The notes: generated from the letters alone by a model not told the origin. A stretch of 39,592 bases of DNA from an uncultured Clostridia bacterium (GCA_947254895.1 CAMYEY010000002.1:1-39592), one strand, 5' to 3'. Positions 1 through 39,592 are shown, numbered from the stretch's first letter. Made by a program: numbers and translations.

Positions 1-2
1 CG

Positions 3-1070
3 CATAGGGGATCCATTCTCGGCCTAATTGCGACAGAGCTGGATAAGAGGCAGGCGAACCATGATTTTAACATAGAATTACCTGATGACCTCAGGGCCCT
101 TAACCAGGATAATTTTGATCTCAGTCAAAGCAGTCTAGGCCAAGCAAGCAGAGAGACTGAGTATGAGGAGCTGGGCATAGTGTCCGATCAAATAGATACA
201 CGAGCCCAGATAAAAATCCAGGACGGCTGTAATGCCTTTTGTAGTTTTTGTGCCATACCCTTGGCGAGGGGACGCCTCCGGTCACGCAGTAGGAAAAATA
301 TCATTAAGGAAGCTGAGATGTTAGCCCAAAAAGGGCACAAAGAAGTTGTCCTGACGGGTATACATATTTGCTCTTTCGAGAAGGAACAAGGTCGAAATAG
401 TGATGCTTTGGCTGAACTTTGTCTTGAGCTCAATAGGATTAAAGGTCTGGCCAGAATTCGTCTAGGCTCACTGGAGCCGCTTTCTATCTCAAAGTCCTTT
501 ATTCAAATTTTGCGGCAAGCTGATAAGGTCTGCCCACACTTTCACCTGTCTCTCCAGTCGGGTAGTGATACGGTTTTGAGGAGGATGCGGCGGCGTTACC
601 TGACTGAGCAGTATAGGAGGCGGGTGCAGTTTTTACGGGAGGTCTATGATGAGCCTGCAATTTCTACTGACCTTATGGTAGGTTTTCCAGAGGAGACCGA
701 TCAGGAGTTTCAAGAAAGCTTAGATTTTGTCAAAGAAATGGAGCTTAGTAGGGTTCACGTTTTTCCTTATTCGGTCAGACCGGGTACTTTAGCTGCCCAG
801 ATGACCCAGGTACCCGCCCAGGTTATCAAGGACCGGGCTGAGACCATGCTGGTCTTGGCGGATAAGCTGGCTGAAAAATATGCCTGTAAGTTCATCGGAA
901 AGAAACAGGAGGTCTTGTTTGAAGATGAAGAAGGGGGCTGTAAGCGTGGCTACACAGACCGTTATGTTCGGGTATATGCAGATAAGCTTGATATACAAAC
1001 AGGAGAAATTAAAGAGCTCTTAATAATTGGACAGGAAAAAGGCGACTTAAGGGGCCAAATAGTATGTTAA
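3..1070 (+). CDS. mtaB: MtaB-type radical-SAM tRNA methylthiotransferase, 5' end truncated by window edge
   Basis: The frame is open from base 3, upstream of the GTG listed at 180. CxxxCxxC radical-SAM motif (GCNAFCSFCAIP) followed by the GSLEP/HLSLQSGS core typical of MiaB/MtaB enzymes, with a TRAM-like C-terminus. Confidence 0.8.
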   Translation, partial: HRGSILGLIATELDKRQANHDFNIELPDDLRALNQDNFDLSQSSLGQASRETEYEELGIVSDQIDTRAQIKIQDGCNAFCSFCAIPLARGRLRSRSRKNIIKEAEMLAQKGHKEVVLTGIHICSFEKEQGRNSDALAELCLELNRIKGLARIRLGSLEPLSISKSFIQILRQADKVCPHFHLSLQSGSDTVLRRMRRRYLTEQYRRRVQFLREVYDEPAISTDLMVGFPEETDQEFQESLDFVKEMELSRVHVFPYSVRPGTLAAQMTQVPAQVIKDRAETMLVLADKLAEKYACKFIGKKQEVLFEDEEGGCKRGYTDRYVRVYADKLDIQTGEIKELLIIGQEKGDLRGQIVC

Positions 1071-1121
1071 AATATTTAGCGAAAGATTTTAATGAACCTA
1101 GACATAGGATGTGAGGAAATA

Positions 1122-1373
1122 ATGACAAATCAAGAGACTGCAAAATTTTTAATGAGCACAGATCGGAAGACTGAGGCTGCCAAGATCATGTCCCAAGTCA
1201 TGGCCGCTCTTCAGGAAAAAGGTTATAACCCTAAAAACCAGTTGGTGGGTTATTTCATTTCAGGGGATCCAACCTACATAACGAATCATAAAAATGCCCG
1301 GGCTATCATTTCAAAGATGGAGCGGGACGAGCTTTTAGAAGTTATTCTAACAGACTATTTAGAGCGTATCTGA
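1122..1373 (+). CDS. ireB: IreB/YrzL family (UPF0297) regulatory phosphoprotein
   Basis: The motif [24 protein letters not shown] is the family signature. I chose the ATG at 1122 because GAGG lies 5 nt upstream. The conserved Firmicutes order yrzL-yrrK-yrzB is present. Confidence 0.8.
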
Positions 1374-1810
1374 TGACTCAAGCTAAACCTAGTGGCCGTT
1401 ATTTAGCTATTGATTATGGCAGTGTACGGGTAGGCCTAGCCCTGAGTGACCCCCTGGGTATGATTGCTAGCGGTTATAAGACCCTGAACCACAAGGGGAA
1501 AGACAAGGTAGAGTTGGCCGAAGAAATTCGACAAATCGTTGAAGCTGAAGGGGTAACGACCATCTTGCTTGGCCTGCCTCGTAGGACAGATGGTAAACTG
1601 GGTGAAAAGGAGCTGGAGGTACGAGAATTTGCTCAAGTCCTTGAAACTGCGACTGGTTTTAAACCGATTTTTCTTGATGAGAGGTATACGACAACTTTAG
1701 CCCACCGCTATATGCAAACACTGGGAGTGAAGCAGGCCAAAAAACGGGATATCGTTGACCAGGTTGCCGCTGAGATCCTACTCCAAGATTTCTTGAACAG
1801 ACATAGTTAG
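1373..1810 (+). CDS. ruvX: Holliday-junction resolvase-like nuclease RuvX (YqgF/YrrK)
   Basis: N-terminal YLAIDYGSVRVGLALSD motif. Its ATG overlaps the ireB stop (TGATG). Confidence 0.9.
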   Translation: MTQAKPSGRYLAIDYGSVRVGLALSDPLGMIASGYKTLNHKGKDKVELAEEIRQIVEAEGVTTILLGLPRRTDGKLGEKELEVREFAQVLETATGFKPIFLDERYTTTLAHRYMQTLGVKQAKKRDIVDQVAAEILLQDFLNRHS

Positions 1811-1911
1811 CATTTTAGGCTGATTCCGGATATTATTATCTACTGACTGTGTGAAAAACACGGGGATTATGCAATAATACCAGATGAATATTAACCAACG
1901 GAGGAAGTATA

Positions 1912-2295
1912 ATGTTAAACGATAAAATTTACCGGCACCATAACCATGACAGTGCGTGTGGTTGTGGACATGACCATGACCATGATCATGAACATGAATG
2001 GATGGATGAAAATGTCGATTTTGGTGATTCAGTTATCCAGATTGAGGATGAAGAATCAGGTGAGACTTACGACTTTGCCATCGCAGATGACTTTGAGTAT
2101 GAAGACCAGCTTTACTATGTGTTAGTTCCCGTTTCCGATGATCCTGAGGAAGAGATGGTTTACGTTATAGCAAGAGCTGTCGAAGAAGATGGTGAACATT
2201 ATATAGAAACCTTATCTGACGAAGAAAATGAGACAGTTTATGCAGTCTATGACCAAATTTTAGAGGAGTCGCTTGCAGAAGACGACGCAGATTAG
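1912..2295 (+). CDS. DUF1292 (YrzB-like) protein with a His/Asp-rich N-terminus
   Basis: Acidic DUF1292 core (YDFAIADDFEYEDQLYYVLVPV...) preceded by HHNHDSACGCGHDHDHDHEHEW. GGAGG Shine-Dalgarno upstream. Confidence 0.8.
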   Translation: MLNDKIYRHHNHDSACGCGHDHDHDHEHEWMDENVDFGDSVIQIEDEESGETYDFAIADDFEYEDQLYYVLVPVSDDPEEEMVYVIARAVEEDGEHYIETLSDEENETVYAVYDQILEESLAEDDAD

Positions 2296-2389
2296 GTACT
2301 GACGATCTCTTTGTAAATCTAGAACAATGAACTGTGATTGAACGGCTGTTGAGTTTCTCAATGGCCTACTGATACTTACTGAAGAATGA

Positions 2390-2824
2390 GTGGAGTGCAT
2401 GCAGGATAAGCAAATCAGGAGAATTCGTGTAGATAGTGAGGAGCCAGGGCCTATTAGGATTTCAGGACCTGAACGCCCATCTAGTGCCCCTGTACCTGAT
2501 AAGCTCGATAGGTCCAGGCAGATCCGGGCTAAGTCTACAAGAAGACGTAAGGCAGCAGAAGATGAAGTTTTAGCTGTTATAGTGGACCAGAGAAACGGTC
2601 ATACTTACTATGTTTCGATTATAGACAATTTCAAATATAAGGGCATTGACTATGCTGTTATGTACAACTATAGGGCAGAAGACTATGAGCGAACCATGCC
2701 TGAAATTTTGATCATGCGTGCGTTTCGCGAGCACAATGAGCAATATTTTAGTTCAATCAGAGATAGTAAGGAACTTAACACGATTTTTGATGTCTTTTAT
2801 AACCGTTATCAGGAGTCTATTTAG
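2390..2824 (+). CDS. Second DUF1292-like protein with a basic N-terminal extension
   Basis: HTYYVSIIDNFKYKGIDYAVMY... resembles the DUF1292 core. The start is uncertain (GTG 2390 or ATG 2399). Confidence 0.6.
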   Translation: MECMQDKQIRRIRVDSEEPGPIRISGPERPSSAPVPDKLDRSRQIRAKSTRRRKAAEDEVLAVIVDQRNGHTYYVSIIDNFKYKGIDYAVMYNYRAEDYERTMPEILIMRAFREHNEQYFSSIRDSKELNTIFDVFYNRYQESI

Positions 2825-2834
2825 AGGTGAATGA

Positions 2835-3755
2835 ATGACTTTTAATGCACTCCCGGCCTTGTCTATTGACCTGGCGGGAGACTACCAGAATTACTTTAAG
2901 CAAAGTCATACAAAGTTGGCTGATGCTTGTCCTAATTCCCGTTTTGCTTGGAATTTGGGTTACCGTTACAGATATTTGTTGGCAGCTGATTGCCTAACTT
3001 TGGTATCCGATGGAGGTGTTTTTACCAAACCTCATTTTAGTTTGCCGCTTGGCCCTCTGGATGGAGATAGGCTAGAGCAAATTTTAACTGACCTGGATGA
3101 AATTTTCACCGAGAAAAACTGGCCTTTGACAGCTATGTTTGTTGATGAGAGTTATCTTCCATATTTTGAGGAGCTGGGCCACTACCAAGCTGAAATCAGT
3201 TTTGATGAGGATTTTTCTGACTATGTTTACGTTGGAAGTAAGTTAGCTGGGCTTAAGGGTAAAGACTACCGAGCTAAACGAAACCATGTCAACAAATTTA
3301 TAAGAGACTATCCTTCCTTCAGTTACCGCAAGCTGACTAAGTCCGACAAGGCGAGGGCAGTTGAATTGGTTAGAAGTTGGTGTGAAGAGAAGGAGATCGA
3401 TTGTGGTGATCCTTTGCTCAGCGACTGTCAGCCGATCGGCCAACTATTTGATTATTGGGATGAACTTGAGGTGAGGGGTGGAGTCATATTTGATAATGAT
3501 TCTTTAATAGCTTTTTCTATGGGATCCTTGATAGATCAGGGGCGGGAGGCCGTTATCCATTTTGAAAAGGCGGATCCTAGTTATGAGGGCCTCTATGCGG
3601 TGATTAACCAGCTAACAGTTCTCCATGAATTTCCGGATGCTGAGCTGATCAACAGAGAGGAAGATATGGGCGATCCTGGACTCCGTTTGGCTAAAGAATC
3701 CTATTTACCCCTAAAAAAATTAAAAAAATACCGGGTTACTCTCTTAAAAAAATAA
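2835..3755 (+). CDS. DUF2156 protein (stand-alone MprF C-terminal-like, aminoacyl-tRNA-dependent transferase fold)
   Basis: Pattern KGKDYRAKRNHVNKF ... HFEKAD ... GLY ... EEDMGDPGLRLAKESYLP matches the LPG-synthase-C/DUF2156 family. No TM flippase domain. GAGGTG Shine-Dalgarno upstream. Confidence 0.7.
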   Translation: MTFNALPALSIDLAGDYQNYFKQSHTKLADACPNSRFAWNLGYRYRYLLAADCLTLVSDGGVFTKPHFSLPLGPLDGDRLEQILTDLDEIFTEKNWPLTAMFVDESYLPYFEELGHYQAEISFDEDFSDYVYVGSKLAGLKGKDYRAKRNHVNKFIRDYPSFSYRKLTKSDKARAVELVRSWCEEKEIDCGDPLLSDCQPIGQLFDYWDELEVRGGVIFDNDSLIAFSMGSLIDQGREAVIHFEKADPSYEGLYAVINQLTVLHEFPDAELINREEDMGDPGLRLAKESYLPLKKLKKYRVTLLKK

Positions 3756-3801
3756 TTTGCTTGCAATAGTCTCGACAAGATAAAAGAAACAAGGAAAATC
3801 T

Positions 3802-4740
3802 ATGGAAGAACAGAAACTAGACCGCTTACAAGAATTGAATGGTACCCAGGGTTATCTACCCAAAGAAAGGGTGACGGGCTGGAGAGTTTGGCTGGTTTCT
3901 TTTGCTTTTGCTATCTTCCATTACACTGTCCTTAATCTAGCCGCTATTGTTGTGGCTTGCGTGATGCTCATTGCAAGTTCCACGGATATTACTGATGTTG
4001 GTGCTTTAGAGAGCCTCCTGGTAAGTTCACAGCTGCAAAATTATGCCTCGATTTTAATGTCTTTAGTCTGTTGCCCGGCCTATTTGATCTATCTTCATCT
4101 CAGGGGAGAAAAATACAAGGGACGCTGGGGCGGGCAAAAACTCACGCTTCACAGTGCTGCTTCAGCCATCTTAGCAATTTTGGGCAGTTTGGGCTTAGTA
4201 TCTGTCCTCATTATTGGCCTGCAAATGTTATCTGGACGCTTAACTTTTGTTGGTGATTGGCTAGAAGCTTATGACGATCTAGCTCAGATGATTATCGCGG
4301 ATGATGGTAACATTATCGTGGAATTTTTAGGTACAGTTTGCTTTGTTCCTGTTGCCGAAGAGCTCCTTTTCAGGGGGATTATTTTAGGGGAACTGCGGCT
4401 GCGTTATTCAGATAAGACCAGTGTTCTTATCCAAGCTGTACTTTTTGGGATCTTTCATATGAACCCTATCCAGTCCCTCTATACTTTTATACCGGGTTTG
4501 GTTTTGGGTATCTTATGTTGTCGCACTAACAATATCATGTTACCCATCATGGGGCATATGGTCTTTAATTTTTTCGGAGGCTTGCTATATTCGCTTGCAT
4601 CGGAAACGATACTGAATGTTATTACCATGGTGGAGATTTTTGTTGCTATCTATGCGATTTACCTGATTGTCCAATTTTTCTTTAAGGCTAACCAAGAAAC
4701 TAATCAGAAAGATAAGTCATATAGTGGGATACAACTATGA
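3802..4740 (+). CDS. CPBP family (CAAX-like) intramembrane glutamic protease
   Basis: Multi-TM protein carrying the three CPBP motifs: EELLFRG, FGIFH and HMVFN. Confidence 0.8.
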   Translation: MEEQKLDRLQELNGTQGYLPKERVTGWRVWLVSFAFAIFHYTVLNLAAIVVACVMLIASSTDITDVGALESLLVSSQLQNYASILMSLVCCPAYLIYLHLRGEKYKGRWGGQKLTLHSAASAILAILGSLGLVSVLIIGLQMLSGRLTFVGDWLEAYDDLAQMIIADDGNIIVEFLGTVCFVPVAEELLFRGIILGELRLRYSDKTSVLIQAVLFGIFHMNPIQSLYTFIPGLVLGILCCRTNNIMLPIMGHMVFNFFGGLLYSLASETILNVITMVEIFVAIYAIYLIVQFFFKANQETNQKDKSYSGIQL

Positions 4741-7700
4741 TTTTCGGTTATAGCAGGATTAAAAAACGGGTTCTTGTGGTCCTGGCACTTTGTTTACTAG
4801 CCCTTGTTTTACCTGTTTTTCTTCTTTATGCCTGTACAAGCCGGAGGGTTGGTTCAGATAATTTAGCTGACTTTGCCCTGGCTGATGTAGTTTCACGTCA
4901 ATCTATTCATGGCTTAGGTATCAATCTTGTAAATTTTAACAATGGTAACTTATTAGACAACAATTCCTTTGAACCGCTGGCTTATCGCCAGAATTTATTG
5001 ATTGATTCGGGAGATCAAAAAACCATTAAGGTAGCCATGCCCAATGACCCTAAATCGGGGATTTATGCTGACGATTTTTTTATTGGAGCCAAGGCAAATG
5101 TCTTGACAAGAGATAGTCAAGGTAATCGTCTACTCAAAAAGACGGGGACAGTGAACCAATATAAGTCAGACCAAATCGATAGTTTTTATAAACTTCCTTT
5201 ACCGCTTGACCTACCCATGCCGCTAAAATGGCAGGCCTTAGCTGAGAATGGTCAAACGGTGATAATGGGAGGTGAGCAGGGGTATATACTCTGCTTCAAG
5301 TCCTTATCTGAAGTAGCCGTAAAACGCCTTCCCAGTAAAAAGGATATAGTTGGAGCAGCCGGCTTTGATCAGTGTTTCATGATCTTAGATGCTGAGGGTA
5401 ACCTTTATAGTTTAAGTGAGGATGGCCGTTTTAAACTGCTGGTTCAGACTGGTAAGGTCGGTTATGGGGCAGAGGTTAAATTAGGTGATTTGACTAGGAC
5501 TAAGACCCCTCATACCACTAACCAAGCCTTAACTTGGCGGGGGCTTGCTGCTAGACTTGATCAAGACGGAAATTGGAACTTTCTGGCTGTTGCTGATAAG
5601 GGCTATTATCTTTACGGTGACGAGGAAAAATGTAAGTTGAGCCGCCTTACTAAGCCGGCTGATATTAATGCAATTACGGCCACCGAAGATGGCTTTTACC
5701 TGGTAGGGCAGAAATCATTGGCTTTTTATACTAACAATGGCCTCAATTTTCGCTATCTTGACCTGACTCAAGCCGGTGATTGGCAAGCTATTTCTTCTAG
5801 AGGTCGGCAAATTCTGATTTGTGGTAAGCAAGGACAGTTAGCTTTTAGCCCAGATGGTGTGATCTTTAAAGAATTGAATCAGACCAAGCTGCGTTCGATT
5901 TTTCAAAGCGATCAGGAAGAAAGAGACAAGAAGGATGAGACTCGCGAAACCATCAAACTTAACCCGGACTTCATGGCTTGTAGTATTCTTAGCAACCGCC
6001 AATTTATCCTTCTTGACCAACAGGGGAGAATGTATTACTCAGATGATTTGGGCCAAGACTGGTTGAGCGGTCAGCAACGCTTTAAGACTGGTGACGATAC
6101 AAGTGAGTTGGCGGAAAAGCCTTATAATCTGATCAGGAGAATTTCATCGGGGCAATTGATTGCCGCCGGTAATGATGGCTCTATCCAGTATGCTATGATG
6201 GGGCTAACGATCGAACTTGATAGCGGGTTGGAGCAGGGGAAGTACCAAAATGGTGATTTGCTTCAGCTGGAGCAGTTGGCGAGTGGGCCAGCCGGACAGG
6301 TTATGCTTGACCAAGAAGATGGTGAATGGTATGTTTCAGACCCTGGAAGTGTAGAGGTCCAATTTTCTGAGTCGGCACCAGGGGGTGGCCACACTGCCTT
6401 ATCTATAGATCTTGACCGAATAGCTGACAAAGGATCAGATAAATTGACAGGTCTTTATTCTGCCCAAACTATTCAAACAGACCGGATCGAAGATGGCTTT
6501 GTGCTAAGACAAAAGTTATCCAAACAAGTTTGTCCTAAAATTAATAATAATAATTTTTTCGTCTTTGACTTTTGGGCTAAAACGGATAATCCGGATGAGT
6601 TAGAGATGACCCTCAAAATGACTAATCTCAATTTTAACTTTGAGCCGGTAGTTAAATCAGTTCAAGGAGACTGGCAAAAATATCAAGTTTTCTTTGCCCT
6701 ACCTAAGTACTCGTTAAAAGAAGGTGAGGCTCCTTGCTTAAGTTTGTCCTTTAGGGGAGGGGGTAAGATCTATTTAGATAGCTTCTGGTTGGGACCGTCA
6801 AACGAATATGGTCATGAGTATAGCCTGGCAGCTTTTACAGGAAGGAAGTCTGGGTCAATCTTACGCTTGCCTGCATGTCCTGTTGGTAGTCCTGACCTGG
6901 CATCAGAGAGTTGGTTAAATAGTGATAATGGAGTAAGTGTCTTTCATCAAGAGAACAATAAACTTTTGCTTTTTTATCAAAACAACCTAGCCTTGAGTCT
7001 AGATTTTTGCAAGGATCTTGGTTTAAATCCTTGGCTTGTGATAGATTCTCAAGCCAGTGATTTAGAGCTTAAACATTTAATGCAATACTTGTTTGGCCAA
7101 GAAAATACCGCCTACGGCAAATTGAGAGCCGATCAAGGTGCTGTTAGCCGGTATTCTGATGTTTTCCAGCAGATTTATCTAGAGATCTTGGACAGTGAAG
7201 ATAAGCTGAGCAATGATAATCAAAGGCAAACTTATGTTGACTGGGTGATCAAGAGTTTGATTGAAACCCCGGAATATCCGCAAATTAAAGATAAGGTGAT
7301 TTTTGTCGACGGGATGAAGTATAAGGATAATGTCGTTTTATCTGGTGGCGATTTCCATGCCAGTGACCTAGTCCTTGATCGCAGAATTAACAGCCTGAGT
7401 GACTTGACTAGTTTTAATGATCACCTATCTGAAATTTTACCGCGTGACATTGATAGGTCTCTAGATTCCAGGTCTGAATTGATTAGATCAACTTCTCTAG
7501 CTACATCAGACCTCAGGCTTGCTGATTTGGTAGCTAGCTCTCTTAGTCTTTTGGGGGGTAAGAAGTCTGCATCCCTGCTTGATCTTGACTATAGTCAAAT
7601 GGAAGACCAGGGTCAGTTTGCAGCATGTTTTGGTCAGCTTGGAGATTTGATTTACGGTAGTAATTTATATGACTTGACTTCAAAAATAGAACAAGATAGG

Positions 7701-7934
7701 GTAGCAGCTTTTGCCTTTGGTAGAAAGCAAAAGCGGGTGATAGTTCTGGCTAATCTGTCTGAGGAAACAGTTGGTTGTCAGGTTTCAAATCTTAACTTTG
7801 AAGGCTTTCAGGAGTTTATCTATGATCGCCAAGGAAAACTTTTAGACCAAGCAAAGGTAAAGAGACGTGACCACTCTTTCTCACTCTTGCCGGGCTCTGT
7901 CATCATTTTAACAGGAGATGATAATGGTAAATAA
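4737..7934 (+). CDS. Large (1065 aa) membrane-anchored or lipoprotein-like exported protein with propeller-like, CBM-like and glycosidase-like regions; function unknown
   Basis: ATGA overlap with the CPBP stop. N-terminal hydrophobic anchor with a possible lipobox (LLYAC). One BNR/Asp-box-like motif (YSDDLGQDW). Central beta-sandwich-like stretch (FVFDFWAKT...GDWQKYQVFF...YLDSFWLGP). ILRLPAC sits where glycosidase TIM barrels often have RFPGG. Confidence 0.65.
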   Translation: MIFGYSRIKKRVLVVLALCLLALVLPVFLLYACTSRRVGSDNLADFALADVVSRQSIHGLGINLVNFNNGNLLDNNSFEPLAYRQNLLIDSGDQKTIKVAMPNDPKSGIYADDFFIGAKANVLTRDSQGNRLLKKTGTVNQYKSDQIDSFYKLPLPLDLPMPLKWQALAENGQTVIMGGEQGYILCFKSLSEVAVKRLPSKKDIVGAAGFDQCFMILDAEGNLYSLSEDGRFKLLVQTGKVGYGAEVKLGDLTRTKTPHTTNQALTWRGLAARLDQDGNWNFLAVADKGYYLYGDEEKCKLSRLTKPADINAITATEDGFYLVGQKSLAFYTNNGLNFRYLDLTQAGDWQAISSRGRQILICGKQGQLAFSPDGVIFKELNQTKLRSIFQSDQEERDKKDETRETIKLNPDFMACSILSNRQFILLDQQGRMYYSDDLGQDWLSGQQRFKTGDDTSELAEKPYNLIRRISSGQLIAAGNDGSIQYAMMGLTIELDSGLEQGKYQNGDLLQLEQLASGPAGQVMLDQEDGEWYVSDPGSVEVQFSESAPGGGHTALSIDLDRIADKGSDKLTGLYSAQTIQTDRIEDGFVLRQKLSKQVCPKINNNNFFVFDFWAKTDNPDELEMTLKMTNLNFNFEPVVKSVQGDWQKYQVFFALPKYSLKEGEAPCLSLSFRGGGKIYLDSFWLGPSNEYGHEYSLAAFTGRKSGSILRLPACPVGSPDLASESWLNSDNGVSVFHQENNKLLLFYQNNLALSLDFCKDLGLNPWLVIDSQASDLELKHLMQYLFGQENTAYGKLRADQGAVSRYSDVFQQIYLEILDSEDKLSNDNQRQTYVDWVIKSLIETPEYPQIKDKVIFVDGMKYKDNVVLSGGDFHASDLVLDRRINSLSDLTSFNDHLSEILPRDIDRSLDSRSELIRSTSLATSDLRLADLVASSLSLLGGKKSASLLDLDYSQMEDQGQFAACFGQLGDLIYGSNLYDLTSKIEQDRVAAFAFGRKQKRVIVLANLSEETVGCQVSNLNFEGFQEFIYDRQGKLLDQAKVKRRDHSFSLLPGSVIILTGDDNGK

Positions 7935-9189
7935 TTTTGATCAACTTTATTATCAAAATCCCTACATGTCAGAGTTTGTTTCTGACCTCTTATCCTATAG
8001 AGAAATGAAGGGGAGGACCTGGGTTAGGCTTAGTCAAACTTGTTTTTATCCTCTAGGTGGAGGGCAACCCGGTGATCAGGGAGAACTCCTGGTAGAAGAT
8101 CCTACAGGTTCCGGCTTGATTAAGGCCAGGTTTAGGGTCGTGGATACAATTTTGCAGGATGGCCAGGTATGGCATGGGTTAGAAAATGCATCCCTTAGCG
8201 ACCTGGAGCCTTTGCAAAAATGCAAGTTTAACGGCAAGATTGATTTTGATCGGCGTTTTGATTTTATGCAGCAACACACAGGTGAACATATAGTTTCCGG
8301 CCTGGTTAAGCAAAAATATGGCTACAACAATGTTGGGTTTAAAATCGGCGAGACGGAAACCAGTTTCGATTTTGATGGTGACCTGACTTGGTCTGAGTTG
8401 AATGAAATTGAGCTTTTAGCTAATCAAGCGGTTTACCAGAACTTGAAAATTCAGACCTACCAGCTCCAGGGTGAAGAACTCAGGAGTTGGCAATACAGGA
8501 GCAAGCTTGACCTAACAGGACCTGTTCGCTTGATTGTGATTCCCGGTTATGATCAGTGTGCTTGTGCCGGAACACATGTGGCTAGAACAGGTGAGATTGG
8601 ACAGATTAAGTTGATTAGGCGGGAGTCCTACAAGTCCGGTGTACGCCTCCATTTGGTCTGCGGTAGGAGGGCCCTCCTTTATCAGCAAAAATTACAGCAA
8701 ATTTTAAATTCTGCTGGTCAGATAATATCGGCAAATTTGGATAATTTTATAGAGCTTAGTTTAGCTAGAGAAGCTGAAATAGACCAGCTTAAGCAAGCTG
8801 CCGAAGCAAGAACCAAAGCTTGGTCTAATCTGGTTAAACAAAGGCTTGAGACAAGACAGACTAGCCTCTTAGTCAGTCCTACAATCTTTGAAAAAAAAGA
8901 ATGGCTTCCTGTGGCTCGTGATTTAGCTAGCCACCTGGATGGCTTTGTTTGCTTTTTATTTGCAAGGCCGGGGGATACACACTTTATTTTCCTCCATAGT
9001 GAAAAACTGGATGTTAAAGAATTTCTACCTGAGATGAGAGAGCAGATTGGTTTCAAAGGGGGAGGGAATGGATCTACCATACAGGGCCATATTAGTGTAG
9101 ACCTTTCAGAAGTCGAGGTGTTTTTGAAAGATGTTTCGGCTAAAAAACTGGGAAAAAACAGTGCTTTTATCCTTCTATGTCAAGATTAG
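7924..9189 (+). CDS. alaX: AlaX-L type alanyl-tRNA editing protein (AlaRS second-additional-domain family)
   Basis: HxxxH (HTGEHIVSG) and CxxxH (CACAGTHV) zinc motifs of the AlaRS/ThrRS editing domain, and an N-terminal LYYQNPYMSEF opening typical of AlaX-L. ATG 7924 has AGGAG 6 nt upstream; ATG 7918 is the alternative. It overlaps the end of the upstream gene. Confidence 0.8.
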   Translation: MVNNFDQLYYQNPYMSEFVSDLLSYREMKGRTWVRLSQTCFYPLGGGQPGDQGELLVEDPTGSGLIKARFRVVDTILQDGQVWHGLENASLSDLEPLQKCKFNGKIDFDRRFDFMQQHTGEHIVSGLVKQKYGYNNVGFKIGETETSFDFDGDLTWSELNEIELLANQAVYQNLKIQTYQLQGEELRSWQYRSKLDLTGPVRLIVIPGYDQCACAGTHVARTGEIGQIKLIRRESYKSGVRLHLVCGRRALLYQQKLQQILNSAGQIISANLDNFIELSLAREAEIDQLKQAAEARTKAWSNLVKQRLETRQTSLLVSPTIFEKKEWLPVARDLASHLDGFVCFLFARPGDTHFIFLHSEKLDVKEFLPEMREQIGFKGGGNGSTIQGHISVDLSEVEVFLKDVSAKKLGKNSAFILLCQD

Positions 9190-9275
9190 ATAAAAACAAT
9201 TTGTTCAATTTGCATAAAGCAAATCGGATGTTTTGTGATGAATAACCAAAAAACAAAAAGAGAATTCGAAAAATA

Positions 9276-9304
9276 TTGACCGTTTTGTGGTGCGAAACTA
9301 TACT
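9276..9304 (+). promoter_or_regulatory. Sigma-A type promoter: TTGACC, 17-nt spacer, TATACT
   Basis: The -35 TTGACC is at 9276-9281, the spacer is exactly 17 nt, and the -10 TATACT is at 9299-9304. An A-rich tract lies upstream. No + strand ORF follows. Confidence 0.55.
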
Positions 9305-9310
9305 TTAATC

Positions 9311-9840
9311 AAGCTTCAGGGAATTCTAAAAACCTTGATGAAAGATTCATCACCGTATGGATCGGAAGGCAGTAACTTGACAACGGAACATTGAACTCAA
9401 AGTTGGGATTCACGAGACTTTGTATATCTAGGGAAGCGAATGGATTTTCTGTAAAATGAGGAAACTATAGAAGACTATGCCACAGTTCTAAGAACGCAGA
9501 CCCTAATGCATGAGTGTGATAATTGTTAGATTAAATGGATGAGATGAAAATGATTAGAAATATAAGATCCCGGCAATGAGTAAGAAACAACAGTCATTAA
9601 GAAAGTCATAAAAAAGAATGAGAACGTTGCAAACAGTATGGGAAGTTGGAAAAGCTGCAAGTCTGAAATTAAGTTTTAGAGTGGGTTCAACGGATCACTA
9701 GAATGTGCCAAAAGCAGGTCTAAGTGAAGTTGGTAAAAGTAAAGTCTAAGCCTAAATGAGAACTTACTAGCAGATGAAAAAATTCCGTTAATGATGGTCG
9801 GACGTCAAAAAGCCAAAGGTTCGCTGAAGCTTATTTTTAT
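9311..9840 (+). ncRNA. Candidate large non-coding RNA (about 0.53 kb), class not recognised
   Basis: Lies in an ORF-free gap between convergent genes. The predicted TSS is about 9311. The 5' AAGCTTCAG (9311-9319) is perfectly complementary to CTGAAGCTT (9824-9832), with an added GAA/TTC pairing (9321-9323/9820-9822), and ATTTTTATT follows. Local hairpins at 9336-9352 and 9662-9680. Confidence 0.45.
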
Positions 9841-9853
9841 TGTCCCGTCTATA

Positions 9854-10366
9854 TTATGGTTCAAGACAGACTATGTCCCTCAGATTCCGATATTTTTCTT
9901 GATAATCCATGCCGTAGCCAACCAGTCTTGTATAGCCTATTTCAAATCCCCAATATTTTAAAGGTAATTGGATCATCAATTGATCGTGGTTAACGAGTAG
10001 GCTAGCTAATTGGATTGTAGCCGGCTTGAATTTTTCCAGGTGTTCAATCATATAGTGGGTAGTAAGTCCGGAACGGATAATTTCCTCTAAAACAAGGATA
10101 TGCTGGCCAGCGAGGTCAATAGCTACATCCTTTGTGATATGAATCGATTGTGAGCTGGATTGTAGTTTGTTGATAGCTATGAAGTCAAAGTTTACGGGGA
10201 GGTTGATGGAACGGGTTAGATCAGATAAAAAATAAGTTGATCCCTTAAGCATTGCAATGACGCAAAGTGGACCATCAAGCTTTTGATAATCGTGGCTGAT
10301 CTCTCGACCTAAGTCTTCGATCCTTTGTTGGATCTTGCTTTCGCTGAACATCACATTTCCCAACAT
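9854..10366 (-). CDS. Hypoxanthine/guanine phosphoribosyltransferase-family protein, divergent active site
   Basis: Collinear with Bacillus HprT (LKGSxxFxxDL, VGYGMDYxEKYRNL). The start is set at the ATG with AGGAGGA 5 nt upstream (MLGNVMFSES...). The longer ORF to 10462 would overlap the upstream gene. Confidence 0.75.
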   Translation of the reverse strand: MLGNVMFSESKIQQRIEDLGREISHDYQKLDGPLCVIAMLKGSTYFLSDLTRSINLPVNFDFIAINKLQSSSQSIHITKDVAIDLAGQHILVLEEIIRSGLTTHYMIEHLEKFKPATIQLASLLVNHDQLMIQLPLKYWGFEIGYTRLVGYGMDYQEKYRNLRDIVCLEP

Positions 10367-10403
10367 ATATGTCCTCCTGTTAAAAATAACAATTAAACTT
10401 TCT

Positions 10404-11444
10404 CTAACCGTTGAAACGCTCAAGCAAAGATAAAAAGTCCCTCTTGTATATGATTTTGACATTTATTCCGGGGTATAGTTCTTGTAATTTTTCTAGTTTC
10501 TTCTTCTTGGCTGTAACATACTTTTGATTCATTGTGGTTAACTCCAGGTAGATATCAAATTTAGGCAAATAAAAATCTGGGCTGAATGCCATGGTGACAT
10601 TATGAGCATCATCCCATTCAACAGGAAAAAATTTAGGTTCATATCGCCAATCAATCTGGTATAGGTTGAGTAAGCGGGCAAATTCTGATTCAGACTCATT
10701 TTTAAAGTTAGGTAGGTTGCTATTCTGCGTCTGTAAGATTGAGTTTTCAGCCTGCTGCTCAAGTTTTCGCCTGATCCGGTACTCCTCAATGAGGCGGTCA
10801 ACTAGGCTTAGACAATTTTCAAGTGATAATCTGCCTGTGTTTAAAATTAAATGAAAGTCCTCATTTTGAGCTTGTCGTCCATGGAACAGAGTAGAGATTA
10901 GCTTTCGGTATTGTTTATCGATCCTGGTTTGCAGCTCTCTTGCACTCAATTTGGTAATTTCCTGGGGACTGATAAATCTTTCTAGAAAGATGAGTTCGCT
11001 GATTGAATTTATGCTGGTATGAAATTCCTTGTTTTGGCTAAGGTAATGGCGATACATTGTATATTGGGCTTGGGCTTGGGCGACCCTTTGTATTTTTACC
11101 TCGTTCGCTGCTATTGTTTTAATATGGATCGCTCTGGGATTGTTGGCTAAAAACCGGTCTCCTGCACATCCCAGCATGATGGCATCATTGCTTTTACTCC
11201 ACTCCTCCAGGGCTCCTTCAAGGTAAGATTTAAAATCAGTTTGTTCACCTGGGCCAACCGGTTCAAAAAAGAATTTTGTACTGGTTTCTAGCATTTGCCT
11301 TTCATGATCACTCGCTATGGGCTTGAGAAAAAGATCAATCATTTTATCAAAGTCAATCAGAGGATAACCTGTCTTTCTTGACAGGCGTTCAGCAAGTTCA
11401 TCCCCGAAACTAGCAGCTTCACGGGCAACAGTTATAATGGGCAC
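10404..11444 (-). CDS. Cytidylate-kinase-like (Cytidylate_kin2-type) N-domain fused to a PD-(D/E)xK-like C-terminal domain; function unknown
   Basis: The N-terminus IITVAREAASFGDELAERLSRKTGYPLIDFD resembles the cytidylate-kinase-like family. The C-terminus ExxFA...WRYEP...FSPDFYLPKFDIYLELTT follows the restriction-endonuclease-fold pattern (E ... PDF ... ExT). Confidence 0.55.
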   Translation of the reverse strand: MPIITVAREAASFGDELAERLSRKTGYPLIDFDKMIDLFLKPIASDHERQMLETSTKFFFEPVGPGEQTDFKSYLEGALEEWSKSNDAIMLGCAGDRFLANNPRAIHIKTIAANEVKIQRVAQAQAQYTMYRHYLSQNKEFHTSINSISELIFLERFISPQEITKLSARELQTRIDKQYRKLISTLFHGRQAQNEDFHLILNTGRLSLENCLSLVDRLIEEYRIRRKLEQQAENSILQTQNSNLPNFKNESESEFARLLNLYQIDWRYEPKFFPVEWDDAHNVTMAFSPDFYLPKFDIYLELTTMNQKYVTAKKKKLEKLQELYPGINVKIIYKRDFLSLLERFNG

Positions 11445-11488
11445 AAGAACCTCTTTCTTGAATGATTAAGAAATATAAGTTGATTGTA

Positions 11489-12292
11489 TCATTTTTTAAA
11501 TAGATTTTGAATTTTTTTACCGTAGTAGCTAAGTTCTTGCCTAAAACCTTGTTTGAAAGTAGGCCAATCCCACTTAATTGGGAAAAATTGAATTCTATTT
11601 AAGGCATAGGCCTTGATCAGCATAGCGATTTCTTCTGCTTGGACCTGGCGGTTATAATGCATCATAAAGTCTTCTGTACCGGGAGCCGGGTAGTAGAGCC
11701 GATACCAGGCGGCATAGGCATCATCGAGACCACATAGGTGACCAAATTCATGGGCTGCAATGGACTGTAAAGTCTTCTCTTGACTGTATTTGTGGATAAC
11801 AGCGTAGCCGGGCCAATGACGTGACCAGTTGTAGCCTAGACATAGGACTCTGCCATATTTAAAAATTCCCCAAAATCTCCTCAGAAGGCCGCTCGCAACA
11901 TGAGATGGAAGAATTTTACTTTCGCGGATAAAGATGGGGATAGGTCTCTGCTTAAAGCAAAGAAGGCGTTTGAGCCAGGTTAAGCGGGGCGGTACCAGTC
12001 CTGAGTCAGGGTCTAGTTTAAGGATGACGCTGAAGGGCAGATAATCCTCATGTAAGGGAGAGAGCTGGCTATCAGGCGCCAGATTTTCAAAATAGATTCG
12101 GCAAGCCGATATGATTTCTGGAGTAGTGGGATATAGACCGGACCACTTTTCCTCAATGCCACGACATACTAGATCTTTTAAATTTACTTGGTCAATATGG
12201 TGTCTATAGGCACCGGGGTTAAAAGTAAGGTAGGCAGTGAGTTGAAAGCCCCGGTAGGGATCGTATTTAAGATTTAAGGGGATGTGTAGCAT
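11489..12292 (-). CDS. Metzincin-like zinc metalloprotease without a signal peptide
   Basis: HEFGHLCGLDD fits HExxHxxGxxD, followed 20 residues later by a Met-turn-like FMMHY. The N-terminus is not hydrophobic. Confidence 0.6.
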   Translation of the reverse strand: MLHIPLNLKYDPYRGFQLTAYLTFNPGAYRHHIDQVNLKDLVCRGIEEKWSGLYPTTPEIISACRIYFENLAPDSQLSPLHEDYLPFSVILKLDPDSGLVPPRLTWLKRLLCFKQRPIPIFIRESKILPSHVASGLLRRFWGIFKYGRVLCLGYNWSRHWPGYAVIHKYSQEKTLQSIAAHEFGHLCGLDDAYAAWYRLYYPAPGTEDFMMHYNRQVQAEEIAMLIKAYALNRIQFFPIKWDWPTFKQGFRQELSYYGKKIQNLFKK

Positions 12293-12299
12293 TTTAACC

Positions 12300-13091
12300 C
12301 TAGCGGTTTACCAACCAATCTTTAAATTGTTTAAGTTGTCTAGTTCTGGAGGCTTGCTTATACCAGGGAAGGAGGGAGATATCTTGAGGAAAAAAGATAT
12401 GTTGGTGCATAATGTCGACAAAAATAGGATAGAGGTAAGCTGTGCTCTTACCACTTATAAAGTTTACAATACCAGTTCCGGCAGATAGAACCTCCTCTTC
12501 ATTTTTCATATCTGTTATAAGGATCAGGCTATTTTGACTGACCGGCTTTTCCTGATTGTGGAGGTCGATATAACGGGCGCTTTCTGCCAATATATTGTCA
12601 ACGATCAATATGTTGAGTAGTGGACGATAGAGGAGAAAGACCCGGTGGCTTTTGCGCTGTAACTTCCAATTCAAGAATCCTGTTTCTTTCTCGAAGACGA
12701 TCCCTAGCTGTGGTGCAGAAGTTTGTCTGTAACCGGCAGTTTGCAGATATTGGGCCACCTCTTGGACAAGATCTGCCTGGTTATCTGACTGACGAATCAA
12801 CTGCCCGTTCAACTGATATTTTTTTTGCTTCCGGAGCTTTTTTAGGCTATTAGCGCTAGTAGGATCATAGGTTTGTATCACATTGTTTGTGATTAGGCTA
12901 CGGACTGTGCTGGCAAATAGCAGGATATATATTGCTAAACAGAAAAAATAGGCCAACTTTAACCAGTTGATATAACTAAAGTCAGAGATCAGTTGGATTT
13001 TACCGGATAGCCAAAAAAGAGCATATCCTAGGAGAATAAAGACGAAAGTTTGACTGAATACTTTCTTGAATTTCCAATATAGTTTTCTCAT
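12300..13091 (-). CDS. Membrane protein with two N-terminal TM helices and a roughly 190-aa soluble domain; function unknown
   Basis: Hydrophobic segments FVFILLGYALFWL and LAYFFCLAIYILLFA. GGGAG Shine-Dalgarno upstream. A 7-nt gap to the next gene indicates an operon. Confidence 0.6.
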   Translation of the reverse strand: MRKLYWKFKKVFSQTFVFILLGYALFWLSGKIQLISDFSYINWLKLAYFFCLAIYILLFASTVRSLITNNVIQTYDPTSANSLKKLRKQKKYQLNGQLIRQSDNQADLVQEVAQYLQTAGYRQTSAPQLGIVFEKETGFLNWKLQRKSHRVFLLYRPLLNILIVDNILAESARYIDLHNQEKPVSQNSLILITDMKNEEEVLSAGTGIVNFISGKSTAYLYPIFVDIMHQHIFFPQDISLLPWYKQASRTRQLKQFKDWLVNR

Positions 13092-13126
13092 GTTCCACTT
13101 ATCTCCCTTAGTCTATCACGGCTGAC

Positions 13127-13135
13127 ATTGTAACA
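13127..13135 (-). promoter_or_regulatory. Extended -10 element TGTTACAAT (read on the - strand) for the four-gene operon
   Basis: The + strand reads ATTGTAACA at 13127-13135, about 40 nt upstream of the 13091 start. The same 9-mer occurs at both XRE promoters. Confidence 0.4.
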
Positions 13136-13199
13136 TGTAAAATTCATCAGGAAAACCGGTTTGGCCTTTTTGAGAAAGCTCTTTACCATTAACTGGATG

Positions 13200-13208
13200 T
13201 GTTACAAT
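13200..13208 (+). promoter_or_regulatory. Extended -10 element TGTTACAAT upstream of the first XRE gene
   Basis: TG-T-TACAAT at 13200-13208, 52 nt upstream of the ATG at 13260. Embedded in the short inverted repeat GTGT...ACAC. Confidence 0.45.
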
Positions 13209-13259
13209 AAGACACAGTGCCTTAAAGCTACATAACTCTCACATAGATAAGGAAGAAAA

Positions 13260-13538
13260 ATGGGAAATTTTGCAGAAAATTTAAAGCGACTTCGAAAATC
13301 CAGTAAGCTCACCCAGGGACAACTGGCTCAACAAATAAATTGCTCAAGGTCTCTCATATCCCTGTATGAGACAGGCCAACGTTTACCTAGCTTTATGGTT
13401 CTAGCTAAACTTAGCAAGATTTTCAAAACTAGTGTGGATGAGTTGATCGGCAATATGCCTGTTGAAGCTGATAACCAGGTTGATCTAAGTTCCGGTGAAC
13501 TGCTTGAGGTTGCGGAGACAGGAAAAGATTTTGATTGA
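13260..13538 (+). CDS. XRE-family helix-turn-helix transcriptional regulator
   Basis: NLKRLRKSSKLTQGQLAQQINCSRSLISLYETGQRLP is a canonical HTH_3/Cro-C1 motif. Confidence 0.8.
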   Translation: MGNFAENLKRLRKSSKLTQGQLAQQINCSRSLISLYETGQRLPSFMVLAKLSKIFKTSVDELIGNMPVEADNQVDLSSGELLEVAETGKDFD

Positions 13539-13628
13539 TCCTTGAAGTTTAACTATTGATCAGAGGATAAATCCATTCGGATATTTAAGACGCAAACAAC
13601 TCCTAGTGTTAGTGGATCTTACAATAAT

Positions 13629-13647
13629 ATGTTACAATAAGTAACAT
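13629..13647 (+). promoter_or_regulatory. Perfect inverted repeat ATGTTAC-AATAA-GTAACAT overlapping an extended -10 TGTTACAAT (probable operator plus promoter)
   Basis: 7-bp arms with a 5-bp spacer. Preceded by a direct copy of TTACAATAA at 13619-13627. Confidence 0.5.
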
Positions 13648-13688
13648 ATAGAGCGTTTTCAAAGTAAGTGAGAGGTGAGGGGTTTGCC

Positions 13689-13889
13689 GTGAGACAATGG
13701 TTAAGAGACAGACGACTAGCAGAGCAACTGACCCAAGAAGAGGTGGCCAAGCATCTTGGTCTAGCCCGGGCCTACTATACCCAGATAGAACTTGGAAATC
13801 GACGGCCCTCGCCTGAAGTGGCTCAAGCCTTAGGCCGGCTACTTCATTTTAGTTGGACAATATTCTTCGATGAAAAAGAGGACTGCTAG
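13689..13889 (+). CDS. Small XRE-family helix-turn-helix regulator
   Basis: LTQEEVAKHLGLARAYYTQIELGNRRPS HTH motif. GTG 13689 is preferred because GAGGTGAGGGG ends 6 nt upstream. The ORF track start at 13668 has no Shine-Dalgarno. Confidence 0.7.
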   Translation: MRQWLRDRRLAEQLTQEEVAKHLGLARAYYTQIELGNRRPSPEVAQALGRLLHFSWTIFFDEKEDC

Positions 13890-14016
13890 GATGGTTATTG
13901 GGTGAGTGCTCTTTAGAGTCTTAGGGGTAGGGCGATAGATCCTTTCCTAGCTTGAAAATCAAACTATAAAAATTCACAATTGTTCATTTTTAGTTCGCAC
14001 ATTAATAGAGGCAAAG

Positions 14017-14056
14017 TGTATAATGTAATCAAGATCAAAGAAAGTCAAAGTCAAAG
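14017..14056 (+). promoter_or_regulatory. ctsR operon promoter (-10 TATAAT at 14019-14024) with a CtsR operator direct repeat
   Basis: GATCAAA-gaa-AGTCAAA (14033-14049) plus a third GTCAAAG. It matches the (A/G)GTCAAA-NAN-(A/G)GTCAAA CtsR box with one mismatch and lies just downstream of the -10. Confidence 0.7.
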
Positions 14057-14131
14057 ACAGAGAAGGTCAGACATTGGTTCTAAAAAGCTTTATTGAGACT
14101 TTGCAGGAAAAAGAAGGGAGAAAATTAAGCA

Positions 14132-14611
14132 ATGTCAAATCTTAGTGATACTATCGAATATCTATTAAAGCAAATGCTTGCGGATAACGAGGGTAGAATT
14201 GAATTTACTCGCAATGACTTGGCAGAAAGATTGAATTGTGTTCCCTCACAGATCAGTTATGTTCTTCAGACCCGGTTTACCAATGGTATGGGTTACATAA
14301 AAGAGAGCCGTAGAGGAGGCGGTGGTTCAATCAGAATTTACCAGGTGAATTTTGATTCTCCCCAAGAGCACTTGGTCCATCAAATACAATCCCTGCCTGA
14401 GAGTTTAAGTCAGCAGGAATCAAATTTGATCATCGATAACCTTAACCAGCAAAAGGCAATTACTGAGACCTATTCTCAAATTGCCAAGGCTGCGGTTTCT
14501 GAGCAAGCCCTGGTGGATGTACCGGTGGCTGAAGTTGGCAGAGTAAGATCGGCTATCTTGAGTAATGTTTTACTGACAATATTAAGGTTAGAGGGAAGGA
14601 GTGAGGAATAA
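14132..14611 (+). CDS. ctsR: CtsR, class III stress-gene repressor
   Basis: ISYVLQTRFTNGMGYIKESRRGGGGSIRI is the CtsR signature, including the arginine/glycine loop. Confidence 0.9.
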   Translation: MSNLSDTIEYLLKQMLADNEGRIEFTRNDLAERLNCVPSQISYVLQTRFTNGMGYIKESRRGGGGSIRIYQVNFDSPQEHLVHQIQSLPESLSQQESNLIIDNLNQQKAITETYSQIAKAAVSEQALVDVPVAEVGRVRSAILSNVLLTILRLEGRSEE

Positions 14612-14612
14612 G

Positions 14613-15248
14613 ATGTTATGTGATAAATGTAAAAAGAACGAGGCAACTGTAAGCATTAGGACAAATATTAACGGAGTTACCAAACAACAAAAGCTCTGTC
14701 GAGATTGCGCACAAGAGGAGGGAGTGTTTGAGTCTGCTTTTGATACTTTACCAATTCCTAATTATGTAGGCCAATCAGCTTTTTCCCTACCCTTTAGCCT
14801 AGCCAAGGTTTTTGGGCAGTTGGACCCGGGTCAGATGACCAAGACCATATCTTTTGATGTCTGCCCTGATTGTGGACGAAGTATAGCTAATTTTCAAGAA
14901 GACGGTCTTTTTGGCTGTCCGACATGTTATTCACATTTTAGAAATTGGATTGAACCTATGCTTGATGAAATTCAAGGTGGTCATATCCAGTTAGAGGTTG
15001 TAGGAGGAGATGGAAGTCGAGGCATAGACCTGGATACTTCCATAAGTGCAGAAGAATCAGGTAAGTCTGAACCGTTAGAAAACAGCCCGTTATCTACCTT
15101 GCAGGTTAAGCTGAAAGACTTGGTTCAGCAAGAAAAGTATGAAGAAGCGGCCCTGGTTCGGGACCAAATCAAGGCAATTAAAGAGGATGAACAGGCCAGA
15201 GACGGTGGGATAAAACCCAATGGTCAGGCCCAAGATGAGGGGGAATAA
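14613..15248 (+). CDS. mcsA: McsA, protein-arginine kinase activator (zinc fingers plus UVR domain)
   Basis: CDKC...CRDC and CPDC...CPTC motifs and a UVR-like segment (QQEKYEEAALVRDQIKAIK). ATG 14613 follows GGAAGGAG. Confidence 0.85.
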   Translation: MLCDKCKKNEATVSIRTNINGVTKQQKLCRDCAQEEGVFESAFDTLPIPNYVGQSAFSLPFSLAKVFGQLDPGQMTKTISFDVCPDCGRSIANFQEDGLFGCPTCYSHFRNWIEPMLDEIQGGHIQLEVVGGDGSRGIDLDTSISAEESGKSEPLENSPLSTLQVKLKDLVQQEKYEEAALVRDQIKAIKEDEQARDGGIKPNGQAQDEGE

Positions 15249-15249
15249 G

Positions 15250-16272
15250 ATGAGTTGGTATGACCGGCACGGACCAGACCAAGATGTGATTGTTAGCACT
15301 CGGGTGCGACTAGCCAGAAATATAAAAGGACATGCCTTCCCCCACCTGCTCAAAGAGCAAGAAAGGGAAGACCTAATCCAGGAAATAGCCGACCGGGTGC
15401 GGCAGATTGATCCGGTCTCTTTTCACCTCGTTCGGAGAGATGATTTGACAGACATAGATAGGTTGAGTCTTGCTGAGCACCATATAATAAATCCCATGCT
15501 GCTTAAGTCAGGCCAGGATCACGGTCTCATGATCAATGACCAGGAAGACCTCAGTATTCTCTTGTTAGATGAGGACCACCTGCGTGTCCAGTCCATAGCT
15601 GCCGGATTTAGACCGGATGATGTCTTTGATCGGGCGAAGAAGTTGGCGACAGCTCTCGAAAGTGTCCTGGATATAGCAAAGGATAAAAATTTTGGCTACT
15701 TGACAGCTTGTCCTACTAATGTGGGTACGGGACTCAGAATTTCTGTCCTGTTTCACGCAGCAGGTCTAAATCGATTGGGCCAATTGAAGTATCTCATTGA
15801 TTCTTTGCGCAGGTCAGGTTATACGGTGAGGGGTTATTATGGCGAGGGTAGCCAAGATCAGGGCCAGATGATACAGGTTTCTAACCAAGTAACCCTAGGT
15901 CAGAGTGACTTTGATATGGTTAAAAAGTTCTCGGCCCTGATGCAGGTTGTCATAGATAAGGAAAGAAATGCCCGTAAGGCTTGGTATGACCAAGAGGGCA
16001 TTCAACTGAAGGATAAGATTTACAGGTCAAAGGCTATCCTGGAAAATGCCTATTTGGTTGGGCATAATGAAGCTTTTGCTTGTTTAAGCGACCTGAGGTT
16101 GGGCAGAGCTTTGGGATTTGAAGCTTTCCCCGATTACCCGGATATCTTAGCTCTAAGCTACTTGGCTGGGGTTGGATCAATCCAAAAACAAAAGGGAAAG
16201 ATTTTGCAGGCTGACGAGAGGGATGCAGCCAGAGCAGAATTAATAAAAGAAAGACTATTACGAGCTGAATAA
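15250..16272 (+). CDS. mcsB: McsB protein arginine kinase
   Basis: Phosphagen-kinase motifs EDHLRVQ and CPTNVGTGLR. ATG 15250 follows GAGGGGG. Confidence 0.9.
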   Translation: MSWYDRHGPDQDVIVSTRVRLARNIKGHAFPHLLKEQEREDLIQEIADRVRQIDPVSFHLVRRDDLTDIDRLSLAEHHIINPMLLKSGQDHGLMINDQEDLSILLLDEDHLRVQSIAAGFRPDDVFDRAKKLATALESVLDIAKDKNFGYLTACPTNVGTGLRISVLFHAAGLNRLGQLKYLIDSLRRSGYTVRGYYGEGSQDQGQMIQVSNQVTLGQSDFDMVKKFSALMQVVIDKERNARKAWYDQEGIQLKDKIYRSKAILENAYLVGHNEAFACLSDLRLGRALGFEAFPDYPDILALSYLAGVGSIQKQKGKILQADERDAARAELIKERLLRAE

Positions 16273-16305
16273 GCTGAGAATAAATAATTTAGGAGGAATT
16301 TTACT

Positions 16306-18849
16306 ATGATGATAAGATTATCTGAAAGAACAGCCAAGGTTTTGGCTGAAGCCTATCGGATGGCTAGGGCATATGGGCTCGACTATATCGGCACAGAGCA
16401 CTTGCTGAAAGGCATTATTGATGAAGGTGGGCTGGCTAGTCAGATGTTGCAACAGTATCAGCTGACTTCTGACAGCATCGTTCAAATATTAAACCAATTT
16501 AACAATAAAGAAGCTAGCGACCTTGGCCCCGGTGGAGACCAGGATATTAATCTGATTTACCAGATGATGACCCCAAGAACAAAACAAGTTTTAAATCTGG
16601 CAGCCAGAGAATCTACTGTGCGCAATGCCCAATTAATTGAACCGGAACACCTTTTGCTAGGGATCCTCAGAGAAGGGGATAGTGTGGCCGTAAGGATCCT
16701 CAGAAGTGCTGATATTTCAATCCAGAGGCTTTATGCTGAAATCAGTAAGCAGATCAGCGACAATAGCTTTGCTTCCTTTGGTCAAGCTGGTCAGACATCT
16801 TCTGATAAAGAACAGGGAGCAGGTAACAGCCAAACTCCGACCCTTGATCAGTTTGGGGTTGATTTAACTGCCTTAGCCCAAAAAGATGGTTTTGACCCCA
16901 TCATTGGTCGCGATGAGGAGATCAACCGAGCTATGCAGATCCTTTGTCGTCGGACTAAAAATAACCCAGTTTTGATCGGTGAGCCTGGTGTCGGTAAAAC
17001 TGCCATTGCCGAAGGCCTAGCCCAGAAGATTGTGGCTGGCGATGTGCCAGAACTTTTGCAGAACAAGCGACTCTTTTCACTTGACCTTTCCGGTATGTTG
17101 GCGGGAGCTAAATACCGGGGTGAGTTTGAAGAAAGACTCAAGAAGGGGATTGAAGAGGCCACCAAAGCGGGCAACATGATCCTCTTTATCGATGAGCTCC
17201 ATACTTTAGTGGGAGCAGGTGCTTCTGAGGGAGCCATGGATGCCGCTAATATTTTAAAACCAATGTTGGCTAGGGGGGAACTCCAGGTTATCGGAGCAAC
17301 TACGATCGACGAGTATCGTAAAAATATTGAGAAAGATGCAGCTCTTGCTCGACGTTTCCAACCCATTATGGTGGATGAGCCGAGTGAAGAAGATTCTATC
17401 AGGATTCTTTATGGCTTGCGTGAAAAATACGAAAAGCATCACCATGTGAAAATCTCTGATGAAGCTATCAAGGAAGCTGTTGCTCTTTCCAGTCGCTATA
17501 TTACGGACCGCTTCTTGCCTGATAAGGCGATCGATTTGATTGACGAGGCAGCCTCTAAGTTAAGGATGGCTCAGACCAGCCACCCCAAAGAGCTTTTGGC
17601 CAAGGAGGAAGAGTTAAAGTCCGTTATTAGTCAAAAAAACAAGGCTGTTGAAACTGAAAAATTTGAGGAAGCTGCAAAATTACTAGAACAGGAAAACAAA
17701 CTGCAGGAAGAAATTAAATCGGTAAAGGAGAACCACCAGGAGGATAAAAACGATGAGCCAGTTGTCGGTGTTGATGATATAGCCTCAATCGTAGCCTCGT
17801 GGACCGGTATTCCGGTGATGAAGCTGACTGAAGATGATCAAGAAAAAATGAGAAACTTGGAAAGCGAGCTTGAAAAACGGGTGATCGGTCAAGACGAGGC
17901 GGTTGTAGCTGTAGCTAAAGCTATCAGGCGGGGACGCTTGGGACTCAAGAACCCCAACCGGCCAACCGGATCCTTCCTCTTCCTAGGTACAACCGGTGTT
18001 GGTAAAACAGAGTTGGCTCGTGCCTTAGCAGACACTATGTTTGGTGATGAGAATGCCATGGTGAGGATTGACATGTCCGAATATATGGAAAAATTTGATG
18101 TGTCTAAACTGATTGGTTCTCCTCCGGGTTATGTTGGCTATGAAGAAGGTGGCCAGCTGACCGAGCAAGTCCGTCGCCACCCCTACTCGGTCGTCCTCTT
18201 TGATGAGGTCGAAAAAGCCCATCCAGATGTCTTTAATGTCCTCTTGCAAGTTCTTGAGGATGGTCGATTGACAGACGGTCAGGGCAGGACGGTCAACTTC
18301 AAAAATACCATCATCATTATGACTTCAAATATCGGAGCAGGTTTATTGACTTCTGATGTTGCCAATAAGATCGGTTTTGATGTTGATGGCTTGAAAAATC
18401 AAGAGTCATCTGATGATACGGGTAAAAACGATAAGTTTGAAGAGCAAAGCCTCTATGGCGGTCGGTCCTTTGACGAAGCAAAGAAAATGATTATGGAAGA
18501 GGTGAAAAGGGTATTTTCGCCTGAGTTCCTCAACCGTATCGATGAGATTATTTTCTTTAAGATGTTGTCCAAGGAATCTATCCTGAAGATTGTCGACATC
18601 ATGATTGGACAGCTGGTCAAGAGAATTGCAGACATCGGCATCCAGATTGAAGTTACTGATGCTGCTAGAGAATGGTTGGCAGAACATGGCTACGAGCCTC
18701 ACTATGGGGCAAGGCCACTCCGTCGCCTGATCCAGTCCGCTGTCGAAGATACCTTCTCCGAGGCTATGCTGGATGGCCTGGTAAAGGAAGGCGATACTGC
18801 CCTAATTGATGTTGCCGATAACAAAATCACTGTCCAGAAAAAATCTTAG
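16306..18849 (+). CDS. clpC: ClpC AAA+ chaperone / Clp protease ATP-binding subunit
   Basis: Clp_N repeats, two Walker A boxes ([16 protein letters not shown]), and a UVR-like linker between the AAA+ modules. Confidence 0.95.
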
Positions 18850-18888
18850 TCTATACTAGATTATGATGAGGCCTAAATTATAGAAAAG

Positions 18889-18920
18889 AGCCCTAGCCTT
18901 TAAAAGCTAGGGCTTTTTGC
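18889..18920 (+). terminator. Rho-independent terminator after clpC
   Basis: AGCCCTAGC (18889-18897) pairs with GCTAGGGCT (18906-18914) around an 8-nt loop, followed by a T-run. Confidence 0.8.
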
Positions 18921-18979
18921 TTTTAAACTAACTGGCTGGCAGATTTGATTTTTGGGCGTATAAAACTGACTTATAATTA

Positions 18980-18988
18980 TGTTATAAT
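18980..18988 (+). promoter_or_regulatory. Possible extended -10 promoter (TGTTATAAT) for the V-ATPase operon
   Basis: TG-T-TATAAT lies about 145 nt upstream of the first ntp gene. No convincing -35. Confidence 0.35.
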
Positions 18989-19131
18989 AGAAAAAATTAT
19001 GGGATGATAGATTGCCTAGAGGTGCATTGTTAGAAAACAAGGCTGATTGGCTGTAGTCAAGTTTTAGCTAGGCCGCCTGATACTTCAATCCTTCTAATCA
19101 GGGCAATTGTTATAGAGCTTGGAGGTTTACT

Positions 19132-19440
19132 TTGGACAACTTTGTTACGAAAATAGAAGAAGCTGAAGCCCAAGCAGATGCAATTATTAAGACTGCGGAC
19201 CAGGCCGCCCGGCAAAAGCTTGAGGCTTATCAGAGGGACCTGGATCAACAGCTAGAAGTCGCTAAAAAAGCTAGTGAAGACGAGTTGAAAAGTAGGCGAG
19301 TGGAGGCAGAGGCTCAGGCTGAGGATAGGCTTAAAGCTAGTCTATCTGAAGTAAAACCGGCTGACCTTCCCCAGGACCGAAGAGAAGTGGCCATTGCCGC
19401 TGTCTTAGAAAGGGTAGAGGGTCTCCTTGTCAATTCTTAA
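19132..19440 (+). CDS. V-type ATPase small coiled-coil stalk subunit (NtpF / G-H type)
   Basis: Charged coiled-coil of about 100 aa in the first position of an ntpFIKECGABD-ordered operon. TTG start with GGAGG 5 nt upstream. Confidence 0.6.
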   Translation: MDNFVTKIEEAEAQADAIIKTADQAARQKLEAYQRDLDQQLEVAKKASEDELKSRRVEAEAQAEDRLKASLSEVKPADLPQDRREVAIAAVLERVEGLLVNS

Positions 19441-21469
19441 AATGGATAAAATCCGGCTTCTGGGACTTAGCCGGGACCGAACGCAAATCATTTCCAGCCT
19501 TCAAGCCATGGCCAAGGTGGAGTTGATTGATCCTAAAATGAAAACAACTGCAGAATCTAATGACCAGTTGGACCAAGAGCCTGTCGGAACAGAGATGGAG
19601 CAAGACAAAGGGCAAGCTGTTAATACTGCAGAGCGTGACCAGGTCCAGCAAAATATCCAGATTCTTAAAGCTAAGGCTAAGACCTTGGAAGACGCTGGCA
19701 AATATCTTGAAGATAAATACCCCAATGTTCAGTTTGATAAAGGCAGACTCAAGATCAGCCTAGCCGAATTTTTAGCTGTCGCTGACCGGGAAAGTGAAAT
19801 TATGACCCGGGCCCGGCGAGTTTTTGAAATTGATAATCTGATGACTGACCTACAGGCAGAGATTGCTAAGCTGGAAAAAGAGCAAGCCATTCTCCAAAAC
19901 TGCCTAGAGCTGGACCTTAACCTGGCTCAGAGGTCAACTGCCAGGACAGTTTACTTCTTGGCTAGCCTGGGTGCCAGCCAGTTTAAGGATCTGGAGGCTA
20001 AGCTGGCAGAAAATTTACCAAATGCAATTCTCCTAAAATTACTGGACCGAGAAAGCACAGTATTTGTAGCAGCTATAGCCCTCTCTCAAGATGGGCCAGA
20101 CCTTGACCGTTTCCTTAAACAAAATTCTTTTAATCTCTTTCCTATAACCAAAAGCGGTCTGCCTAGGCAGCTTTTTGCCGATAACCAGGAGGCTATTGCA
20201 GACTGCCAGCAAAGATTTGAACAGGCTGGCTTAGAGCTCAAAGAGCTTGCTAAAAGGAAGCTTGACTTCTATAGCCTGTATGACTATTACCTCTCCATGG
20301 TTGCCAGGCAGGAGGCAGTGGGACAGACTGAAAATACAGCCAAGACCTTCATGCTGGAGGCCTATGTGCCGGCCGAAAGCTCGCCCCGAGTGAAAGCTGA
20401 ATTAGAAGATAACTTTACTGTTTGGGTGGAAATAGAAGTCCTCCCGGAGGATGCAGACTACCCCATCTTACTTAAAAATAAGCCTTTCGCCCGTGCCTTC
20501 CAGATGATTCTGGAAATGTTTGGCGCCCCAAACACCCGGGAGATTGATCCGACCCCTGTATTGGCACCGTCAACCTTTATTTTCTTTGGCATGATGCTAT
20601 CAGACGTGGGCTATGGTTTTTTGTTGACAGTTGCCTGTGCCTATTTAATTTGGAAGGTCAAGATTGACCTTAAGTCAGAATCCGGCAGCCTGGTGAGTTT
20701 ACTCTTCTTGTGCGGGATTTCTTCAACCCTTTGGGGTTTTATCTTTGGCGGATTTTTTGGCGACCTCTTGCCGGTCTTTACGGATAACAGGATAAATTCA
20801 CCATTGCTTTGGTTTAACCCTATGGATGACCCACAAAAACTCTTAGTCTGGTCTATGATTTTTGGTCTAGTCCACCTCTTTACCGGTATGGCTATGAAAA
20901 TTGTCAATGAAGTCCGTTTCGGTAAAGTCTCAAATGTGTTTTTCGATATTGTGCCTTGGTACCTCTTAATTATCGGCCTTGGCCTTATCCTGGCAGGCCC
21001 TTCCCTTGGAGTGGCAGTTGTTGATCTGGGCCTGGTTGGTAAATACCTGGCTTTAAGCGGGGCGGCAGTAATTGTTCTCTTCTCAGCAAGATCTAAGAAA
21101 AACCCCTTTGCCCGTGTTTTTTCAGGACTTGCCTCCCTTTACGGGATAGTCAATTACTTGGGTGATATTTTATCCTATACGAGAATTTTAGCCCTGGTTT
21201 TAGCGACAAGTGTTATCGCAACTGTGGTTAACTTTTTGGCTAAGATGGTTTCCGGTTCGTTGGTTGGGACAGTTTTTGCAGTGGTTATACTTTTAGCAGG
21301 CCACCTGCTTAACCTTGCCCTATCGGCCCTGTCGGCTTATGTCCATTCCAGTCGTTTACAATATGTTGAGTTTTTTGGCCAGTTTTTTGAAGGCGGCGGA
21401 ACATTCTTTAAGCCTTTAAGCTACCAAACAAAACATATTAAAATAGATAATTATGAAATTGAAAGCTAG
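19427..21469 (+). CDS. ntpI: V-type ATPase subunit I (membrane a-type subunit)
   Basis: Long soluble N-domain plus a C-terminal multi-TM domain with the conserved YTRILAL arginine region. TTG 19427 has GAGGG 5 nt upstream; ATG 19442 is the alternative. Confidence 0.9.
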   Translation: MSILKMDKIRLLGLSRDRTQIISSLQAMAKVELIDPKMKTTAESNDQLDQEPVGTEMEQDKGQAVNTAERDQVQQNIQILKAKAKTLEDAGKYLEDKYPNVQFDKGRLKISLAEFLAVADRESEIMTRARRVFEIDNLMTDLQAEIAKLEKEQAILQNCLELDLNLAQRSTARTVYFLASLGASQFKDLEAKLAENLPNAILLKLLDRESTVFVAAIALSQDGPDLDRFLKQNSFNLFPITKSGLPRQLFADNQEAIADCQQRFEQAGLELKELAKRKLDFYSLYDYYLSMVARQEAVGQTENTAKTFMLEAYVPAESSPRVKAELEDNFTVWVEIEVLPEDADYPILLKNKPFARAFQMILEMFGAPNTREIDPTPVLAPSTFIFFGMMLSDVGYGFLLTVACAYLIWKVKIDLKSESGSLVSLLFLCGISSTLWGFIFGGFFGDLLPVFTDNRINSPLLWFNPMDDPQKLLVWSMIFGLVHLFTGMAMKIVNEVRFGKVSNVFFDIVPWYLLIIGLGLILAGPSLGVAVVDLGLVGKYLALSGAAVIVLFSARSKKNPFARVFSGLASLYGIVNYLGDILSYTRILALVLATSVIATVVNFLAKMVSGSLVGTVFAVVILLAGHLLNLALSALSAYVHSSRLQYVEFFGQFFEGGGTFFKPLSYQTKHIKIDNYEIES

Positions 21470-21507
21470 GTTTTCTAGCCGAAAAGCAGATAAATTGGAG
21501 GTTTATC

Positions 21508-21996
21508 ATGAGTGAATTTGCAAGTATCTTGGGACCCTTTATTGCCCTATTAGGAGCGGCTTTAGCAGCTCTGTTGCCAGGACTTGGCTCAGCTAAGGGT
21601 GTAGGTCGTGTGGGCCAAGCTGTCAATGGTATCTTAGCCGATCAGCCGGACTTATTTGGTAAAGCTTTGATTCTCCAGGCCCTACCTGGAACCCAGGGCA
21701 TTTATGGCCTTTTGACCTTTTTCTTGATCTTAACCAGATCGGGTATCATGAGCCAGGGTTTTGCGGCAGATATCAGCCTGGGCCACGGGCTTTTATGGTT
21801 TGCTGCAGCTATGCCGATCACGGTGGTCGGTTACCTATCAGCCATCCACCAGGCCAAGGTCTGTGAAACAGGTGTTGCCCTGATCGCCAAAAGAGCTGAC
21901 CAGCAAGCCCGGGTTATCGTCCTGGCAGTTGTGGTTGAAACCTACGCCATTTTCTCCCTGCTAACTTCTGTTTTGGCTATCTTTAGTTTAGCCTAG
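21508..21996 (+). CDS. ntpK: V-type ATPase proteolipid subunit K
   Basis: Double-hairpin c-type subunit collinear with E. hirae NtpK (GSAKGVG, LPGTQGIYG, VVETYAI). Confidence 0.9.
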   Translation: MSEFASILGPFIALLGAALAALLPGLGSAKGVGRVGQAVNGILADQPDLFGKALILQALPGTQGIYGLLTFFLILTRSGIMSQGFAADISLGHGLLWFAAAMPITVVGYLSAIHQAKVCETGVALIAKRADQQARVIVLAVVVETYAIFSLLTSVLAIFSLA

Positions 21997-22009
21997 GCCG
22001 GAGATAGGC

Positions 22010-22591
22010 ATGGCTAAGATTGATAAAATCATTGAGCTTATCTTATCTGAAGCACGGCAAGAGGCTGACCGGATCATGGCTGAGGCTGACCAGACTATGG
22101 CAGTGAATTTGGCTGAAAATGAGGCGGAAATTCAAAACGTCCAAAGGCAAGCCCAAGATCGTTTGAATGACCAGTTGGCAGCGGTGGCAAGTCGCAGTCA
22201 AAGCAAACTGGAAAACCAGACCAGGCAGCTTAAGCTGGAGCAGAGGCAGACGCTCATCAGCGAGATTATCGGAGAGGCCTTAGTTAGGCTAAAGAGCCTC
22301 AAGCCTGAAGCTAAGTTGAAGCTCTACCGGGACATGGTCGAAAAACATCAGGTCCAGTCCGGCCAGGTGAGGCTAAATGAGGCTGACCAGGCCATCTTAC
22401 CCGACTTGCTCAAGGCACTGGGGCCTGGTTTTGAGGCTGGCCGGCCGGTTGATATAGGGGCCGGCATGGTCATCGACCAGGGTAAAGTCGAGCATAACCT
22501 GAGCCTTGACCTAGTCCTCAAAGACAACAGGTCAGAGCTTTCAGCCTTGGTGGCAGATATTTTATTTAGTACAGACAGGACCCATGATTAG
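22010..22591 (+). CDS. ntpE: V-type ATPase subunit E
   Basis: N-terminal coiled coil plus a globular C-domain, in the expected operon position. Confidence 0.85.
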   Translation: MAKIDKIIELILSEARQEADRIMAEADQTMAVNLAENEAEIQNVQRQAQDRLNDQLAAVASRSQSKLENQTRQLKLEQRQTLISEIIGEALVRLKSLKPEAKLKLYRDMVEKHQVQSGQVRLNEADQAILPDLLKALGPGFEAGRPVDIGAGMVIDQGKVEHNLSLDLVLKDNRSELSALVADILFSTDRTHD

Positions 22592-22610
22592 GCTACAAGT
22601 GGTATAGGGA

Positions 22611-23684
22611 ATGCAGAAAACGAGCTTAGTAAAATTCAATCCGGACCCGACCGTATCAGGTTCTTGGCTCTTTCTCTATGGCCTTCTAGCCAAAAGAGAA
22701 AGTCAACTGTTGTCGAGTGACCGGATCCAGCAAGTCTACCAGACCAAGGAGGCAGATGGCCGCCTGGCTATCCTGAGGGATGCTAATTACCAGGCTGATA
22801 ACTTACCGGAAGCTATTGCCGGCTCTTTTATGGAAGATTTAGACCTCTTGAACAGTGCCATAGGAGATCCGGATTTTTACAGCTTCATCCTGCTGGACCA
22901 TGATAGGCACAATTTGCGGGCCTTGCTTAGGCTGGCCCTAACCGCCAAGGATACCTTGGCGGAGGAAACAATAAATGCCCTCTTGCAAGGTCCTTATATG
23001 GTTGAGCCAAAGTCTATCTTGGACCAGATCAACCAAGAGTTCAAAAGTAGCCTGACAGGCAAGCAGACAGACAGCAATCTTTGTGACTACACAATCTGTC
23101 CTGAATGGATGCAAGAGGTCGTGCACCAGGCAAGGCTTGATTTTGCTGAATATTATGATCTTGGTAGACTGGACAACTTGGTCGAAAAAGCTTATTGGCA
23201 GGAGGCCCTGCGTCTCAGTCAGAAACTCGAATCGAGCTGGTTGAAAGGGCTTATCTTAGACCGGGTTGATTACAAAAACCTGGAAATTCTATTGCGTTGC
23301 CGGAGTCTTGGTCTATCTGAGAATTATTTTAAAAACCAACTGATTAACCTAGGCGACCTGTCGGAAGAAGGGTGGTTAGACCTCTTCCACTTAAAGTCCG
23401 AAGAGCTTGTCCAGGCCCTAGCCCTCACTAAATTTGAGGACTTTGGACCCTACGTAAAGGCCTATGCAGACTTGGGACAAGCTGCTAATTTTAGCCAGCT
23501 TGTAGACCGAAAAATTATTGAGCGGTTGGCTGAGACTAAAACATTGGGACCGGGACTTGATAAGACTATGGCCTATGTGCTGAGTCGTCAGTTGGAGCGA
23601 AAAAATCTTAGGGTTGCGGAGGCTGCCTTGAGTAATAATTTTTCTGATGCGAGAAAAAACCAGTTGATGCGGCCGGGCTTTTAA
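22611..23684 (+). CDS. ntpC: V-type ATPase subunit C (d-type)
   Basis: Size, helical composition and operon position fit. Confidence 0.8.
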   Translation: MQKTSLVKFNPDPTVSGSWLFLYGLLAKRESQLLSSDRIQQVYQTKEADGRLAILRDANYQADNLPEAIAGSFMEDLDLLNSAIGDPDFYSFILLDHDRHNLRALLRLALTAKDTLAEETINALLQGPYMVEPKSILDQINQEFKSSLTGKQTDSNLCDYTICPEWMQEVVHQARLDFAEYYDLGRLDNLVEKAYWQEALRLSQKLESSWLKGLILDRVDYKNLEILLRCRSLGLSENYFKNQLINLGDLSEEGWLDLFHLKSEELVQALALTKFEDFGPYVKAYADLGQAANFSQLVDRKIIERLAETKTLGPGLDKTMAYVLSRQLERKNLRVAEAALSNNFSDARKNQLMRPGF

Positions 23685-23753
23685 AGAATAAAGCTTGGAT
23701 CCGATAGGCGAAGCAAAGTTGCTTTGCTGTGGTATACAGATAAGGAGTAAGGC

Positions 23754-24089
23754 GTGAATTTAGGAAAAATTGCAGTCATTGGAGATGCTGATAGTGTCCT
23801 GGGTTTCAGGGGACTTGGTATTATGGTTTACATCACCGATGACCCGATGGCCGCCTTAAAAAAGCTGGATGAGCTGCGTCGGGCTGGTTGCCACTTGATT
23901 TTTATAACCGAATATTTAGCGGCACAAAATCCCGGCATTTTAGAGAAATATAAGTCTGCTTTTGAAACAGCAGTTATTTTGATTCCTTCGGCTAAGGGTG
24001 GAGAGAATTTTGCCCAAGAACAGTTGAGGGAAACAGTTAAGAGTGCGATCGGCATGGATTTACTTAATCTAGGTGGGACCGAAAATTAG
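23754..24089 (+). CDS. ntpG: V-type ATPase subunit F (NtpG)
   Basis: [19 protein letters not shown] is the typical subunit F opening. GTG start with AAGGAG upstream. Confidence 0.85.
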
Positions 24090-24120
24090 ATTAGAGTTAG
24101 AAGAGACGAGGTTTTATGAT

Positions 24121-25893
24121 ATGAGTTCCAAACAAGGTAGGATCATCAAAGTATCCGGACCACTGGTTATAGCAGACGGGATGCGCGATGCTAAAATGTT
24201 TGACATTGTTCGGGTTTCGGAAAAAAACTTGATCGGCGAGATTATAGAGATGCATGGTGATCAAGCATCCATACAGGTCTATGAGAACACCGCCGGTTTG
24301 GGACCGGGTGAGGTTGTCAGGACAGAAGACCAGCCTCTTTCGGTTGAGTTGGGACCTGGGCTAATCGGGGGGATTTTTGATGGTATCCAAAGACCGCTTG
24401 AACAGTTAGTCAAAATTGAAGGTAACAACATCAATCGCGGTGCTTCAGTTGCAGCTTTGAGTCGCTCGAAAAAATGGGAATTTAAGGCTCAGGTGACGGC
24501 AGGTCAAGAGGTTGAAGCAGGTGATGTTATTGGCCTTGTGCAAGAGACTGAAATACTAGAACATAAAATCATGGTTCCTTATCCTTTAAAAGGTAAGATT
24601 AAAGAGGTCAAGTCCGGCTCATACACCATTGAAGAAACAGTTGCCATTTTGACGGATGAGAAAGGTCAAGACCATAATTTAACCCTGATGCAAAGATGGC
24701 CGGTTAGGATCGGCCGCCCATACAGGGAGAAAATATCGCCGTCAGAACCCCTCATAACGGGTCAAAGGTCGATAGATAGCTTTTTCCCTGTAGCTAAAGG
24801 GGGAACAGCATCGGTCCCAGGTCCTTTTGGTTCAGGTAAAACGGTTATCCAGCACCAACTTGCTAAATGGGCAGCGGCTGATGTGGTTGTCTACATAGGT
24901 TGTGGTGAGCGTGGTAATGAGATGACTGATGTCTTAAATGAATTTCCGGAGTTAGAAGACCCGCACTCAGGGCTTCCTTTGATGCAAAGGACTATTCTTA
25001 TCGCCAATACATCAGATATGCCGGTGGCTGCCCGTGAGGCATCTATTTATACGGGCATCACAATAGCTGAATATTTTCGAGACATGGGCTACTCAGTATC
25101 CATCATGGCTGACTCGACTTCACGCTGGGCTGAAGCCTTAAGAGAGATGTCAGGTCGTCTGGAGGAAATGCCGGGCGAAGAAGGCTATCCGGCCTATCTT
25201 GGTTCTCGTTTGGCCCAATTTTATGAACGGGCCGGCATGGTTCGCTGCCTAGGTCAAGATGATCGGGTAGGGGTTCTAACCGCTATAGGAGCAGTTTCTC
25301 CTCCTGGGGGGGACCTTTCTGACCCTGTTGCCCAATCAACCCTGAGGATAGTTCAGGTTTTCTGGAGACTTGACTCAGCTTTAGCTTATCAACGTCACTT
25401 CCCAGCCATTAACTGGCTATCCAGCTATTCGCTTTATCAAAATAAGATTGACCAATGGATGAATGAAAATATTTCAGCTAATTGGTCTGAAATCAGGAAA
25501 AATGCCATGGTCCTACTCCAAGAGGAAGCTGAGTTACAAGAGATTGTTCGCTTGGTTGGACATGACTCTTTATCTTATCTCGACCGTCTCAAACTTGAGG
25601 CTGCTCGGTCCATCAGGGAAGACTTCCTCCACCAAAACTCTTTCCATGAGGTGGATACTTACAGTTCCCTCAACAAGCAATACTATATGCTTCACTGCCT
25701 CATGACTTTCTACCAAGAGGCTGTCAAGGCTATTGACAAAAAGGTTAACTATAATAAGCTGATCTCCCTACCCATTAGGAGTGACTTGGCCAGGATGAAA
25801 TACATACCTGAAGACCAGATAGAAGAAACTTACCATAACTACCTCAGCCGGATTTCTACTGAGGTAGCCAGCTGTATTATCCGGGAGGTTTAA
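24121..25893 (+). CDS. ntpA: V-type ATPase catalytic subunit A
   Basis: Walker A GPFGSGKT. The opening [16 protein letters not shown] aligns with the NtpA N-terminus, so ATG 24121 is preferred over the listed 24073. Confidence 0.95.
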
Positions 25894-25895
25894 GC

Positions 25896-27290
25896 ATGGC
25901 AAAAGAATATCGTACTATAGAAGAAATATCCGGTCCTCTGATGCTGGTTCAAAATGTTGAAGGGGTTACCTATGATGAGCTGGGAGAAATTATCTTGCCA
26001 AATGGTGAGCTCCGGCGTTGCCAGGTTTTGGAAGTTTCCGGAAATAACGCCCTTGTCCAGCTTTTCGAAAGTTCACTGGGTATCAATGTAGAGCATAGTA
26101 AAGTACGCTTCTTGGGACATGGCATGGAACTGGGAGTTTCACCCGACATGCTTGGTAGGGTATTTGACGGCTTAGGTGACCCTATTGATGGTGGACCGGA
26201 CATCATCCCGGAAAAAAAGATGGATACAAAAGGGCTACCTATGAACCCTGCAGCCAGGGCTTACCCGGATGAGTTTATTCAAACCGGTATATCGGCCATT
26301 GATGGCCTTAACACTTTGGTTAGAGGGCAAAAGCTTCCTATATTTTCTGGGTCAGGTTTGCCCCACAATCAACTGGCCTCCCAGATTGCCCGTCAGGCTA
26401 AAGTTCTTAAAGATTCAGATAAGTTTGCGGTTGTTTTTGCGGCCATGGGTATTACCTTTGAGGATGCTAACTTCTTTATCGAGGACTTAAGAAAGACCGG
26501 AGCAATTTCGCGCTCTGTTATGTTCATCAATCTAGCAGATGACCCGGCGATTGAGCGGATAGCTACGCCGCGTGTAGCTTTAACCACAGCTGAATACCTA
26601 GCCTTTGACCTAGATATGCACGTTTTGGTTATCATGACGGATATCACCTATTATGCTGAAGCTTTGAGAGAAGTTTCGGCTGCACGGAAAGAAGTCCCAG
26701 GGCGTCGCGGTTATCCGGGCTACCTCTATACTGACTTGGCTGAGCTATATGAAAGAGCCGGAAGACTTAGAGATAGGCCGGGTTCTATCACGCTTATGCC
26801 AATTTTGACTATGCCGGATGACGACAAAACCCATCCAATACCGGACTTGACCGGCTATATTACGGAGGGCCAGATAATCCTTAGCCGCGATCTCTATAAT
26901 AAGGCTATTCAGCCCCCAATTGATGTTTTACCATCCTTATCAAGGTTGAAAGACCAGGCTATCGGTGAGGGTAAGACCAGGGCCGACCATGCTGACACTA
27001 TGAACCAGTTGTTTGCAGCTTATTCACGTGGTAAGGAGGCAAAGGAACTGGAGATCATTTTGGGCGAGGAAGCTTTGAGTGAGACTGACCGGATCTACGC
27101 CAAGTTTGCAGAGGAGTTTGAAAAGACCTATGTTTCGCAAAGTTTTCAAGTTAACCGGTCAATTGAAGAAACGTTAGAGATCGGTTGGGACCTTCTGTCT
27201 ATATTACCCAAGACTGAGCTCAACCGGATAGATGAAAAATATATTGAAAAGTACTACCGCAAGGGTATTTTTGAACAATACCAGGAATAG
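25896..27290 (+). CDS. ntpB: V-type ATPase subunit B
   Basis: [15 protein letters not shown] opening and a degenerate P-loop region, both typical of B subunits. Confidence 0.95.
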
Positions 27291-27336
27291 TAAAAAGTGA
27301 AGGACCAAGTTAATTAAGGCGTAGGTTGAGAAGAGT

Positions 27337-28038
27337 ATGGCAAAAATGCGAGTCAATCCGAATAGAATGGAACTGATGCGTTTAAGGGGGCAGTTAAATG
27401 TCGCCAAAAGGGGTCACAAGCTCCTTAAGGATAAGCGTGACGAGTTGATGCGGCAATTCTTAGCTATAGTCAAACGCAATCAGGTTCTTCGTCAAGAGGT
27501 TGAAGATCTCCTAAAGGTATATAACCAGGAGATGGTTTTGGCCCGAGCTGTTATGGCCGAAGAAGTGATTGAGACTGCCCTTTATTCCGGACAAAATAAT
27601 TTTACGATAAACCTATCTGAATCCAACATGATGTCGGTAAGAATCCCGAGTTATCAGATATATGAAGATGATGCGGATGAGCAAAAGATGCAAGCCAAAG
27701 AGAAAACAACCTTGCCATATGGATTGTCATCTGTATCGGGCGAACTTGATCAGGCCATCCTTGCCTTGAAAAAGGCAATTCCGGCTATGATCGAGCTTGC
27801 TTCTATCGAGAAAACAACCCAGCTTCTAGCCGGTGAGATTGCCAAAACCCGACGTCGGGTCAACTCTCTGGAGCATAGGATGATTCCGGATTTGGAAGAG
27901 ACCATCTATTCCATCACAATGAAGATGGAAGAGAATGAAAGAGCTAATACAACCCGGTTGATGAAGGTCAAGGACCTCATTCTAGAAAAAGAGATCTTGG
28001 ATCGAAGGCGGAGAAACGAAAAACTAAGTCTCGAGTAA
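27337..28038 (+). CDS. ntpD: V-type ATPase subunit D (central stalk)
   Basis: PNRMELMRLRGQLNVAKRGHKLLKDKRDEL is the subunit D signature. Confidence 0.9.
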   Translation: MAKMRVNPNRMELMRLRGQLNVAKRGHKLLKDKRDELMRQFLAIVKRNQVLRQEVEDLLKVYNQEMVLARAVMAEEVIETALYSGQNNFTINLSESNMMSVRIPSYQIYEDDADEQKMQAKEKTTLPYGLSSVSGELDQAILALKKAIPAMIELASIEKTTQLLAGEIAKTRRRVNSLEHRMIPDLEETIYSITMKMEENERANTTRLMKVKDLILEKEILDRRRRNEKLSLE

Positions 28039-28083
28039 AAGATATAGCTACAAAGAAGATTAAAAACTGAAAGGTTAAACTCG

Positions 28084-29166
28084 ATGATCAAGAGAAATTA
28101 TCTAGGAAGTCTGCCTTGTGTTACGATAGACAGGCAAAAATTGCAACATAACATTCAAACTATCAGCCAAATCCTAGCTGATAGGCAAGTGTTGGCCCAT
28201 TTTTCTACAACCGGTATAGCGGCATATGAGCCCATGATTGAGCTCATGGCCAGGTCAGGAGTCCATAATTTTGCGGATTCCAGCTTGGATAACCTGGCGG
28301 TTGCCAGACCTTATGCTGATAGTCTCTTGCTTGATCGTTTACCTATGATTTCTGAAGTTAGCCGCCTCGTACAGGAAGTAGATATGTCAGTCAATTCTGA
28401 ATTAGAGACGATCTTTGCTATATCAGATGCAGCTGTTGTTGAAGGCAAAAGACATGGTGTTATCCTATTACTTGAGCTGGGTGACCTCTCTGATGGTGTT
28501 CTTGCTGATGATCTTTTTGATACTGTTCACCAAATACTGAACTTGCGTGGTGTTGAGCTCAAAGGTATTCGTTGTCACTTGAACTCTTTTTCCGGCACCC
28601 TGGCTACACTTGATAACCTGAGTCGCTTTGCCCAATTAGTAACAGGTCTTGAAGAGCGTTTTGAGATTCAACTTGATTACGTTTCGGCTGGTGGCTCAGC
28701 GACAATACCTTTGCTGGATGACGAGGAATTTCCCGTCAAAATAAACCATGTGGTTATAGGACAGGCCTGGCTATTTGGTCGTGAATCTGCTAGCCAGCAC
28801 CGAATTGGCAACCTCCATCAGGATGTCTTTAGTCTTCTAGCTGAGGTAGTAGAGAATAAACGTAAAGACTCTTATCCTAGTGGAAATTTAGGTTTCAATT
28901 ATGCCGGTGAAACATTGACTTTCGACGATGTTGGTGTGATCAGGCGGGTTATCTTGGCTCTAGGCGCCCAAGATGTAAACCTTGCCAATTTACCAACTAA
29001 GGAAAAAGGTATTGACTACATAGGGTCTAACTTAGATTATGCTATTTATAATATTTCCAAATATAACCGTAAGCTTGAGATAGGTGATGCTGTTGAGTTT
29101 ACTCCTGACTATGTAGCCCTAAACCGACTCTTTAATTCTCCCAGGATCAATAAGGTGATAGACTGA
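28084..29166 (+). CDS. Alanine/ornithine racemase-family (fold-type III PLP, YhfX/Orr-like) protein, apparently lacking the PLP lysine
   Basis: Collinear with the racemase N-domain family. The position normally reading V/M-T-K reads S-T-T (HFSTTGIAAYEP). Confidence 0.65.
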   Translation: MIKRNYLGSLPCVTIDRQKLQHNIQTISQILADRQVLAHFSTTGIAAYEPMIELMARSGVHNFADSSLDNLAVARPYADSLLLDRLPMISEVSRLVQEVDMSVNSELETIFAISDAAVVEGKRHGVILLLELGDLSDGVLADDLFDTVHQILNLRGVELKGIRCHLNSFSGTLATLDNLSRFAQLVTGLEERFEIQLDYVSAGGSATIPLLDDEEFPVKINHVVIGQAWLFGRESASQHRIGNLHQDVFSLLAEVVENKRKDSYPSGNLGFNYAGETLTFDDVGVIRRVILALGAQDVNLANLPTKEKGIDYIGSNLDYAIYNISKYNRKLEIGDAVEFTPDYVALNRLFNSPRINKVID

Positions 29167-30362
29167 TGGACTCAGAACAAACCTACCTGATTAAGGCTAG
29201 GTCTTGGCTTGAACTTTCTCGGTCTGCCTTGGAACACAACATTGATGCGATCAGTGCAAGGATTCCTACTGGGGTAAAAAAGATTGCTGTTGTTAAGGCC
29301 AATGCCTATGGGCACGGTGCTTCTTGGCTTGCTCCAATTGCTTTAGAGAAAGGATTTGATGCTTTTGCCGTCGCTACGCTGGAAGAAGCTATTGACCTGA
29401 GAAAGGCTAAGATAAAAGTCCCAATCCTCATCCTCAGCCCCTACCATCAAGATTTCGCCAGATATTTGATTGACTATGATTTGTCACAAACAGTTTCATC
29501 TTCATGGGAAGTGGTAAGGCTCGCGGATGACCTGGCAACATTGTTAGTTAAGTTTCCTCAATATAAAAATAGGCGGGTTAAAATTCACGTTAAACTTGAT
29601 ACCGGTATGAACAGAATAGGTTTTTCGGCGAGAAAATCTGACCAGGCAAAGACGATCCAAAGAATCTTAGAAATATCGCAACAGCCTGCGATAGAGATTC
29701 GGGGAATCTTCAGCCATTTTGCAGTTGCTGATGAGACAGATGATAAATCTGATGAGTTTACCAGATTGCAGTACCAGCGCTTCAGCGAAGTCGTTGCAGG
29801 GTGCAAGCGAGAGGGTCTGGAGTTTCCGGTCAAACACTGTGCCAACAGTGCGGCTGCAGTTCGATTTCCGGAATATTGTTTGGATGCAGTGAGAATAGGG
29901 ATCAGCCTTTATGGTTGCTGCCCTAATCTTGACTTGAAGCAGGAACTTGGTCTTGAACCGGTCATGAGCCTCTTCACTAGAGTTTCTTCTATCCATGCAG
30001 CAGAGCCACAAAGTCCTGTTGGTTATGGATTGACTTATCAGACCTCCCCGGGTCTTATGACCAAAATAGCCACTGTTGAATTAGGCTATGCTGATGGACT
30101 GGATCGCCATCTTTCTAATCAAGCAGGTATGATGATTCAAGGCAAACTAGTTCCGATCATCGGTAGAATTTGTATGGACAGAACGATGCTGGATGTGTCA
30201 GCTATTGAAAACCTAAAAGTGGGAGACCCTGTTTTAGTTTTTGGTAGAGATGAATATGGCAACTACAATGATTTAGATTTATTAGCTGCCAAGGCAGATA
30301 CCATTTCGTATACCATTCTTTGCGGTATGTCTCACCGTCTCAAAAGACTCTACCTAGGCTAG
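29166..30362 (+). CDS. alr: Alanine racemase
   Basis: Canonical PLP site AVVKANAYGHG. The start overlaps the upstream stop (TGATG). Confidence 0.9.
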   Translation: MDSEQTYLIKARSWLELSRSALEHNIDAISARIPTGVKKIAVVKANAYGHGASWLAPIALEKGFDAFAVATLEEAIDLRKAKIKVPILILSPYHQDFARYLIDYDLSQTVSSSWEVVRLADDLATLLVKFPQYKNRRVKIHVKLDTGMNRIGFSARKSDQAKTIQRILEISQQPAIEIRGIFSHFAVADETDDKSDEFTRLQYQRFSEVVAGCKREGLEFPVKHCANSAAAVRFPEYCLDAVRIGISLYGCCPNLDLKQELGLEPVMSLFTRVSSIHAAEPQSPVGYGLTYQTSPGLMTKIATVELGYADGLDRHLSNQAGMMIQGKLVPIIGRICMDRTMLDVSAIENLKVGDPVLVFGRDEYGNYNDLDLLAAKADTISYTILCGMSHRLKRLYLG

Positions 30363-30394
30363 TGACTAAGATACATAGAAAGTAAGGAGCACTT

Positions 30395-30718
30395 ATGGCC
30401 GAAAGAAATATTTTAGAACACCTCTATAGTATAGCAGAGGACCGGAGGGCCCACCCTGTGGTTGCCTCCTATACCAATTATTTGCAGGATAGGGGAGAGG
30501 ACTATATTGCCCGCAAGCTAGGGGAGGAGTGTTTAGAACTGATACTGGCCCTCAAAGACCGGGACAAGGGGGAGATTGTCCATGAAGCGGCTGATGTTCT
30601 TTACCACCTTACTGTTGCCCTAGAGAACTGTGGTATTCGCTGGAGTGAAGTATCGGAAGAATTAAAAATTCGCCGAAAAAACGATGCTGAGCAAGAGGAG
30701 GACCGGCCCAGGCCTTGA
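30395..30718 (+). CDS. hisE: Phosphoribosyl-ATP pyrophosphohydrolase (HisE / MazG-like)
   Basis: SYTNYL...KLGEECLELILA...EAADVLYHLTVAL matches the HisE family. Confidence 0.8.
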   Translation: MAERNILEHLYSIAEDRRAHPVVASYTNYLQDRGEDYIARKLGEECLELILALKDRDKGEIVHEAADVLYHLTVALENCGIRWSEVSEELKIRRKNDAEQEEDRPRP

Positions 30719-30759
30719 ACAGATAGTTTTTCGGAGCCTTACCTGGCAAGAAAACAAAG

Positions 30760-30790
30760 ACGGTAACAAATTTTAGATTACCGTTTTATT
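30760..30790 (+). terminator. Probable intrinsic terminator after hisE
   Basis: ACGGTAA (30760-30766) pairs with TTACCGT (30778-30784), followed by TTTATT. The 11-nt loop is rather large. Confidence 0.45.
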
Positions 30791-30940
30791 ATAATTGCCA
30801 AGGGCAAAACCCAGCAGGGCAAAAGACAAGAGCGCAACACGCTTAAAAATGAATCAAAAAATTAGCCCCATCTAACCAGTCAAAACTCTCAAAAGGCCTA
30901 CCTAGAGCCAGTTAGCTCGATCTAATCTTTTTCTAAAAGC

Positions 30941-30969
30941 TTGTTTATCGGGGGACCATTTGCTAAAAT
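30941..30969 (+). promoter_or_regulatory. Promoter for the ferredoxin gene: TTGTTT, 17-nt spacer, TAAAAT with a TG extension
   Basis: -35 at 30941-30946, TGc at 30961-30963, -10 at 30964-30969, about 35 nt upstream of the ATG. Confidence 0.45.
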
Positions 30970-31004
30970 AGCATTGTGTTAAAGTAAGGTAAGGAGGTAA
31001 CGAT

Positions 31005-31175
31005 ATGGCTCATGTAATTTCAGATGCTTGCATTATGTGTGGAGCATGTACAAGTGAGTGCCCGGTATCCTGTATTTCAGAGGGTGACTCCCAGTATGTG
31101 ATTGATCCTGATATGTGCATTGACTGTGGTGCTTGTGCTGCGGTTTGCCCAGTTGGAGCAATTGAAGCAGAATAA
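31005..31175 (+). CDS. fdx: Clostridial-type 2x[4Fe-4S] ferredoxin, 56 aa (absent from the supplied ORF track)
   Basis: My translation is MAHVISDACIMCGACTSECPVSCISEGDSQYVIDPDMCIDCGACAAVCPVGAIEAE. It contains two CxxCxxCxxxCP motifs. AAGGAGG lies 7 nt upstream. Confidence 0.85.
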   Translation: MAHVISDACIMCGACTSECPVSCISEGDSQYVIDPDMCIDCGACAAVCPVGAIEAE

Positions 31176-31204
31176 TAATTTGTTACAAATATTAAACATT
31201 AAAA

Positions 31205-31229
31205 AGAGGATCACTGGATCCTCTTTTTT
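31205..31229. terminator. Bidirectional intrinsic terminator shared by the convergent fdx and MBL genes
   Basis: AGAGGATC-ACTG-GATCCTCT hairpin flanked by an A-run on the 5' side and a T-run on the 3' side. Confidence 0.8.
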
Positions 31230-31240
31230 GTCTTCTGTTC

Positions 31241-32575
31241 TTACGGATTACAGATTTTACATGGTTGGTAGCCTTGGTTGATTATATTATCCCTAGTATC
31301 TATGGTATCTAACCTGTTTTTAGCTTTCATTTTAGCAACAGCACTGCAATCGGATTTATGGAATTTTTTACTCCTCACATTTAGGACAAAGCTACTTGTT
31401 TCCGGATTGACTTTCTCGGTGATTTCCTCAGTTGGGTCAGCGATGAGGGTAGTCTCCTCTGGATTAGATATTTCCTTTGTGACAGTTCCTACAAGGCCAC
31501 TCTGTCCTCTGGAGGTTTTACTAGTCCCTATATCAACTTCATTTATAGGTTTTTCAGGATAATGTGTTTCTGATATTTCTGATTTGTTTTTCGTTAACGG
31601 AGTGATTGTTTTTCCGTCACTCCTAAATAAGATTGTACCCAGCTCATCTGTCCGGAAAATCTCAGCTTTTATCATCTTTATCCTTGATAGGGTCTCCTGG
31701 CTGGGAAATCCATATGTGTTGTTTGTTCCACAAGAGATGACCACAAACTGAGGGGAGATGTGCTCTAACCAACTTTTAGAATTACTGTCTTTACTCCCGT
31801 GATGATTGGCTAACATGAGGTCCGCTTTGAGGTCCTGATAGACCAGGTCTTGCTCTACGTCTAAGCTTGTATCACCACCGATGAGTATGGAAGTATTAGA
31901 AAAATTGATTTTGGATATGATAGAGTCGTCATTATTATCCTCGTTATGATATTTTAAGGGACCAACGATATTCAGTACCATACTGCCTGCTACAAAACGG
32001 TCACCAATAACCGGGGTCAGTGCTGGAATGTTTTTCTCTTTGATTGTCTGGATAAAGGAGTGACATGTCCTGGTATCTTTTGGGTTTGGTCCATACAAAA
32101 TCTGTTCAACAGGGAACACATTCATTACCCCTATTAAACCGGCAATATGATCATCATCAAAGTGGGTTGCAATCATTAGGTCAATTGTTTCAACTCCTAG
32201 CTCTTTGAGGTAGGAGACTACAAAGCTGGACCTATCTTGTCCACCTCCATCAATTAAAATCTCATAATCTCCCTGTTTGAGGAGGGTTGCTTGCCCTTGG
32301 CCAACATCTAAAAAATGGATCGTTAAATCACCAACTTGATCGATTGGCAGTGGTAACTGTATCGGTAAGGGAGCGGGAACTGTTTGTGATGGTTCAACAG
32401 TGCTTGAATGGGCTGTTTTATAATCTGTCTTGTTGATGGTATAGGAGACAGTTTCTCTTTCCATTTTCCTTTCCGGGCTACCAGAGCAGCTGACAAGGAA
32501 ACTTAAAGATATGGCTAGGAAACAGATGAAGGTTATAAGTTGTGTGGAGTTTTTGGTCAAAAATTTACGGCCCAT
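31241..32575 (-). CDS. ComEC-related MBL-fold metallo-hydrolase lipoprotein with a C-terminal Cys/His motif
   Basis: Lipobox LVSC. LTIHFLDVGQGQATLL and HFDDDH (HxHxDH-type) motifs. The C-terminal FHKSDC...CKIC is a putative zinc-binding tail seen on secreted nucleases. Confidence 0.8.
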   Translation of the reverse strand: MGRKFLTKNSTQLITFICFLAISLSFLVSCSGSPERKMERETVSYTINKTDYKTAHSSTVEPSQTVPAPLPIQLPLPIDQVGDLTIHFLDVGQGQATLLKQGDYEILIDGGGQDRSSFVVSYLKELGVETIDLMIATHFDDDHIAGLIGVMNVFPVEQILYGPNPKDTRTCHSFIQTIKEKNIPALTPVIGDRFVAGSMVLNIVGPLKYHNEDNNDDSIISKINFSNTSILIGGDTSLDVEQDLVYQDLKADLMLANHHGSKDSNSKSWLEHISPQFVVISCGTNNTYGFPSQETLSRIKMIKAEIFRTDELGTILFRSDGKTITPLTKNKSEISETHYPEKPINEVDIGTSKTSRGQSGLVGTVTKEISNPEETTLIADPTEEITEKVNPETSSFVLNVRSKKFHKSDCSAVAKMKAKNRLDTIDTRDNIINQGYQPCKICNP

Positions 32576-32645
32576 GGTGTTCTTTCCTTTAAAACGATGT
32601 TGTTACATAGAGATTCTAGCATATAAGCGAAAGCTTTAGGGAATC

Positions 32646-33578
32646 ATGCTTGCCCTGGACGGCTGGACTTTGCATAATGGTTGCATGATAGATCAAAACA
32701 GAGGAAAACTTTATCTGGTTCCGGTTCCGATAGGTAACCCTAGGGACATTAGCCTGCGGGCCCTAGATGTTTTAGGGTCGGTCAAAACGATTCTTGCAGA
32801 GGATACTAGGGAGACAGTTAAGCTTTTGTCTAAATATCAGGTCAGGACCCCTTTGATCAGTTACCACCAGCATAATGAAAAGAGCAGGCTTGCTCAAATC
32901 AAGGCCATGTTAGACCAGGGTCAAGATCTGGCATTGGTTTCTGATGCCGGTATGCCTTGTATTTCCGATCCGGGAGAAGTCTTAGTTGCGGACTTAGTTC
33001 GGGCAGGGGACTATCAAATTGTTGCTTTGCCGGGTGCTACTGCAGGTTTGACCTGCTTAGTTGCTTCCGGTCTCAGGACTGCTCATTATAGCTTTGTCGG
33101 ATTTTTAGAAAGTAAAGGAAGTCTGCGCAGGGAGCAGCTAAATGAATGCGTTTCCCTCCAGCATACCTTTATCCTCTACGAAGCTCCTCATAGGCTGGTG
33201 AAAACTCTTAAAGATTTAGTTGATCTTGGTATGGGTCAGAGGTTGGTTTGCTTGGGGCGCGAGCTAACGAAGACTTATGAAAGCTATTTTAGGGGAAGCT
33301 TGTCCGAGGCCCTCCTTCATTATACGGAACAAGAAGAGCCTAGGGGAGAGTTTGTTCTGGTGATTGAAGGACAAGCCGACTTTTTGGCTAGAAATCCTGA
33401 GGAAAGTCGCAAACAACTTGTAGTGGGTCTGGAGACGATAGAGGCTGACTTGACTGAACTTTTGCGGGGAGGGATGAAGCTCAAACCTGCTGCTGCCTAT
33501 TTAGCCGATAAAAGAGGCTTAAGTAAAAAACAAATTTATCAGATTGGTCTGGAAATCCTGGAAAAAGATCAAGGTTAA
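32646..33578 (+). CDS. rsmI: 16S rRNA (cytidine1402-2'-O)-methyltransferase RsmI
   Basis: GKLYLVPVPIGNPRDISLRALDVL and ILAEDTR tetrapyrrole-methylase-fold motifs. The real start may be the internal ATG at 32685. Confidence 0.85.
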   Translation: MLALDGWTLHNGCMIDQNRGKLYLVPVPIGNPRDISLRALDVLGSVKTILAEDTRETVKLLSKYQVRTPLISYHQHNEKSRLAQIKAMLDQGQDLALVSDAGMPCISDPGEVLVADLVRAGDYQIVALPGATAGLTCLVASGLRTAHYSFVGFLESKGSLRREQLNECVSLQHTFILYEAPHRLVKTLKDLVDLGMGQRLVCLGRELTKTYESYFRGSLSEALLHYTEQEEPRGEFVLVIEGQADFLARNPEESRKQLVVGLETIEADLTELLRGGMKLKPAAAYLADKRGLSKKQIYQIGLEILEKDQG

Positions 33579-33667
33579 AAATCCCATAAAAGTGTGCTAA
33601 CATAGTAGCTAAGTTTTCTAACAAAGCTAATTTTGTCCTGTTTATTAGATCGAGAAGGGGAGAGAAA

Positions 33668-34867
33668 ATGTCCAGACTTTTATTGATTGGAGCGGGCGGT
33701 GTCGCCAGAGTAGCAGCCCATAAATGTGTTCAACATTCGGATGTCTTTCAAGAAATTTGTATTGCCAGTCGGCGAGAGGAATCTTGCCTCAAACTTAAAA
33801 GGGAGTTAGATGGCAAGGGCAGCCAGATTACCACAGCTGAGGTCGACGCAGAAAACAGCGAGCAATTGATCCAGTTGATCGAACAATATAAGCCGGACCT
33901 GGTTTTGCACCTCGCTTTACCTTATCAAAATCTAGCTATCATGGATGCTTGTCTGGCCACAGGTACAGACTATATCGATACAGCAAACTATGAGCCCCGT
34001 GACACTGCCAAGTTTGAGTATAAATGGCAGTGGGATTATCACGAGCGCTTTAAGAAAGCCGGCATCACAGCAGTTTTAGGTTCCGGTTTTGATCCCGGTG
34101 TAACCAGCGTTTTCTCAGCCTACGCGGCTAAACATCAGTTTGACGAAATCCACCAGATTGATATTTTAGACTGCAATGGTGGTGATCATGGTTACCCCTT
34201 TGCAACCAATTTTAATCCGGAAATCAATATTCGAGAGGTTTCGGCTAAGGGACGCTATTGGGAAAAGGGTCAATTTATTGAAACAGACCCTCTGGCTGTT
34301 AAAAGAACTTATAACTTTGAAGAGGTCGGGGAAAAGGATATGTATCTCATGTATCATGAGGAGTTGGAGTCCCTGGCTAAGTTTATACCAGGGATACAGA
34401 GGATTCGCTTTTTTATGACCTTTGGCCAGAGTTACCTAACCCACTTGAAATGTCTGGAGAATGTCGGTATGACTTCGATCGAGCCAATAGATTTTGCTGG
34501 ACAAAAAATTATCCCCCTCCAGTTTTTGAAGGCAGTTCTGCCAGACCCGGCTAGCTTGGGACCAAGGACTGTTGGTAAGACTAATATCGGTTGTATTTTC
34601 CAAGGGACCAAGGATGGTCAAAATAAGGTTTACCGCCTTTATAATATTTGTGATCACCAGGCAGCCTATAACGAAACGGGAGCTCAGGCGGTTTCGTATA
34701 CGACAGGTGTCCCGGCTATGATTGGAGCTAAGCTTATCCTTGAAGGTAAGTGGAAGCAAGCCGGAGTTAATAATATTGAACAGCTTGATCCTGATCCCTT
34801 TATGGAGGAGTTAAATAAAAATGGCCTCCCCTGGATTGAAGACCTCAACCCTATCTTGGTTCCCTAG
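33668..34867 (+). CDS. Carboxynorspermidine/carboxyspermidine dehydrogenase (saccharopine dehydrogenase family)
   Basis: N-terminal Rossmann motif LLIGAGGVA. The length and the adjacent nspC are typical of the alternative polyamine pathway. Confidence 0.8.
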   Translation: MSRLLLIGAGGVARVAAHKCVQHSDVFQEICIASRREESCLKLKRELDGKGSQITTAEVDAENSEQLIQLIEQYKPDLVLHLALPYQNLAIMDACLATGTDYIDTANYEPRDTAKFEYKWQWDYHERFKKAGITAVLGSGFDPGVTSVFSAYAAKHQFDEIHQIDILDCNGGDHGYPFATNFNPEINIREVSAKGRYWEKGQFIETDPLAVKRTYNFEEVGEKDMYLMYHEELESLAKFIPGIQRIRFFMTFGQSYLTHLKCLENVGMTSIEPIDFAGQKIIPLQFLKAVLPDPASLGPRTVGKTNIGCIFQGTKDGQNKVYRLYNICDHQAAYNETGAQAVSYTTGVPAMIGAKLILEGKWKQAGVNNIEQLDPDPFMEELNKNGLPWIEDLNPILVP

Positions 34868-34930
34868 GGTTAGAAAAATTTATTTTAATCTTGCTATCCG
34901 TTAGGGAATTATTAATAGGGGGAGACCAGC

Positions 34931-36229
34931 TTGTTATCTGAAGCACAACTTAATCCCGCAGAGCTCTTGGGCCAGAAAACCAGGACGGCCAGGTTAAACG
35001 AGCAGTTTTGGAAGCTACCGACACCTGCCTTTGTTTTTGATGAGCTTCTTTTAGAGGATAACTTAAGGTATCTTAAACAGCTTCAGGCGGCATTAGGGAT
35101 CAAGATAATCTTTGCCCAAAAATCCTATTCTTTTTATGCTACCTACCCTTTAATTTCTCGCTATCTGCCGGGGACGACCTCGTCCGGACTTTATGAGGCT
35201 CGGTTAGCCAAGGAAGAATTTCCAGGAGAAATCCATGTTTTTTCTCCTGGTTATACAGAAAAAGAAATGACCGAACTGGTGGAGTTTGCTGACCACATCT
35301 ACTTTAATTCTTTTGACCAGTGGCAAAGATTTAAAGGACTTATTGAAAGGGCAGGGGGAAGGGGTCGTAAGATTAAAGTTGCCTTAAGGATTAATCCTGA
35401 ATTTTCCAGGACAGAGAGGGATATCTATAATCCGGCGGGACCTTACTCGCGTTTGGGTATAAGCCTGTCTGAGTTTAAAAAGGGGGTGGCCAGGTATGGT
35501 CTGAAGGGGGTGGATGGTCTCCACTTTCATGCTCTTTGTGAAGAAAATGCAGAGCCCCTTGCAGAAATTGTCGACCTTTTCAGAAAGAACTTTGCCCCCT
35601 ACCTCAAGCAGATGAGCTGGGTTAATTTTGGTGGAGGTCACCATTTGACCAGGTCTGATTACAGGGTGGATATCTTGGCTAAAACGATTCAAGACTACCG
35701 GACCCAATATCCGGATCAAGAGATATACCTTGAGCCGGGTGAAGCGATCTCTTTGGACACAGGTTTTATGGTAACTGAAGTTTTGGCTACAGGAAAAAAC
35801 CAGGTTAATTTTGCTATCCTTGATTCATCAGCTAGTTGCCATATGCCGGATATTTTGGAGGTACCTTACCGGCCAAGAGCTTTTTTGCTAGATGAAAACT
35901 ACCAGGAAAATGGCTACTATTTGGAGGCAGAAGGGGTTGATGACCGGGGCTTGGATAATTGCTTTGATGACCCTAAGCTTTTCCGTCTGGGTGGGGCCAG
36001 CTGTCTAGCTGGAGATATTATAGGAAACTACATTTTTCCTCGCCCTCTTAGGCTAGGGGATAGGCTGGCTTTTGCAGACATGGCCCTTTATGCCCATGTT
36101 AAAACAAATTCTTTTAACGGCATGCCTCTACCTGCTTTGGTTCGTTTTGACAGAAACAATCAAGTTATTATAGAGAGAGAATTTTCTTACCGGGACTTTA
36201 AAAGCAAGCTGGGAAAATTTGATGTCTAG
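34931..36229 (+). CDS. nspC: Carboxynorspermidine/carboxyspermidine decarboxylase
   Basis: Fold-type III PLP decarboxylase pattern (FAQKS..., GGGHH, EPGEA), paired with the dehydrogenase. TTG start. Confidence 0.8.
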   Translation: MLSEAQLNPAELLGQKTRTARLNEQFWKLPTPAFVFDELLLEDNLRYLKQLQAALGIKIIFAQKSYSFYATYPLISRYLPGTTSSGLYEARLAKEEFPGEIHVFSPGYTEKEMTELVEFADHIYFNSFDQWQRFKGLIERAGGRGRKIKVALRINPEFSRTERDIYNPAGPYSRLGISLSEFKKGVARYGLKGVDGLHFHALCEENAEPLAEIVDLFRKNFAPYLKQMSWVNFGGGHHLTRSDYRVDILAKTIQDYRTQYPDQEIYLEPGEAISLDTGFMVTEVLATGKNQVNFAILDSSASCHMPDILEVPYRPRAFLLDENYQENGYYLEAEGVDDRGLDNCFDDPKLFRLGGASCLAGDIIGNYIFPRPLRLGDRLAFADMALYAHVKTNSFNGMPLPALVRFDRNNQVIIEREFSYRDFKSKLGKFDV

Positions 36230-36283
36230 ATGACATCGACCAGTATCGGTTAATTTTGTGTAGGTGAATTAGATAAAATTGAT

Positions 36284-37675
36284 ATGAAAGCTAGGGTGAT
36301 TAATCTAACTGAGGGACGGATTTGGGAACAAGTTTTACTGTTCTCTATACCTCTTCTCTTGAGCAATTTGTTGCAGCAATTATATAGTGCCGTTGACCTC
36401 ATTATTGTTGGTAATTTTGCTGGCGAAAATGAGATGGCAGCTATAGGATCCACTGCGGCCATCACAAATATGATTATCAATTTTTTCTTGGGTTTGGCTG
36501 TCGGATGTTCGGTTGTGGTGGCCCAGTATTTCGGTAGCGATGATTATGAAAATCTACAAAAGGCGATTCATTCAACCTACGCTATAGCCATAGCAGGCGG
36601 TTTGTTTTTAATGGTATCCGGTTACTTTGCTACACCTTTTTGCTTGGGGTTGATGCAAACACCAGCCGACATTATGGAGGATGCCGTTACCTATATGCGG
36701 ATCATCCTTGCTGGTAGTGTCCCCCTCTTGATCTACAATATGGGGGCCGGGATATTGAGATCGGTTGGTGATTCCAAGAGACCTTTTTACTTTCTCGTAC
36801 TATCGACTTTTACAAACCTGGTTTTGGATATTATCTTTGTTTATTTTTTTCGTTGGGGCGTGGCCGGTGCCGGCTGGGCCACGGTGATATCTCAGGTTGT
36901 TTCAACACTGCTTGTCTCATTCAGTTTGATAGAGGCTAACACGATTTATCACCTAACTTTACGGAAAATCAACTTTCATGGCCAAACCTGCCTGGAGATC
37001 ATCCGGATAGGTTTTCCAGCTGGTATTCAGGGGACCCTGATCGCCTTTTCAAATGTCTTGATCCAGTCTATGGTGAATAGCTTTGGGCCGGTGGCGATTG
37101 GCGGGGTGGCAGCTGCTTCGCGTTTGGACGGTATTGTCTTTTCTGTACTTAATTCATTCTCGTTAGCTGCTACAACTTTTGCAGGACAAAACTATGGGGC
37201 CGGTCTCAGGTCTAGGCTTAAACGGGGAGCTAAGGAGATTTCCGCCTTGACCTTTATCTGCACCTTTGCCATAGGAATGTTGGTTTTTCTTGCTCGCTAT
37301 CCTTTGGTCAGACTTTTCACATCTTCTCCGGATATCGTTTTAGTAGGGACTAGGATGATGGCATTTTTAACCCCCTTCTACTGGCTCCTAGGTCTTGTGT
37401 ACACTTTATCAGGCTATATAAGGGGAGTGGGAGAGTCACTGCGGCCGATGTTGATCATCCTTTTTGGTATGTGTTTTTTCCGATTGGTTTACTTATATAT
37501 TGCTCTTGATATCGATAATTCTTTGGATATGATATTTTTGTGTTATCCAGTATCATGGGTACTGACCCTGTTGATTATTTTCCTGTATTTTGAAAAGGGT
37601 AAATGGCGTAAACTGTTTTTAGACAAGTTACAGGAGGAAAAAGTAGTTGTTAAAGAGGCTGATGAAGTAAGGTAA
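36284..37675 (+). CDS. MATE family efflux transporter
   Basis: 12-TM profile and the N-terminal GxIWxQVLLFSIPLLLSNLLQQLY signature of MATE/NorM-like proteins. Confidence 0.85.
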   Translation: MKARVINLTEGRIWEQVLLFSIPLLLSNLLQQLYSAVDLIIVGNFAGENEMAAIGSTAAITNMIINFFLGLAVGCSVVVAQYFGSDDYENLQKAIHSTYAIAIAGGLFLMVSGYFATPFCLGLMQTPADIMEDAVTYMRIILAGSVPLLIYNMGAGILRSVGDSKRPFYFLVLSTFTNLVLDIIFVYFFRWGVAGAGWATVISQVVSTLLVSFSLIEANTIYHLTLRKINFHGQTCLEIIRIGFPAGIQGTLIAFSNVLIQSMVNSFGPVAIGGVAAASRLDGIVFSVLNSFSLAATTFAGQNYGAGLRSRLKRGAKEISALTFICTFAIGMLVFLARYPLVRLFTSSPDIVLVGTRMMAFLTPFYWLLGLVYTLSGYIRGVGESLRPMLIILFGMCFFRLVYLYIALDIDNSLDMIFLCYPVSWVLTLLIIFLYFEKGKWRKLFLDKLQEEKVVVKEADEVR

Positions 37676-37709
37676 TTCTAAGAGGTAAGGTTTAGGAGAG
37701 AAAAAGAAC

Positions 37710-39482
37710 ATGCGTAAGACAAAAATTATTTGTACGATAGGACCTGCCACGTCCAGTGAAAAAATGCTTAGAGCATTGATGCTCAATGGGATGAATGTAG
37801 CCAGGCTCAACTTTTCTCACGGAAGTCACGAGTCGCATTTGAAAACCATTAATATCATCAAAAAACTACGTAAAGAACTGGATTTACCTGTTGGTATCCT
37901 GCTCGATACTAAAGGTCCTGAAATTAGAACGAAGCTCTTTGAAAATGATGGTGTCGAATTTGTCACCGGTCAAGAAATTAGAATCGTTCGAGAAGATGTT
38001 CTCGGTAATAGCGAACGTTTTAGTATTAGCTATAAAGATATAGCAGATGACTTGGAACCCGGATCGACCATCTTAATAGACGATGGTTTGGTAGAATTAG
38101 AAGTAAAAAAAATTGAAGGCCGTGACCTAGTGTGTTTGATCACACATGGTGGTTTTGTTTCTAATAATAAGAGCATAAATTTACCGGGGATCAGCCTAAA
38201 TCTTCCCTCTCTAACAGCTCAAGATGAGGCTGATATTAAGTTTGCCGTTAAAAATAAAATCGACTTTATCGCAGCTTCTTTTGTTAGAAGAACAGCTGAC
38301 GTTCTGGCTATACGTAGAATTCTCAAGTCAGAAAATTGTAACACTATTGATATCATAGCCAAGATTGAAAACCAGGAAGGGGTTAATAACTTTGAAAATA
38401 TCCTCCAGGTAGCAGATGGGGTTATGGTGGCCAGGGGTGACCTGGGGGTCGAAATTCCTGAATATGAGGTTCCGGTTATTCAAAAGCAGCTGATCCGTTT
38501 GGCCTACCGTAGCGGTAAGGTGTCAATCACTGCAACTGAGATGCTTGATTCTATGATTCGTAACCCTAGACCCACCAGAGCCGAAGTTTCAGATGTGGCC
38601 AATGCTGTTATTGATGGCACATCAGCCATCATGCTTTCTGGTGAAACTGCCATGGGTAAGTACCCGATAGAGGCCCTTGCCACAATGGTTAAAATTGCTA
38701 GCCATACAGAGCAAAAATTTGACTATTGGGATGTCTTTAAGAAGATGGAGGTAGATGTATCCAATAACATTGCTGATGCAGTGAGCCATGCCTGCTGTTC
38801 GGCAGCTTTTGAGCTTAATGCTAAGGCAATAGTCGCTATAACCCATTCAGGTCGGACAGGCCGACTTGTATCGCGCTTCAGACCGGCTTGTCCTATAGTT
38901 ACCTTAACGGTATCTGAATCGGCGCGGTACCGCCTATCTCTTTCCTGGGGTGTTATACCTTATAAGATTGATGTCCTTAAGGACAGTGACGGTCTTTTTA
39001 ATATAGCGGAAGAAATTTGTTGCAGGGAAGGCTTTGCCAGTGATGGAGACACAATAGTGATCTCTGGCGGTACCCCGGTAGGGATATCAGGCACAACTAA
39101 TACCATGAAAGTCGCTACGGTAGGCTCCGCCTATACGAGTGGAAAGCCTCTCCACCCTGGCACCTCGGGAGACCGCATCTCAGGTCAAGTCTTTAATCTC
39201 AGTAGCTTTAGCGAGGGGGATGCGGCGGTTTCAGTTGAAAAGGCAGTTCAGGCTTTTAAACCTGGAGATATCTTACTCTGTCAAACAACCAAGCCTAACC
39301 TTCTTCCCCTGATCCGTAATGCCAGGGCTGTTATTGTGGAAGATCCGGACCCCGAAAGTCATGCGGTAACTGTATGTGAAGCCTTACAGATTCCTCTTCT
39401 TTATGCGACCGATGGGGCAACAGAGATCCTTAAAAATGGCCAGATGATTATTATTGATATGCATTCCGGCTTGATTAGTTAG
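37710..39482 (+). CDS. pyk: Pyruvate kinase with a C-terminal PEP-utilizer mobile domain
   Basis: MRKTKIICTIGPA..., MVARGDLGVEIP. The extra C-domain of about 100 aa is as in Bacillus/Geobacillus Pyk. Confidence 0.95.
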   Translation: MRKTKIICTIGPATSSEKMLRALMLNGMNVARLNFSHGSHESHLKTINIIKKLRKELDLPVGILLDTKGPEIRTKLFENDGVEFVTGQEIRIVREDVLGNSERFSISYKDIADDLEPGSTILIDDGLVELEVKKIEGRDLVCLITHGGFVSNNKSINLPGISLNLPSLTAQDEADIKFAVKNKIDFIAASFVRRTADVLAIRRILKSENCNTIDIIAKIENQEGVNNFENILQVADGVMVARGDLGVEIPEYEVPVIQKQLIRLAYRSGKVSITATEMLDSMIRNPRPTRAEVSDVANAVIDGTSAIMLSGETAMGKYPIEALATMVKIASHTEQKFDYWDVFKKMEVDVSNNIADAVSHACCSAAFELNAKAIVAITHSGRTGRLVSRFRPACPIVTLTVSESARYRLSLSWGVIPYKIDVLKDSDGLFNIAEEICCREGFASDGDTIVISGGTPVGISGTTNTMKVATVGSAYTSGKPLHPGTSGDRISGQVFNLSSFSEGDAAVSVEKAVQAFKPGDILLCQTTKPNLLPLIRNARAVIVEDPDPESHAVTVCEALQIPLLYATDGATEILKNGQMIIIDMHSGLIS

Positions 39483-39574
39483 GTTCATTAAATAAATGCT
39501 GTAACAAGCTCGACTTCCTTTAGAAAAGCATTATAGTCGGCTTATTATAGATAAGTTAAGAAAGGAAAATTTAT

Positions 39575-39592
39575 ATGAAAATTTATATTGCC
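39575..39592 (+). CDS. Start of an unidentified gene, cut by the window edge
   Basis: ATG preceded by GAAAGGA. Only six codons (MKIYIA) are visible. Confidence 0.2.

Follow-up and report, generated by a model that had tools for sequence, protein, structure and literature searches.

A candidate large structured non-coding RNA with no Rfam match in a narrow clade of uncultured Clostridia

To our knowledge, very few bacterial non-coding RNAs of more than ~400 nt have complex conserved folds, and beyond rRNA, RNase P, tmRNA and the group I/II introns the list is limited to a handful (OLE, GOLLD, ROOL, HEARO and a few others). The large RNAs that have been characterized proved biochemically unusual, with a membrane ribonucleoprotein, RNA nanocages and the guide RNA of IscB among them. 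The broad category to which they belong, large structured bacterial RNAs with a function to be found, is already known. The DNA analyzed in this study (39,592 nt from an uncultured Clostridia bacterium, hereafter the window) contains on its + strand, at 9311–9832, what comparison with related genomes indicates is very probably a stand-alone gene whose product, a large and highly structured non-coding RNA, represents a family not in Rfam. This RNA family appears to be a new one, without a detectable relative in Rfam 15 or in the literature searched, where no description of this RNA was found.

Several described systems provide a framework for comparison. With OLE, the predicted RNA shares a length of ~500–650 nt, an occurrence in anaerobic Bacillota, many helices combined with long invariant runs, and the arrangement as a stand-alone gene. 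Conversely, the Rfam OLE model gives no match at E ≤ 10 and no genes for OLE-associated proteins lie beside this RNA; oapA was not found next to it, where the flanks are AlaX-type and HGPRTase-like genes, followed by a cytidylate-kinase-like gene. OLE is described as occurring in many Gram-positive species (PMC12265935), whereas this RNA is limited to one small uncultured clade. ROOL and GOLLD are also large ornate bacterial RNAs, whose internal region is variable or disordered and which have closing long-range helices, but their genes lie in phages and prophages, frequently close to tRNA islands (PMC12286853), while this RNA is chromosomal (with ctsR-mcsB-clpC near the element) and syntenic, with no tRNA or tmRNA detected by ARAGORN in the 39.6-kb window and no match in a phage collection of 50,697 records searched with blastn in distant mode. 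A scan of IMG/VR with an invariant 16-mer returned 10 matches, which are regarded as chance because the family profile recognizes none of them. GOLLD is additionally often >800 nt, compared with 490–665 nt here. The raiA motif, reported from more than 2,500 species, is likewise a structured Bacillota ncRNA with its own promoter, but it is much smaller and its model has no match in this locus.

The housekeeping RNAs (RNase P RNA, 6S RNA, SRP RNA and tmRNA) resemble the predicted RNA in having ends clamped by a terminal helix, a strong consensus-like promoter and a multi-domain organization, but the covariance models of all four were without a match, and the P4 motifs of RNase P were absent by inspection. 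Riboswitch and attenuator leaders offer a different parallel, as a P1 helix of distant strands followed by a U-run could be a conditional terminator beside a purine-salvage gene. Against this, a co-oriented downstream gene is missing in 15 of 16 loci, known aptamers have no match, and this RNA is at least three times the size of known leaders. Rfam 15 as a whole gave no match at the gathering threshold for the entire window, at E ≤ 10 for positions 9100–9950, or at E ≤ 5 for six homolog loci, and the sub-threshold matches consisted only of snoRNA-type noise (E 0.3–9). The original prediction, which had refrained from placing the RNA in OLE, ROOL, GOLLD or any other class, therefore agrees with the E ≤ 10 search, which supports no assignment to these, HEARO, raiA or another Rfam 15 family.

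The putative RNA occupies a 0.66-kb gap (9190–9853) between two convergent ORFs, an alaX-like ORF (7918–9189, +) coding for an AlaX-type alanyl-tRNA editing protein and a PRTase/hpt-like ORF (9854–10462, −) coding for an HGPRTase-like (hypoxanthine-PRTase-like) PRTase; the cytidylate-kinase-like protein encoded beyond the latter had no match in searches of PDB and NCBIfam. No ORF that touches the gap exceeds 56 aa, and the next longest are 44 and 35 aa. Two other apparent gaps hold genes, a 1-kb interval (13092–14131) occupied by two XRE-type HTH genes and a 522-nt interval (30719–31240) occupied by a 56-aa ferredoxin-like ORF, which leaves 9190–9853 as the sole long non-coding gap in the window and, as originally described, a real, gene-free gap between two gene 3′ ends. 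Taken alone, the window sequence provides weak evidence for structure, because the minimum free energy (MFE) z-scores of the two strands are not significant (−1.16 for + and 0.16 for −), promoter-like sites in the window are at chance level (4 against 4.8 ± 2.7 expected, such that a single site is not above chance), and a canonical terminator is not predicted.

Homologs of the element exist outside this strain. It was found in 16 loci representing 14 distinct sequences and six subclades, numbers that are a lower bound on its distribution. The host records are uncultured Clostridia, Saccharofermentanales-like, with titles that refer to Clostridiaceae or Saccharofermentanales MAGs, and several are labelled as biogas-reactor or anaerobic-digester samples. 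A scan for AlaX with one genome per species returned 80 loci, of which only three (AlaX 43–47% identical; L001, L002 and L003) share DNA with the gap, at 79–87% identity over ~100 nt and ~70% over 240–280 nt. The other 77 alaX loci (L004–L080), from other Clostridia and other phyla, had no nhmmer match at E ≤ 1e-3 and no covariance-model match at E ≤ 1. In an AlaX protein search, a clade of ~14 clusters at 41–65% identity to the window's protein was followed by a drop to ≤39%, and every contig fetched from that clade carries the element within a common gene order: a large 1050–1180-aa protein, alaX, the gap, and convergent PRTase and Cytidylate_kin2 genes. Every syntenic relative matched the RNA with nhmmer at E values of 1e-44 to 1e-142. 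A metagenome scan with a degenerate 5′ pattern added 4 further members, along with 2 chance matches in GC-rich coding DNA, and none of the members lay outside the clade. Searching with the cytidylate-kinase-like neighbor added two lineages, L114, which groups with clade C, and L113, a GC-richer outgroup with a cytidylate-kinase-like protein 45% identical to that of the window. As far as these searches extend, the family is confined to a narrow clade.

Two of these loci bear on the relationship between the RNA and its surroundings. In L110 alaX has been lost while the RNA and its promoter are kept, and in L113 the hpt cassette is inverted and another gene lies between alaX and the RNA, which is again kept. 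Because it persists without alaX and beside an inverted hpt cassette, the RNA would seem to be independent of its neighbors.

The conservation of the element exceeds what its surroundings would predict under neutrality. At third-codon positions, alaX matches the window with an identity of only 36–43%, the closest relative included, and neutral sites are therefore saturated. The RNA core, by comparison, is 63–91% identical to the window in the curated core alignment, where 83 of 176 fully occupied columns are invariant across 14 sequences. The spacer from the alaX stop codon to the −35 box and the spacer within the promoter are not conserved, and thus act as an internal neutral control. Nor does the region encode a protein in the relatives, as each reading frame of 12 homologs is interrupted by stop codons (2–31), their longest ORFs bear no relation to one another, no ORF is shared or conserved among the homologs, and the indels between invariant blocks are 1–3 nt long. 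With its own conserved promoter, above-neutral conservation and compensatory pair changes, the element displays the generic features of an ncRNA gene.

The promoter is of the σ70 type and is located at 9276–9304 (+), exactly as had been claimed, with the −35 box TTGACC (9276–9281), a 17-nt spacer and the −10 box TATACT (9299–9304). The same geometry recurs in 16 of 16 loci (TTGAC[CA], 16–17 nt, TA[TA]ACT, exactly 6 nt, AAGCUU), and the spacer sequences are unrelated among loci although the hexamers and their spacing are fixed. In all loci the promoter sits 120–210 nt past the alaX stop codon. The −10 box is separated from the first base of helix P1 by exactly 6 nt, and on account of this fixed distance the first base of P1 is the predicted first transcribed base. 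With the start and the 3′ end placed in this way, from the geometry of the promoter and of a U-run, we infer an RNA of 522 nt (9311–9832, +) that extends from the first to the last base of P1, while the element in relatives measures 490–665 nt.

The terminal inverted repeat at the center of the original prediction is real, with two 13-nt arms (9311–9323 and 9820–9832) that are 92% complementary; the sequence AAGCTTCAG occurs 3 times in the window, where 0.75 occurrences would be expected, and the arms account for two of the three. The 5′ strand of P1, AAGCUUCAG (9311–9319, +), pairs with 9824–9832, the 3′ strand CUGAAGCUU, which follows an invariant AGGUUCG (together 9817–9832, +). This pairing between the terminal 9 nt on either side would clamp the 5′ and 3′ ends of the RNA together. 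P1 is the same in 14 of 14 sequences, except that U-G replaces one U-A in two of them, and even the outgroup L113, in which most of the other helices differ in sequence, retains P1 and the adjoining GGGAAU and GGUUCG without change. The claim of a terminal helix thus stands as far as complementarity is concerned, which is kept in all sequences, and fails with respect to compensatory change, as the helix is invariant rather than covarying; the proposed GAA/UUC extension is supported in the same manner, by invariant complementarity and no covariation. Every other helix drifts with compensatory changes, and the contrast with the invariant paired termini suggests that the latter are recognized by their sequence. 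Directly 3′ of P1 lies a U-rich tract (9833–9841, +), the presumed 3′ end of the transcript, and each of the 15 loci extending this far has a U-run after P1. The terminator scan of the window found no local G+C-rich terminator hairpin at the 3′ end. The helix preceding the U-run is the long-range P1, and P1 and the U-run together probably also end transcription.

Between the termini, comparative analysis points to a multi-domain fold comprising P1, P3, Hp1, P4a–c, P5, P6 and a 3′ arm with helices Ha–He. Immediately after the 5′ strand of P1, the invariant GGGAAUUC (9320–9326, +) could form either P1b (9321–9325/9818–9822) or the pseudoknot P2 (9320–9325/9781–9786; GGAAUU/AAUUCC), and ACCU/AGGU is a further candidate pairing for the invariant core. 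In P2 a U-A pair becomes U-G in clades D and E, and the GGGAAUUC region is otherwise without informative variation; because covariation does not occur there, the argument for P1, P1b and P2 is one of invariant complementarity. The 5′ strand of P3 (UUGAUG, 9335–9340, +) lies inside the invariant block ACCUUGAU and pairs with CGUCAA (9803–9808, +), as indicated by duplex folding and covariation. The P3 duplex forms in all sequences, with C-G, G-C or U-A at position 6 and G-C or A-U at position 7. It is followed by the hairpin Hp1 (9344–9363, +; GAUUCAU/AUGGAUC, with CACC in the loop), which has a U-A to A-U exchange between clades A–C and clade E and is represented in L113 by two different hairpins.

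The P4 helix is assembled from 5′ strands at 9369–9385 (+; P4a 9369–9373, P4b 9374–9378, P4c 9381–9385) and 3′ strands at 9625–9658 (+; P4c 9625–9629, P4b 9643–9647, P4a 9654–9658). Pairs in P4a vary among UA, UG and CG, and those in P4c among G-C, U-A and A-U. Within P4, the P5 arm (9395–9581, +; 9395–9399/9577–9581 and 9402–9410/9566–9574) closes a hypervariable insert, which spans 9411–9565 in the window. A P5 helix was present in every clade checked, each with a different sequence and with covariation within clades (the check excludes clade D, L092, where the automated search was anchored at the wrong site). Between the window and L091, for example, ACUCA/UGAGU corresponds to AUUCA/UGAAU, and GCUGGCA/UGCCGGC to ACCGGCA/UGCCGGU. 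The P6 hairpin (9595–9620, +), in which CAUU (9595–9598) pairs with AAUG (9617–9620), was read by eye, as were its counterparts CAUC/GGUG in clade C and CAUUU/AAAUG in clade B, with no formal count.

The 3′ domain is a long irregular arm (9661–9775, +) that contains Ha–He and a variable tip. Ha (9661–9665/9771–9775) and Hb (9670–9673/9763–9766) are identified on the + strand by RNAalifold and the covariance model, and are succeeded on the same strand by Hc (9683–9686/9750–9753), Hd (9688–9691/9729–9732) and He (9696–9698/9724–9726). Exchanges include C-G/U-A in Ha, G-C/A-U in Hb, where the change has arisen twice independently, C-G/U-A with a U-G intermediate in Hd, and U-A/C-G/A-U in He. An A-rich linker and then the invariant UUCCGUUAAUG (9776–9793, +), unchanged in 13 of 14 sequences, lead from this arm towards P3. 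In the proposed architecture, P1 and P3 would enclose a junction that organizes Hp1, the long interrupted P4a–c and the 115-nt irregular 3′ arm Ha–He, and P4a–c would in turn carry the P5 arm, with its hypervariable insert of 150–400 nt, and the P6 hairpin. Approximately 80 nt within the junction strands or close to them are constant. Of the 87 comparative pairs, 69 already form when the window sequence is folded by MFE without constraints, and forcing all 87 costs 7 kcal/mol. Many conserved G-U pairs (e.g., 124/210, 14/248 and 148/192) would be A-C mismatches on the other strand, which identifies the + strand as the functional one.

Compensatory change in the nested helices is evident in RNAalifold, in a curated core alignment and in a covariance model. 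Applied to uncurated MAFFT alignments, RNAalifold recovered P1, P4, Ha/Hb, Hc, Hd and He with compensatory pairs, and the run on the full alignment returned P1 extended by GAAUU/GGUUC, P4 as GCAGU-AACUU with AAGUU...GCUGC, Ha, Hb and Hc; compensatory change was present in 6 of 41 pairs (uncurated alignment). When aligned separately, the 3′ domain produced Hc, Hd and He, with a pair (44/75) that is U-A in six sequences, C-G in four and A-U in three. MAFFT misplaces several helix strands between clades, among them those of P3 and Hp1 and the 3′ strands of Ha and Hb, and for this reason hand-curated and Infernal alignments were made. In the curated core, helices were anchored on invariant blocks and by duplex folding, resulting in 266 columns with variable parts masked and gaps set to N, an alignment that MAFFT left unchanged. 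Across 14 sequences and 67 pairs, 92.9% of cells are paired. Both sides change in 18 of 67 pairs, compared with 8.8 ± 1.8 in shuffles, and the covariation score is 0.218, compared with 0.128; in neither case did any of 500 shuffles reach the observed value, and slid controls gave at most 4 both-side-changing pairs and scores of at most 0.066. It should be noted that the core alignment is hand-fitted to the structure, that the Infernal alignment is fitted to its own model, and that the shuffles ignore phylogeny.

Because the curated alignment leans towards the structure, a further check used a covariance model of the 3′ domain built from clades D, E and L113 only, with clades A–C left out. This model detected the unused clades A, B and C at full length (E 1e-5 to 1e-13) and made no other match. 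The resulting alignment has 93.1% of its cells paired. Changes on both sides affect 11 of its 25 pairs, whereas shuffling produced 4.9 ± 1.4 such pairs and none of 500 shuffles reached 11. In total there are ~20 independent compensatory events, all within one narrow clade.

The specific helices first proposed fared less well than the overall concept. Three of the eight survive comparison and five are replaced by other pairings. All of the internal complementary segments listed are present in the sequence, but only 9402–9410/9566–9574 is kept in relatives, as part of P5. The strands of the proposed hairpin 9336–9342/9346–9352 belong to P3 and Hp1 instead. The pairing 9382–9388/9783–9789 (AACGGAA/UUCCGUU) encounters a U·C mismatch in 8 of 12 sequences, with P4c covarying in its place; a CGGAA/UUCCG pairing was also tried and is ruled out by the CGGUU of clade C. 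In 9391–9399/9682–9690 (UUGAACUCA/UGGGUUCAA) the 5′ strand belongs to P5, where the window and L091 covary, and the hairpins 9575–9579/9594–9598 and 9662–9668/9674–9680 are contradicted by comparison. The accompanying caveat, that helices of this length are expected by chance, is borne out by the five losses.

In its consensus-like promoter, clamped termini, multi-helix junction rich in invariant nucleotides and dispensable hypervariable insert, the architecture resembles that of stable trans-acting RNAs (OLE, ROOL, raiA and RNase P RNA), and by analogy we infer that the folded RNA functions as a particle in trans. The most likely role, put forward tentatively, would be that of a protein scaffold or binding platform; an RNA-only assembly, or a catalytic or ligand-binding RNA, is less likely. 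Considered as a whole, the locus is probably the founding example of an undescribed class of large (0.5–0.65 kb) ornate RNA, with clamped termini and an invariant tertiary core recognized by a partner, that would constitute a new RNP or RNA-only machine specific to digester Clostridia. What sets the RNA apart is the combination of a fixed promoter and clamped invariant termini with a 4-way-type junction, a hypervariable insert and a restricted set of hosts. A further class of this kind would provide a new fold for structural biology and for the benchmarking of RNA structure prediction, and as the hosts matter for biogas production, the RNA hints at an undiscovered function in that setting. This importance is tempered by the narrow distribution and the uncultured hosts.

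The main rival to a trans-acting particle, though an unlikely one, is a cis-regulatory RNA in which the folding of the domain decides between termination at P1 and the U-run and read-through into the hpt/cytidylate-kinase-like cassette. Riboswitch-controlled antisense RNAs are known in Firmicutes, and read-through would be antisense in most genomes, including the window and 14 other loci where the next gene is convergent, and, at the single locus whose downstream gene is co-oriented (L113), a sense leader. The 3′ end of the RNA adjoins the hpt cassette in every locus that reaches it, 12–289 nt from the hpt stop codon at convergent loci and, in L113, 36 nt before the start codon of the cytidylate-kinase-like gene, whereas the adjacency to alaX is broken twice, and P1 followed by U's resembles a P1-controlled terminator. 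Synteny within a narrow clade is nevertheless weak evidence of linkage, the distance between the RNA and hpt varies more than 20-fold, and the two orientations of the cassette imply opposite regulatory outcomes. Further, a length of 490–665 nt with at least 12 helices is far above the size of any known riboswitch or attenuator, and a near-consensus promoter with clamped ends is typical of stable stand-alone RNAs.

A comparably improbable alternative is that copies of the RNA assemble with one another into a homo-oligomeric particle made of RNA only, as in the ROOL and GOLLD nanocages or the OLE dimer. Its size and ornate multi-domain fold are in the range of ROOL, GOLLD and OLE, and the hypervariable insert is comparable to the disordered linker of ROOL (PMC12286853). 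The invariant 5′ end also contains two palindromes, AAGCUU and GAAUUC, that could pair between copies, but L113 has GAAUAC, which is not palindromic, in place of GAAUUC and thereby weakens dimerization through that site. No loop switching between palindromes was found, and the association with phages or tRNA islands is lacking.

The stand-alone gene is also much better supported than an interpretation of the element as the 3′ UTR of alaX, or as a bidirectional terminator common to alaX and hpt, with no separate gene. The position between two gene 3′ ends is compatible with this very improbable explanation, as is the lack of a predicted alaX terminator upstream of the element. A UTR would not account for a promoter of fixed geometry past the alaX stop codon in all loci, for the persistence of the element and its promoter without alaX (L110) or separated from it by another gene (L113), or for 500 nt of covarying structure, which a terminator does not need. 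Least probable of all is a DNA-level element, such as a MITE with the repeats AAGCTTCAG...CTGAAGCTT, or else a pseudogene in decay or a gene for a small protein: the 13-nt terminal inverted repeat and the coding-like purine richness of the + strand (62.3% over 9311–9830, matching the earlier hand count) are outweighed by a single copy per locus and in the window at a fixed site, syntenic across lineages with saturated synonymous sites, by stops in every frame of all 14 sequences and 1–3-nt indels between conserved blocks, and by strand-specific G-U pairs combined with compensatory changes.

In the GC-richer outgroup locus L113, the candidate non-coding RNA (5429–5964, + strand; flanks 4766–7568) is separated from the AlaX-type editing gene alaX by a Metallophos gene, and, with respect to the RNA, the conserved neighbouring hpt and cytidylate-kinase-like genes have the reverse orientation. 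The cytidylate-kinase-like start codon follows the end of the RNA's U-run at a distance of only 36 nt, which leaves no room for a separate promoter, and thus the RNA promoter may drive the two-gene cassette by read-through in this outgroup.

The cytidylate-kinase-like protein that neighbours the RNA in the window (10404–11444, − strand; 346 aa) has a Cytidylate_kin2 domain at its N-terminus, followed by a C-terminal half that is uncharacterised, and is without a match in PDB or NCBIfam. Its length is 342–348 aa in the genomes carrying the RNA, compared to 307–320 aa in more distant homologs. When read from the first ATG, the hpt-like ORF (9854–10462, − strand) encodes 202 aa and runs over the 3′ end of its upstream gene, while the proteins of relatives are 170–177 aa; the Met near 10369 is probably where translation really begins. 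Assignment of a substrate to the hpt-like protein is uncertain, as it scores 138 bits against an HGPRTase equivalog cut-off of 150.

On the opposite side of the RNA, a gene for a 1065-aa protein (4737–7934, + strand), for which Pfam and NCBIfam domains were not found, lies directly upstream of alaX, an adjacency present in all relatives that have kept alaX at this position. The end of this gene and the alaX start overlap by 17 nt in the window (alaX product on record: 421 aa, first residues MVNNFDQ). In the metagenome contig of locus L110 (560–1204), alaX is absent and the RNA promoter follows the large (~1065-aa) protein gene at a distance of about 170 nt.

The RNA itself varies among the relatives. 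In locus L105 (2190–2249), and likewise in L109, a 19-nt stretch (AAUGAUGAGAGAAGAUCAU) occurs twice in tandem in the tail of the RNA, giving a second copy of the 3′ strand of helix P3. The 3′ domain of L105 additionally has an insert of roughly 30 nt located 3′ of GGUAAAA. Two 6-nt palindromes, AAGCUU and GAAUUC, occur in the invariant 5′ end of the RNA (window 9311–9326), the former with a second copy at the 3′ end and the latter reading GAAUAC in L113.

Small genes occupy other gaps of the window. Two XRE-type helix-turn-helix genes (13260–13538 and 13668–13889, + strand) sit in a 1-kb gap upstream of the ctsR-mcsA-mcsB-clpC stress operon (14132–18849), and this same pair also stands beside ctsR in L113 and L114, a further RNA-carrying locus. 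A 56-aa ORF (31005–31175, + strand) with two CxxCxxCxxxCP motifs of the 2x[4Fe-4S] ferredoxin type is the sole occupant of a 522-nt gap with convergent genes on either side.
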